64,000 bases of DNA from Penicillus capitatus (taxonomy: Eukaryota; Plantae; Chlorophyta). Positions 1 to 64,000 of this stretch are shown in pieces (the stretch's first letter is position 1; each line of letters begins with the position of its first letter). Both the position numbers and the translations under genes were made by a program. The stretch is from positions 736,292-800,291 of the forward strand of contig OZ287707.1 in the NCBI GenBank assembly GCA_965649825.1, in the 5' to 3' direction. Below the pieces are notes generated by a model, which was given only the letters and a program-made list of their open reading frames with translations, was not told the DNA's origin and made no database searches.

Positions 1-1794
1 GATGCACATACGACACCACAGTCACAGGAGATAAGAGGTTGCAATGGTAGATTAAAGATGAATGACTGGAAGATCACCGGCAGAGGCATAACGGACAACT
101 CCACGAGAGTAAATCCACCTGATCGATCGGAGACGGATCTCCTACAGAGAGACAATGAGCGGAACACACCTATCGATAGCATCCATAGCCAGAGAGGCCA
201 ATCGTATTCGATCGAGAGTCTTTCGAAGATGCTCACAGCGATGAGCAACACGAGACGCAACGTCAGAGAGCGAAGGTTGTTGGATGGGACATCGCTGGGG
301 CAGGGCAATCTCTCCACCCTCACGCATCTGCAACGATACAGTCGACGTTCTTTATCCGTTGGTGGAGAAGAATCCGAACCTGTTTCAGATGGACGCCAAA
401 GGAATAACGGCGTGGACGCACTGAACGATAAAGGAAAGCATAGGGAGCAAGGCATGGATATCGAAGAACAAAGCAAAGAGAGTACCAAGAGTTCCCATAA
501 CCAATGTCGCTGTCAAAGGGGTTTCTGTTGCTCGATACACCGATGCCTAAATATCTGTCCCACTCTGAATACGGAAAGGCTTGCACTTACAAGCTGATGT
601 CACAGAGAACCGTTTTCTCCTAAAACCTTAGCAAACGACTGGCATCACATAACATGATGAACACTGTCGTCGACATGACGCACATAGAACAGAACGAAAC
701 AGTACGACCTGCACAGTTCCATTTCAGCCGAATGAAGGCGGAAGAAAAGGACGTGTCAACATCGATGGCTTATACCTATCCATTTCATCGATCCTATCGA
801 ACACAGTTTGTCTAGAGTGTGCCCACGAAACGATGCCGATGAATGCCGTTGCTAAGAGGCTATACAGAATGATGCAGACGACAAGGCAGACAACGATTGC
901 TATGGGCAGATTTCTAGATGGATTCTGTGCATCTTCAGCGACACTTGCGAGGGAGTCAAATCCGAGGTAGGCATAGTAGAGAAGAGAGACTCCACGACAT
1001 ATCGTCGTCACCTTGGCGTCCTTCGGAAAGAAAAGCATGTAGTTTTGGACGTCCACATTGGGAATGGCGGCCACAAAGATGAGACGATGACCGTTGTTAT
1101 ACTGATTGCTATGGTGATGCCAGTTACCGTAAAGATGCTCGAACGCCATATGCCAGCAGAAGGGTCGACATCGCTGTGAATGCAGCTCTGAGGTCATCGA
1201 TCGCCACTTCGTCCGTATGATTGAATCAGATGACCAGAGTTTCGTGATCAATGCCTAAGGACGTCGAGATATAACCAGTGAATCCCTTCATCATTGCTCC
1301 ATGAAAGACGACGTATGCAAACAGAAAACTGCTGGCGACTGACCTAAAACGCGGCACCATCATGTGTGTATTGAGGGAGGTCGAAACCAGCCAGGGAATT
1401 CGCCGAACACAAGATCGATGTACATACAGCACGAACCAGCGATCGGCACATCTGCTGCAAATTGTGCATAAACGAGAGAGCAGAAGAGGGCGGCGATGCC
1501 AGCCAATCCATAAGAGAGGATGATGGCAGGTTCTGTCTTCACATGCCACCTCTCATGTCACGACGAAAAGGCCAGAGCCGATCACGGATCCCAATCCAAA
1601 CATGACTTAGGTCGGCATCCAATACGCAACGAACGGTCGGCGTTCGAGACGTCCATAGGGCGACGTCTTACCACATCCAATGGACCGAGTAATCGTTTGA
1701 GCTTCGTCGATAGTGAGGCTTTGGCAACCATGTCATCGACGGAGGCACAGCGAAAAGCTTTATCGCGAAAAGTCGCCCAGAAATTTGAAATCAT
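1..1794 (-). pseudogene. Decayed cationic amino acid transporter (APC/CAT family); runs off the window start
   Basis: Fragments in the correct order: KLKRLLGPLDV|MFGLGSVIGSGLFVVT, PAIILSYGLAGIAALFCSLVYAQFAADVP, YYAYLGFDSLASVAEDAQNPSRNLPIAI. They are broken by in-frame TGA at 1553-1555 and 1226-1228 plus several frameshifts. GT-AG introns are still recognisable. Confidence 0.8.
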
Positions 1795-2161
1795 CGTGTC
1801 GGGTTGCCACGGGGAGGATCAAATCGGCGACGCCTGAGGTGCCGTGCGGACGAAGTCGGTCAAGAAATCGACCTTCTCGGAGGCAATTTCGATGCGTTTC
1901 TTGTGTCTTGTATACTTTGTCGTGCGATTGGGACCCTTTGGAATAAATGGATCTTCGTATGCTTCGACTGTATTTTCGTCTAACATACGCGACTTGTAAG
2001 GACATCACTCGTCGTAGTCCTATAACAAACAGCGCTATCCTTGCGCTTGCGGCGATGACGCGACGGATGAGGCCGAGCTGACGTGCGACTATTGCCATCA
2101 AAGCTGCACTCAACGTCCTGTCGAGGTCTGCGGATCGCTGCGATCCCTGATGTCAGAGTCA

Positions 2162-2250
2162 CATCAGGTGAGTCAACTTACACCGCGAACGTGAAGCGGA
2201 AATTCGCATGGTCGCGATAGATGTCCGACCATGGACCGTGAGTTGCGCCG
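2162..2250 (+). repeat. 89-nt structured direct repeat, copy 1 (starts CATCAG|GTGAGT)
   Basis: Ungapped alignment to 2568-2656 gives 71/89 identity by manual count. Three hairpins can form in both copies. Confidence 0.85.
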
Positions 2251-2257
2251 CTGACGG

Positions 2258-2440
2258 GAATCGTCTGTCCGGGCCAGCGATCGACTCGTCTGCCAACGCA
2301 GCGACCGAATCGTCTGTCCGAGTCAGCGATCGTTTCGTCTGCTCAACGCCACGACCGAATCGTCTGCCGGATCAGCGATCGTTTCGTCTGCAAATGCAGC
2401 GACCGAATCGTCTGTCCGAGTCAGCGATTTCCTCGTCCGC
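2258..2440 (+). repeat. Imperfect tandem array, ~3.5 units of 48-50 bp (GAATCGTCTGTCCGAGTCAGCGATCGTTTCGTCTGC...)
   Basis: Units of 49, 50 and 48 nt plus a partial unit, each with an internal TCGTCTG sub-repeat. Unit lengths do not preserve a reading frame. Confidence 0.9.
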
Positions 2441-2461
2441 GGGCGCACGATGTACTACCGC

Positions 2462-2521
2462 AGAATACTGAGCTTCGCCTGTGGCGAGCCGTATTCTTAA
2501 TTTTTGACGGCGCTTTGCGCC
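2462..2521 (+). other. Stem-loop / AATTTTTGA / stem-loop module
   Basis: AGAATAC...GTATTCT stem with an inner GC(T)TCGCC/GGCGAGC stem (2462-2497), then AATTTTTGA (2499-2507), then GGCGC-TTT-GCGCC (2509-2521). Function unknown. Confidence 0.5.
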
Positions 2522-2567
2522 TTACCCCTAACCCTGTCAATCTAAAGCGGAAGTTTGGCAACTGTCC

Positions 2568-2656
2568 CATCAGGTGAGTCACCTTACACGGCGAACATGA
2601 AGAGGAAGTTCACGTCGTCGCCATAAGTGTTCTGCTGCGGACCGTGAGTTGCGCGG
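2568..2656 (+). repeat. 89-nt structured direct repeat, copy 2 (starts CATCAG|GTGAGT)
   Basis: Paralog of 2162-2250. Followed by a pyrimidine tract, TTTTTGAC (2691-2698) and CAG (2707-2709), i.e. a plausible intron 3' end. Confidence 0.85.
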
Positions 2657-2767
2657 ACTGTTCTGGCGGCGTGCAATCTTGTGTCTTCTGTTTTTGACCT
2701 ACGAATCAGAAAGCATACAACAGCACCATTCCAAATACTGTCATTGTGAAGAAAAAAGACTGCGGAT

Positions 2768-5700
2768 ATGTCTTTCAGGGGCGGCAGATATCAAAGACAG
2801 ATCGTTCTGTCGGTAGAACGATCCGGCACAACAAGGGAGGCACCGCCATCGACAGATCAAAGTCGATTGACACATCCGTCCAGAGATCAAAGCCGACAAG
2901 CGCCTCCGTCGACAGATCGAAGCCGATTGGCACATCCGTCGACAGATCGAAGCCGATTGGCACATCCGTCCAGAGATCAAAGTCGATTGACACATCCGTC
3001 GACAGATCGAAGCCGATTGGCACATCCGTCCAGAGATCGAAGTCGAAGTCGAAGTCGAAGTCGAAGTCGAGATGCTCCATTGTTAAATTACAGATCCGGA
3101 GAAGAAGAGGCTTCAAACGGAGAAGAAGGAGTGATCCGGCTTGTCTGCTGGAAAGGAAAAACTCCAATCGAGTCCAAAGCCGTAGCTTCGGTCTGCAGGG
3201 GTATTAACTATGCCGCTTCTCGTTGTTGTTTCGGCAAGTCTGGCAACGTTTCGTAAGTTCATCAAGCATGTACTGGTATTGCTGACATAGTGCTTCTAGG
3301 GACTCTTACGATCTCTTCCCTGGCATTGAAATGTTTGGCTTCGAACGCCGATTCTTATCGGAGAACGAGATCGTCTACAAGCACACAGCGACGCGTGACG
3401 TGTTTACGTTCTTGTCCGAAGATTTTGCCTCGGACCATAAAGCGGTGGAGTTTCAGCCAATTACTCATGGTGATCTGTGGAGGTTCCTCCCGGAGCCTCT
3501 CAAGGTATGCTCTTCTATTTCCCTCGTCTTTTCAAGCACTGTCTGTGACATAGACGGGCCATGTGCTCTTCGAACGATCGCAAGTGAAGAACCTCGCTGC
3601 GATCATCATACGTTGCTTGACGGAGTGCTACGAGGAACTTCATTCGACGTATCTATTGTGAGCTATAACATGCGAGAACGCGAGCCTATTTGCCGAATGA
3701 GATAGACCTTAATAAAGAACATTCGTGTAAGGCTCAACTAAAAAATTCAGTGTGCTTTTAAATCTCTGGCAACAAACTTCCTCAGGCATCGCCAACTTGC
3801 TTCGACACACATCACCGCTACGCGCCGCCAAGCCATTTTCGACAATAGCTGCTAGAAGTGGAGGCGGGAAAACGCTTCGTGTAGGACCTGAGGCAGCTGC
3901 AGCGGGTAAGATTTTGAAACGAGGGAGACGAACGGTGATTTCGTCCCGTGGTTCAGACTCGCGCTGCCTCGTGCGAAAAGAGCGACTTCAAGAATGCCGT
4001 TCTTCGTATAGACGTGACGCTTGGTCGACGTCATGCCGACAGCGCCGTCCATGAAACCCTCACCGCATTCCACAGACGCCTCGCGTGTGTACTCTTTCTG
4101 TAGCATATGGCCACGACAGTGCCCTATGGTCGATCCACATGCTCGGACAAGTGACCAGCAGCGATGACACGATTGCATAACAGTACTTGACGCAGCGCAT
4201 CACCCAGTGTTCGCCTGACGAATACCGTCTTGGAGCATTGGATGCTTTGTTGAAGTGATTGCCCAGGATGAAGCGTGATTCGAAGTTGCATCCTGTTCTT
4301 GCTGGATTGATGGATCGATTCGCTGACTACGCACAGAAGAACGCAGGCACAGCGAAGGATGCAGACGCATTATATCGACTCGAAGAAACATGTACAGCAG
4401 TAAGCGATCTTGCAAAGCATGAAAGATATTAAAAGGTAAATCGTTAAGGGTTCTGAAGGCCCGTGTAGACATGCATGCCTCAGATGTCCTTCACATGTAT
4501 GCGGCAATGTTAAGCGTTACGGCCAATGTTTGTTCAGGTCGACCTTATTTCATGAATGGCTTGCTGACAACCTGTTCAGTGTTGGGTTTGTTCGTCGCAC
4601 ATTGAAGATATTCCTGTTTTGCACGAGCCAATTGTGTATGACCAGCTGGAAGAAAACTCAGTATCGCATTTGTTCTACCAAAGCCATTGAGTCGTTATAA
4701 TGCTGTGAAGTAGCTGACTCTGGATAGCTATCTCAAACTCATGTGCCTTCTTCGTCCGAAGGAAATGAGACACAGGCTGTGTTTTGCTGCAGTGGCTCGG
4801 AAATGAACGATGATCATTGCAATATCTGCCTGCAGGCACGGAAGATCAAGGAAGTCATTCTTGATGGCGGAATGATCTCTATTGATGCAACTGAAAAGCT
4901 GTCTTTTCACGGATGCTTTCAATTTCTGAAGATTCTTGTCCGTCTGCCGTGCCGCTCGTGCCTTCTTCACGCATTGCAATGCAAAGCACCTATGGAAAAA
5001 GAGATCCTCATACATACGCAGCATAATGTCATCATCAGAAACGTACCTACGATTCTCCTGTCACACTGCTGGGACGCTACGATCCTGAACGGTCACAGTA
5101 ATCCGTCGATCTTCTGATCGTATTCTCGAAGTCGTTGGGCAAAAGTCACTGGTAACGATCATATCTTAATGTGGTTGTTCTGCTTTTACTTGCTACACTG
5201 ACGAGACAACATTTGAGTGAGATGCCAGCACAGGGAAAATTTCTGCAAGCTTTTTAGGACAAGACCATGTCGTAAACAGACAACCTGCCACAAGGGTCGT
5301 CAACTTTCTAAAAGCACACGGACAAAATGCGCCCGAGAATGAGAAGACATTGAAAACATGGTCCTTAACTTTACCTTACAGGCTACCTTTTCTGAATGTG
5401 GTCCTTGGACGTTGAATTGGAAAGAGAAAATCAATATGTCCTCCACAGCACAAGTGTCAAGAATGCAACGTAAAAGAGACGTAGTAGACGTCCTTGAACG
5501 CATGCAAAACTGTCAGCTCGCTGAATCACAGAACAGCGATCTGCAACGTTCTCGCCTGATAGATTACTCCTCCCCGTGTCAAAGAAACGATCTCACCATG
5601 TAAACCAACAAGTTAAACTATTCGTTGGCCGATCGGTCACACTTTCTCACTCTTTCTACCTAATATCGTGCCGCGCATGCTCCTTATCTGCTGCTTATGT

Positions 5701-7900
5701 CCTAGGTGAAGGCTGAAGAGTTCATGGCAGGATGTCAAGCACGTCACCTCAAGTGTGGTATGGCAATATGAGATTTGAATGCGTCGCGGGCTCCGCCGCG
5801 CGCTATCTGTCTTTTCGAACATGGTTGGAAGGTTCCTCGCACGGGGCTAGCTTTATATGAAAGGCCGTCCGCTTCGTCCCCTCATAAAAGCTCATGGTTC
5901 ATGGCTGCTTCCTCGAGCGAAATCTCTTCGTATTACTTGGAGGAGTCGTCCACCGGAAGTCTCACACAAACGACCGTCTCGAACGTTGGCCGCATGAGAC
6001 AAAACTCCTGTAGGCGTTCAGGTAAAAGGTGCCGCTATACTGGCAAATCAGTTCATCATCCATAACACGCACAGAAGGAAGACAAACGTGTAATGCAGCT
6101 TCGACGCGAAGGAGAGTCGGACGAGCTTATTTTGACGCGTTGCCAAGATATTACACAGACGATAAAAACGCATAAAATCTGTAAAGTTCGGCTCCGTTTT
6201 ACCGTGTGTCCAACACAGAACGCTCTCTTCGCAGACGGAATGTGCGCAGTTGCATGACAGTTGCATTGAACAGATATACCTCCGCGTCTTCCGTCGCGGG
6301 GTTAGTGACAGCGCACGCAGTTGTCTAGTATTCCTTCCAGCGTACCGTCGTTGAAAAGGCTTTTGCAGTCGCCGGATTTCGGCAAGTTTTTCGACCACGT
6401 CTTTGGAGAGGAAAGCAAATCCAAGAATGCTGGTGCCCATCACAGCTACGTACCAGTTGATTAGGTGAGAGTTGCGAAGAATTTCGACGGAGTCGTGACA
6501 ATGAAAGCACTTGGAGCAAAGGGATGCTTCTGCAGGTGAAATCGTACTTTTTCTGCTGAGGATACTCGACGCTAATGTTTTTTCTAGCATCACGGACTTC
6601 GTGCAGCGCATGTAGCGATGCCTTATTCGATGATACAGTGTTTCGCTCGAAAGTGCAACCGAAGTTCTTTAGTCTAGCTGGTTGTCACCAAATCGACGAC
6701 AACAGGATGGTTCAACATTCAGCTTACATAATCCAAAGAGGTAGAATCATTGGCGTCGTTCTCGTCCAAGTAGGCGTTATAAGCGCCTTCATTGCTGTCC
6801 AATTAGCACGCTTGTTTAACAGTAGAAGAAGGCTCGACAAAAAAAGCAGACGTAGCATTCGGCAAATCAAATCGAGTCATTCAAATGACTACAGATGTCC
6901 AACGTCGCCACGGACACAGGCGGGGCAAGGAACAGGGGTAGTGCGCGTATTCTTCAGCCAACAGTGGTGATAATCGCGTCTCCAAGTCCATGCTTGGCAA
7001 CCTGTAGAGCATAGAGAATTAGAAAGAAGACCGCGAAAGTTATCGTTTCCCTACCGGGTGTATCTTGGCAGCGAATGGCGCAATCTCCAGGCTGCGTAAT
7101 GCCTTCGATTGCACGGTCTATCATATCGCCTCCGTGTCTGTCTTCGTCATACAGGTAGTGCGTGTTCGAAGGAACCTGTTGTCCAACACAACACAGCTTC
7201 TGATAGATGACACAGCGGAAAGGTAAGCGTAGAACCTCTTCGCCGTCGTCTCTTCCGACACAATTTTGACAGGGTTGTGGATTTGCGGCAATGGACTTTG
7301 GCCAGCAGTGATCATGGTCAGTGCGGTAGATGAAAGCGTTGCAGCCTAATGCCCAAAACAAAAAGCGTCTTCAAAAGCGTAAAGAACTGACTGTTACCGC
7401 TCATAGCTTGGCATCGTCTGCAGCACGCTCCAGGATCGCCCAAGTTCAGGATAGGCTCGTTTACCAAGTCGTTTCCTACAAAGCATTCGTGAGTGAGGTA
7501 AGGAGTTGTCTCGTTTATCGCGATTGATACCAGGCCAATCCGTGCCAGTGAAGAGCCTAATGCATCCTATGAAGAACACGGTCTATGGCTGCCAAGAAAC
7601 ACGGCGACCGACATACGTAATTGTTTTAAAGAACGACTGAATGTCCTGATGCCACTTGTCGGCAGGGATTCGGCTCTCTGCAACACACCTCCGCGTCGGA
7701 ACAAGCGCGAGGAGAACGTTTGCCGACCACGAGGACGAGCAACAGGGCGATTCCAATGATGTTACGCATCGTATGGAGACGATTGTCAAGAGGACTGAAA
7801 ACGAACTCCTCAAGTGAAAGTTAGCACCGCCACCAAAAAAAGGCGAGGAACGCAGAAGATGAAGATCGAGGAACGCGAGCCGTTTAAATACAGGAAACGC
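2768..7900 (+). mobile_element. Heavily decayed multi-exon gene, tentatively a KDZ-superfamily (Kyakuja/Dileera/Zisupton) transposase remnant
   Basis: The first exons splice in frame (GTAAGT...TAG after 3253, a second intron after 3504), then stops and frameshifts accumulate. Ordered motifs: CNIC...VILDG (4818-4868), FPTGC (~7047-7061), LTG-LWICGNG...DES (7266-7337), VVSY...CQ*RA*CIL*R (~7468-7575), HTSASEQ (7684-7704). Right boundary uncertain. Confidence 0.45.
2851..3070 (+). repeat. 30-bp minisatellite (6 full units plus partial) followed by (GAAGTC)x5
   Basis: Units such as GACAGATCGAAGCCGATTGGCACATCCGTC at exact 30-nt spacing (2851-3030), then the hexamer run, which encodes RSRSRSRSRSR in the 2768 frame. 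Confidence 0.95.
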
Positions 7901-8908
7901 TGTGAATCCGTTGTGAAAAACGCAGCTATGAAGCAGCAATGACAGCTGTATTGCGAGTAACTGGGCGGAAAATAGCAGGTGCGAACACTGTGAGAAAAAG
8001 GCGCCATCTCATTCTGACAATACGATTTGTCAGCAAACCGCTCTGCGTCCCCTGTCTCGGCGCGAAGTTGCATTCAAGGTCGTGCATTTTTCAGTCAAGG
8101 CTTTAAGGGCAACGCTTTAGTAATTGCGACACATTTGGCACGTTTCTTAGTTTTTCGGTCGAAAAAGGGGAAGAAAGCTCCAAAAGAACTGCTTTTTGCG
8201 TCCCCCCATAGGCTCGAGCTTACAGCTGTCAGTCCCGTACGGTCACTCGGCAGTAGACTTTGCTGACGCATAGATTCCGACTCTTTGACGAAAGTGCCGA
8301 CCTACCGAGAAGTCGTAAAGGAGACAGCATTGGACACTCCGTGGGCAGCGTCGTTATTCAGTGAAGGAAGCGACGCATCGTTTTTGCCAAGAGAACCTTG
8401 CAAAAACGAACTTTGCGCGAGTGCACGCGTTCGTTGAACGTTCTCCGTTGCGGACAACGTCGTTCAGAACGGAACTGGGATACGGTGCCTAGTGTGTGGA
8501 TGCTGTATTTCCATTGATGACTCTCCGAGCCGGATACAGCGTGTTGAAGAATACTGAGCGTTCCGTAGGAGGTGGTGCACGTTGAGTTCACAAAAGCGTC
8601 GGCGAATATAGAGGACATACGCATGGAACGGGCGGGACGACGCGTTTGCCTTCGTATGGCAACAAATGCTTACGCTTCGGAGTCTCCGAATTCGGGAACG
8701 ACGTAACAAGCGGATGTGCAAGAGACATCATTGTCTAACTCATGGCTTCTGTCGGTCTTAAATTATCTCTTGTTCGTGTGCGCAAGGTGACGTGACTTGA
8801 TAGAGCCGGTGCAAATCGGACGTGTCTAGAGGAAGAAACGGTTGGTGCCGTGGAGGCTTGAAAATCAAGCGACGTTCATTCAGCACGTTTTAATTTGACG
8901 CATTCTTC

Positions 8909-9784
8909 ATGAAAGCAGTGGCTTGTTCTTCAGATGTTCCGCGTCGTGCGGCAGCGTACCGTACAGCCAATGTGGCAAAGGAACCTTTCAAGCAATCCAT
9001 GGAGCGCTGGTACTCGGACTACGCAAAAACGTACGACCGAGACGGTTACCATACGCGCATCGCCGAGCGCCTGATCGAGAAACTCGACGTTCGAGAAGGC
9101 GATCGAATCCTGGACATCGCCACCGGTACAGGCCTGGCAGGATTCGCTGCACTGCGGAAGGCGGGGCAGAGCGGATCGCTGGTGGCCGTCGACATCTCGC
9201 CGGAGATGCTGGAAGTGGCAGCGCGCGATGCCGAATCGGAGGGGTTGCAGAATGCGGAGTTCGTCCTCTGCGACGCGCAGAACCTCGATCTGCCGGAGGA
9301 GAGCTTCGACGATCTGATCTGTTCCTCGGCGCTGGTCCTTTTTCCAGATGCCGAGTGGACCTTGCGGTACTGGAAGGGATTCTTGGTATCCGGTGGCCGT
9401 TTGGCTGTCCACTGTTTTCACGAAAAGTCCTACGTCGCCGGCAAACTGATACAGACGGTGGCGGCAGAGCGCGGAGTGGAGCTCGTTTTCAGCGAACCCA
9501 CAGGTACACCTGAGAGATGCCGCAGATTGCTGGAGAATGCTGGCTACGATTCCATCGCGATCGACGAGGTTACAGGAGGAGAATACCGAACGTCGGAGAA
9601 AGTGATGTCGCTGTGGGATAGAATGATCCACCACCCAATGGTGCAGCTGCCGACTCGGATTCCGGACGCTGCCGACCTCAATGCCATGAGAGAGCGCTAC
9701 CGCGAAATGGTGAAGGGCCTCGAAACGGAGGAGGGTATCTGGGACGAGGACACGATCATGTACGTCTACGCCCGCAAGCCGTGA
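8909..9784 (+). CDS. Class I SAM-dependent methyltransferase (UbiE/Methyltransf_25-31-like), intronless, bacterial/cyanobacterial type
   Basis: Uninterrupted 291-aa ORF with motif I ILDIATGTG, VAVDISPEML, CDAQNLDLPEESFDDLICSSAL and FLVSGGRL. The C-terminal PTGTPERCRRLLENAGY and GIWDEDT...ARK recall a cyanobacterial family. Confidence 0.92.
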   Translation: MKAVACSSDVPRRAAAYRTANVAKEPFKQSMERWYSDYAKTYDRDGYHTRIAERLIEKLDVREGDRILDIATGTGLAGFAALRKAGQSGSLVAVDISPEMLEVAARDAESEGLQNAEFVLCDAQNLDLPEESFDDLICSSALVLFPDAEWTLRYWKGFLVSGGRLAVHCFHEKSYVAGKLIQTVAAERGVELVFSEPTGTPERCRRLLENAGYDSIAIDEVTGGEYRTSEKVMSLWDRMIHHPMVQLPTRIPDAADLNAMRERYREMVKGLETEEGIWDEDTIMYVYARKP

Positions 9785-10062
9785 CGAGCACTATCGTAAC
9801 GAACGGCATTACACAAAGCTGTTTTTGCACCTCATGTTGCTAGAACCGCACGGGATGCGCGACGTGATAGCCGTCGGCATCCATCAAAGGACATAGTAGA
9901 AACAGGGCAGACTGGCACGGTGTCATGCTTCGGCTTGATGGGACACACCGAGCACAGCGCCGACAAAGTACATGCAGAACAAAAATGAAGAGTCAGTGCG
10001 AGTTAGCACTTTCAAAACTGGTTAACGAAGCAACAGCCGCAGACGTCTCCAGGAAAGCAGCC

Positions 10063-10777
10063 TCATGCGTTCACCTTCTTCTTCAGGTAGGGATCGCCGC
10101 CCGCCAGATCGAACTGGGGCGTGTACGTGTGTCTCCCAAACTCCTTCTCTGCCTCTCTGGCCATCTCGTTCAGGTGCGCCGAAGAGAACTTTCTCCACCT
10201 GCCACGCATGACTCAGCCGACGCGATCGACCGACGCACGTCGCCTCACCACTTGTCTCGTCTGAACAGCGTCTCGGTGGCCTTGTGGGTCGGCGACACAT
10301 CGCTCTCCTGCACGAACGCACATTCAGGCGATCCCTCGAAAGGAGCTGTGTGCCGCACGGTGTCGTCCGAGTCGCCGGACTCGATGTGCGAGGCGTCTCT
10401 CCCGTCCGAGAACGCTTCCTGCAGCTTCTGGATTACAAAAACGCTGGGCGCCGACTTGCGCGACAGCTCAGGGCGCCCTAGACAGCTCCATTCGCTCTCC
10501 GCCGCCCGCGCGCTGCCGCACCTGTGGGCAGAGCCATGGTCCTTCCCTCGACGGACTTTCGCTTGGCTATCTGCGCACCCTTCTCCAACGACCTAACGAC
10601 ACTACAGCCTCAGCGCCCCGCGCCAGCCGAAGACGGAGGCGCGGTACATGATTTCTTCGCGCAGTTCCTCCGGCAACCCTACAGGCCACACGCGTCGAGC
10701 GGGCGAATTGGCGACCGCGGCGTACCCAGCTGCGGCTTCATTGGTTCAGAATCCCATCCTGGCAACAAACTTCCCAT
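10063..10777 (-). CDS. Small green-lineage conserved protein of unknown function (MGSL..GWDS / WW..S.A.LNE / Y.PQF family), multi-exon
   Basis: Hand-spliced: MGSLLPGWDSEPMKPQL...RSLEKG...KWWRKFSSAHLNEMARE...YTPQFDLAGGDPYLKKKVNA*. This parallels a plant family (MGSLMAGWDS...GWWTRSNWAFLNEPP...YAAQF). Internal exons approximate. Confidence 0.7.
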
Positions 10778-10909
10778 CGTCGAACAGAATGTGTTGTATG
10801 GAACAAGACAAACGTAGATAGAAACACAACAATGCGGAACACGTATTCAGTCAAACGCAGAATAGATGTGTTGCATTGTAGGCTCTATGTTTTATTAATT
10901 TCCTTCTTG

Positions 10910-13900
10910 ATGAGCGATAGCGGCGCCGTGGTGACGCCAAACCGTCAAAACCTGATGGTGGATCTCTCACAAGCAGTTGTGTTCGTCCGAGAAATCTACG
11001 AAGCAGTAGATCCACATGTGGCGACAACTGTTTTTGAAGCTCTAGCACGTTTCGAGCGAAACGGCAACGCATCGTTTGTTATCAAAGTTTAGATACAATC
11101 CCTTTAGTGTTTCTTGCGTTGTGTAGAGGAGAGATTGAGAAACTTGCAAAAGTCCTCAAGCGGAATCTAAAGGGACATCGAGACCTTCTTGAAAAATTCG
11201 ACTTCTACTTTCCGAAAGTAATCAAGTGTCCGAGAATGAGAGAATTCAGAATGTTCCTCTGTATCGCTAGAAGCATTCTCTATTGCGTTCTCGACATCGT
11301 CATCGACCCTCAGTACCCAATATATCGTCACAGGTCTGTTTCTGTGATATGAAACGAAATTGACAGCGACTGCTGTAGCATGTGACTGTAAATACATCTC
11401 CTCCACTGGATGTCAAAGATGAAATTCCTGAATCAGACTTCATCCCTCCTTCTACGTCTGCCGCTGAGGTGCTGAGATGCAGTACCTTCTAGATAAGATG
11501 TTTTTAAGAGAGAACGGTGTGTTTGAGCAGATGCGTACTCCTTGTAATGAGGAGCAGAACATTCACCAGAGTTTTTGTCAATTAGAGGTAGGGATTTGCC
11601 TTGGCTGTGTTTTGGTCAACAAACTCCGTTATTCTAACAGAGAGAGATCGGAGATGAAGCTAGCATGCGGATATTTCTCGACTGTTTCCATGCGTATAAT
11701 TCAGGGGGCTTAACCCGCGCACAATTCCTGGAAAAGGTAAGCTTTATCCTTAGCGCACAGGGGGCCACCCCGAAAGGTGTCTTCTAGATTCCATCATGCA
11801 TAAAAGAAAGTCCAATATACGGCCAAGAACTTATGCAGTACCTTGACGCTCACCCAAATGTGCGTAGGACACTTGCCCTCTGTCGTACCACATGACAACC
11901 GTTGTGCTGGACTAGGATAACATGAAAGACATCATCTCATCGTATCAGATTAAAACCAAATCTCAGACATCAACACCATGTACAAAAGCTATTTACCTGT
12001 ATCCTTGTGTGAATGGAATGCTGTTCAGATTTGTCGCCTCTTGGAATGCAGTTGGAGTTGAAAGTTCGCAATCTTGAGAGACTGTAAGAAGTGCAGAAAA
12101 CGTAGAGGACTGAAAGTGTTGTTGGTTGTAGTGTGGGGGATCCGACGATTTTTGCAATCGCTGTGGAGAGCATTAAGAGATACAGCAAGGGCGAAGCGGA
12201 CTTAATGTGGCTCAAAGCTATTTTGCTTGATGAGCTACAGCACTGTTCCGAAACTGCTTGGGTATCTCTTGCTGCACAGACTCACGAACACTTCTAACAA
12301 TCGATTGCCTCGTTAGGCCTCTCTTCGAGAACTGCTTCACGAATTCGACAAGATTCATGGCTTGGACAACGAGGGACGAGCTTTCATGATGATCGATCTG
12401 AGAGTAAGTATGCGATCGCCTGGAAAAAACCAAATGCTTTTGTTCTGTCAGAGAATCGTGAGTCGTGAAGAGGATCTTCAACAGGTAGCATTGGATGAAA
12501 CTGATTTGCAGTCGTTTCAGAGATGTACGCCTTCATATGTTAAGCTCCCCCAGCATTGTGTCACATCAAACAAGAAAAGTCCATTGGCAAAAGAAGTGCT
12601 GAATGATCGACTTAAGAGCTGCTCGATCGGAACAGAGGACACAGAATCTGTATATCCGTCTGTCTTCTGCCATTTGTGTGACTGAGAGTTCTCTGGGTAT
12701 GCAGCAAGAGCGCCACAATATGTCTGAGTTCAAAATGGCAGTAATGGAAACCGAGATATGGACAGCAGAACTGAGCATCAACCGTCTTAAGTCCCTTATC
12801 AAGGTCCCCCGGCTCGGTCAGCTCTCCATCTTTAATCCTGTCGACAGAATCTGGAACGATTACTGAATTCACTGACAAATAAGGATGAGGCAGGTGCCAA
12901 GGCATTCATAAAAGAAGTGGGATTGGGAAAGACAGTTCTCCATACCACAACACTCAAGACTCTCTACAGTACGATCAGCAACTCTCATGATAGCAATGCA
13001 TCCTCTGTACGGTGTTCAGAATCGGAATATGACCGTCTCTTGGAAGCGGTTTATGAAAATCCCCGGGTCGGTGTACAGACTGTTATGGAATCGGCGAGAA
13101 GGAAGCTTCTTGAGTGGTAAGTCCCTTTCTATACCAAACACGTTTCCAGAGGCGTCTCTGTTCTAGGGAACAGGCACAGCATACACGTATCCCTGAATGG
13201 AGAGAAACCTGTCACCAACACCATCAGCGATCCTTGGATTTTACATGTCAGATCTTCCAAGATGTGAAGAACCTTCCCACTGCAAATGATCTGATGGATT
13301 GACGTTGGTTTTAACAGAACGAAAAGCGCGAACTTAGTTTCTCTGCTCAACTGAGTGAAATCAAAAAGAAATGCAAGAACGAGAAGAAAACAAAAAATGC
13401 ACATTGCGAGATCACGGATCTTCAGGATGAACTGAGTCGACCACATCTCACTTTCCACTTTAACAACAGGCAATCATCCTCTCTGATGCTGCTGCAAGAT
13501 CTTGTTTACTGTCCTCCTCAATGTAGGAACGCCGTTCGTCTGTGTTCGTGGGGGATTGTTAAGGGTCTCCACACCCGTCTCAAATCGGCACAGATTCCAA
13601 TCTCTTTTCAGTTTTGGGAATCGTTCTTGTCATTCTTCCTCGATGCAGGTGCAGATGACAAACGTTCTGATGCGCCTGGAAGTGAGATAGAGATCACTGT
13701 TTCTTGTCTCACGGCATGAATCTAGACCCTCTACCAATGCCGCAGCCTTTGTCTTTCGACAGGGCAGCAGCACAGAATGCATTGTACGTCTAAGCAACAC
13801 ATCTTTCTGCATCTCCGCATTCGAACGGATACAAAATTTAGGATTCCCAAGACAGAGAACACAAACGCCCTTGGAGTGACAGAGGAGGAAGGTGGTGAGA

Positions 13901-14922
13901 TCGTTCTCTACTGCGATGAACAGTTCTATCACATGTTTCGTCTGTTGTACATTCTCTACACAAGGTGGCCTTCTACCGTTGTGACTCTTGCTCAATTTTC
14001 TCTTCTCTGTGGTGTTCTGCAGATTTGACCTGCTCTCTGATTTACTGGTAAAGGGCCGGCAGAATGGGAAGGAACTCGAAAGCCAGGTGTTGGATCTCAT
14101 CTCTTCTTCCTTGACGGGAAATATCGATACTGACGAATATGAAGAAGAGCTCGTGGATTTGTTAGGCAAATCTGCCTTTCCTCTTTTTTCTCTTGCAGAT
14201 GTCATTGATAAAACGCTGTCGCCTATGAGGACGCTCTGGCTGAGCGATGCCATGCGGCTGTTTCACAGAGCCGTCGCCGTCAGCTGCTGTCCCGATGGAG
14301 CTCTACCTGAAGGACTCACTCTCGAAGAGCACTTTGTTCAGAAAGGCAGACGCATACCGTACATGCATGTGAATCGTTACCTACTGGAGGCCAAAGAATC
14401 TTTTCCCCAGCACATCTCCTTCAGAATTGCCTATAACTCTACAAATCATCTCTTGTCGATGCGTCACCTTCAGATAGACGCGGAGAAACTTCCCCACTGG
14501 GATAATAGAATATCTGTGGGCACGATGGGAGCGATAGGGATCCATAGAGACAAGAGGCATCCCATTTTCCTGAGAAGATCTCTGAAAGCCAGCTGTCTAC
14601 CCTCCAAGGCAGAAGACAGCAGATGGCCTCGGTATGCCAGCTTCACCGAGACCAAATCACAGTGGATCTCTACCAGAAGGGCGCATTCTTCGCGACCGTC
14701 CAAAGCTCGTCTTCTTCGCCTCACTGTCATCACACTTTCTTCATTGACGGTTCAAATACATGTGCTGTTCTGTAGGGGCCATACAATAAGGAAGAGAAGA
14801 CGTGCTGGATGGTGTCTTTGCAACGGAATCCGTCGATGCATCTTCATTTTGTAGAAAAGAAGACCTTACGTATGCTCTCATGGCTGAGAGGACGTCTTGC
14901 TTCGATGGACAATAATGGATGA
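10910..14922 (+). CDS. SIN3: SIN3-like transcriptional co-repressor (PAH domains, HDAC-interaction domain, Sin3 C-terminal domain), many introns
   Basis: PAH-like KGHRDLLEKFDFYFPK, HID CTPSYVKLPQ...LAKEVLNDRLKSCSIGTED, Sin3a_C-like YEEELVDLLGKSAFPLFSLADVI. Start and last exon inferred. Confidence 0.85.
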
Positions 14923-14948
14923 TCGAAAACCGTTTAACGACTGACCTG

Positions 14949-16425
14949 ATGGATCCCCTAGCGCTCCTCCGCGAATACTGTATGACCAATAAGCTCGAAC
15001 GCGTCGTGCAGAACGGAACGCGGATTGATTTTGACGAGCTCTACAGGTAGCTGCCTTCATGTCACCGCTGCGTCCCTCATCGGGTTTCGCAGTTTCGAAT
15101 GTTCGACGTTGACGCGATTTCGCTCACGTGGTGGATACTACACTCTGGGAACCGTGTTCTTTTTCTTGAAGAATCAGTCATCGAGTTATGGGCAGTATTT
15201 CCAGAAAGCCAGGAAAGAGAATTTGGAAACAGTGACATATGTACACAAGAAGCCACTCTTGGATTACTTGGAAGGGAAAGTGGAGACCTGCACAGAGATC
15301 GACGCCAAAATCCCAAACCTTCCTGCCAGTAGTACTGGAGCCAAACGATCTCTTGAAAGGACAGAAGAGACGAAAGAGGCATCGGACAAGAAAAAGATTC
15401 AGAAAATCGAACAAGGACCAAAACAGCCACCTGTGCCTGTGCACTCCGACGGACATCCAGACAATCCAGATGACTGGTCCATCGAGCAGATCTACGCTCA
15501 GGAGAAAGGAAGATTTAACTCCAGAGATTGCATGGTGCGTGTCTCTTCACCAATCCTCTGCTTTTCCATCGGATCTGTTTGGCAGAGGACGCATTTGAGT
15601 TTTTCAAACGTCCTGACCTTTGCCAGAGAGCTCTTGTCTGAGAAAGGAAGCCGTGGAAAGAAAGTAAGAAATCTAACCGCTTTAATGGAGATAGACAGTT
15701 GGGGGATATTGTAGGCAAACAATGCCATGCGCCAACCACGGAAGTACGTAAGGCCCATTATCCTCGTGCCACACGGTGAGAAATATCTTCGACAGTTTCT
15801 TTATCCGACTTACTGGTACTCTATAGGAATGACAGCTATTTTGAGCATGTATAATGTGAAAGAGTTTTTGGAAAGTGGTAACTATATCTTCCCCGAAAAG
15901 ATATACAAGTCTAATCCAACTCGAGAAGTTCGAATGGTACGCCGCCATTCGAGAGAAAACGAATTTTGATGTTGTGATGTTCTAGTTGGTCAATCGGACT
16001 TTTGAGAGAGATCCTGCTGTCCGCTACCTCGTTTCGGAGAAGGTGCCTCACAAAGAAGACAAAGACACATGGAAGCGTGTCTTTGCTGTCGTGGTGACCG
16101 GAAAACCTCACCAGTTCAAAGAGTATCCCTTTGAGGTCGATCCATCATCATCATCATAGAACGGCCCCAGGTCTATATCCATGTGTTTGTTCAGGGGTGC
16201 GATAAAGGCGATGTCTATGATCTCCTCCATAATCATGTGAGGGGTTTCTATTTTCAGTACCACGACGACAACTTCAGCGAATCTGAAGCGGCTACGTGGA
16301 AAGTGAAGGTCCTGACAGTACATCGATACCATCGACATGGCGACAACCTTCTCATGCAGCAGTTCTGGAGAGAACTGGATCGCTTTATCAAGGAGAAACA
16401 GTTAGATCGAGTGTTCAAATACTGA
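14949..16425 (+). CDS. CDC73: CDC73/parafibromin, PAF1 complex subunit
   Basis: MDPLALLREYCMTNKLE start, YYTLGTVFFFL, RPIILVP...MYNVKEFLESGNYI, AVVVTGKPHQFKEYPF|...VRGFYFQY...WKVKVLTVHRYHRHGD. Confidence 0.9.
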
Positions 16426-16446
16426 ATGAACTCTGCAGATGCATTA

Positions 16447-17184
16447 TCAGATCTCTTTCGAAACGATCTCCTCAGAGGTATCATCAGTAACTGGGGGAGC
16501 TGTCTCCAACAGCATTTTTAATCTTTCCTTTGCTTGTTCTCTTTCTTTCTCCCGCATTTCGGAGTAGGGAACAAGATCCTTTCTCTTGAAGTCGATCTTC
16601 TTGGACAAGAGATAGAAGAGACCTGCAATGGACAGCTGTGTAGAAGCAGGGATAAAAGAAGCAGTGGGCACCAGCTCCTGCATAGAAGACGATGATGTAG
16701 AAAACGGCGATGACGGACATCAGAGATAGAATCCAAACGGCATAGTTGGGTGTCATTGGGGCATCTTTAACGGAAGGCGACTCCTTCTCTTGTGTCTCTG
16801 TCGTCACGCCCTCTTTCTCGTCATCTGTTGCCTCGAGCTGAAGAACAAAGCAGGACACGGAATACCTCTATTCTTGTTTACTCATAACACCTTACACGCC
16901 AAGAAGGACAGCACTGCATCATATGTTTTCTTAGAGGACGTCTTGATTCTCGTTTCTGCACGAAATCGCAGAATCGCGAAACAGCAGATCCCGTCGAGTG
17001 GTGTTACAGGGTGCAGCATTCGGCAAAGCGAAGGAAGTACGGTGGACGTGCGGTGCGGCCTTCGGCAAAGCGAAGGAAGTTTGGCGGACGTGCGGTGCGG
17101 CCTTCGGTGAACGACTGCAGGTTTGGTGGACGTGCGCCATTGGAGTGGAGAAGAGAGATCCAAGCAGATGTTCCGCGATATCAT
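16447..17184 (-). CDS. Hypothetical protein, possibly plastid-targeted, with one hydrophobic segment
   Basis: S/R-rich N-terminus containing 14-aa repeats splices in frame (53-nt GT-AG intron) to LEATDDEKE..., then SIAGLFYLLSKKIDFKRKDLVPYSEMRE. No family recognised. Confidence 0.5.
17019..17144. repeat. 42-bp tandem repeat, 2 near-perfect units plus 1 degenerate
   Basis: TTCGGCAAAGCGAAGGAAGT(AC/TT)GG(T/C)GGACGTGCGGTGCGGCC at 17019-17060 and 17061-17102, degenerate third unit at 17103-17144. Confidence 0.9.
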
Positions 17185-17450
17185 GTCTAATCTGCGCGCA
17201 CCGTCACGATGCAGACATCAATGGATCCATGTCTCTATGTCCCCTGATAATCTCCTAGAATCTTAAACCACGCATCCGAGAGACATACACGATTCTCTTC
17301 TTGGCAGACTCCTTCATACGAATCGAATCTCGTAGAAATGCTGATGCTTGGAGTATGTTATGCTTGCAATGACTTATGTGGCATGATGGATGAAGTGGAA
17401 GTGGAGTGTCCAAAGATCGTTCGTCGTTTGTGTACATCGTTGCGACTGTC

Positions 17451-18985
17451 TTACAAAAAGAAATCATTCTGCTTCGTTCTTAACAACTCCGGATCTTTCA
17501 AGGCGTTTCGAGCTTTGCCGATATCTGTCTGGATCTGTGAGAGCAGTTCCTCAACACCGGAGAACTTGAGTTCTGGCCGAAGAAATCCGAGGATTGCGAT
17601 TTTGAGAGTCTTTCCATAGAACTCCTCTTCGAAGGAATGAACCAGATGGGCTTCCAAACTGATCTCTTCGTCCTGCCCCTTCATGGTTGGACAGGTGCCG
17701 AGATTCAAAACGGCTGCACAGATCTCCTCCGAGAGACCATCGACAATCTTGGCCCATCTAAAGAATACATCCTCCTTAGCCAACTGTTGACTGAATGCGT
17801 GCACTCAAAGAGTCACCCAAAATAGACTCCTTTGGGTCGATCTTTGAGAAGATCCCGGAAGCTGTCTGGACGAAGATTTGCTGTAGGGATTCCGAGCTTT
17901 GCACTTCCAATGCCTCTTCCCAAAATAACTTCCCCCTCAACAAACAATGGCGTCCCCTCGAGATGGTAATTCTCCGGGACCTGCGCACACCCAGTGTTTG
18001 AAAGCAGTTGTCAGAATGGGATTGAAACCTGTAAGACAGTGATGTAGAGATGGGGATCGTCTCGATAAGACTTCACAGAAAGAGGCAGATCTGCAATCAT
18101 CCTGTTCCATTCTTCCAAGGTCGGCAATGGATAAGGAACGTTATCTGGGTGCCGTTGATGCAGTTCTGCTAGCCACTGACGTCCCAGAGGATGGCTGACG
18201 ACCATTTGACCTCTAAACCCACGAATTTGCGTTTATCCGATACAAGGAAAACGACTTTGGGGAAAGCATTGAGATTGCTTTTAGCATGACCTCCCTCTGA
18301 GAGTAGAAATTCCCAAACACAGCATTGAAGATGAGCACATCGAAGGGACCCATATAGTTGGGAAGTTCCACAAAATCTCCTTTCCACGAGCGCACACCTG
18401 CCGTCTGCATGGATTCGTTCGTGTACATCCATTTCATGTTGGTCGACCTGGGACATTGCCTTGTTTCGGAGCAGCTGGGAATTTTTCATGAAGTCTTTCA
18501 AGCATTTTCTTCGAGAGGTCGACGGCAAGGATATCTTGAATGCCACATTCATGCAGAAAGGGAATCAAACTGCCCGTTCCGCATCCAACGTCCAAGACGC
18601 GAGGTGACTCGGGCAGTGGTAGTGGACTGGCCGCGATTTCGCATAGCCTCTAGTCAAGAGCATCTATCAGCTGGTAAGACGCCTGGATCGAATGCAGACC
18701 CCGTGAACTTCAGGTTCGACAATGTCTTGAATCTCTACGTATTTCTTTTGATCAAAAAATGCTTCCTGCTTTTTATTGAATTCTTCTTTAGTTATGCTAG
18801 AAGAATTGACAGACAAGAGTTCTCGAGATCGGCCAAGACGCGTTTGATATCCCTACACGCATGCTTAAGTGCACTCTTGCTTACGGAGCCTCCGTTTTCA
18901 AGCCTACGTGCTGCAGAAATGGGACTTTGGCATATAAATGCGAAATCGGCTCAGAGACTCGTAAGCGAGACAACGGTGAACGCAT
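17451..18985 (-). CDS. Fusion: class I SAM methyltransferase-like domain plus riboflavin kinase (Flavokinase) domain
   Basis: RVLDVGCGTGSLIPFL...LAVDLSKKML...FDVLIFNAVFGN...VVSHPLGRQW joins through a 48-nt GT-AG intron (17981-18028) in frame to GEVILGRGIGSAKLGIPTANL...KGVYFG...SLEAHLVHSFEEEFYG...FLRPELKF. Confidence 0.88.
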
Positions 18986-19099
18986 AGCACGTCTTCTGAT
19001 ACAACGTCAATAAAATGCAATAAATCGTCATTACATGAACCATCTTCATCGAGCAAACGCCAGCTGCAATTTCTTTCTGCGACGACCCACAACTGCACG

Positions 19100-20156
19100 A
19101 TGGACTATGCTGCCGAACAAGAAATGGAAATCGAAGCCCTCGAGGCCATCTTTGGAGAGAGCTTACAAAGTGCATTTGCTGGATGACGGAAAATGAACCA
19201 CAAGGACGCTGTGTATGGTGGACAGAATACAGCGGCACTGTCCCCGATGGATGGAGAGGAGATGCTATCTACAAAGTGATCCTCAAACCCACTGATGAAG
19301 ATGAACAAGTGGAACGCTCGAGTGCAGCTACATACACCTATCTTCACTCACTAAAGAGGCGTTCTGCTTCTAGTGGCCCTGGATGTCCTCTTTGCTTATA
19401 CAGAGACATATCCAGACGAAGCACCTCGTATTCGAATACAAAGGCAGGAGGGGAATGATACCGAGAGAACCCTTTGTGATGTGACTGGCTGTTTAGCTCT
19501 TATGGTTTATCGGACGATGAAGTGGCAGAGGTTCGATCAGTGGTCGACGACGAGGTGCAGATGAATCTTGGCATGGCTATGATGTTTCATATTTTCGAAA
19601 CAGCAAAGGAATGGTTGAGAAACAGAGTATGGAGATTTGGCACAGCAGATGGCTTTTCTGTTTTGAGCATTTGTGTCACAGGCGAATGTGGATGCCACGT
19701 TTTCGCTGACAGAGGAAGAGAAGAAGCGATTGCGCGAAGAGGAAGAAGAAAAGAGAATGGCTGAGCAACGATCCCATGGGATTCCAGTCTCTGTCGAGAG
19801 TTTCGCAACGTGGAAGGTCACCTTCGATGAAGAAATGCGAAAACTGGCTGCCAAGTGCGCATGTCACACAACGATACCATTTCTCCTGGCATTCCTGCAG
19901 AAAACAAAAAACTCGCGATCCACGCTTCTCCCTGCCAACAGGGAAAGAACTCTTCATGCAGCGCCTCGCCCATTGCAAAGATGACGAGCTGGAAGATGCA
20001 GAAGACGAGGATGAAGAAGACTATGATGAGGATGACGACGAGGGTGCGTCAGTTATGCTTTATGCATTCATCAATCACACAAGACGTGGACTGACTCTCT
20101 GTCTTTTCTTAGATGAGGAAGATTGGACAGATGCGTATCTGGCACAAAATGCTTAG
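19100..20156 (+). CDS. RWD domain protein (RWDD1/Gir2-like)
   Basis: MDYAAEQEMEIEALEAIFG, FAYTETYPDEAP, NLGMAMMFHIFETAKEWL, SHGIPVSVESFATWKVTFDEE, LPTGKELF, acidic tail. Confidence 0.87.
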
Positions 20157-20164
20157 AGTTGATC

Positions 20165-21085
20165 ATGAGCGTCTGTTATCCTTGTCGTGATGCAGTTGAG
20201 TGTAAACGCCGCACGGCCGGGTCCACATCGTGGCAGCGTTGTTCGATCGATCGAGCCATCTCCGATAAGAACCAGTCGGGTTACCTGTTGCGCAGGGCCT
20301 CGTCTCGCTTCGGTCGTGCAGCGATCCCCGCTCGCCGACGTGCAACCCCAACGGGCGCACTTCATTGGCGAAGGTGTTTGTTTGTGCAGGTCGGTTGGCT
20401 ATCGAGCAATCCCGTTGTTGAGGATGTCGAAGATGTTTTTGTTTGCCACGGCCTCGCAACAAAGAAAGAGAAACGGGAAAGAAGACGAGAGATCGAAGCT
20501 GCCAAAGAACCTGAGGCGATGGCCATTCTCCGTTTCGCGCGAGGATCTCCACACAAAGTACTATCACCACCTACCTCCCTGTTCATTCCTTTCGTTGCCA
20601 TCATTTGCATGCCTAGATGCGAAGAGTGATTGACACGATCAGAGGGCGCAGCTATGAAGAGGCACTCGTTCTCTTAGAATACCTGCCTTATCGAGCGACA
20701 GAGCCTATCCTGAAAACCCTGCTTTCAGTAGAGAGCATACATCGTCCGTGCACCACGAGAGATGTATGTGTGCGTGTTTAGGCGGCGGCAAATGCTAAAC
20801 ACAATTTGGGAATGAAAAAGACGAGGCTGTATGTCAGCACATGTTATGTTGACGAAGCACCCACTTTCAAGCGATTCCGATGTCGAGCGAAAGGAAGGTT
20901 ATGCTTTCGGGTTCCACTACCTGCATCATGATAATAATGGTGTCCAATACAGGCCAGCCCAGATTTTGAAGCGCAACAGTCACATCACCATCAAAGTCAA
21001 GGAAAGAGATACGGAAGAGGCAGCAGATGCAGAAGCTGAGGAGGTGGAGAACACAGAACTGGTGCAAAAGGCAGAGCAGGAGTAG
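20165..21085 (+). CDS. RPL22: Plastid ribosomal protein uL22, nucleus-encoded with transit peptide
   Basis: Spliced [15 protein letters not shown]|[37 protein letters not shown]|[10 protein letters not shown]...RCRAKGR|[15 protein letters not shown]. Start at 20165 or 20190. Confidence 0.93.
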
Positions 21086-21151
21086 AGGAATGAATCTATT
21101 TCGATGCCTCCCTTTTCTGTTGAACGCCGCTTTTGAGTGAGAACTTATCGG

Positions 21152-22689
21152 ATGTCTGTACACCTGTCACATCGCGATGGCGCAGGCTTGATGCGACGAC
21201 CTTCGCCTCGCCTCGATCTCAACTCTCAAAAACAGGACATCGCGATGCAGGACATCATACAGACACGGCGACTTTCTTCCTCACTCGCAGCCACTGTCTC
21301 TTCTCCGCCGCGTTCCCTTTTGCTAAGGAGGACGAACAGGTCGCGTCAGTACGGCCATTGGACAGCGGTAGATGTTCAGCGTGCTACCTCGTCCGATGTC
21401 GACACTTCCTCGACGACACGCCGCGGAGATCGATCCTACGTCAACGTCACTGGATTTCCTTTTCCCCTTGGCCCTTATCTGGAACGCAAAACGCTGCGCT
21501 ACGAGATCGAGAAGGATCGAATCTGGACATTCGAGCAACCACAGAGTCTGGGATTCAGCAGCGTCGGTGTCAACATTCGTATGACGGTGATCAAACTGAA
21601 CACCGGAAGTCTATGGATCCATGCGCCCATAGCCCCGACAGAAGAATGCCTGCGACTGCTTGATGAGCTGAACAGTCCAGTAGAGTTCATTATTCTACCG
21701 ACCTTTGCCTACGAGCACAAAATATTCGTGGGTCCTTTCTCGAGAAAGTTCCCAGGCGCCAAGGTCTTCGTCGCACCCGATCAATGGAGCTGGCCGATCA
21801 ACCTACCACCTCAGCTCTTCGGAATCTTCCCTTATGGAATGTTGAAAGATGAAGATGTCGAGGCCCCGTGGTCAGAGGAAATTGAACAGAAGATCTTTCG
21901 GCCACCTGATGTAGGTAGGGTGCTACGCTCGGTGAATGTATGATGGACTGAAACGAAGATGCCATGAAGGAATTGGACCCTACGTCGAATGCGTTTTCTT
22001 CCACAAAGCAACCAAGACATTGCTGGTAACAGACCTCGTCGTTTACGTTCCTTCTCAGCCGTTGGACATCATACCCGTGGAGAATCTACTTGATCTAGCG
22101 AGAAATGACGGCCTCAATGTTCAGATCGCAGGCGATTTGACGTCCGAGGAGATCAAAGAGAGAATCACAAAGGGAGCCGTGGCAGACACTCCTCAAAACA
22201 GAAGATTGGGTGCGATGGCCTTTGTCGTCGACCGTTTCATGCCGATCTGCAACTGTAGGTTGGATTCGCACTGTGCTGCTGGTTCTGTACTTCCAGCCGT
22301 TCAGTCTATTAGAACCCAAAGCGTCATTTGAGGCAGTCAAGGAACGATGGATGGTCTCTCCCGTTATCCGTTCCCTCGTCTACGACTCCATTCCGAAATC
22401 GTGTATCGACTTTATTCTCCGAATCGAAAGGGATTGGAGATTCAAACGGATTCTACCGTGCCATTTGGCAGGTCCTATCAAAGCGAGGAATGGAGATCTG
22501 ATTCAGGCGTTTCGTTTCTCATTCGAAGCTCTCGGCCAGAAGCCTCCATCTCAGATCCCTTTTCTCGATGGCTTCTTTGGAGGCAGAAATGATAGAAAGG
22601 CACGTGTGATGCAGAAAGACAACAGGACACTTGACGCACTGATCGATTTCTTGCGGAGATTGGGCGTTCTTTATGAGCAACGGGAATGA
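21152..22689 (+). CDS. DUF4336 family protein (metallo-hydrolase-like, probably plastid)
   Basis: YVNVTGFPFPLGP...IWTFEQPQSL, HAPIAPTEECLRLL, PTFAYEHKIFVGPFSR, ECVFFHKATKTLLVTD, RILPCHLAGPI. Confidence 0.85.
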
Positions 22690-22855
22690 CAATGCACTGC
22701 CTAAATGCGGACAGATTTTTTACAGAAGGTCTGTGGTGCCGCACACAAATGAGCGAAATTTTCTTTTCGTCCTCTTCAAAGCGAATCCATCTTGCGTCTC
22801 GTCCAGGCGTAGCATCAGAACAAACCCCATCCCTGCTCCATCGCCATTTCTCCTG

Positions 22856-24090
22856 CTAAGACGATGATGGAGTCTCGTAATTTGGTGGGCACGTCATGTG
22901 GAAGGCTCTTTCCATTTCATGCTTAATCTCCTTGCATCTCAGGTTGTAGCCAAAAGTCATGAGCCATTCCATCAAACGGGACATCTCTTTCTGTGGAAGC
23001 GAACAGGTCATCGGGCCTTTGTCCTCATCACCGTGTCCAAGGAATTCATCACAGCAGATGTGCATGGCAAGCAAGACCTCTTCCGATGCGCCATTCGCCA
23101 ACTCTTCCAGTCGACGTTCGTCAAGACTCTTCATATATTCGACAAGAGGATCGCCATCTCCTCTCTGCAACCGCATCTTTTCTCTCTCCTCGTATTCCTC
23201 AATCTTCGCTTGCAGCTGAGCGATGTACTCTTGTGCCGAGATGCTCTCTACCGAGTCGTTTCGCCATATAATCACATCTCCCTGCTCCCATGCGTTCAAG
23301 AGGGTATGCATAACAGACAGATGGACATACTTTAATACCATGTGTCTTTACTTGAATGTCGCTTGGCTGAGGCGCCAATCTCTTGCTCAGATCCATGCGA
23401 TCTTGTGCATTCTTAATCATGTAACCAGTAATGAGCATGCTGAGAACCAATGTCTTGCACTGTTCCGTGATCTGCATGCACACAACAGATAACGTACCCC
23501 CTCATATGATGGACGGAATTTATGACATACAGAGCTATAGCGAATGTCGAAGTACTGATGGTGGAGGCTTCCGAGCATGAGTGAGATAATAAACTTCATT
23601 GCCGCCCTTGCCTAACCACACATTAAATGGTAATCGAACCGTCGCATCGCTGCCTGGGAGGTGGCTCACTTCGGGTGTCACGACACCTGTAAGAGAGTCT
23701 GGATCCGGCATCGTCGGTGCGGCTCTCGCAAAATCGACGAGTTTCTGACGAAAATCTAGAGGTGTCTGTGAAGAAGGAATAGATGCTCAGTGCCGCGCTG
23801 CGTTTGGACGAGCAGAGAGCAACCACCTCGGGGGAAGACCCACTGGTGTCATCCAACGAACTCCTAATGGGAAAACTGCGGCGCGCCTTGCTCTTTCCTA
23901 TCGTCTTTTGCGATGGAAGCTTGAGGACGTTAGCCAGAGTTCGGCGTGTACGTATGGTGGTGGTGCATTGATTGGAAGACGAAACACGAGAGACCGATTT
24001 GAAATCCGAACTCTGTCCGTCGAGCAACGAGCAAAGCGCGCCTTGCATTTCGAACGGACTGCCGAACAAACGCGGACACTGTGTCTGCAT
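22856..24090 (-). CDS. DUF760 family protein (plastid; At3g17800-like)
   Basis: Transit-like N-terminus, LSMLITGYMIKNAQDRMDL, and DPLVEYMKSLDERRLEELANGASEEVLLAM...MSRLMEWLMTFGYNLRCKE. Confidence 0.8.
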
Positions 24091-24421
24091 CTAAACACGC
24101 ATGCATCCATTTTCGTATGATGCACATGTCTCGAATCTTCAGCCAACAGTTCTTCTGGGCAACGATGCCCTGTGGACAGATTTCTAGACGGCGAACAGCT
24201 CCGCGACTTTTCAGATCTCATCGAGAATCGATCGGGCCTGTATCGAATTTCTGCGTAACCGATCGATCACCCGTCACATATCGATGATCAATCGAATGCT
24301 CCGATTGGATGATGTGTGAGGAGTTTGCGTTATCGATAGCGACGACCGTTGCGTGAAACTAAAGCTGAGGAAAAGGAAAAGGAGATGCGTCCGATACGGT
24401 CCGTCCAGGCGAACGCGGTGT

Positions 24422-26416
24422 TTAGTCATAGGTGATGTTAAAAGACTTTCTGACGACATCCCTGCCACACTCGTAGGCTCCGGGTCCTGGAAACGACGGC
24501 GTCCTATCCGGAAATCGACGTTCGATGGCAAAGCATGGACGTCGCTTTTCGTTGTTTATGCTCTGAAGGCAACTCGGAATTCGATACGTGCCGGGACCCG
24601 GCTGCGAAACGCGCTCTTCGGTCTCCGATGGGACAAACCTGGCATCAGACGACAGAAAAGCAGCTCCCGTTGAGAAACGCCGCCGGTTGTTCCAGACGCG
24701 AGAGAGATTGTAGCTACCCGGGCCCAAAGCTCTGGGATCTCCACGGATCGCCCGTTCGTCTGCAACGCCAAGAGGCGTCGAATCTGGAGCTGTCGGTCCC
24801 CGTCGATCCTTAAATCGCTCGATCTGCGACTTAAACGCCGAACTCGGAATTCCGCCTTGTCTCGCAGTGCGTTCGAATGCTGTTGCCGCGACAACGGAGT
24901 ATCCTGCCGGGCCTGGACTGAGCCCTCCCGCTGTCATGAATGCATCTGGCGCCGTTCTTTTCTGTGCGGATGAGAATCCACCTCGGGTATTGTGCTCAAA
25001 ACGAGGCAATCGCCCAAGGTCACTCGATATGCTGTACGTGCCTGGCGACAAGCCTTAGACGAGAAGGCATCTGACGAGATGTACCGGGACCCGGTGGTAA
25101 TGTCTCGTATCCCAAGAAGCGCTCTGAACTTTGATGGAATGGCGGAAACGACGCTCGCGCAGTTTTCATCCTTCTCGTCGCCCATTTCGAAGGCGATGCA
25201 AAATCCGAAGCGCACGGGTAGGCGCCCGGACCCGGAAAAACGGATCTGGTGACATCATGACTCGGCGATTCTTGATAACTCCTCTTCTCTTGCGTTCCGA
25301 ATCCTGCTGCGGTTTTCTCGCAAGGCTTGGATCGATCGGTGGTATCCAACAGATAGGATCCGGGGCCAGGTGTCTGTTCGTCGTCTTTTGGTGTCTGACA
25401 TGTGTGTGATGTGACGTATGGAATCCGTTGAATGGTGTGATCTCACTTTTTGATACGTCAGAGCACAGCCTGACTTAAATACTGCCATCCTGCTATCGTC
25501 ATAGGCGTCTCTCAAGGATGCTTCCGTTATCGCTGTCGTGTTCTCAGCCATCGGCGTGTACTGACCCGGTCCGGGATTGTCTATCGTTTCGAAAAGGCTC
25601 CGTCGCGATCGGCACTTACCAAATGTGGCCATCGTGTGCGGCCTCCTGAAAATACCGGTCTCCGCAGCATAGGATCCTGGCCCAGGAAGAGCGACAGACG
25701 TGCAACGGCCGACACCAGGTCCAGGATCCAGGATGATGTCGCCATCTCTCTGTTCAATATACCTAACCTCACATATCAACCGTCGCACCATCAGCCTTGG
25801 GCAGTCGATGCTCGCCCTCGACACTGTTCTCCGACCGGAATCGACGGCACTGGACTTCGTAGGAAGAAATCCGTCGCCATTCTCGGATCAAATCTGCCTC
25901 TTCGGAACGACTTCTTGAGCCAATCATTTCGAACTTGATAGCATCCAGGACTAGAGTACAGTAAAATCTCTCATCGTCTCCTTTCGAACAGTTCAGATCG
26001 CTACCCGGGCGCTTCGACGGACGTCGCCCGATCGACATAGAAACGCGAAGATTGAGAATGCAATAAGCCAAGACGCGTCGCGGCTCTGTTCGGCAATGCC
26101 TCGTCCATCGCATACTCACCAGGTCCTGGACATCTCTTTTATCCCCTTTCAGTGCAAATCGATTATTCTGGACGGAGAGTGTACACGAGCGTCCTCGAAA
26201 GGTTTCCGAGAGGCAGAGGACAGAAATGGCGGTGCTGCTTTGACGCATGACCTCGTGCCGCATGTCGGATCATAGGCGCCGGGACCAACCTGCGAAAACA
26301 GACAGACATGTTTCATTCAGATGCGGAACGACAACGCAGTCTGTGTTTCGCACTGCAGACGGCGTGCTATCGCGGTAGAAAGATGTCTCTTTCGCCGATC
26401 TGCAACAAATCGCCAT
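24422..26416 (-). CDS. SHIPPO-rpt / sperm-tail PG-rich repeat protein (ODF3/STPG-like axonemal protein)
   Basis: Many PGPG(A/S/T/Q)Y motifs across exons (VGPGAYD, PGPGSY, PGPGQY, PGPGAY, PGPGTY, LGPGSY). Confidence 0.8.
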
Positions 26417-26877
26417 GTTCTCCTGCTTTACGCCGTCGCGTGTTATTCGTGGGGATCTACGTAATGCTCGAGTGAGATCGTCGATGATCTATCGTTTTCG
26501 TTCAAAAATTCGACGAATTGGATCACGGACACATGCAGTTGACAAAGCACAGCTGTGGCGCATGGTGCCTCTACATACGCTTGTCACTCTCATAGCAACA
26601 CGTGTGTCAAACCGAGGGTGATGACGACCCATACTCGCGAGTACGGCCCTTGAGCTGCGGTTAGAAACTTATACATTTCATCATGGATAGCGATTAAAAG
26701 ATGCAGCAGGATTATCTATTGGCAGCCGGAAGGATCTTAGGTACATCAGCATACTGTGACCAATGCCCGTTTCAGGATCATCGACACATCGTGACGCAAC
26801 ATAGACATGTGACAGCCAAGAGACGTTACACACAATGGACTTGAGTGATCAGGCAAGAATCTGTTTGGCGAGATGTG

Positions 26878-28767
26878 CTACAGACCTTCATAAAGTTCGC
26901 AGATATGATGAACATAAGCAGCAAGCGTCCGTAATAATACATCTGGCACCTCTTCATGAGAGAGATGTCCACAATTTGAAAGAACATCGCGATGCTCTGC
27001 TCGGAGATCTTCAGCAATCGCCGCCGCCTTCTCTGGCGGAACAATGCGATCTTTCTCCCCGGTCACCACCAACATGGGCAATCCAACGACGCGTTGCATC
27101 AGTTGTCTAATCTGTTCATTTGTCACCATCTTACGTTCCTTTGTGTACGCAACCAATGCTGAATCCCATCCCCGAATCCTCAGAGGGGCCTTGTAGAGAT
27201 CGAGTATCTCCTTTGTGAGTTTTGAAGTGTCGTGCCACGCCCTTCGACTCGCAACCTCGCCGATATCCGATCGCAGTAACGGTCTCAGAACCTTGCGGGC
27301 AATTCTCGACTGACGCAGCAAATTGGTAAAGGATGGTCCATCGTCGCAACTCAGATCTGGATGCAAGAATACCATCGTCAAAATCGACAGGCCTGAATGA
27401 GCGGGTCTCAAAACGGCATCAACGCTTGAACTGTTTCCGGACTCTATGTCGTCTTCCTCTGGCACATCTGTGAGATCTTTGTCGTGCGCATCCGAAAAGG
27501 ATCGTCGAATGGGCAATCCGATCATGACGTGACTGCTTCCTTCCCGCTTTTGACTCGATCCAGATTTCAACAGTCGTCGTGTTTTGTCAGATATCCTCCG
27601 CGGAATGCTGTTGTTCAGCGGGTTCAGCGCAGCACCGAGCATCAGGGCGAGCATGCAGCCGTCAGAATGCGCAACAAGCATAGCGCGTTTGATTTCCAAT
27701 CTCTTACAGAGATCCAAGACCAGTGACTGCTGAGACTGCAGTGTGTATGGATTCTTCGAAGTCTCGTCGCATTTTGGACGTGCCGTCAATCCGAAAGCGG
27801 GCCGATCGAATGCAACGACGCGACATCGACATGTCTCGGCCAATGGTTTCATAACATTCCTCCAGGCAAAGACGCCTCCTCCGTATCCATGTATCAACAC
27901 AACGGCGAAATTGGGATCCAATCGCGGACTGCGATCGTCTTCTTCCGGATACTCTTCCTTGTAATGCACAGACAGTCCATCACAGTCAATGAACTTGCTG
28001 TCGAGATCTGTCAGCACATCGCGAGGAATATCGTCATCAGCTGAGAGGAAGAGCTCCTGGATGGCATCCGTGGTGTTGTAGGAATCAACACTGCCATTCA
28101 TGACCCAGTCTTCTTCATCCCACGGGGAATCGAATCCTGACAGTCCCATATTCATTCTTCTCTGCAATCTTTTCATCGTGGCATGGGCCACAATGACGTG
28201 GACAACGGAGAAGAGAATGGAGATTAAGATGAGTGCCAGCGTTTCGCCCACTGGATTACGGTTGATCACAATTGCTTTGACGATGGCGTACGGGATCAGA
28301 ACCAGGGATGTGATCCAGGCGATGATATAGTATGGGCGATATCTCTTGAAGGCAAAGGCGTAAGAGATGCTGAGGAGAATCACACGAACGACAGAGCAGA
28401 TGACAATGTCATTCAGATTCGCACTCATTCTAAAACGATCGTGCACGATATTTGAATCTTTGATGGACTCCACCGATTCCAGGACAACGGCAAAGTACAG
28501 GACCAGCATGATCACCAGTTCTGCGGCGCTGAGCATCCACGGGGTCATGACAGTGACGAGTGAGAAGAGTGAGACGCAACAGAATTGCATAAAACTGCAA
28601 AATCGCACAACAGACTCCCCACACTGTGACTGGCGAGACAAATACAATTCCTTGTCGCTCAGTAGACGGGCCAATCTCGCGTAGCTCATTTCGCCAAAGT
28701 AGCTGGCTCTGTTCATGGTACTCTGCCCCTGAGGAGGGAGCAATTGAGTTGTTGGCGTGTTCGACAT
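26878..28767 (-). CDS. Membrane-anchored alpha/beta hydrolase (At1g15490/At1g80280-like) with N-terminal multi-TM region
   Basis: Hydrophobic N-terminal block, LIHGYGGGVFAWR, AFDRPAFGLT, VAHSDG nucleophile elbow, GEKDRIVP, NCGHLSHEE. Probably one short in-frame intron near 28630-28680. Confidence 0.88.
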   Translation of the reverse strand: MSNTPTTQLLPPQGQSTMNRASYFGEMSYARLARLLSDKELYLSRQSQCGESVVRFCSFMQFCCVSLFSLVTVMTPWMLSAAELVIMLVLYFAVVLESVESIKDSNIVHDRFRMSANLNDIVICSVVRVILLSISYAFAFKRYRPYYIIAWITSLVLIPYAIVKAIVINRNPVGETLALILISILFSVVHVIVAHATMKRLQRRMNMGLSGFDSPWDEEDWVMNGSVDSYNTTDAIQELFLSADDDIPRDVLTDLDSKFIDCDGLSVHYKEEYPEEDDRSPRLDPNFAVVLIHGYGGGVFAWRNVMKPLAETCRCRVVAFDRPAFGLTARPKCDETSKNPYTLQSQQSLVLDLCKRLEIKRAMLVAHSDGCMLALMLGAALNPLNNSIPRRISDKTRRLLKSGSSQKREGSSHVMIGLPIRRSFSDAHDKDLTDVPEEDDIESGNSSSVDAVLRPAHSGLSILTMVFLHPDLSCDDGPSFTNLLRQSRIARKVLRPLLRSDIGEVASRRAWHDTSKLTKEILDLYKAPLRIRGWDSALVAYTKERKMVTNEQIRQLMQRVVGLPMLVVTGEKDRIVPPEKAAAIAEDLRAEHRDVLSNCGHLSHEEVPDVLLRTLAAYVHHICELYEGL

Positions 28768-28990
28768 GTTCTCTGAAATGTTCGTTCGATTCAGCGAACA
28801 TACACAAGAGCGTTTTCAAAAGCAGACCTGAAATGAAAATGTCTTTATTGGCAGACTAAGCTCGCATCTCTTGCCTCGAAACGGAGTTTAACTGGAAGGA
28901 TGAAAATCGACTGGAGAAAATCAAACGCTGCGGGCATTAAGGAGATGTTCGATGAAATTGAGAGGACCACCGTCCTGTCACTCCACAACT

Positions 28991-30119
28991 ATGCGCTTCG
29001 GGACGTTGGTTCGAGGTGCTGCGGTGCTATCGCATCGATGGAAGTATTCCATACGTGAAGCCACTGGAGATGAAGCTCGGCGATTTGTCCAGACACGTGC
29101 TCGTGTGCAACAGGCAACCGAGACTGAACAGGCAATGAGCACAGAGGCCGTCTACGAGAGAGTAGCGCAGCGATTAGGACCCCTGTCCACTGCTCCCATT
29201 GTGCAGCATGTCACAGAAGCATCTACCTAACGTATTGATGGCGTAGATTTCGAGATTGCCTGCACTGACAGTGGTGATCAGTGGGCCGAGTGGTGTCGGA
29301 AAGGACTCAGTCATCCGACGCCTGCAGAAGCAAAGAGATCACTTGCACTTCGTCGTGACAGCGACAACAAGGTCACTCGTGTGTGATCATAGCGCCGGTA
29401 TTGAGATCGATGGATCTAGACCAAGGCGATACAATGAAGTCGACGGTGTCGATTACCAGTTTGTTACGAAACAGACGTTTGAGAAATGGATAAGAGAGAA
29501 TGCATTGTTCGAGTATGCCGTGGTGTATGGAGACTACAAGGGTGTTCCGAAGAGCCAAATAGAAGAGGCGTTTCGGAGAGGAAAGGACTGTGTTTTGAGG
29601 TGACCTCTTGACGGTGCCCAAGAGAACGCCATCTGAGAGATCGATCCCCTTCCTGTAGATTGGATGTTCAGGGTGCAGCCTACGTGCGGAAACTCTATCC
29701 GGATTGCATCACCATCTATATCGTATGTCTGAGCTCTTCAAGGGAGATATGCTGTTGTGAGAAAAGTGACGATGTAGAGTCCACAATCTGAAGCGGAGCT
29801 CGTAAAGAGGCTCATTTCCAGAAAAACGGAATCTTTGGTCCGTTGCTGTGAAAACTCTCATTCCTCACATGCATGGTCATGTGATTGCAGGAAGATATGG
29901 TTGTTCGAGTCCAGACTGCACGAGAAGAGTTGAAGCGATCCACGGAGTTTGATTACTGTAAGCAGACACATTTTTCGCTCTCTACCATCGACCATGAACA
30001 TTGTGTGGCGGACAGTGGTATTGAACAAGCAAGGGGCAGTTGAACAAGCCGTTGCCCGTATTTGCAGTATTATCGATGCTGAGCGATCGAAACGTGCACG
30101 TATGCATTTGAGCATCTGA
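28991..30119 (+). CDS. GMK: Guanylate kinase, organellar type
   Basis: P-loop VISGPSGVGKDS, VVTATT|RPRR, DGVDYQF, FEYAVVYGDYKGVPK, LR|LDVQGA, FDYC. Confidence 0.92.
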
Positions 30120-30494
30120 GAGGATCCTCCCTGTTCGTTTGTGTTTTTGCTGTTCATTACTCTGTACTCTAACCGTTAAACGCACTCAGTCCCAGCAAGT
30201 AGAACATAGCCATCAATGGAGGGCAGAACACCGTATCGGAGGAGTTCCTTGTTCTCCAGTCCATAGCCGATAGAACGGACGATCCTGTTCGGATCAAAGG
30301 CCAGAAGTGAAACGCAGCCATATGTATATCAAATAGACGACAATGGGATTGCGCAAAGAAAGAAAAAGAAAACTGCCGGAACGACAGAACACTTCCAAAC
30401 GATAGGTGCCATCCCATCAAACCGATTTGTCAAACAGACAGCGTTCGATAGCCGTGCAATGAAAAGCTGTTCTGAGATGGATGGATGGATGTTG

Positions 30495-31677
30495 TTAAGA
30501 GTGGTATCGATCGATGAGCACTTTGATCACTTTGCGTATCTCTGCCATGGCTGTTCTTTCTGCCCGTAGCTTGGATATCCATAAGCACAGCTCCTCTGCC
30601 GTCATCGATTCGGCATCCTGCAATAGCTAAAGGAGGGATACACTCAATGATCCGATGCCGGATGGTATGTCAACAGGTTTACTTTTGCGGTGAGCTGCGG
30701 ATCGCCATCGGATTTTTGTTTCTTGAGCATGGCTTCGATCCATTTCATACTCGGTTCCTTGCCTCCACGCTTAACTGCCAATTCATCCAAGCTTGCATCA
30801 AAGAAGCACGTTTCCGATGCCTCTCTATTATCCGTTATGTTTTGTGGCAGTTCATTGTGGTATGGGTTACCTGGCAGCACTGATGATATTTCTGGCAGCA
30901 GATGTCGCTATCTCCTTCAGAACTGGATCTGCCAAACTCGATTCGAACTCAGGAGAAGAGGCGGCAGCCACCACTCTGTTCTTTTTCTTCTCTTCAGCAA
31001 CCAACACCGCTTCTCTCTTTTTGCTCATCTCTCTTTCGCTTTCATCCTCGACATCTTCAAACTGAAAATGCATGTTGGCTCATCACATAACTGCTGCTGT
31101 CTGTAAAGAGATGGCTTACTTGCTCTTCCCAGATCATTTTAAGGGCGGCATAGATGACTAATGGAGCCATAACCAGCAGAGCAACATCGCCAAGCAAGAC
31201 AGCCCCCACATCCAATGCTTCCGCTTCCATGCCTATAACGCCTTCCATCGCTACTCCACCCACACGTTGGTTAAGCAGGACAAGAGTCCGTCTTTCTCAG
31301 GACCCAGAAGGCCATACCTGCTGTTTGGACCAGCTCAGAAGCGTGACAGGCGCTTGCATGGAGCCACGGAACGAGCACCCCACTCAACACAGAGTATCTC
31401 ACGCATCTACGCCTACACTTGGACCAGATGTCCAGAAACAGCACGTCCTGTACTGGCTCTGCGCAGAGAGACCACGAGGCACTCGGATTTCGGAGGCGGC
31501 GGGTTTGACTGGCAAAACATTGGATTCCTGACCACCCTTGCTGCGACGCACCGACGTTCTGCACAAACCCCATTCGATACACTCCGATCGTTGTCGCTCA
31601 ACGACGTCAGACCTCTTCGTGCGTTGGAGAGTGTTGCAGCGCGTGATCTCTCTGGAGAGCATGCTCAGCACCATCAT
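30495..31677 (-). CDS. Hypothetical membrane protein
   Basis: Spliceable ORF pieces: transit-like N-terminus, hydrophobic GAVLLGDVALLVMAPLVIYAAL, then a helical C-terminus ending IRKVIKVLIDRYHS*. No family recognised and exon joins uncertain. Confidence 0.45.
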
Positions 31678-31736
31678 AACGGAGAGACGGATGAAATGAC
31701 ATCATCTTATTAAATCGCACTGGATATTCCAAGCTT

Positions 31737-33494
31737 ATGTTGTCACTCCTGCTGCTGTTGTCCCTTTCCTATGCTCGTCATGTCGCGGCAAGGCTAAGCA
31801 TGTAAAGGGATGTGTGTGGAGGGCGGCTGTTGTCAGGGGCTCGACAGGGAACAGGGAGGATTGACCCCTCTTTCGCCATTTCTTACAAATACCTACTTCT
31901 CAAATGCAGACATCGTAATCTGGATAGCGCCTTCTTGGCAATGGAGATGTGTGCTCTGTAGGAAGTTTTCTTGCGGGACTTCACCTCTTCTCCCCAGTGC
32001 AGGAGCATTTCGCGGATGTTCAGGTGGAGTGCCCTGCTCTGTTGGGAACGACATGAGTTTTGTAAAGGGCACAGTGTGGGGAAAAGTGTCGAAGGCGTCG
32101 ATTTGTGGGTACTGGAGATCGCATTGAATGCAGGAAAAGAAGAAGCGAAACCAAATTTTAAGTATGTCGCCAACATGCATGGAAACGAGATATCTGGTCG
32201 CCAGCTGCTGCTGAAACTAGCAGAGTGGCTGTGCCTTAACTGGAAAACAGATTCCAAAGCAGCCGCGATCGTCAACGGCATGCACCTGTACTTGATGCCA
32301 ACCATGAACCCGGATGGCTATGCACTGATGACGCGAGAAAACAAGTCAGCCTCCGCGCAATGCACCCACCTGTGAAGCGGAGGCGATTCTAGGAATGAGA
32401 TCGATCTGAATCGGAACTTTCCAGATCAGTATCGCCTGGGAGACAGTCTCTTGTTGCCTCAGGGGACGGAGCAACCAGAGACACTGGCTCTCATGGACTG
32501 GATCACTCATACATCGTTTGTGGGATCTGGCAATCTCCATGAAGGTGCGGTCGTTGCTAACTATCCGTGGGACGCCGCCAAAACAAAAACGAAACGGTGA
32601 GTTCCCCAGTTCCAAATACAAACGGGTTGGTTCTCTACGCTTATGTTTTAGACGTGCACGGTCACCAGATGATGAGACCTTTGTGTATCTGGCGTCTGTC
32701 TATGCCAATGCGCACTTGACCATGCACGATAGCAAGGTCTGGTTCTATGTTGCCTTTCTGAGATCTCATTGTTGAAGAAACAGGAGTTTAAAGGAGGCAT
32801 CACGAATGGCAATGCATGGTATGCACTGCACGGAGGCATGCAGGACTTCAATTACATCATGGGCAACTGTATGGAATTGACATTGGAGCTGTCAGAAGGC
32901 AAGCGTCCAGATCGTTTAGAGCTGGAAATGCTGTGGGAGCAAAACAAAGATGCATTCCTCGAGTTTGCGATCAGCGCCGCCCTGCGCAGTTTCAGGCAAC
33001 GAACTTCCTAAAAAATGCACGTTGCCTGGATGCCGTCTGTGTTCCTAGGGGATTTGTGTACGGCCCGGGAGATGTCCCTCTCGAAGCCACGATCTCTGTC
33101 GAAGGAATCCACAAGGACTACACCACACGTCCTAAGTTTGGCGATTTCTACCGTCCCCTGATCCCCGGCAGTCATAACGTTACCATCCAGTATCCACCAC
33201 GAAACATTCCAACCTCATGAAACCCTTTCTGTGATCAGGGCCGCAGGCTACGAGGTCTTCACCACTGAAATCGACATTCCTGAAAACGGCACCAGTGATG
33301 TGCATCGCTATGTGTTGAAGCCGATAGCCGATAATGTGCAGCTCCGAATCATGCGTGCCCAATCGAACGAACTCATGCAGAACACAGCTTTCCAAATGCC
33401 TGCGTTGATCGTGGGATTATTCTTCACAATTTTCTTAGTGCTTGGAGTGCAACGTGTGCGTCGAGTTTCGAGGACGCCGATCAGATCTCGGTAG
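31737..33494 (+). CDS. M14B zinc carboxypeptidase (carboxypeptidase D/SOL1-like) with signal peptide and C-terminal TM helix
   Basis: MLSLLLLLSLSYA signal, KYVANMHGNE, MPTMNPDG, DLNRNFPD, GNLHEGAVVANYPWD, GGMQDFNY, transthyretin-like TTRPKFGDFYRPLIPG, C-terminal TM segment. Confidence 0.92.
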
Positions 33495-33543
33495 AAAACT
33501 GTAATGAGGGGAAACAGGTGATGTGTGCACGTCGACTCATTGG

Positions 33544-34364
33544 ATGCCACGCAAACACGTCACCATCGCTTCGACAGACGGCGTCCAACTGCAGGCCGTT
33601 GCTCTTCTGCACGATGAAGCACCGCAGCCTGATGCATTTCTCTTCGTCCATCAATACAGGTCTCGTCACTCCTATCGCACCCTCCGCTGTGTGGTGCCAA
33701 CGATCTCTCTCCAAGTCTGTTGGGTGGAAACATGATGCTGATGATGGGAATGGCTCAGAGATTGCATGAGCATGGTTACAACTGTGTCGCGTTTAATTTT
33801 CGTGGCGTGGGTCGATCGACTGGAAGAGCAACACTGACGGGTATAGCATCTCCCTCGGACCCGTATGGAATCGTCATGTTAAAGGCAGAGCAGAGATTGA
33901 CGATGTCCTGAGCGTATGCGATTGGATGCACGAAGAGCTGAAGCAGAACATCGTTGTGGTGGGAAGCTCAGCCGGGGCGCCCATTGCAGGAAGTGCTGTT
34001 CCGGGGCGTCCCTTCATTCATCGTTTCATTGCCATTGGTTACACTTTCGGTCGTCTCTGCTCTCTTCTCTTTGGATCACACTTCCAAGGTCACACTTTCT
34101 CATGGTGTCGTCCCTTCGTGATCTGCACGTTTTGCTGGAATAGCGATTCTGTCCTGTCCCAAACCGAAGCTCTTCATCATGGGACGGCTCGACGGTTTTA
34201 CATCTCCGCGTCAGTTAAACAACCGTCTGTGTTCGGCCCGAGGTGACCACAATCGCATGGAGCTCGTCGATGATGTCGGGCATTTCGCTCTGGAGGGCTC
34301 AGTACATGATGAACACATCTCGCAATTGATTCACAGCTTCATTCTTGCGCACGCGGACCATTAA
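33544..34364 (+). CDS. Small alpha/beta hydrolase (At5g19630-like)
   Basis: FVHQY, FNFRGVGRSTG, VVGSSAGAPIAG, PKLFIMGRLDGFT, VGHFALEG. Confidence 0.85.
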
Positions 34365-34873
34365 CGACAGAGTTCGGTTCTCTCGCTGCTCTGTCTATTG
34401 CTCGCGCTCATTTCGTCCTTGTGGTCTTTGTTAGAAAGTGCGACGCATTGACGAAAAGCAAACGGCGTCGCCTGAGCCGCTGCTCCCCAGTCGCACGCTT
34501 CGGAAACGAACGACGAAGTCGCGATGGAAAGCGGAAAGGTAGGAAGAGAGTCCACAACAGAATTGGTGCTGCGTCATATGGTCACGGCTAAGAACGCACG
34601 TCGGGTTCCTTTCGGTGGATGACTGGCTGAAGGGCTTGCATTCAAAGACTGCCTCGTCAAGCCCTTAGTACAGCATCGTTGTGGCGTTTCACTCGACGGC
34701 GTTCGAGACCGATATCGTGGGGTCGAGAATTAGACTCAGTGAGATCTTGATGCTTGGGGGCAAAGATAGACGGGATCCGCAAACATGAATGACATGACAG
34801 ACAGCGCCACTTGGCTCAATCCGACGACTACAACCTCTTGCGATTGACCTATTGTGTGCTTGCCTAGAAAATC

Positions 34874-37497
34874 ATGATCGCTCCGTTCAAGCATCTTCCG
34901 AATATGAGTAAAGATTATGCAGACAGCGAATGGCAGGTGCTGGAGGATGCCATCCACAAAATCCACAGCCGCAACTCCAGTCGCCTGAGTTTTGAAGAAC
35001 TCTACAGGTGTGTGAAGATGGGGCTCACGAGGCCAACCAGCACTAGATGTCGTATCTGGATGCAGGAAAGCGTACAATATGGTGCTGCATCGCTTTGGAG
35101 AGAGATTGTATAATGGATTGACACAGACGTTGCGTTCCCATCTCGAACATGTGGCTGCTGCTATCGAGGTCAGTTGCGGTGAACTGTTTCTGAGAGAGAT
35201 GGAGAAGAGATGGGAAGAGCATCTCAAGTCAACCCAGATGATTCGCGATATTCTCATGGTGAAAACATCTCCTCTTACTCGATTCGATACATGGGTTATG
35301 GTTGGATGCATGTGTGCGCTCTCAGTATATGGATCGAACATATGTGCATCAGCACAAGAAAGTTCCAGTTTTCCAATTGGGGCTGGATTTGTGGTATGAA
35401 GTGGTGGTGCGTCGTCCTGTCATTTCAGAAAGGCTTCGCGACATCATTCTGGATATGATTCACCGAGAACGGATCGGCGAGCTGATTGAGAAGTCCTTGA
35501 TTCGTTCCATGACCAAGGTGTGAAGTGACCATGCCATTCGGCGGCGTAGAGCAGTGGAGCATGCGTGCTGCGTTTGTAGATGTTCATGGACTTGGGACAC
35601 GAAGTCTATCGCCGTGAATTTGAACTCCAATTCCTCGAAGTATCTGCCGATTTCTACAAGGTGTCTCTTGCAGGACAAAGTCATGCATCGTTGAGCCAAG
35701 TGTCTGGCTTCTGCAGAAAGAAGCGAGTGCATATCTGAGAGCAAACGACTGCCCAGAGTACTTGCGACGTGCAGATCGTCGTTTTCAGGAAGAGGAGAAA
35801 CGGGTGAGCAACTATTTGGATGAATCATCCAAAGAAAACATCATCAAAGTGCTCCAATCTGAACTGATCGCGAGTCAAGTACATCAACGGTCACTCCTGG
35901 TCACTCTTTGAAGGAGCCCATCCAGATGGTGACGTTGGTGGAGATGGAGAATACTGGAGAAGTGGCGCTGCTGCAGGACAATATGTTTGAAGACCTCTCT
36001 CGAATGTACAGTCTCTTTTCGAAAGTGGATGGAGGATTGGAGCTTGTCAAGAAGACGATGGCAGACCATGTCAAAGCCTGTGGAAAACAGCTCGTGCAAG
36101 ATCCTGAACGCGTTAAGGATCCCGTCGGATACGTCCTTGGTCTGTTGGAACTGCGAGAAAAATACGAAGAAATCATCAAGCGTGCATTCATGGACGACAA
36201 AAACTTCAGACATGCACTGAACACGGCATTCGAGCATTTCATTAATCAGAATCCCAGATCACCTGAGTATGTCTCTCTGTTCATCGACGACAAACTCCGA
36301 AGGGGACAGAAGGTGTCATGCTGGGTTTTGGGAGTATGGAGATGGAATAGGTGTTCTTGTGGCTGTAGGAATACACAGACAAGATGTTTGATGATTTGTT
36401 GGACAAGGTGATGACGATTTTCCGATTCCTTCAGGAAAAGGATGTTTTCGAAAAGTACTACAAGCAGCATCTGGCAAAGCGCCTGTTATCTGGACGATCG
36501 TTTTCGGATCAAGCCGAAGGGAATCTCTTGGTGAAACTGAAGACGGAGTGTGGCTATCAGTTCACGAGCAAACTGGAAAGCATGTTTAACGATATCAAGA
36601 TGAGTGAAGAGATCCAGAAAGATTTCAGAGATCGTATGAATGAGTCGGCGACGGATATGGGCATCGACTTTACGGTTAAGGTTCTGACGACAGGATCATG
36701 GCCAGCACAGTCTGCGGCTCAGTGCCATCTGCCAGAAGAGCTGCAGACAGCGTGTGCAGAATTTGAGAAGTTCTATCTTCAAACGCGGACTGGGAGGAAA
36801 CTGACGTGGCAGTCCAATATGGGCACGGTGGAGATCTCAACTTCATTCCCAGAGTGGCTTCCATCTCGGCAACTGCTGTGATGTGACTTGTGCACCGTAG
36901 GAAACATCTATTGGTCGTTTCCACCTATCAAGCATGCATTCTGAATCTCTTCAACGATGCAGACGGCGTGTCTTTTTCGGACATGGTATCGGCAACGGGC
37001 ATTCCTGTTCAAGACCTAAAGCGTCAACTGATTCCTCTGTTTGGAGCCAAAGGGAAGCAGATTCTTGTCAAGATACCTGCCACCAAAGACATCACAGATC
37101 AATGCATCTTTTCTGTCAATGAGAGATTCACGAGCAAACTCTACAGAGTGAAGATTGCCAATGCAGGAGCGATGAAAGAATCGGAGCCTGAGAAGCAAGA
37201 TACCCGCGCCAAGGTGGAGGAAGATCGCAAACCGCAGATCGAAGCGGCGATCGTGCGCATCATGAAAGCGCGCCGTCTACTGGATCATCACAGTATCATC
37301 ACAGAAGTCACCCGACAGCTTTCGACAAGATTCAATCCCAACCCCGTTGTCATAAAGAAACGCATCGAGAGTTTGATCGAACGGGAGTTTATTGAAAGGG
37401 ATCAGAACGATCGAAAACTATACAGGTGATGACAAGGCTGCCTCATAAACGCAGCGGATGCAGTGGAGAGTGTGTTTGTTCTAGGTACTTAGCGTAA
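34874..37497 (+). CDS. CUL3: Cullin-3
   Basis: LSFEELYR|KAYNMVLHRFGERLY, MIRDILM|YMDRTYV, KDVFEKYYKQHLAKRLL, KLKTECGYQFTSKLESMFND, VLTTGSWP, neddylation motif IEAAIVRIMKARR, KKRIESLIEREFIERD, last exon YLA*. Confidence 0.96.
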
Positions 37498-38596
37498 TCG
37501 GGTAGGCCAGTCATCTTCTGTCGCTGAGAAATTTAAGATGATGTTCGCCTGTTCTGTACACGACAGATCTCATGTTGTGACGTTCACTCACGAATTAATG
37601 CTGTTTGTGCACTCCTCTGTGCCAGGCATAATAAACAGAAGAGGTTACAGAGTGCATGAGATTTGATTTCCAAAAATGTTAAAGACACAACTTCTGCCCT
37701 CTGGTCTGCTTGTTGTCGCCGTGTATGCAGTAGAGCGGCATGGTGAACGGCATTCCTACCATCTACTCATCTATCAGGGTACTCTGAACAGGTCACTTTC
37801 ACAGGGATCTCTGAAGACACTTGGATGAACATTTGTAATACTCTGTGTGTTGAGCAACAATATCCACCATTGTCTATTATCGATAGCAGAAACGACGTGT
37901 CCATGCTTAAGTCGGACGATCTGTGCTTCTTAAGTGGATCTGCCGCACATTTTACAAAGCTTGCTCTATATGTCGAAGGAAACATAAAAGAGTGAAGCTT
38001 GATACGCAGTCAAGCTGAGTCGCTTTGTGAGAATCAAACCAGCAGCTACGGTTAGTAAGGCGGCAACACAGGTTAACAAACCAGGCGTAACACAGTCGAT
38101 GATCTTTAGAGACGTAGAAGTTGTTGTTCCAAATCGCTGTTTCTGCCGTCCTTCACGAGCAACAAGCTTAGTGCTTTAGATGCCGTCTGTTCTAGGAACT
38201 CGATGTATGAAAGATCGTGTTCTCTTCGACAGCGGATTCTTTGTTGTCTACCCACATGTTTTGCAAAGGAATGTTTCTGAAACATACTGTATAACCCCTT
38301 CCGTTCACATCGCATACCTGAAAACCGTTGCGTTGATACGAATATGTACTGGGCCTTACAAGGGGGATTAAGAGAGAACGCCCACCCTTGTGCCAGACAA
38401 ACATGAAGTAGTTGTGCAGGAAATATGAAAGGCTCTTCGAGTGAACATACGAGTCGGACGCTGGTTTCCAGCTATCAAACAAGAAGAGATAAAGAAACGC
38501 TCTTCAAAGCATGCTAGCAGGACTTGATGCGCATGTTCACAGGAATAAAATACAGAAGGGAACGCATCTGTTTCAAATGGAAAACAGTTTGCGTGC

Positions 38597-38618
38597 TGGT
38601 TGGTTGGTTGGTTGGTTG
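38597..38618. repeat. (TGGT)n microsatellite, ~5.5 units
   Basis: TGGTTGGTTGGTTGGTTGGTTG. Confidence 0.9.
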
Positions 38619-38908
38619 TCTGATGCATGTTTCCTAGAAAGGTCGCCGATTTGGGTCCATTCGGACGAATGCCTTTACCTCCACTCGCTAATTCTAACGG
38701 CATGCCGGCGTGTTGACCATAGAGTGTATCTCGCAATGACACGCTCAAGCGAAACAGCCAAACTGACACAGCAAACACACAGGCCGAATCATCTGTTGGA
38801 CGAAACTCAGAAGATCGGAAGTGAAAAGCAGCGACATTTGTCATACAACGAAAAAGGGGCACCAGCCAAACGGCGGACACATAGTATCATTCCACCACAA
38901 AGATGCTG

Positions 38909-41900
38909 TTACGCAGATCGTATCAACTCCAAGATTCCTGGGTACTCATCTTCGAAGCAGCTCTCGACATGCGATACAAGTGAATGGGCCTCGTCTCTTT
39001 TGTATGCGCCCAAAGATTCTGACGTCTTTGCGTGGAGGACGATGTTCACTTCGTCGTTGTGTATAGTTTCTTCTATTGTGACAGGAAATTCGAACAGAAG
39101 CTCGACAAGGTGTCGTGTGCTTTCGGGATATTCCCCTGTGATGACTTTCGAAATCAGGTCTCGAAATGTATCGCGTATGATGTCATCGTCTTCCGTTTTC
39201 GCGTCCATATCGCCGTTGTCGTTTGCCTCTCCAAAGGCACCGCTAGAAGAGGACGGTCCTGCGATCGAGGCGTGACGGTTGATATCTTCTTCCGTTCGGT
39301 AGGCACCTCGGCGAGTATCTTGCCAAACATCATTGGATGCCAAGTAACCGTCCGGTATTTGACGTGCTGCCGTTTGAACGGTCTCCTTGGCGTCCTTCGC
39401 CGCTCGGCCGACATCTTCGCTCTCGTCTTCCGTTCCTCTTTCGAGCATCGGCATCAGAAAGGCGGCGCAACTAGGCTCTGCCTCCACGATCTTCCCGACG
39501 ACCTCCATCGCTTTCTCTCGCACATCTTCATGTACATTTCCGCATGCCAATTCGATCAAAGGCATGACATCACTTAGGAGCGACGGGTTCGCCATCAAGA
39601 CGCGGCCGATCATGAGTGTTGCTACGACTCGCACGCCTTCTTCCGGATCTGAGATACCGCGTTCCAATAACGGCAGAAATTCATTCAAGAGCTTAGGCGA
39701 CCGGGACAAAAATGCCTCAGACGACAGCATTGCCATGATTCTCACTCCCTGATCCGCATCCACACATCCTCTCTTGAGAATGGACATGAGTTTCACTGCA
39801 TAACGGGGCGCCTTCTTGGCGATATTTCCAACGACCATGATGATTCTCTGCCTAACATCTTCGTCTAGATCCGTGTATCTGACGTCAAGCATAGAAAAGA
39901 GCTCGGCAGAGAGCTTTGGAACGTGTGTCATAAGATCTTGTATCATGTCTAAGGCTTGTTTGCGGATGCGAGGGCTTCGATCTGACAATTTGGCACGTGC
40001 CATTCCTACCAAGGTAGTCAAGTGACGTGGCGCGTGTTTTGCAAGTTTTACAACATCTTCAAATATATGCGTGCCGATGAGATCTTCAGTTCTTTGGGTC
40101 TCTGTGAACGTGTCAAGAACCGTAGAGAATCCGGATATCAGATCGCGATATTGATCGAGCTTGTCCATGACGAGGTTCCAAAGTCGAGTGCTCGGTTCCA
40201 ATTGCATAAGCACATGCACCAATGCATCCATCACTTGCGAAGCCGTCCCACCAATCCAATCATCATCGACAGACGAATCCACCAATCCAGCTGCCCACTC
40301 GTCAAGAATTTGAAGCTTCAAGAAAAAGTGTTGCACGCCGAGGATCTCGACCGGCGATCGATCGATCGACGAGAACACTTCGCGAACGACAACTGTACCG
40401 CGCCAGTCTGCAAGGGCCTGTGCCGTGAGAGCAACGATCATCCGGCTCTTTCTCTCATATTTTCTCTTTGTTAAGAAATCCGCCGATTCCTGTCGCTCTC
40501 TCGAAGTTCCTTTTCTCAATCGATATGCGATATATCTTCCAGCAAAGTACTCTTGGAACGTCCTATTAGGAAAATAGTACTTGTCTTTTTCCATATCAAA
40601 AAACACGTATCCGCTGTCCCTTAGCATTCCCATGACCACCCCAGTTGATGCTTGCTCTTCGAAAAGGCTTCGATCGATCAGCCTCTGGTCCTTTTGGACG
40701 GCACGGAAGGCGATGACATCTATGCGTCGCAAAACATCTTCGCGCAAAACTCTATCCATGCGTGGCCGTCTTGAAAATCGAGACCACAGCATGTTAACAA
40801 TCTTCGTGTACAGTGAGAAGACGCTCTTTCTTCGCTTTTCGTGCACGAGTGTCTCTTCATTGTCTGCCCAGAAGAGAGATAGAATATAGGCCATCACTGG
40901 GATATGCATGAGCGTCCACAACTCGGGATTCGATTTGAAGTACTTCATGAATTCGTTGAAGGAGCTGGTCGAGAGCTCACTGCTGGCAAATGTCTTCACC
41001 TGTTCATCATCCATACCCAGACACTCGACCACACGATCGGCAAAAAGCAGTTCCCCACGAAGACCGTAAGAGGCACTGAACAAGAGTATCTTGCACCGGC
41101 ATTCTTTGGCATGCGTTATGATTCCGCTGGCGAGTTCGTCAGCTTTGTCGATGCCATCGAGCACCAACAATGTCCGTTGTGAATTGAGGTTGTCGTGTAT
41201 TTGCGTGCGGAGCGATTGACTGATAGGGTCCCTGCGGTCTGAGTAACAGATATCTGCTATGGCTTCTTCCAGCGTCAACGAACCCCTTCCGCCTTCGTCC
41301 ACACTGCACAGCTTTCTCACGGGAAGAACGTACATGGTCTTGAATTCTCTCATAAACCCGCCCTGTGTCCAATTGTATGCCAACATTCGACTCAAGCACG
41401 TCTTTCCGGAGCCAGAATTTCCGTAGATGAGCACTTTCCTTATCACGGCAGCTCTCGGTCCCGATTCGCATGCCTCTCTCAGTCTAAAAAGGTACTCCGG
41501 GTTTATGCGTTTTCTTGTATCGTGAGCCCAAGTGAACTGGGCATTTACTGGATCGTATCCAGATCCTGCTTCCATACTCCACTCGACCAATTTTTCATTA
41601 TCGGGATTGTCATAGGCAACAATAGAGAACTCCATATCCTTCACATGCCTGCACGCACCGTTGTTGACAAGAGACGGCGCCTTTAATGACCAATGCATCA
41701 GCGAATGGATATGACAAGGAGGATCGATGATACCTTGGTAAAGTCATACTGATTGTAGGCTTTGACGAGATCCCGCAAACCGCGATAAACTTCCTCAAGG
41801 GGAATGTACCCTATCATCTCTCCAAGCGTGATTGAGAGTTCCTTGTTCCAATAACTTCGTGGTCTGCTCTCGCGTTGGATTTTGAGTTTCTCTTCAAACG

Positions 41901-43275
41901 TGCCAAATCGCAGCCATCTATCCAGAGTCTTGTCGGACGCCGCAGTGCGGTTGCCATGCAGATGACGAAGTGCTGCTTCCGTCTCTTCTCTTAGCACGCA
42001 GCGCACATGGACTCGGTAGATGGATTTGAACAAGAGGTCAAAGAGATCTTCATCTTCCGCCCATGATTCATCGGTCGCACGTGTCACACATAGATCCGTT
42101 AGCATTTTTGCCGCTCTCTTTCGGACATCCGTGGCATGTGCCCCAATGGATAACTGCCGGAGTTCATAAATGATACCGAATCTCAGTGCCTTTTGCTCTT
42201 CCTCTCCCTTCAGGTCGTGCTGAATCTCGATTATGGCGTTACACCAATCGGTGAAACTCTCCATATCCTCAGCTCTTTGCAGTGCCTTCATTCCGGCGTC
42301 GGCCAGTTTCTGAATCAGATAGAGCCAGTGTTCTTCTTGGATGCCAGCAGTGCTTCCCGCTTTTATTTTTTCGACTGCATTCTTCGGTGTCAGTTCACGG
42401 AGGTCCATGGAGGACATCGATGGCATCAGCTTCTGAATCATCTGGTGCATTCCAAACGCCTCTGCGATGCTTTGTCGTAACGATCGCCTGCGAAGAGAGG
42501 AATCATCCGTCGCTGTCAGACGTTCAATGCTCTTTTCGATAATCATGAAATGAAAATGCACAGGGTAGTACTTAAACGAGCTCCCCAGTTCTCGACGTTT
42601 TTCTACGACCAGCTGACGGAATTCCTGTTTCTTAACGCGAGACAATCGAGGCTGCGAGAACGTTTCTAGATATCCGAGAATAAACCTCAGAGAAAAGAAA
42701 GTCGATTTATGATCTTTGAAACTGGATCTGTTGAGAATTGGCCTTCGCGCCAGACTTGAGAGAAGCTTTTCGGTTAAAGACAGCAATTGGGTCGTATCTT
42801 CGAACACAACGGGAGGCATATTCAAAAGGGTCTCGTACAGAGCCTTCCCTGTATTTGTCTCTACAAACTGGTCGGGCTTGAAACGGCTACTGATGTTGAC
42901 CAGCAAGGTTCTAAGCAGCTCTTCGTCTTCTCGTGTCTTCGGGACAATTCTTGAAATTTCAGCGTAGTCAAGGACAGCTTCCGGATGGAGGGATTTTTCA
43001 GTTTTCTCGCCGTAGAGACGCAGCCACTTGTACAAGGCGGTTCTCTGGTGCTCGGAACTTTCTCGGTTGTACACAGCAACCAGTGACGACGTTTTTCTGA
43101 TGTTGTTGTCAATAGACAGCTCACGCAGCAATCGACGCTCATCAGTTTCGCGGAGCGAAGAAACAACCCTGTCCTCGGGAGGCTTCGAAACGACCATGCC
43201 GCCAGGAGGCTTCGAAAAGGGAGATGGTCCTTGAGGGCGAGGCCGTTCGCTTTGGTCAACGATTTCGGATGCCAT
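38909..43275 (-). CDS. STAND/NACHT NTPase with large helical N-terminal domain and C-terminal HEAT repeats (NLR-like), ~1437 aa, 2 exons
   Basis: The 525-aa and 929-aa ORFs join in frame across a 53-nt GT-AG intron (41681-41733). Walker A GNSGSGKT, Walker B LLVLDGID, HIPVM, WHD-like TFQEYFAG, and about 6 HEAT-like repeats (D..EDVR..A). Confidence 0.88.
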
Positions 43276-43708
43276 GGTCGCGTCTGTCTCCTAAAAGAAG
43301 ACGACAACAAAACGACTGAGGCGTTTAGAAAAATTGTGGTAGCAATTGGTTCATTCGACAACACCAAAACAGTGACCGTCGTGTCGCATGACACGTCAAT
43401 TCTATTCACGCGGTACGTGCTGTTATTCTAATGGTTCTAATGCATGGCACAAAAGGCATGGGTACTGCATGGAGTACCAGTCAGCATACCAATTACAATC
43501 AACTCAACATCATCGACAATTGTGTGGACCGCCGCCGGTTGGAAGCCAGCCTCAAATGATGGAACTTTGCTTTATGGGTCTAATGACACGATTATATCCA
43601 TTCCTTGTGGAAGTCTCCGTGACTAGGAGGTATTCAGTGGACAAGAGCACAGAGGGTGATGATTAAAACACGTCCACAAAGTCACTGTTCCTTTTCCGCA
43701 TTCGAGAT

Positions 43709-44371
43709 CTACTTCAGTTTCAGAATCTGCGACAGTTCTCCGTTCTCGTGCATCTGTCTCAGAATATCACATCCGCCAACAAATTCCCCATCCACGAAAA
43801 CCTGCAAAGTCGAAAAGGTTATCAACGATCGGCGTCCTGTAGATGGAAACGGAGTGACCTGTGGAATCGTTGGCCAGTTCGAGAATTTCTTGATGCTTTC
43901 GCGCAGATCGGGATCGTCCAACACATTTCGACTCCCATACTTTGCCCCTGTCACATCACAACAACCTTACAGCAGTCGCACGTCAGTGATCCGAGCACCG
44001 TATGCTTCCAGGATACGACAAGCGACGTTGCTAAAGCCGCACATAGGTGCCTCAGGAACTCCCTATATGCATCACCCATTCGTCCATAAGTCTATCCATG
44101 ACATAACCTTCATATAAACGAAGATCTTGTTCGTGGAGATGTCGTTTTTGATAGTCTCAAAGACATCTGGTGCTGTTTCTGGGTCTCTTGTTTGAGGCTT
44201 AAAGTCGTCGTGGGTGCCTTCACTGCCAACAGTCTCCGAGAGCATGCGGGGCCACTGCCATCCCTGCTCTGCAAACGCATTCACAAAATAGAGCAACGTT
44301 CTCGTACTGGAGAAATGTGTGGCGGCGGCAATCCGTCCTCCCAGGAACGCACTTCTGGCGATAGACAACAT
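43709..44371 (-). CDS. GRXS15: Monothiol CGFS glutaredoxin, mitochondrial Grx5/GRXS15 type
   Basis: Presequence-like start, [14 protein letters not shown]|[18 protein letters not shown]|[13 protein letters not shown]. Confidence 0.95.
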
Positions 44372-44406
44372 CGATGAAAGGTTTAATGACTTCGTGGAGG
44401 GCGAAG

Positions 44407-46613
44407 ATGACGATTGCAGAAAGCAGCAGCGCAGCTCGTCCATGGATCCATACACGACATACTACACCGGCGTGTTCCCAGCTGCGACGTCAGAAGGAAG
44501 TCGCGACGAGGGGACCAGTGCGACGCTGGGGACCTCGGGGCCCAAGGCAGGATCCTCGGCGTCCGTGTATCATCTTTCAAGCTGTTTCGGATACCGGCAG
44601 TCGAGAAACGGCACAGGAAGTCGTCTTCGGTGACGGCAAAGTGATCAAAGTACAACAGGATTGCTTGCTGTCCTGCTTTGCTGCAAGACGTGAGTGAGAT
44701 CAGGTCCCTCCATCAAGGATTCGAAATTTCTCCATCATTGCCCACATCGACCATGGCAAATCGACATTGGCAGATCAGCTGTTACTCAAAACGCAGACCG
44801 TCAGCGATCGCGAGATGCAAGCTCAGTTTATGGATATGAATGCGATTGAGCGAGAGCGAGGCATTACGATAAAATTGAACACAGCCCGAATGAAATATAA
44901 AGCACAAGATGGCCACCTCTATGCCCTGAACCTGATTGATACGCCAGGTCATGTGGATTTTGGCTACGAGGTCTCGCGTTCCTTGGCGGCATGTGAAGGA
45001 GCTCTCCTCGTTGTCGATGCTGCTCAAGGCGTCGAAGCACAGACTCTGGCAAATGTCTATCTGGCATTAGAGAATAACTTGGAGATCGTCGTTGTCCTCA
45101 ACAAGATCGATTTGCCAGGCGCAGCACCGGCACGAGTGAAACAAGAGATTGAAGATGTGATTGGATTGGATGCCTCGGATGCTCTGTTGGTTTCGGCAAA
45201 GAACGGAATTGGCATTGATGAGCTACTGGAAGCCATCGTTCGCAAAATCCCTCCACCCCAGGTCTGCAAGGACCCCTATGCACTGAGTGCATGTCTGTCT
45301 GCAGGCATTGATAGATGATCCTCTAAGAGCACTGATTTTTGACAGCTACTATGATGATTACAGAGGAGTGATCTGTCAGTTTCGTGTGACGGACGGCGAG
45401 ATTCGTTGCGGCGATCGCATTCGATTGATGAACACCGAAAAGGAATTTGAAGTGGATGAGCTCGGCGTACTGGCTCCACATCGTGTCCAGGTCGATTGCC
45501 TTTTCTCTGGCGAAGTTGGCTACCTAGCAGCTTCCATCAAACAAGTCTCCGATGCCCGTGTGGGTGATACCATTACCATGCAGAAGACACCGGCCAACGA
45601 GCCCCTTCCCGGATATGCCGAAGCGCGGCCCATGGTGTATTGTGGACTCTTCCCAACCTCGGCAGATCAATACCAAATGCTGAGGACGTCACTCGATAAA
45701 CTGCAGCTCAACGATGCAGCTCTTGTCTTCGAACCTGAGAATTCTGTGGCCATGGGATCCGGTTTCAGATGTGGTTTTCTGGGTTTGCTGCACATGGAAA
45801 TTGTCCAGGAACGCTTAGAACGCGAATACGATTTGGATCTGATCATTACGGCACCCACTGTTGTGTACAAGTGCACGACATTGGATCATCAGGAAATCAT
45901 TGTTTCGAATCCCAATGACCTGCCCGAGCCACAAAAGAGGAAATCGCTGTTTGAGCCTTTCTGCAGAGTGGAAATCATTACACCCAAAGACTATGTCGGG
46001 CCAGTCATGGATCTCTGCCAAAGCAGAAGAGGAGAATACGTATCCATGCAGTATCTGAACGAACAGAGAACATCGCTGGTGTACTTCATTCCTCTGGCAG
46101 AAGTGGTCACAGATTTCTTTGACGCACTGAAGTCCAGAAGCAAAGGATATGCATCCATGGAGTATACACTGGGCGATTACCGAGAGAGCGATCTGGTCAA
46201 GTTGGAGATTCGGATTAACAACGAAGCGGCAGATCCGCTGGCCACGATTGTCCACAGAGACAATGCCTATGTCGTCGGCAAAGAACTGGCAATCAAACTG
46301 AAGGAGCTCATTCCCAAGCAACAATTCCGAGTTCCTATTCAGGTAAACCATGGCCATAGCTCCCTGGAGGTGTGCATTGGCTGGATGGTAGGCAGCGATC
46401 GGGTCACGGGTCATTGCGTCGGCGGTCATTCCTGCTTTGAGGAAAGATGTATTGGCCAAATGCTACGGAGGCGATATTACCCGCAAAAAGAAGCTACTGA
46501 AGAAACAGGCCGCAGGGAAGAAACGCATGAAATCTATTGGAAAGGTGGCGATTCCGCAAGAAGCCTTTATGGCTGTACTGCAGGTTGGAAAGCCAAAGGA
46601 GAAGGAGGAGTGA
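44407..46613 (+). CDS. lepA: Translation factor LepA/GUF1 (EF-4), plastid type
   Basis: [82 protein letters not shown]. In-frame ATGs at 44374, 44386 and 44407. Confidence 0.96.
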
Positions 46614-46743
46614 GCAATGTCTTCCATCGTGTTCTTGACAAGATAAAAACGTGTTCTATGCATATCGAGAACAATGTGCAAACAGACAGCCAAATGGCCT
46701 CATATCGATGAACGTTTGATGATTTTCTTCGCAAAATGATAGG

Positions 46744-48522
46744 CTATGTACCAGGAATGCCTAAGAATCCTGCTTTCTCTAGAAAGGCGTTCAGTTCTTC
46801 ATCGCTGTTAGCATCCAGCTCTGGGATTTCCCGATCGAAATGCTTTGCGATCGCTTCCATCACTTCGAGGTCGTCACCCTGTGGGGCAGATACAGAAAAC
46901 AAAGAGAGATAGAGTAGCTTAGTACCCGATCGCGTTCGACATCGGCGAGATTGAAGGCCACTCCGCGTCGTCGAAATCGTCCACTTCTGCCAACTCGATG
47001 AAGGTAAGTTTCGTAAGCAGGTTCACCCGTTTCGTAAATCCTGGGAATGTCGAAGTTGATGACAACATTCACCTAACAGATCAGAATTGCAACGATCCGA
47101 TTTCGATGGAGAGTGGACAGACATCGAAGACATCGAATCCACGAGCCAAGACATCGGTAGAGACCAAGATGCTTGTCACAGATTTCCGGAACTCGTCGAT
47201 CACCCGATCCCGATCGTCGAAATCCATTTCTCCAGAAATGGCCGTCACACTCCAACCGTAGCCTGTACAGCACGATCCACGACGCCCCACTTTAAGTCAG
47301 TCTCACGTCCAAGGACTTTGTGCAGCGTCCGTGCTGAAGACCGTGTGCGCACAAAAATGATACACTTTCCATTTGTACAGCATTCCAGGATGCGTTCGCT
47401 GACAACTCTGATCTTGTCATAATATCCATCCACCTTGACAACCACCTGAGCGATCGTATCCAACGAGAGCTCCTCCTTTGGCAAGTAGATCTGTCACATC
47501 AATCTTCCATTCCAGAATGGATCGATGATCAGGGGCGTCGTTGCCTTCTGAACGTCATGTCTCTGAGGGAACGTCGAAAAAATGATCTGCGCGTGCTGCT
47601 TAACCTTCTCGTTAAAGGTCGCCGAGAAGAGTAGAATCTGAGGCGAATCTGTTTCCCCATGCAGTTGGATCAGTAGCATCATGCTCTCGGTCTTGAAACC
47701 ATCCTGATCCAACATGACGTCCGCTTCATCAAAAACCACAACTTTTAAATGCTTGAAAGACAGCCGTCCCTGCGCTCTCCACCTCAACAATGTTCCCATC
47801 GTACTCACAACCACCTGGATGCGGTATTAGTTGAGCAGATAGGCGGAATCCTTGCCATTTCGGTAATGGGCCGCCGGAGCTTGTCGATTTCAGTCGATCG
47901 GCCTGTAGAAATGGTCGTCACACCTGTGTGCCCTCCCATCTTCCGAACCACGTCTTCGTTCTGAATGGCCAACTCCCGTGTCGGGACAACGATCAAAGCC
48001 TGGGGTTCGCGAGTCTTATATTCCAGGCGCGTCAAGATACAGAGAACGAAGCAACACGTCTTGCCAGAGCCATTTTGCGCCTGTTATCATTTTTCCACGA
48101 AATTACTCACTCCCCTTAGTGCCAGATTCCACCTGTGCCACGATTGAGTGGAATGGCGATTTGCAGATCAATGGCAATGAGAGCGCTTGAATCTCGGATG
48201 GCCGATCGAAACGCATTTCCGAGTAGAGGCCCCTCAAGACGTCTTCAGGGAGATTGAATGCTTCAAACGACGTAACTTCGCGCGCTTCAAAGATCGCGTT
48301 ATGTACATAGGTCTTCTTGAGAAGCTCTTCTGTCCAGTCGTCCGGCCGTTCGGAGACCTGATGCCGCAGAACATCGTCTCAGAGCAATCGAAGATGCTAT
48401 CTTTTTACCTCCTCCCCATGCGTAGACGTGACTTGCTCGAAACGGGATGGTGTGGGGAGAGGGTGAACAAGGGCTGCCGTCAACGGAGGTGGTAGTTCAG
48501 GAAACGCGAAGGGAAACGCCAT
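46744..48522 (-). CDS. DBP5: DEAD-box RNA helicase DDX19/Dbp5/LOS4 type
   Basis: [48 protein letters not shown]. Confidence 0.93.
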
Positions 48523-48678
48523 TTCGATAAACGACACCTTTGACGACAGCAAACGATCGGACAGGATAGGACAAGAGCGTTCGCGGTACAATGACACGCG
48601 TTCTCACTGAACACGTTATCACGGAGAAAAGACGAACCCTTTCAGGCGGTTATCTCTCAGCGCACGAACATACCATTC

Positions 48679-49700
48679 TCAAAAATCAAGCCATTTGTCA
48701 AAGTACACGCAGAGCTCCGGCGAAATGTGTCCACCCGGTCGACAGTCGTGGAACACGGGACAGACGCCGCAGGGAAGAGAAGTGAGGGCGGATGATTCGG
48801 GAAGAGTGAGGAGAGTGGGGCGGTAATGCACGCCGTCAGGCGATTCCACTTCATCGATGCGGCCTTCATAGACAAGAGTGTCCAACACACTCTTGACATT
48901 CTCATCGCGCAAATGCACTTTAGAAAGGCGCTTGTCTTTGATAAACGACGAGATCTCTGCCAGAGAAGCCGTACCAGAAAGCGTGATCTTCTTGTAACAT
49001 GCTTTGCGCAGAACTTCAATGAATTCCGTGTCTTTTTCCGTATCGGTGTACCTGAGGTGGCAAAAAGGCGTAAAGGTAGGTGTCTTGTCTTGGGAATTAA
49101 TACCAGGCGCCACCGGTGAGATGCTCTGCTGGCTCCAGTGTAAAGAGAATGTACATTTTGCGGGTTTTGTTCTCGACGGGACGGAATGTCTTGACGAGAT
49201 GACGGTTTTCTAGATTCTTCAGAATCTTATTCAGAACAGGCTGTGCAAATTTCGTTCGGTATCGCAGATCCCTCGTCCAGATGCCTACAATCCACTCCTC
49301 TATGTCACGCGCCTCCCTTTTTGCCATCTACCCGAGTTGCCCGTCTGTTCGATGGTTTGGTAAACGAGAATGTCTTCCGGAGTCAGACCTCGAAATCTAA
49401 ACCGCTTGAGGCATAACAATCGAGGAAAGGGCATTCACTTGACGGCCTGTTCCAAATTGACGAGTTTATAGACCAATCCATCCCCTGAGCTAAAGAGTTC
49501 GATGCGTGAGGTCTGGAGGAGTTTGTTGATCGTCGCTGCACGTTCTTGCAGGGACAGTTTGTGTCCCACCTCTTCATGCAACGTCTCATCGTTCACTCCC
49601 TTCAGCGAAGATGCCGTCATAGACGACGTCGGCAGGATAGACAGACGTCTGGGTGTTTTTTGCAGACATCGAGAATGAGCTTTTCGGCATCGGTGGCCAT
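48679..49700 (-). CDS. RPC6: RNA polymerase III subunit RPC6/RPC34
   Basis: INKLLQTSRIELF, GIWTRDLRYRT, KILKNLENRHLVK, EHLTGGAWY, C-terminal Fe-S motif PCGVCPVFHDC...CVYFDKWLDF. Confidence 0.94.
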
Positions 49701-49746
49701 GATATGGAACAGATGATCGCGTCGATGACGACATGAATGCGCGCCG

Positions 49747-50942
49747 ATGGCGATCGACATCACCGATGAATTTCGAGCCTTGGCGAGACGGACCGTCAAG
49801 AAGGTTTCCCTGTCGGACGCATGTGTTTCTTCTCTCATAAGATATCATTTCGGCGCAGGAAGGCAAAGGCGTCGACCAGTCCATACTACGTCCAGTGCGT
49901 CGACCGACAGAGTTCACGATGACAGTCCAAGACGTCGTATGTGTTCCACTCCTGTATCTGTGATGTAAAAAGAGATGCGACCCGCGACAGAGTCTCCAGA
50001 TTTCGAAGAGTCTTCACTTCATGCAGGGCTATCACCAGAAATACGTGATTCCAGGCGGGTTCTCCCAATGGCATAAGAATGATCTTTTGACATTTGGATG
50101 CACAGGAATGATATCGGATGCGGAGCGGGACAAAGTGGAGGCAGAGATGGTGTCCTTTATCAAATCGTGCTCCACCAGTGTTGAGCATTTGAGCCGAACG
50201 GTGGCGGCCATGCAGGAGAAGAGAATCGTTGGGCAGCTGGATATCAGCGAACAGGCACTTGCACATCGTCATGGGATGGTACGCCTCGAGAGGTCAGTTG
50301 TGGCGATTTCTTCGCTTTCTTCACCGCGTCAAGACCTCTCACACATTTCTCTTGTCACATCACTATGGTGTTAGGTGCTCATTGTCAGCGAAGAGCTAAA
50401 AGAGTTGACACTTTTGCTGGACAAGTATCGCTCCGAACACGCCATTCAGCTCAAAACGCTTACAGAGAGACGTCTAAGGCAACAAAGAAAACAGGAAACG
50501 AAACTCAAGACACTCAAACAGGACCACGTAAACTGCTCGCAACTCGTTGCCGTCTGCAGAAATGTCTTTTTAGGAGATACTGGCATCACGGTCAGAGATT
50601 GCAGAAGAGAGTGGAAGCGCGTTGCAGCAGGAAATGCTGCAGCATGAGAATCAAGCCCTGTTCGAAGAACTGACGAATCTTTCCTCCCGCGTCCACGATA
50701 CGGAGAAGATGATGATCGAGATTGCGACACTGAATCAGATGCTGTCATCACAGATCATGAACCAGTCAGAGCAGATCGAACAGGTCTACACCGATGCTAT
50801 TCAGGCATCCTTCAATATGACCAGAGGAAACGTGCATTTGAAAAAAGCAGTGGATCTCAATAAGAGCACAATGAAATACGTCGCCGTCATTCTGATCTTG
50901 GCATCTCTCACTCTTCTGTTCTTTGATCGATTTTACAGCTGA
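49747..50942 (+). CDS. SYP81: Syntaxin-18/SYP81 (ER Qa-SNARE)
   Basis: DITDEFR start, MISDAERDKVEAE, AHRHGMV|LIVSEELK, SNARE motif IEIATLNQMLSSQIMNQSEQIE...GNVHL, C-terminal TM ending FFDRFYS. Confidence 0.9.
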
Positions 50943-50952
50943 TCATGGAATC

Positions 50953-51777
50953 TCATCTGGACGATGATTGCCGGAGATATTCTTGCATGGACTGCAAAGA
51001 CTGATGAACAAAGCGAGACTGTAGAAGATAAACAATGGGGTAACCCACGAAACTCAGAATATGATCTGGACGCGAATAGCTGTAAATCTCATACCTACAA
51101 ACGCGGCATGACTGAGCCAAAGAAGGCTGAAGAGATAGCGAGCTACGTGACATTGTTCGTCACTGGATTCCAGTCCAGTGCAAAACGTTCTTCTCCGGCC
51201 AGTAGATGGCCATGGAGTGATGTGGTGCCATATGCAAAGCGTTTCCCTCCGTGCAATGTCTTTTCGGCATCGTCAACGTACTCGACACGCAACGGATTGG
51301 CCACCCATGGCAGGCAAACCTGTTGAGCCCAATCTGTGCAGGAGATCACCAGACAGACGATCGGACTCTGGTGAAATTGCAGTAGACATGCCAATTGTGC
51401 AATGGAGTGTCCAGGGGGACAAACGCCCATTTGAGTTGAAAATGTCCCCATCTCTTCATCAGAGACCTCGCTCTTTGAAAATCGTCTTTCCCTCTTCCAA
51501 TCTGCAGATCACAGCCGCATCGATCATTCTTTCCACTGGAGTCATTCACGCACCACTAAAGACTCCTCGACGACGCGCCAAAAGGCAGATCGAATGGCAT
51601 GAGTAAGGGGTGGTGCCGTGCGCGTTCCTCCCGGAAATGCATGATTTGGACCTAGCCTACGAAAACGTATCGTCAAGCAGGTGCATGTCTATTTTGCTAA
51701 GCTCTATACTCTTTGGCACGCTGACAGAGCCGAATTTCCTGATCGCGACGTGGACGACCGAGAGTGATCAAGACCAT
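50953..51777 (-). CDS. DUF1990/UPF0548 protein (At2g17695-like)
   Basis: MVLITLGRP start, GRGKDDFQRARSLMKRWGHFQLKWAFV, LPWVANPLRVEYV, GHLLAGEERF, YEIYSYSRPDH. Confidence 0.88.
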
Positions 51778-51785
51778 CCCGCAGA

Positions 51786-52923
51786 ATGACGTTTACGAGC
51801 AAGGAATCGTCAGTGCGTCATGTATGGATGCGACGAAGCAGCTGGTGCCGAGCGACGTCGAAACCGGTGAAGCATCTCCCCGTCGATCGATCCACGACTC
51901 GACGACGTGCCCGTTTCCGACCTTGTATCGATATCCACAAGGCACACGGCTTCGTATGGCACTCCCCATACCATCGTGCCCTCCTTAGGGGAAGGTGAAG
52001 CAGATTGTGGGATCCACTTTAAGCGACAAACGCAAGAAGAGGCGAGGATATGTGATGCGACGGGACATCCAATCCCGAGTTTGTGTGCAGTGAAGATCTG
52101 GTGACGAATTTTGTCTCGGAGAGACCGGCAGAATGGTACAGTCATCTGTATCGATCAGATGATCTAACGGGTGGACACATTGTGATGCTGGACCGAGACC
52201 CAGCGACAAGGTTCATGTGATAACGGATACATGGTCTGTAAGTAGAAATGGTGTTTAGAGAAATGGCACTTAGAGCAGTACAGGCATGGCCTGGCGGTAT
52301 GCATGTTGGGGGAGGAATCTCTCCGGACAATGCGCACGTCTTCTTGGATGGCGGTGCCAGTCACATCATTGTCACATCTTACGTTTTCCACAATGCTCGA
52401 CTCGATGCTGAGCGATTGCAGTCCCTCGTCGTACACGGCAGACCTTCTTCTGCTTGAGATAGGCCGGTGTTTAGGTGAAGACGGTGGGTACCAGCAGGAT
52501 CGTCTTGGATCTCAGTTGCCGTTTCAGGGATGGCCGTTACTGGGTCGTCACAGACCGATGGCAGAAATTTAGTGAATTGGCGGTCGATGGTGCTACACTC
52601 GAGCATCTCTCTTCGTTCTGTGATGAGTTTCTCGTTCATGGGGTGGATGTGGAGGGCAAGCAGTGTGGCATCGATGAAGATCTCATAGGCATCTTAGGTG
52701 ACGTCTCACCTATCTGTGTGACATATGCCGGCGGCGTGAAAGACACGGTCACTCTTACGATCACACTTCTGCCAAACTGGGATCGTCTTTTCAGGAGGAC
52801 TTGGAGAGAGTGTCTATCGCAGGAAAGGACCGAGTTGATGTGACAGTTGGCAGTGCTTTGGATATCTTCGGCGGGTCTCTTAAGTATGAGGACGTGATTC
52901 AGTGGCATTGCAGATCAGACTAA
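51786..52923 (+). CDS. HISN3: 5'-ProFAR isomerase (HisA/HIS6/HISN3), plastid
   Basis: [81 protein letters not shown]. Start at 51786 or 51828. Confidence 0.96.
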
Positions 52924-53035
52924 AGAGAAGGCATCATCAAAGGCTGTTTCCAAACACCATTTTTCTGGAACTCATAGTTTCTGCCCAGAGAAAGGATCCG
53001 ATTATTGAGCAACGGCCTTCGGCTTCAACCATGCT

Positions 53036-53885
53036 CTATTTGCTCTTCGATTCTTCTCCATTGGGAGAAGCAGCGTGCTGCTGCACTTGCTGTGTCATCT
53101 CCGCCGCCTTTTCTTGAGCCTAGACAACAACGGTCTCTTTCGCAGAGCAGCGTGCGTGTTGCTAGGCGTTACGAGTTTTAATGCCTGTTCTGCAATGTCT
53201 GGACCGTACGCTTGGGCCAGTGACAACGCCGTTCCCACATAGGAGCTCTCAATCACCTAAAGGCATATTATGAAAAGACAGGTGGGGGTTACCACACATC
53301 GCCGTTTACCGTCTGAGCTGTTTTGAAAACGGGGTCAATCCGGTATCCATACTTTACAAGCAGCGGCTTCAGGTATTTATCATACAAAACCTTAGCCCCC
53401 TGACACACTCTATTCTCAGGACGACTATTTATCACTCTGTTGCGATGCGTACCATAAACTGAGGCGCCATCAGCCAGACAATGAAGACCAACTGAACCTC
53501 ATAGAACAACGGAATCCTGTTGGAGCACAATGAACAGTGCTCCAGAATAGCAATAGGTTACCATCCAAGGATAAACCCAAAGAGACTGTCAGCAGTCGAG
53601 ATGACGGAGTAGACCACCCAATACGTCAACCACTGCGCAAAGATGTCGAACAACGACGCTTGCGAAATCGAAACGCACTTGGATATCGTCCGACGGGTCT
53701 TTCGTCTCCAACGCCTTGAAACTCGCATACCTAGAAGACGTTTTACTTTTTATTCCATTTAGAAAGAGCCTACGCGGGATAGACGAATCCAACGATGTGG
53801 CTAAAGCGACAGAGAAGGATCGTTAGATAGGTAAGAAGAGATAGCAGCCTTGCCAGAGATAGTGTGTGATTCCTAGAGACAACAT
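53036..53885 (-). CDS. HVA22/REEP5/YOP1 family ER-shaping protein
   Basis: Spliced VGFVYPAYASFKALE...DDIQ|WLTYWVVYS...IPLFYEVQLVFIVWL.APQF|GAKVLYDKYLKP. The first intron is GC-AG. Confidence 0.9.
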
Positions 53886-54069
53886 CTTGCGCAAAACACG
53901 TGAGGAATAGCCGCGGTGCTGAACGCTTTGATAATTGAGTTCGAGGCAACCCGGTCATCGTATCAGGGCTGACACGACCGTGATGTGACGTCCATCCATC
54001 CACGGTATATGAAGCCGACTGGCGATCGATCGATGATGTGTCCAGGAAAGCGCCGTCTTTTGTGAGGGC

Positions 54070-57000
54070 ATGGCTGGTAGCGCTCCGAGGTTCCACCCTA
54101 GACGTGTTTCGTCCGAACACGTCATCTCAAAGTATGGAGAATGGGAGAGACCATCGGAGATAGCGGCGAAATCTTCGACGCTCTATTTCCGAAGTCATCA
54201 CGAAACGCCGGTCCTCAAGACACGCATCGGCGACCTGCACGAATTCGGTGAAGGCCATACGCTTTACTTCTTCTTCCTGCAGTTCATCAGTCGTCTCTTC
54301 TTTTTCCTCTTTCTCTTCTCCGGGCTGCCAACCATGGTCATCAGCATGATTGGAAATTTCTACGAAGGCGATGTGAGGTGATCGACGTCTGACGCGTTCG
54401 AACTCTTGTCTGTTTGACAGGGACTTGGTCTGGACTCGGCCACCCTCGGCAACATCGGTCATCTTCGTCATCTCAACACATCCATCTCCAATTTCACAAC
54501 AGATATCAGCAGTGCCACTATTCGACAGTGACGGTGCGGTGGTAGGTGAAGTGATGGATGGTCGTTGCAGGTGTGGAGAATGAACGCGCCTTTGTCCGTG
54601 CCTTTCGCCATCGCACGAATGGCACACTCGCGGAACTGTTCAGCAACAGCCCCCTATCCAAACAGGACAGTCTTGTCTTCATCTCCATTCTGGATGCATT
54701 CGGGTAAAGATGGCCACCTCTGCAGCGAATGGTGTTTTGGAGAAATGCTGTTCGAAGGGCTGTCTTCTTCTTCGTCGGGGTCACAATTCTGTCCAGGATT
54801 CAGGAGCGCCTGTCGGCAGATGTCGAATCCAATACAGTGACGGTGGCGGACTACGCCGTTCGCGTTGAGAATCTACCTGCCGATACGACGACGCAGGAGT
54901 TGAGAGAGTTCTTCTCTGTATGGGGAACGGTCCACTCGACGGAACTCGTCAAGACGGATTGCGAATTGATCGAGAGAGCACGCATCGACAAAGCAATTGC
55001 CGAAAACGTAAGGGTGTCCATTGCCCGCGCAGCAAGGCAGGCCACAAAGGTAGGTATTCGTTTCTGCGGCAGCGTCGACTGGATGATACCGCAGCGTCCG
55101 AACGGGAAGATCTCTTTGGTTCCGCTTGTGCGCATCAAGATTCAGGAGAAGAGGCAAGAGAGGGCGGGTAACTATACAAGGAATCTTTACACCGAGCGCC
55201 AATCGGCGAAGGTTGTTTGTGCGTTCGTGACGATGGAGAGTGCACAGCAACGCATCGACGTATTGAATGCCTACCCCAAAAGCTTCGGCAGACGATTGTT
55301 CATGCGTCGTGATCGCCGTTTCCGAAATCGCTATCGCATCAAAGTATTTGATAACCGTCTCTTGCCATACCACACGTAGCTATCGATAGATGTCCCCTCT
55401 AGGCGCTTTCTGCACCGGAGCCGGCGGATATTATTTGGGAGAATCTGCAGTTTGGCTTCTTGAATCGAAAATTTCGCAGAGCGGTGACGACGAGCGTAAA
55501 GTACATGGCGCTGTTGGTTGGCTTTATCATCGTCAACCTCTCAACCTCTCTGCGGCACAACAATCCATCCACCATGGATCAGGATCAGTGCGACGACGAC
55601 TGCGGCTACTTTACAGGAGACACGTTCTCGCTGACAGGCGATCTGAAAGACACATACAAGGATTGCTACAAAGCGTCATCAGCCGATTGCTCGATACTCG
55701 AATCCTCGTGCTACCAATGCTACTGCGACAATGCGATGATCAAGGGACTGGATCGCGATGAGAGTGGATACTGTTCAACCTATCTGGCCGATTTCGCCAC
55801 AGCCACTTTCAGCGAAGTCCTCTCCGTGATCGGTTCGCCACTGTCGTCTTGAAAGTACCTCGACGGAGAGAACGCACTTAGGCATTGTTTTTGTCAACCT
55901 CTCGCTGGCGGCGGTCGCCACGCGTCTGTCCAAAAGCGAGCGACATCCGACGAGAATTCTTGAAGAGACATCCACTGCCTCGGCCCTCTTTCTCTTTCTA
56001 TTCATAAACACGGCCGTGTCGACACTCGTTGCGACGACACACATTCCTCGCCTGACCCACTGGGCCAAACGCAGTTCTCTGAAGGGACATCTCTTTGCTG
56101 GCGTCTACGTTGACACGACACCGAACTGGTATCGAGAGGTCGGTCGGAGTCTCATGATCACGATGATCGTGCATTCGGCCGCCAGATTTGTCAGAATCAT
56201 CGTGCGATGGCTGATCTACAAAGTCAAATTCTGTTGCCGCGGGAGAGCACTGACACAGAACCAGCTCAACAACGCTTACATGGGGCCAGAATTCACACTG
56301 GCTCCTCGTTATGGCGAGCTCCTCAATCTCATCTTCGTTGCCATGTTCTTTGGAGGAGGTCTGTTTCTACTGGAGACCTTCTCTCCTTCCAAGATTGCCT
56401 TTAGGTATTCCTCTGCTCTATCTGCTGACAGCGATCTCATTCAAACTGCAGTTCATGGTCGAAAAGGCCGAGCTTCTTCGCTTAAGTCAGCGACCCCCGA
56501 GTTTTGGCCGGGATCTGGCTAGAATGGTTGGATGGTTGCTGCCATATGCCACATTATTGCACTGTGGTTTTTCTGCCTGGGCTTTCTCTTTTCAGAAGAC
56601 CTCACGTAGTCCCTTGGTCACTCAATCTGCAGAGGAATGGGCAGAGTGGATCGAAATCGTCATTGGATACATCACGAAGGGAGGAGACAAGAATCGGAAA
56701 CAGCAAGCTCGGCGTTTTGGTGCACGCCTCATGCAAGCGACCTCTGCTCACCACGTCATCCTCTTTCTCATCTTTGCCTGCATACTTCTCGCCAGAGTAA
56801 GCGGATCTCACACCTCACTCTTTTTGAAGAGACATGTCACTCAGTTAACGATGTCTATTTGGGTAGCCGCCGTCAAGAAGATGTGTTCATTTCTGGGAGT
56901 CATTAAAGATACTGGACTGCTCAATTGCGACAGCCGTCGTTTGCCGGACATTTCCAGTGCGATATCGTCGGGATTGCTCATTGGCCCCACCTCCTATTCG

Positions 57001-57162
57001 CTAAGAAGCAACCCCAAATACTTGGGTGCGTTGCCGACCAAGACATGGACGACAGAAGACACTGAACTGCTGTCGTCTCCCATCAGCGTCACCCAGGACG
57101 AGACGCCATTTCTCATCGAACACAGATCGCCGTCATGCGAATCTGGATCCGACTCTGCGTAG
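54070..57162 (+). CDS. OSCA/TMEM63 (CSC1)-like mechanosensitive/osmosensitive channel, divergent
   Basis: GHTLYFFFLQF, TVADYAVRVENLP, CAFVTME, EPADIIWENL, YMGPEFTLAPRYGELL, multiple TM segments, Cys-rich loop. Confidence 0.8.
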
Positions 57163-57360
57163 GCGGCGCTGCCAGTTTTTTGAAACAATTGTGCACGTGT
57201 AACGTGATCCTATCCATCCATCTATCGATCCATCTCGCACGGCGCTATGAGAAGAGGTGTTCCATTCGGCGATTATGTGACAACGACGTTCGTGCTTGTT
57301 CGTCTGTCGTAGCTGCGTTTCGTGGTCATCGATCGAACGACGATCGTCGACAATCGACAC

Positions 57361-58442
57361 ATGGATCGAACGATCCGCAAGAAGAGCACCGTCACGAAAG
57401 CCACGTCTTCAAGATCTTCTGCCATGCCGTGGAGGTCTGCACAATTTTTTCTTTTTTCCCTCCATAAAAACAAAGCTGTATGTCTCGTGCAGGAATATGT
57501 GGCGCTGCGCAGAAGCTATTGCTATACGGCGGGATTTGTCATCTTTACTACTGTCTATCTCCTCACCCTATACTTTGCAGTATCGCTCAATACCACGAAT
57601 CCTCCGGCGTCTGCGTTTCTAAAGCCGTCGGGCAATAGGGATCGCGTCGACACTGCTTTGAAGTGCGCAGCAGTCTGCGCGAAGCGTTTGTCCCTGGACC
57701 CTCGATGCACACAACTTTTCACAACAACGATCAGATGCTCGCCTATATCGCACAGGCTGTCGTCTTGCCCGTTTGGCAAGATCCCGTCTGCGGCGACGAC
57801 AAATGCGAATGGCCTTGGGAATTCCCGGCCTTCGGTCGCTTCGGTTGTCGGGCAGATTGCGGAGAAGAGAAGAATACCACTCGGATCATGATCCAAATCA
57901 AAGCCAACTTTGCTGGGCAGATCTCGCCAAGTCCACGGATCCTCATGTCGAATGCCAGATGGAATCTGTGCCTTGACGATCCGGAGCGTCAAAAACGCGG
58001 ACAGGAGGAACTCTGTTGGTGCGTTCGTGCCTCCTCTGAACGTCCTTAACGGTCAGGAACGACGCGAGGGGCTTAGGTTTGCCGAAGATCAGAGATTTAC
58101 AGAGGTGGTTGCGCTTCGTTTAGAAACAATGAATGTGATTCAGGGAGAATGGACTGTTCGTGTCAAAGGCGACTATGCGCGCAAAGTCCATGGGCAGGTG
58201 TTTGACATCTCCAATGCTTCGAATCCTGTTCCGATCGATACCCACGTACGCACATCACTCGGCCAGTACGCAATCTTATCACACTTTGATGAATGTAGCC
58301 ACCATGGACGAGATGCCGACCAGAAAAGAACAGCGTATCACACATGTCTGCCGAAATCGAACATGGACAACGCAAATTGAAAGCACTTTTACTTATTCCC
58401 TACGCTAAGTCGAATCGTCGACAGAAAAAAGTGACCCTATGA
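57361..58442 (+). CDS. Polycystin/TRPP-like N-terminal fragment (first TM plus Cys-rich ectodomain), no pore domain; possibly a pseudogene
   Basis: TM AGFVIFTTVYLLTLYF, then WQDPVCGDDKCEWPWEFPAFGRFGCRADCG and WNLC, motifs recalled from large chlorophyte polycystin-type channels. The spliced frame stops at 58440-58442. Start uncertain (57135-57361). Confidence 0.5.
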
Positions 58443-58592
58443 TCAGAGACCTCTGGAAAGAATTGAAACGCTGTTCGAGTCACTCTACGATTCATATCTT
58501 TTCGGCACAGCATCCATCTCATGATCAAAAATAGCAGACAGAGACAGAGACGATAAATGCGCGTCATGCAGAGGACTTAGGATTGAGACGCT

Positions 58593-60267
58593 TTATTTTT
58601 CAGATTCTTTCGTCGCAGATGTGGATGGGCCCCCGGATGTGCGGTTTTGAAAATCCTGCTCTTTCATTTTTCGCTTGTTCATGAGCAGGTGACTCGTTCC
58701 GTTGTGAATAACATCGATACTCACGATTTCCTGCTCTGTCACAGGAATGCGTTGCTTCCAGGGTTCTCCATCGATTTGCATGTACATAGATTCGATCTCC
58801 CCGGCCGGATCTGTTTTCATTCTTTGTGCCCGAATGCGGGCGGCTTTTCCCTGACCCAAGCGCATACAGTGTGTCATACCCACCATCACGAATCCCGTAT
58901 GCCATCCAGTGCGGAAACCGACCACTTCAAAGAGGCCATCGTCCAGAGAGGGATCCGCTAGACCCCTTTCCTTTTCTGTTCTGGAAAGCTTCCCCTTTCC
59001 CCAGATGTTGCGTCCACCAGCATAGCTCTGCAGATTGACCAAGACAATGGCCTTGACAATGTCGGGGATTTCAATCGCTTTCCATTCGTTGCTGTTGGTC
59101 AGAATCTCGATCTTTATAAAGCGATTGACGGGAGGATTGAGACTATTGCAACAGCAAAACCATCCTATGTAAACAGCCATCGCTGTGAGCTTGAACAGAC
59201 GGCTGCTTAGATGTACCTACCTGATTGAACGCCATAGAAGCTGTACCAGAATTGATTGACCAATCGTCCCGATGCCAATTTTGGATGGTCTTCTCTCAAA
59301 TGATGAAAACCATACGCCGATTGAGCATCCATGCCAATACTCAGATAGTTCCAAGCGCAACCGGTAACGTGGCTTTCCTCTTCGGAGACGACTCTCAGAC
59401 TGTGGGGCAGATCTGCGAGATACTCTTTGCTAGGGCCACGGATGTCAATCTGCCAGCAGTCCAGTTGCTTGCTCATGCCATCGGACATCTCTTTCAAGTG
59501 GTCATACAGTGCATCCGTATTCTTGATCCATTTAGGTTTGAACGTGTGTCCCCATTTGTAGGTCCTTGACAAATCATTGCCTAAGAGTATCAACCGTCGG
59601 ATAGAAGAAGACTGAGCACAGATCCAGTCACCTGTTCCTAACGGGACAATGGCCACGGCCGGTGGTGGGTCGAGATTGAGATCTTTAATCACTTTCAACA
59701 CCCATGCCACTGTTCCGTCTCCACCGCAAGCCACAATCTTCATCCGCTTCTTCATTTCGGACACCCTTGGATCTTTCATCTTCTCTAGTTTGTCAAGATT
59801 CTCCCAAATCTTCTTCAGAATGACATCGGGTCTGTCTTTCAACACATCGTACACCTGGCAGAGCGCGCCATTGGACATCTTCTGTGCATGGAACATTGGT
59901 ACTTGTGCATTGCCAAGGGCGCGATGGAGTGATGTGAGGAGCTCTGGACCTGCTCGTCCACCAGACCTTGCATTAATGAATGCAATCATTGGGGACTCTG
60001 CAACATCGTAGAGCGCTCTGTCCTTTGTGCCTTCCAAAACTTCTGGAGGAAACCTACTCCCACAGACGCGTTGTCACATCGACGTCAATAAAGCCAACCA
60101 ACCAATAAGGCTCGCGTAGGTCTGTTTCTTTTCTTGAAGCCTGGTACGATGCATCGTCCACTACTGGCAAAATCAACTACGCCAACCGCAAGGACGCATT
60201 GGGATTGAAACACAGACAGCAACAACGGAGACACCTCGTGTCGAGGGGATTTCGATGAGGACGACAT
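58593..60267 (-). CDS. DGK: Diacylglycerol kinase (plant DGK5-like)
   Basis: AFINARSGG, VACGGDGTVAW, VPLGTG|NDLSR, NYLSIGMDA, NLQSYAGG, DDGLFEVVG, MQIDGEPW. Start approximate. Confidence 0.93.
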
Positions 60268-60353
60268 GTTACAGAGAATCACGAAAACCGCAGGAAAGCG
60301 CCTTAACAGCACAGTATTGACGAAGGTTTAGGTAATGACGCCGCGAGATGATG

Positions 60354-61923
60354 TCATTCGTCGCGTCGAGATTGACGGATTTTCTGCTCGATACCGATGA
60401 GCGACGACTGAATTTTCTGCAACTCATTCTCGAGCTCCGCCGTCGAAGAACAGGCCTTGAGGTAATCGCGCCCGTCTTCGCTATCGAACATCGGCATTCG
60501 GTTCTCCAGATCTTGCAGCATGCGATCCAATCGATCGTCTTCGCCGAGGCGTTCGATAAGTCGCATCTGATGGAGGCGGCGATCGATCACAGACACTTTT
60601 TTTCGAAGAAGCGAAACGTCGTTGACGAATCCCTCGACGTCTTGACTGCGACGCGTTTCGAGCTTCTTGTTCACAGATGTCAACTTCGATAGTTTATTCT
60701 CGAGCTGTGTGATGCGTTCCTCATACTCTCCTTGTGCGCATTCAAATGTCTTTTCGAGTGCAAAAATCTTGTTCTGCTTGTCCTGAACCTGTTAAAGGCG
60801 AAATGTATGCACTTGAGTCGAGCATCCCTGTTGTTATCTTACCTGTTCCTGGAATTTTGCGACGTAGGTATCAATCGCTTGCTGTGTCGTCCGTTGGATA
60901 TTCAGCATCTGCGACGTTGCGCGTTCTTTCATCTCACAGAATCTGCTGCCGAATTCCTCTTTCGTCTTCGAAAGGTCCGTTTCGGCCGTGACCGCCCTCG
61001 CCTCGTTCTCTTGTTTCTCCCGGCGCGCTACGGAACGAAAGAAAACTCAAGATCGCGAGAGCACAGGAGAGAAGACAGATACCTATAATGTAATCGCGTG
61101 TGCAGTGCCGCAGCATTTCTTCGAGTTTCTGAACCTTGTGCGCCGACAATTCGATCTGCTGTTCATAATTCTGTCGATGACTCGCCATTCTCTCCTCACT
61201 CATACGTTTGTCACGAAGCAGTGCCTCCTCTCTCTCTGCCGCGTATTGTCTCTAGAGTCGGATGATGTGACGGCATCGAGCAACAAGCATACAATACCTG
61301 CTCGTTCAGTTGAGCCTGCAGCGATTCCACTTTCAGTATCAGCGAATCCGCATTGGCCGTTGGCAAGTAGACCGTCCGCAGCATCCTTTCGCCTTGTGCA
61401 TCTCGTGGGCGCACTTCAATGGCGTCCGGTTTGTTGTTTCGAAGATAGGTGATCTCCTGTTCTCCAGTTTTCGTCAACGACAGCAGGTACTGGATCTTCT
61501 TCCGATCTTCTTCGCTTCGCAGTTTGAGGTCGTCGTTTTCGCTCTGAAGTTTCAGCAGACGACTGCGTTCGCAGAACAGAGCGTCGTTTGCTGAACTGAG
61601 TGCCTGGATGAGGGGATACTCAGGTTCCGTCTGTTTCTGCCGGATATTGACCGTACCTTCTGCAGTTCCCATATCTCGCTCGATCTCTGTTTGTTCTCCC
61701 ACTCCAATCGATGGTGGTCTTTTTGGTCGACAGACAATTGTTCAATTCTTTTCAGCAGATCCTCTCTCTCCGAATCGAAATCTCCTAATCCACCACCCAT
61801 TGTGATCACAGCCAGACCCCTGTCGGCATTATGACCGATGCGCTGTTTGTAGTAGTTAAGGAGCTCTTTAGCTGGAAGAGACGCCTCGATGGATACCTCA
61901 GAGGCATCACGGTCGTCTGCCAT
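60354..61923 (-). CDS. CCDC77: CCDC77 coiled-coil protein
   Basis: LPAKELLNYYKQRI, HRLEWE...EIWELQK|ALSSA..LFCER..LLKLQSENDDLK...EDRKKIQYLL, RTVYLPT...LILKVESLQAQL, EGFVNDVSLLRK. Confidence 0.85.
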
Positions 61924-62025
61924 GACGTGCCTGTCCACGAAACGCGTCAAATCGTTTGATGTGACACATTGTGGCTGTCTCGTCTGTGCCTTTCATTCTC
62001 TGTGCGTGTGTGTCTTGTTTTCTCG

Positions 62026-62863
62026 ATGGCATCGAACCGTCTTCCCGTCGTCCCCACCGTCACTGTTCTCGCACAAATCAAGACGCGCCTCGTCGCTGCT
62101 ACAAAGGGCCATGCACTTCTCAAGAAGAAAGCAGACGCCCTTACTGTCCGTTTTCGCGCGATCCTAAAAGAAATCATCGCCGCCAAAGAAACGATGGGCG
62201 AATCTCTGCGCGACTCCTTTTTCTCCCTCATCGAAGCCAAATACGCAGCAGGCGATAAAATGAAACATACAGTGCTGGATAATGTCGACCAGGCCAACAT
62301 TCGCGTGTCTGCCCATACAGAAAACGTGGCAGGGGTCAAGATTCCCAAGTTCGCACAATCTGAAGGCAGTGCCGACTCGAAGATGGAACTGACTGGACTG
62401 GGATCCGGAGGACAGCAGATTCAGAGCTGCCGAAAGGCCTTTTCGAGTACCATCGAGCTCCTGATTGAACTGGCCAATCTCCAAACCGCCTTCATGACAT
62501 TGGACGAAGCACTCAAAGTCACCAACAGACGTGTGAACGCCCTCGAGAACGTTGTGAAACCGCGTCTGGAAAACACCATCTCCTATATCAAGGCACGCTT
62601 TCTTGCTCTTGTTTAACCACAATGACACGTGTGTAGGGCGAGTTGGACGAATTGGAGAGAGAAGAGTTTTTTCGACTGAAGAAAGTGCAGAACAAGAAAG
62701 AACGGGACTTGAAGAAAAAGATACAGGCACAGAAAGCGGTAGGCTCTACGGTTGCCCATTTGCTGGTTGGGATATGGTTGGTGCTTCTTAGGCGGAGCTT
62801 GCACATGCCGCACAGGTTGAGACGATGATTGCGACGGGCCAAGACGAGGATGTGGTTTTCTGA
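62026..62863 (+). CDS. VHA-D: V-type H+-ATPase subunit D
   Basis: VVPTVTVL...ATKGHALLKKKADAL, ENVAGVKIP, LANLQTAF.TLDEALKVTNRRVNALE, YIK|GELDELEREEFFRLKK. The intron after YIK is GC-AG. Confidence 0.97.
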
Positions 62864-63442
62864 TTCCTCCCGCGCCGTGTCTTGTTATTTCTTTTGGCGT
62901 ACGTCTTTCGTGTGTTTTGAAGTGCTGTTTGTTCTACATGAGATGAATGTCTCATTCACATGATGTCAGGAAAGGGATCTAAGGTCTTGGTAAATATTCT
63001 TCCGAATACGATGCCGCTCACAAAGTCATGTTTGAGAAAGGCACAACGTCATGTGTCGTCATGAAACAAAGCAAAACGGCCGAATGAGAAGCGCTACGAT
63101 TCTGTGGTCGTGTATCAATAGATCAATCGTCTTCGTCACATGAACCAGTCAGGGGCAAAAACGATGATAAGGTAAAAAGACCTTAAGAGGATAGGTGGAT
63201 GAATATGACGAAATCAAAAAGGGTCTCCCAAACAGCAAATGGGAAGTGGTATGACAAAATAGATGCGTATGTACGAACTTGATCGCTTGGCTAAGTCGAT
63301 GATGATTTTGTCAGTCGAGCTTGTGATACTTTGTTGCGCTGTGCATCATGCGTTTGTTGGATAACGGCCTTTTGTGTTTAAGGACAGACGCCAACATTCG
63401 ATTCAGGCCGCGTAAGATCTGCATGTGTGACATGTATGAGTT

Positions 63443-64000
63443 TCATGTGGAGGACAACATTTGATTTACCTCGGTTTTCGGATTGAATCCCTCACTGGTA
63501 TCTTTGCGAGAAGCCGGCGGATAATTCACCCACTCCTTCGACAGTTCATACAGTTTCTTACGCAAATCATGATTCCTCCTCCCTCGGCGTTTTGTCCAGC
63601 GACAGTTCGAGCAGTGAGGACTGTCTCTTCGCGGTACTTTACGATCCAAGCAACCAAAAAGAACAGTCGCCGCTCCTGCCATCAGCTGCCTTATGCACCA
63701 TCGATGCGTCGGGCAATGTGCCGTACCTTGTTGAGGTTTCTTCATGAACATGCTGACGAACGCTATGACTATGAGAATGAGGGGATTCAGATTCTTGATG
63801 ATCCATGTGTACGTCAGCCCTGGATCGGCACTGACGACTGTCACATCAGTGTCACGAAGGCGGGCGCCCAATTCCTGCACGGCAGTCATACGTCATCTCT
63901 GATGGATGGATGCATGCGTAGAGAGAGACTTCTGCAAAGAGTTGCAGGGCAAACTTAGACTGATAATATGCCTTGTACAAATTGTGGCCCTGTTTCTTGC
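63443..64000 (-). CDS. Short-chain dehydrogenase/reductase (RDH11/12, Tic32-like), 3' part; gene begins beyond the window
   Basis: Catalytic YxxxK in AYYQSKFAL, then ELGARLRDTDVTVVSADPG, KKPQQG|AATVLFGCLD, DLRKKLYELS. Confidence 0.85.

What the first reader, a model, noticed from the sequence alone, without database searches (positions are those of the whole stretch)
2162..2709. Two 89-nt paralogous elements with covarying hairpins, each beginning at a perfect splice donor
Seen: 2162-2250 and 2568-2656 align without gaps (71/89). Both start CATCAG|GTGAGT, a much stronger donor than most introns here. Both can fold three hairpins: (1) GTGAG-TCAN-CTTAC over the donor; (2) a long stem closed by CGCGA/TCGCG in copy 1 and GGCGA/TCGCC in copy 2 (a compensatory C-G to G-C swap) with a 7-nt purine loop; (3) GTCC/GGAC versus GTTC/GGAC around a largely different 6-nt loop. 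Each is followed by TTTTTGAC (2501-2508; 2691-2698). Inference: structure rather than sequence is conserved. Options are paralogous structured 5'-UTR introns of the downstream transposase-like gene (introner-like or regulatory), spliced-leader-like small RNAs (donor in a hairpin, stem-loops and a U-rich site is SL-RNA grammar, and SL trans-splicing is not established in green algae), or transposon subterminal repeats.
Basis: partly seen in the sequence, partly recalled or inferred. Interest (0 to 1): 0.72.

Follow-up and report, generated by a model that had tools for sequence, protein, structure and literature searches.

The report
Split U4-like snRNA gene, green alga
The two 89-nt repeats belong to a U4 spliceosomal-RNA-like gene of an unnamed green alga, whose U4 core and Sm-site tail are separated by a conserved, hairpin-rich insertion that begins with a splice-donor-like sequence; copy 1 is the start of that insertion and copy 2 is a decaying partial duplicate, not a spliced-leader RNA.

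Summary
Both copies carry CAG|GTGAGT. The "covarying hairpins" rest on one compensatory pair, which is no better than chance.

Rfam finds a U4 snRNA-like core at 2037-2167 that ends where copy 1's donor begins. At 2463-2521 lies a canonical snRNA 3' domain: stem-loop, AAUUUUUGA, terminal hairpin. Copy 1 is therefore the 5' part of a ~300-nt insertion that splits a U4-like gene.

A second contig of the same assembly (L007) carries the whole unit again, and a haplotig (L009) carries it too. A related genome lacks it at the syntenic site (L008).

Between the paralogs, an upstream block, the U4 core, copy 1 and the 3' domain diverge 5-11%. Spacers, flanks and copy 2 diverge 19-35%. This mosaic suggests a constrained RNA gene and an unconstrained copy 2.

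The L007 paralog has lost the GT of the "perfect donor". Splicing at that site is therefore unproven and not conserved.

SL RNA, transposon and "5'-UTR intron of a transposase gene" readings are not supported. No RNA data were available. Interest is moderate.

The parts
1988..2015 (+). Conserved upstream block (CGCGACTTGTAAGGACATCACTCGTCGT), 22-49 nt before the U4-like 5' end; candidate snRNA-type promoter element
   Evidence: Between the paralogues (window vs L007) it diverges 7%, against 23% and 35% plus gaps in its immediate flanks (Fisher P 0.04; 0.004 with gaps counted). It is unique in the window. The function is inferred.
2037..2167 (+). U4 snRNA-like core. 5' AUCCUUGCGC (U6 stem-II strand); K-turn 5' stem-loop 2057-2089; deviant stem-I strand 2090-2105; hairpin A 2132-2146; hairpin B 2147-2167
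   Evidence: Rfam RF00015: 36.3 bits, E 3e-6, below the gathering score of 46. The paralogue scores 38.8 bits. Paralogue divergence is 10.7%; changes in stems are wobble-compatible or compensatory (A.A to U.G).
2158..2248 (+). Repeat copy 1 (c1). Contains the last 10 nt of hairpin B; the donor-like CAG|GTGAGT (GT at 2168-2169); hairpin 1 2168-2181; hairpin 2 2184-2216; hairpin 3 2223-2236; and a second GTGAGT at 2238-2243
   Evidence: It is the best-conserved part of the unit between paralogues (5% divergence). The only indel deletes the GT in L007.
2249..2462 (+). Rest of the insertion. A conserved 44 nt (2249-2292, contains GCTGACGG); a 49-bp tandem repeat, about 3.5 units (2269-2440), single-copy in L007; and a fast-evolving 22 nt ending in CAG (2461-2463)
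   Evidence: family D2; 2441-2462 diverges 19%. Three of the four haplotype differences inside the gene (2037-2521) fall at 2441-2460.
2463..2521 (+). snRNA 3' domain: stem-loop SL-C 2463-2496, Sm site AAUUUUUGA 2499-2507, terminal hairpin GGCGC-UUU-GCGCC 2509-2521
   Evidence: The fold gives a stem-loop, a single-stranded Sm site and a hairpin, z -3.1. AATTTTTGR has only 2 hits in the window. Paralogue divergence is 6.8%, with G-C to G-U changes in the stems. Rfam alone cannot assign it.
2522..2547 (+). Conserved 26 nt after the terminal hairpin (TTACCCCTAACCCTGTCAATCTAAAG); candidate 3'-end formation signal
   Evidence: 7.7% divergence between paralogues, against 33% in the next 16 nt. The function is inferred.
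2564..2654 (+). Repeat copy 2 (c2): partial duplicate of the hairpin B 3' arm plus c1, 43 nt after the U4-like gene
   Evidence: The two c2 copies (window vs L007) diverge 21% with 11 gap columns, against 5.6% for the c1 pair (P 0.003). The L007 c2 has lost the 5' arm of hairpin 2 and has CAG|TTGAGT.
2655..2709 (+). c2 tail with TTTTTGAC (2691-2698) and CAG (2707-2709). With c2 it forms a possible 136-nt GT-AG intron (2574-2709) in front of the ORFan gene (ATG 2768)
   Evidence: The tail is shared with the L007 c2 at 73%. TTGAC lies 12 nt before the AG, matching the nTGAC branch motif of three mapped introns. G2696 is A in the haplotig. Splicing is not shown.

Best explanation
Copy 1 is not a free-standing element. 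It is the 5' part of a ~300-nt insertion that splits a U4-snRNA-derived, Sm-class small-RNA gene (about 2037-2521, + strand). On one side is the U4 core: the U6 stem-II strand, the K-turn 5' stem-loop, a central region and two hairpins. On the other side is a canonical 3' domain: stem-loop, AAUUUUUGA Sm site and terminal hairpin.

The gene has its own conserved upstream block and a conserved 26-nt downstream block. It exists in two paralogous loci of this green alga, plus a haplotig.

Copy 2 is a 91-nt partial duplicate lying 43 nt after the gene. It is evolving like unconstrained DNA.

How it most likely works (inferred, not shown): the unit is transcribed as an snRNA-type transcript. The K-turn and the AUCCUUGCGC 5' end give it U4-like protein and U6 contacts, and the Sm site nucleates an Sm ring.

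The fate of the insertion is unresolved. My split is:
- about 40%: the conserved hairpin domain (hairpin B, c1 and the next 45 nt) is kept in the mature RNA as a lineage-specific expansion. GUGAGU would then be a pairing partner of the internal ACUUAC rather than a used donor.
- about 25%: part or all of the insertion is removed as a spliceosomal intron, with the donor at 2168 or at the invariant second GUGAGU at 2238, and the acceptor CAG at 2461-2463.
- the remainder: the gene is no longer functional.
For: U4 identity. Rfam RF00015 matches 2037-2171 over the full model (36.3 bits, E 3e-6), with the Sm site deleted from the alignment. It also matches the paralogue at L007 6568-6438, independently found (38.8 bits).

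3' domain. 2455-2530 folds as stem-loop, single-stranded AAUUUUUGA and hairpin, z -3.1. AATTTTTGR has 2 hits in 128 kb of searched strand, so one within 500 nt downstream on the same strand is expected by chance only about 0.7% of the time.

Whole-unit paralogue. Window 1397-2293 matches L007 at 89% and 2405-2560 at 90%. The order is the same: block, core, c1, spacer, 3' domain, c2. The haplotig L009 is identical across the block, core, c1, 3' domain and c2.

Mosaic conservation between paralogues of the same age. Upstream block 7%, core 10.7%, c1 5%, 3' domain 6.8% and post-gene block 7.7%. Against these, flanks are 23-35%, the pre-SL-C spacer 19%, c2 21% and the c2 tail 27%. Unit vs c2 plus tail: P 8e-5. 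c1 pair vs c2 pair: P 0.003.

Stem-preserving substitutions. Of 57 local base pairs, 55 hold in the window and 56 in L007. Random relocation of the 31 substitutions gives 49.9 +/- 1.9 (P 0.0004). The L007 unit folds with z -4.0.

Decay of c2. The L007 c2 lacks the 5' arm of hairpin 2.
Against: - Both U4 hits are below Rfam's gathering score (46).
- The stem-I strand (UUGCCAUCAAAGCU) deviates from the consensus (UUGCUAGUUGAAAACU) in both paralogues. Pairing with a canonical U6 AGC region would be poor (established U4/U6 pairing).
- The 3' domain cannot be assigned to U4 by Rfam on its own.
- The stem-preservation test weakens with stricter helix sets: P 0.015 without the c1 helices and 0.16 for hairpins that are perfect in the window alone. 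The global MFE test is not significant.
- Patchy gene conversion could mimic part of the mosaic.
- The unit is missing at the syntenic site of the related genome (L008).
- No other homologue was found anywhere.
- No RNA evidence of any kind was available.
- Against the intron variant: L007 lacks the GT; no nTGAC branch motif lies before the CAG at 2461-2463; that region is the fastest-evolving; 226-296 nt is five to six times the length of the three mapped introns (44-49 nt); and c1 is better conserved than the core.
- Against the retention variant: a 147-nt tandem-repeat expansion sits inside the RNA in the window copy.
Confidence: 0.55

Rival explanations
1. Dead U4 pseudogenes. A U4 gene copy was disrupted by an insertion and then carried along in a segmental duplication. 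The paralogues look constrained only because of patchy gene conversion or chance. c1 and c2 are junk left by local duplication.
For: Sub-threshold Rfam scores and a deviant U6 stem-I strand. The Sm site is separated from the core. There is a minisatellite expansion inside the unit. The GT is lost in L007, and a 2.3-kb insertion sits right after the L007 unit. The unit is absent from the syntenic site in L008. The region is full of recent rearrangements: a chimeric permease gene, a 2-kb duplication and a retrotransposon. The most conservative helix test is not significant (P 0.16).
Against: Alternating conserved blocks (5-11%) and fast spacers (19-35%) on a scale of 20-130 nt are hard to obtain from gene conversion. 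A conserved block sits at a promoter-like position. 8 of the 9 substitutions that fall in stems preserve or restore pairing. The Sm site, K-turn and terminal hairpin are intact in both copies.
Confidence: 0.25
2. The two copies are the 5' ends of two structured introns in the 5' leader of the downstream gene (intron A 2168-2547, intron B 2574-2709). The U4-like sequence would merely serve as a first exon.
For: Both copies have CAG|GTGAGT. Intron B has TTGAC 12 nt before CAG, the same nTGAC-to-AG layout as the three mapped introns. Intron A would end at a pyrimidine-rich CTAAC...CTAAAG.
Against: The downstream ORF has no homologue and no domain, and a retrotransposon interrupts it in the haplotig. 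The L007 unit has no such gene after it, and both its donors are mutated. This reading leaves unexplained the conserved Sm-site domain, K-turn and upstream block. The window's junction with the ORFan (about 2700) is the edge of a recent segmental duplication.
Confidence: 0.08
3. The copies are spliced-leader-type RNAs that donate a leader ending in ...CAUCAG by trans-splicing.
For: A donor followed by hairpins and a U-rich site. Copy 1 is followed, 250 nt later, by a true Sm-site consensus.
Against: The 'exon' of copy 1 is a 131-nt U4 core. The donor is lost in both L007 copies. The U-rich site after copy 2 is not conserved (TTTTTAAC in L009, CTGTTGAC in L007) and has no flanking hairpins. There are only two loci and no tandem array. 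There were no further matches in JGI metagenomes, which include transcript-sized contigs of relatives. Copy 2 evolves neutrally.
Confidence: 0.02
4. The copies are ends or parts of a mobile element that creates introns.
For: The U4 unit plus c2 is an indel relative to the related genome. The element starts with a donor, and introners are known in green algae such as Micromonas (PMC9860276, PMC3879977, abstracts only).
Against: There are no other copies in about 140 kb of this genome and its relative beyond the paralogous loci. Terminal inverted or direct repeats at the segment ends score no better than shuffles. The indel includes the promoter region and the whole gene. Homology of c1 and c2 includes 10 nt of the upstream 'exon' and stops after 91 nt.
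Confidence: 0.03

Closest known systems
U4 spliceosomal snRNA (Rfam RF00015)
   Same: The 5' AUCCUUGCGC strand complementary to the conserved U6 GCGCAAGGAU; a K-turn 5' stem-loop (GAUGA...UGA); a central single-stranded region; and, further on, a stem-loop, AAUUUUUGA and a short terminal hairpin in the canonical order.
   Different: The score is below the family threshold. The stem-I strand is deviant. About 300 nt (window) or about 150 nt (L007) are inserted between the core and the 3' stem-loop and Sm site. The unit spans 485 nt (window) or about 335 nt (L007), against roughly 140-160 nt for typical U4 (own knowledge).
Intron-containing snRNA genes of fungi (S. pombe U6; Rhodotorula hasegawae U2, U1, U5)
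   Same: An snRNA gene interrupted by a sequence with mRNA-type GU...AG ends (window copy). The precedent is reviewed in PMC5855946.
   Different: No case is reported for U4 in that review, and the phrase 'U4 snRNA intron' has no hit in the paper library. No case is reported outside fungi in what I read. Here the donor is absent in the paralogue, there is no branch motif, and the 'intron' 5' half is better conserved than the core. Splicing is untested.
Enlarged yeast snRNAs with dispensable internal domains (S. cerevisiae U1 and U2; own knowledge, not tested here)
   Same: The conserved functional ends are separated by lineage-specific, partly dispensable insertions that vary in length.
   Different: Those are U1 and U2, in fungi. 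Here the RNA is U4-like, in a green alga, and the insert carries two 5'-splice-site-like hexamers and a U1-5'-end-like ACUUAC.
Spliced-leader RNAs
   Same: Sm-class small-RNA grammar with a GU donor near hairpins.
   Different: There is no short leader, no array and no conserved donor, and the Sm site is 330 nt from the donor.

Membership tests
U4 snRNA (RF00015) | Covariance-model score at or above the curated gathering score (46 bits) | tested here: not met
   36.3 bits (window) and 38.8 bits (L007). The E-values (3e-6 to 2e-5) are significant, but both scores are below the threshold.
U4 snRNA (RF00015) | 5' strand able to form U4/U6 stem II | tested here: inconclusive
   AUCCUUGCGC is complementary to the universally conserved U6 GCGCAAGGAU (established knowledge). 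The following GCGGC would give one C.C mismatch with a canonical U6. The U6 of this organism was not available.
U4 snRNA (RF00015) | K-turn 5' stem-loop | tested here: met
   It aligns with high posterior probability. The A.A mismatch in the window is U.G in L007, with both sides changed.
U4 snRNA (RF00015) | Stem-I strand (UUGCUNNUU) pairing with the U6 AGC region | tested here: not met
   Both paralogues read UUGCCAUCA, with a 2-nt deletion relative to the consensus. Only about 3-4 canonical pairs with a standard U6 are possible.
U4 snRNA (RF00015) | 3' stem-loop directly followed by the Sm site and a terminal hairpin | tested here: inconclusive
   All three are present and conserved (2463-2521), but they lie 296 nt after the core. 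The model deletes the Sm site in the contiguous alignment. Rfam does not recognise the 3' domain alone.
Spliceosomal intron in an snRNA gene | GU...AG boundaries conserved among functional copies | tested here: not met
   The window and the haplotig have CAG|GUGAGU...CAG. L007 has CAG|GAGUCA, with the GT deleted. The second GUGAGU (2238) is invariant in all four copies.
Spliceosomal intron in an snRNA gene | Branch motif as in the genome's own introns (nUGAC 5-14 nt before the AG) | tested here: not met
   There is none within 40 nt upstream of 2463. That stretch is the fastest-evolving part.
Spliceosomal intron in an snRNA gene | Spliced product observed | not testable with these tools
   There was no access to RNA data. 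No transcript-derived protein or contig matched.
Spliced-leader RNA | Short capped leader exon, donor, and an Sm site within about 100-150 nt, conserved among copies | tested here: not met
   The exon of copy 1 is the U4 core. The donors and the U-rich site of copy 2 are not conserved.
Spliced-leader RNA | Leader found on many unrelated mRNAs | not testable with these tools
   No transcriptome of this organism was available.
Introner / intron-generating transposon | Many dispersed near-identical copies, with terminal repeats or target-site duplications | tested here: not met
   Copies occur only in the paralogous loci. End-repeat scores fall within the range of shuffles.

The most novel reading that the evidence does not exclude
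The window copy is a functional U4 snRNA gene whose transcript is spliced: GUGAGU at 2168 or 2238 joined to the CAG at 2461-2463. As far as the review I read and my library search show, that would be the first spliceosomal intron in a U4 gene and the first snRNA-gene intron outside fungi. Its 5' part would be structured and under selection, and would contain two 5'-splice-site sequences flanking a U1-5'-end mimic (ACUUAC).
Probability: 0.25. Interest if true: 0.7.

Novelty: new variant of a known kind. Interest (0 to 1): 0.5.

Why it matters
Sm-class snRNA genes are almost never interrupted. The few known introns (U6, U2, U5 and U1 of some fungi) were used as evidence for reverse splicing and for the RNA-based active site of the spliceosome. 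A U4-type gene in a green alga that is split by an intron-like, conserved, hairpin-rich insertion would be one of two things. It could extend that phenomenon to a new snRNA and a new kingdom. Or it could be the first enlarged or variant U4 carrying 5'-splice-site and U1 mimics. Either outcome can be tested directly with RNA from the organism.

Tried and rejected
1. Rfam at gathering thresholds over the whole window: nothing. Only the E-value scan revealed U4.
2. Rfam on the 3' domain alone: no snRNA match.
3. JGI metagenome scan for CAGGTGAGTCANCTTACAC: four chance hits in low-GC contigs, with no extension.
4. GTDB genomes and IMG/VR scans for the U4 5' stem-loop pattern and for the invariant block: no hits, or one chance hit in a high-GC phage contig.
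5. Homologues of the downstream ORFan: only itself. Pfam: none.
6. Coding potential of the repeat: stops in all frames and no 3-periodicity.
7. Extended homology between the copies beyond 91 nt: none.
8. Terminal inverted or direct repeats at the ends of the L007-specific segment: not above shuffles. The ATCAG...ATCAG 'target duplication' around copy 2 is not shared by L007.
9. Global MFE-based test of structure conservation: not significant.
10. Covariation on the four element copies: not significant for either fold.
11. HMMER search of 1.8 billion representative proteins with the spurious ORF 2208-2471: only the haplotig (P0125) and the L007 ORF (P0127).
12. U1 snRNA or telomerase-RNA readings (ACUUAC; CCCTAACCCT at 2526-2535): no Rfam U1 hit at E<=10, and the telomere-like motif is not conserved in L007.
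Full report
OBSERVATION

The repeat is real. 2158-2248 and 2564-2654 align without gaps at 80% over 91 nt. A word-7 blastn finds no third copy in the window. Both copies read CATCAG|GTGAGT, and CAGGTGAGT occurs nowhere else in the 64 kb. TTTTTGAC is at the stated positions.

Homology ends abruptly. The sequences before and after the 91 nt align no better than shuffles, and the shared TTTTTGAC is not part of a significant alignment. The repeat is non-coding: all frames have stops and the 18 differences show no codon periodicity.

The differences cluster in the middle: 15 of 42 positions there, against 3 of 33 at the 5' end and 0 of 16 at the 3' end.

The three hairpins can be drawn, but single-sequence folding gives different MFE structures for the two copies. 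Copy 2 is no more stable than shuffles.

ORGANISM AND NEIGHBOURS

The window is part of an 894-kb contig of ENA metagenome assembly ERZ25074695. Its V-ATPase subunit D is closest to Chlorophyta among named sequences (65-70%), with unnamed relatives at 85-90%.

The repeats lie in a divergent intergenic region. On one side is an amino-acid permease gene on the minus strand (Pfam). On the other is a three-exon ORF starting at 2768, which has no Pfam domain and no homologue but itself. It is not transposase-like.

Three introns that I could map are 47, 49 and 44 nt long. Their donors are GTAAGT, GTATGC and GCACGC. Each has an nTGAC motif 5-14 nt before the AG.

An E-value scan of Rfam finds a full-length U4 snRNA match at 2037-2171 (36.3 bits, E 3e-6, gathering score 46). 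The 5' end and the K-turn stem-loop align well. The Sm site is deleted from the alignment. The U4 core ends exactly where the 'donor' of copy 1 begins.

About 300 nt further on, 2463-2521 forms a stem-loop, a single-stranded AAUUUUUGA and a short GC hairpin. This is the standard 3' domain of an Sm-class snRNA (fold z -3.1). AATTTTTGR has only two hits in the window.

Between core and tail lie, in order:
- hairpin B;
- copy 1;
- 45 conserved nt, in which the repeat begins;
- a 49-bp tandem repeat of about 3.5 units;
- a short variable stretch ending in CAG.

PARALOGUES

The last protein search, run with the adjacent permease exon, led to two loci. L007 is another 635-kb contig of the same assembly. 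L008 is a syntenic locus in a different assembly, ERZ26696514.

L007 carries the whole unit on its minus strand. In order, it has:
- the same upstream region;
- a U4-like core (38.8 bits);
- copy 1;
- one 49-nt unit;
- SL-C;
- CAAUUUUUGAC;
- the terminal hairpin;
- a 2.3-kb insertion;
- a copy-2-like element with the same tail.

L008 lacks everything from 84 nt upstream of the U4 start through copy 2. The ends of that segment show no terminal repeats.

A search with the spurious ORF 2208-2471 found a 23x haplotig, L009. It is 96.9% identical overall and identical across the upstream block, core, c1, 3' domain and c2.

No homologue was found in JGI metagenomes, GTDB genomes or IMG/VR.

CONSERVATION PATTERN

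The two paralogous units are of one age, so their segments can be compared.

Slowly diverging segments:
- upstream block 1988-2015: 7%
- U4 core: 10.7%
- c1 after the donor: 5%
- 2249-2292: 11%
- 3' domain: 6.8%
- the 26 nt after it: 7.7%

Fast-diverging segments:
- the flanks of the upstream block: 23% and 35%, plus gaps
- 2441-2462: 19%
- 2548-2563: 33%
- c2: 21%, plus 11 gap columns
- c2 tail: 27%

The unit against c2 plus tail gives P 8e-5. The c1 pair against the c2 pair gives P 0.003.

Nine substitutions fall in 57 local base pairs (the Rfam 5' stem-loop, hairpins A and B, c1 hairpins 2 and 3, SL-C and the terminal hairpin). Eight of them keep or restore pairing. Random relocation of the 31 substitutions gives P 0.0004.

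This result weakens with stricter helix sets: 0.015 without the c1 helices, and 0.16 with only the hairpins that are perfect in the window. A global MFE test is not significant. I therefore call the structural signal suggestive and the mosaic of rates the stronger argument.

Copy 2 behaves as unconstrained DNA. The L007 c2 has lost the 5' arm of hairpin 2.

An alternative fold (CAACUUAC with the second GUGAGUUG, and CAUGGUCG with CGACCAUG) does as well.

IS THE DONOR A DONOR?

For:
- CAG|GUGAGU is a perfect consensus, and a 9-mer like this is rare.
- The insertion ends in CAG (window) or AAG (L007) just before SL-C.
- The spacer before that AG tolerates a 147-nt repeat expansion.
- Spliceosomal introns are documented in U6, U2, U5 and U1 genes of fungi (PMC5855946).

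Against:
- The only indel in the core plus c1 between the paralogues removes exactly the GT in L007.
- The L007 c2 has CAG|TTGAGT.
- No nTGAC branch motif precedes the CAG, and that stretch evolves fastest.
- The 'intron' would be 296 nt in a genome whose mapped introns are 44-49 nt.
- Its first 125 nt are at least as conserved as the U4 core.

A second GUGAGU (2238-2243, within CGTGAGTTGCGC) is invariant in all four copies. If it were the donor, both paralogues would yield mature RNAs of similar length, about 260-270 nt. The branch problem would remain.

ACUUAC (2176-2181) can pair with either GUGAGU.

I cannot decide among retention, splicing and decay without RNA data. My split is given under the best explanation.

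WHAT IT IS NOT

Spliced-leader RNA:
- The leader of copy 1 would be a U4 core.
- The donors and the U-rich site of copy 2 are not conserved (TTTTTAAC in L009, CTGTTGAC in L007).
- There is no array.

Introner or transposon:
- There are no dispersed copies in about 140 kb of this and the related genome.
- There are no end repeats.

5'-leader introns of the downstream gene:
- This is conceivable for copy 2 in the window only (2574-2709, with TTGAC 12 nt before CAG).
- The ORFan gene is absent from L007 and is broken by a retrotransposon in the haplotig.
- This reading ignores the snRNA features.

COMPARISON WITH KNOWN SYSTEMS, AND NOVELTY

The locus works like, and derives from, U4 snRNA. It fails two membership tests: the Rfam threshold and the stem-I strand. 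Its Sm domain is displaced.

The nearest precedents are the intron-containing snRNA genes of fungi and the enlarged yeast U1 and U2 (the latter from my own knowledge). The review I read lists no U4 case, and the phrase 'U4 snRNA intron' has no hit in the library.

I rate it a new variant of a known kind, of moderate interest, and dependent on RNA evidence.

VERDICT

- The best explanation is a U4-derived Sm-class RNA gene split by a conserved structured insertion, with copy 2 a dead duplicate (confidence 0.55).
- The main rival is a pair of pseudogenes (0.25).

Noticed in passing
L006 3141-5170 (1.5-3.5 kb upstream of the window start) and window 8826-10852: A 2-kb segmental duplication, 95% identical. 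It carries a SAM-dependent methyltransferase ORF (window 8909-9784) and brackets the permease, U4 and ORFan region.
   Followed up: partly
window 2839-3078; L009 3838-6369: The downstream ORFan gene contains 30-bp tandem repeats (10-aa repeats, then (TCGAAG)n). In the 23x haplotig, an LTR retrotransposon (ORF with RVT_1, Integrase_H2C2 and rve) replaces the sequence from about window 2909 onward.
   Followed up: partly
window 62593-62636: The V-ATPase subunit D gene has a 44-nt intron with a GC donor (AAG|GCACGC...AATGACACGTGTGTAG|GGC). It was mapped with a homologous protein.
   Followed up: partly
window -410..2293 (L006 6260-8963) vs L007 11778-9751 and 7209-6314: The window's amino-acid permease gene is a chimera of two members of a four-gene tandem permease cluster on L007. 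Its body resembles permease 3 (86%). Its 5' end plus the U4 unit resembles permease 2 (89%).
   Followed up: partly
window 1-2909 vs L009 788-3701: Haplotype divergence is very uneven: about 7% in 1-840, 0.8% in 840-2700 and 6% in 2710-2909. This suggests a recent conversion or sweep tract that includes the U4 unit.
   Followed up: no
L007 about 6200-3900 (minus strand): A 2.3-kb insertion lies between the U4 unit and copy 2. It has a 594-aa ORF on the opposite strand (L007 4091-5875) with no Pfam match. A 14-nt direct repeat, CCCCCGAGACAGGTA, was seen by eye near L007 6050 and 4380.
   Followed up: partly
window 2526-2535: CCCTAACCCT (telomere-repeat-like) lies directly after the terminal hairpin. 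It is not conserved in L007 (CTCCCAACCCT), so it is probably chance.
   Followed up: yes
window 38909-41698 (minus strand): A 929-aa single-exon ORF combines a NACHT NTPase domain with HEAT/PDS5-like repeats. It is immediately followed by a 525-aa ORF (41698-43275) that was not found in the exact-sequence look-up and was not analysed further.
   Followed up: no
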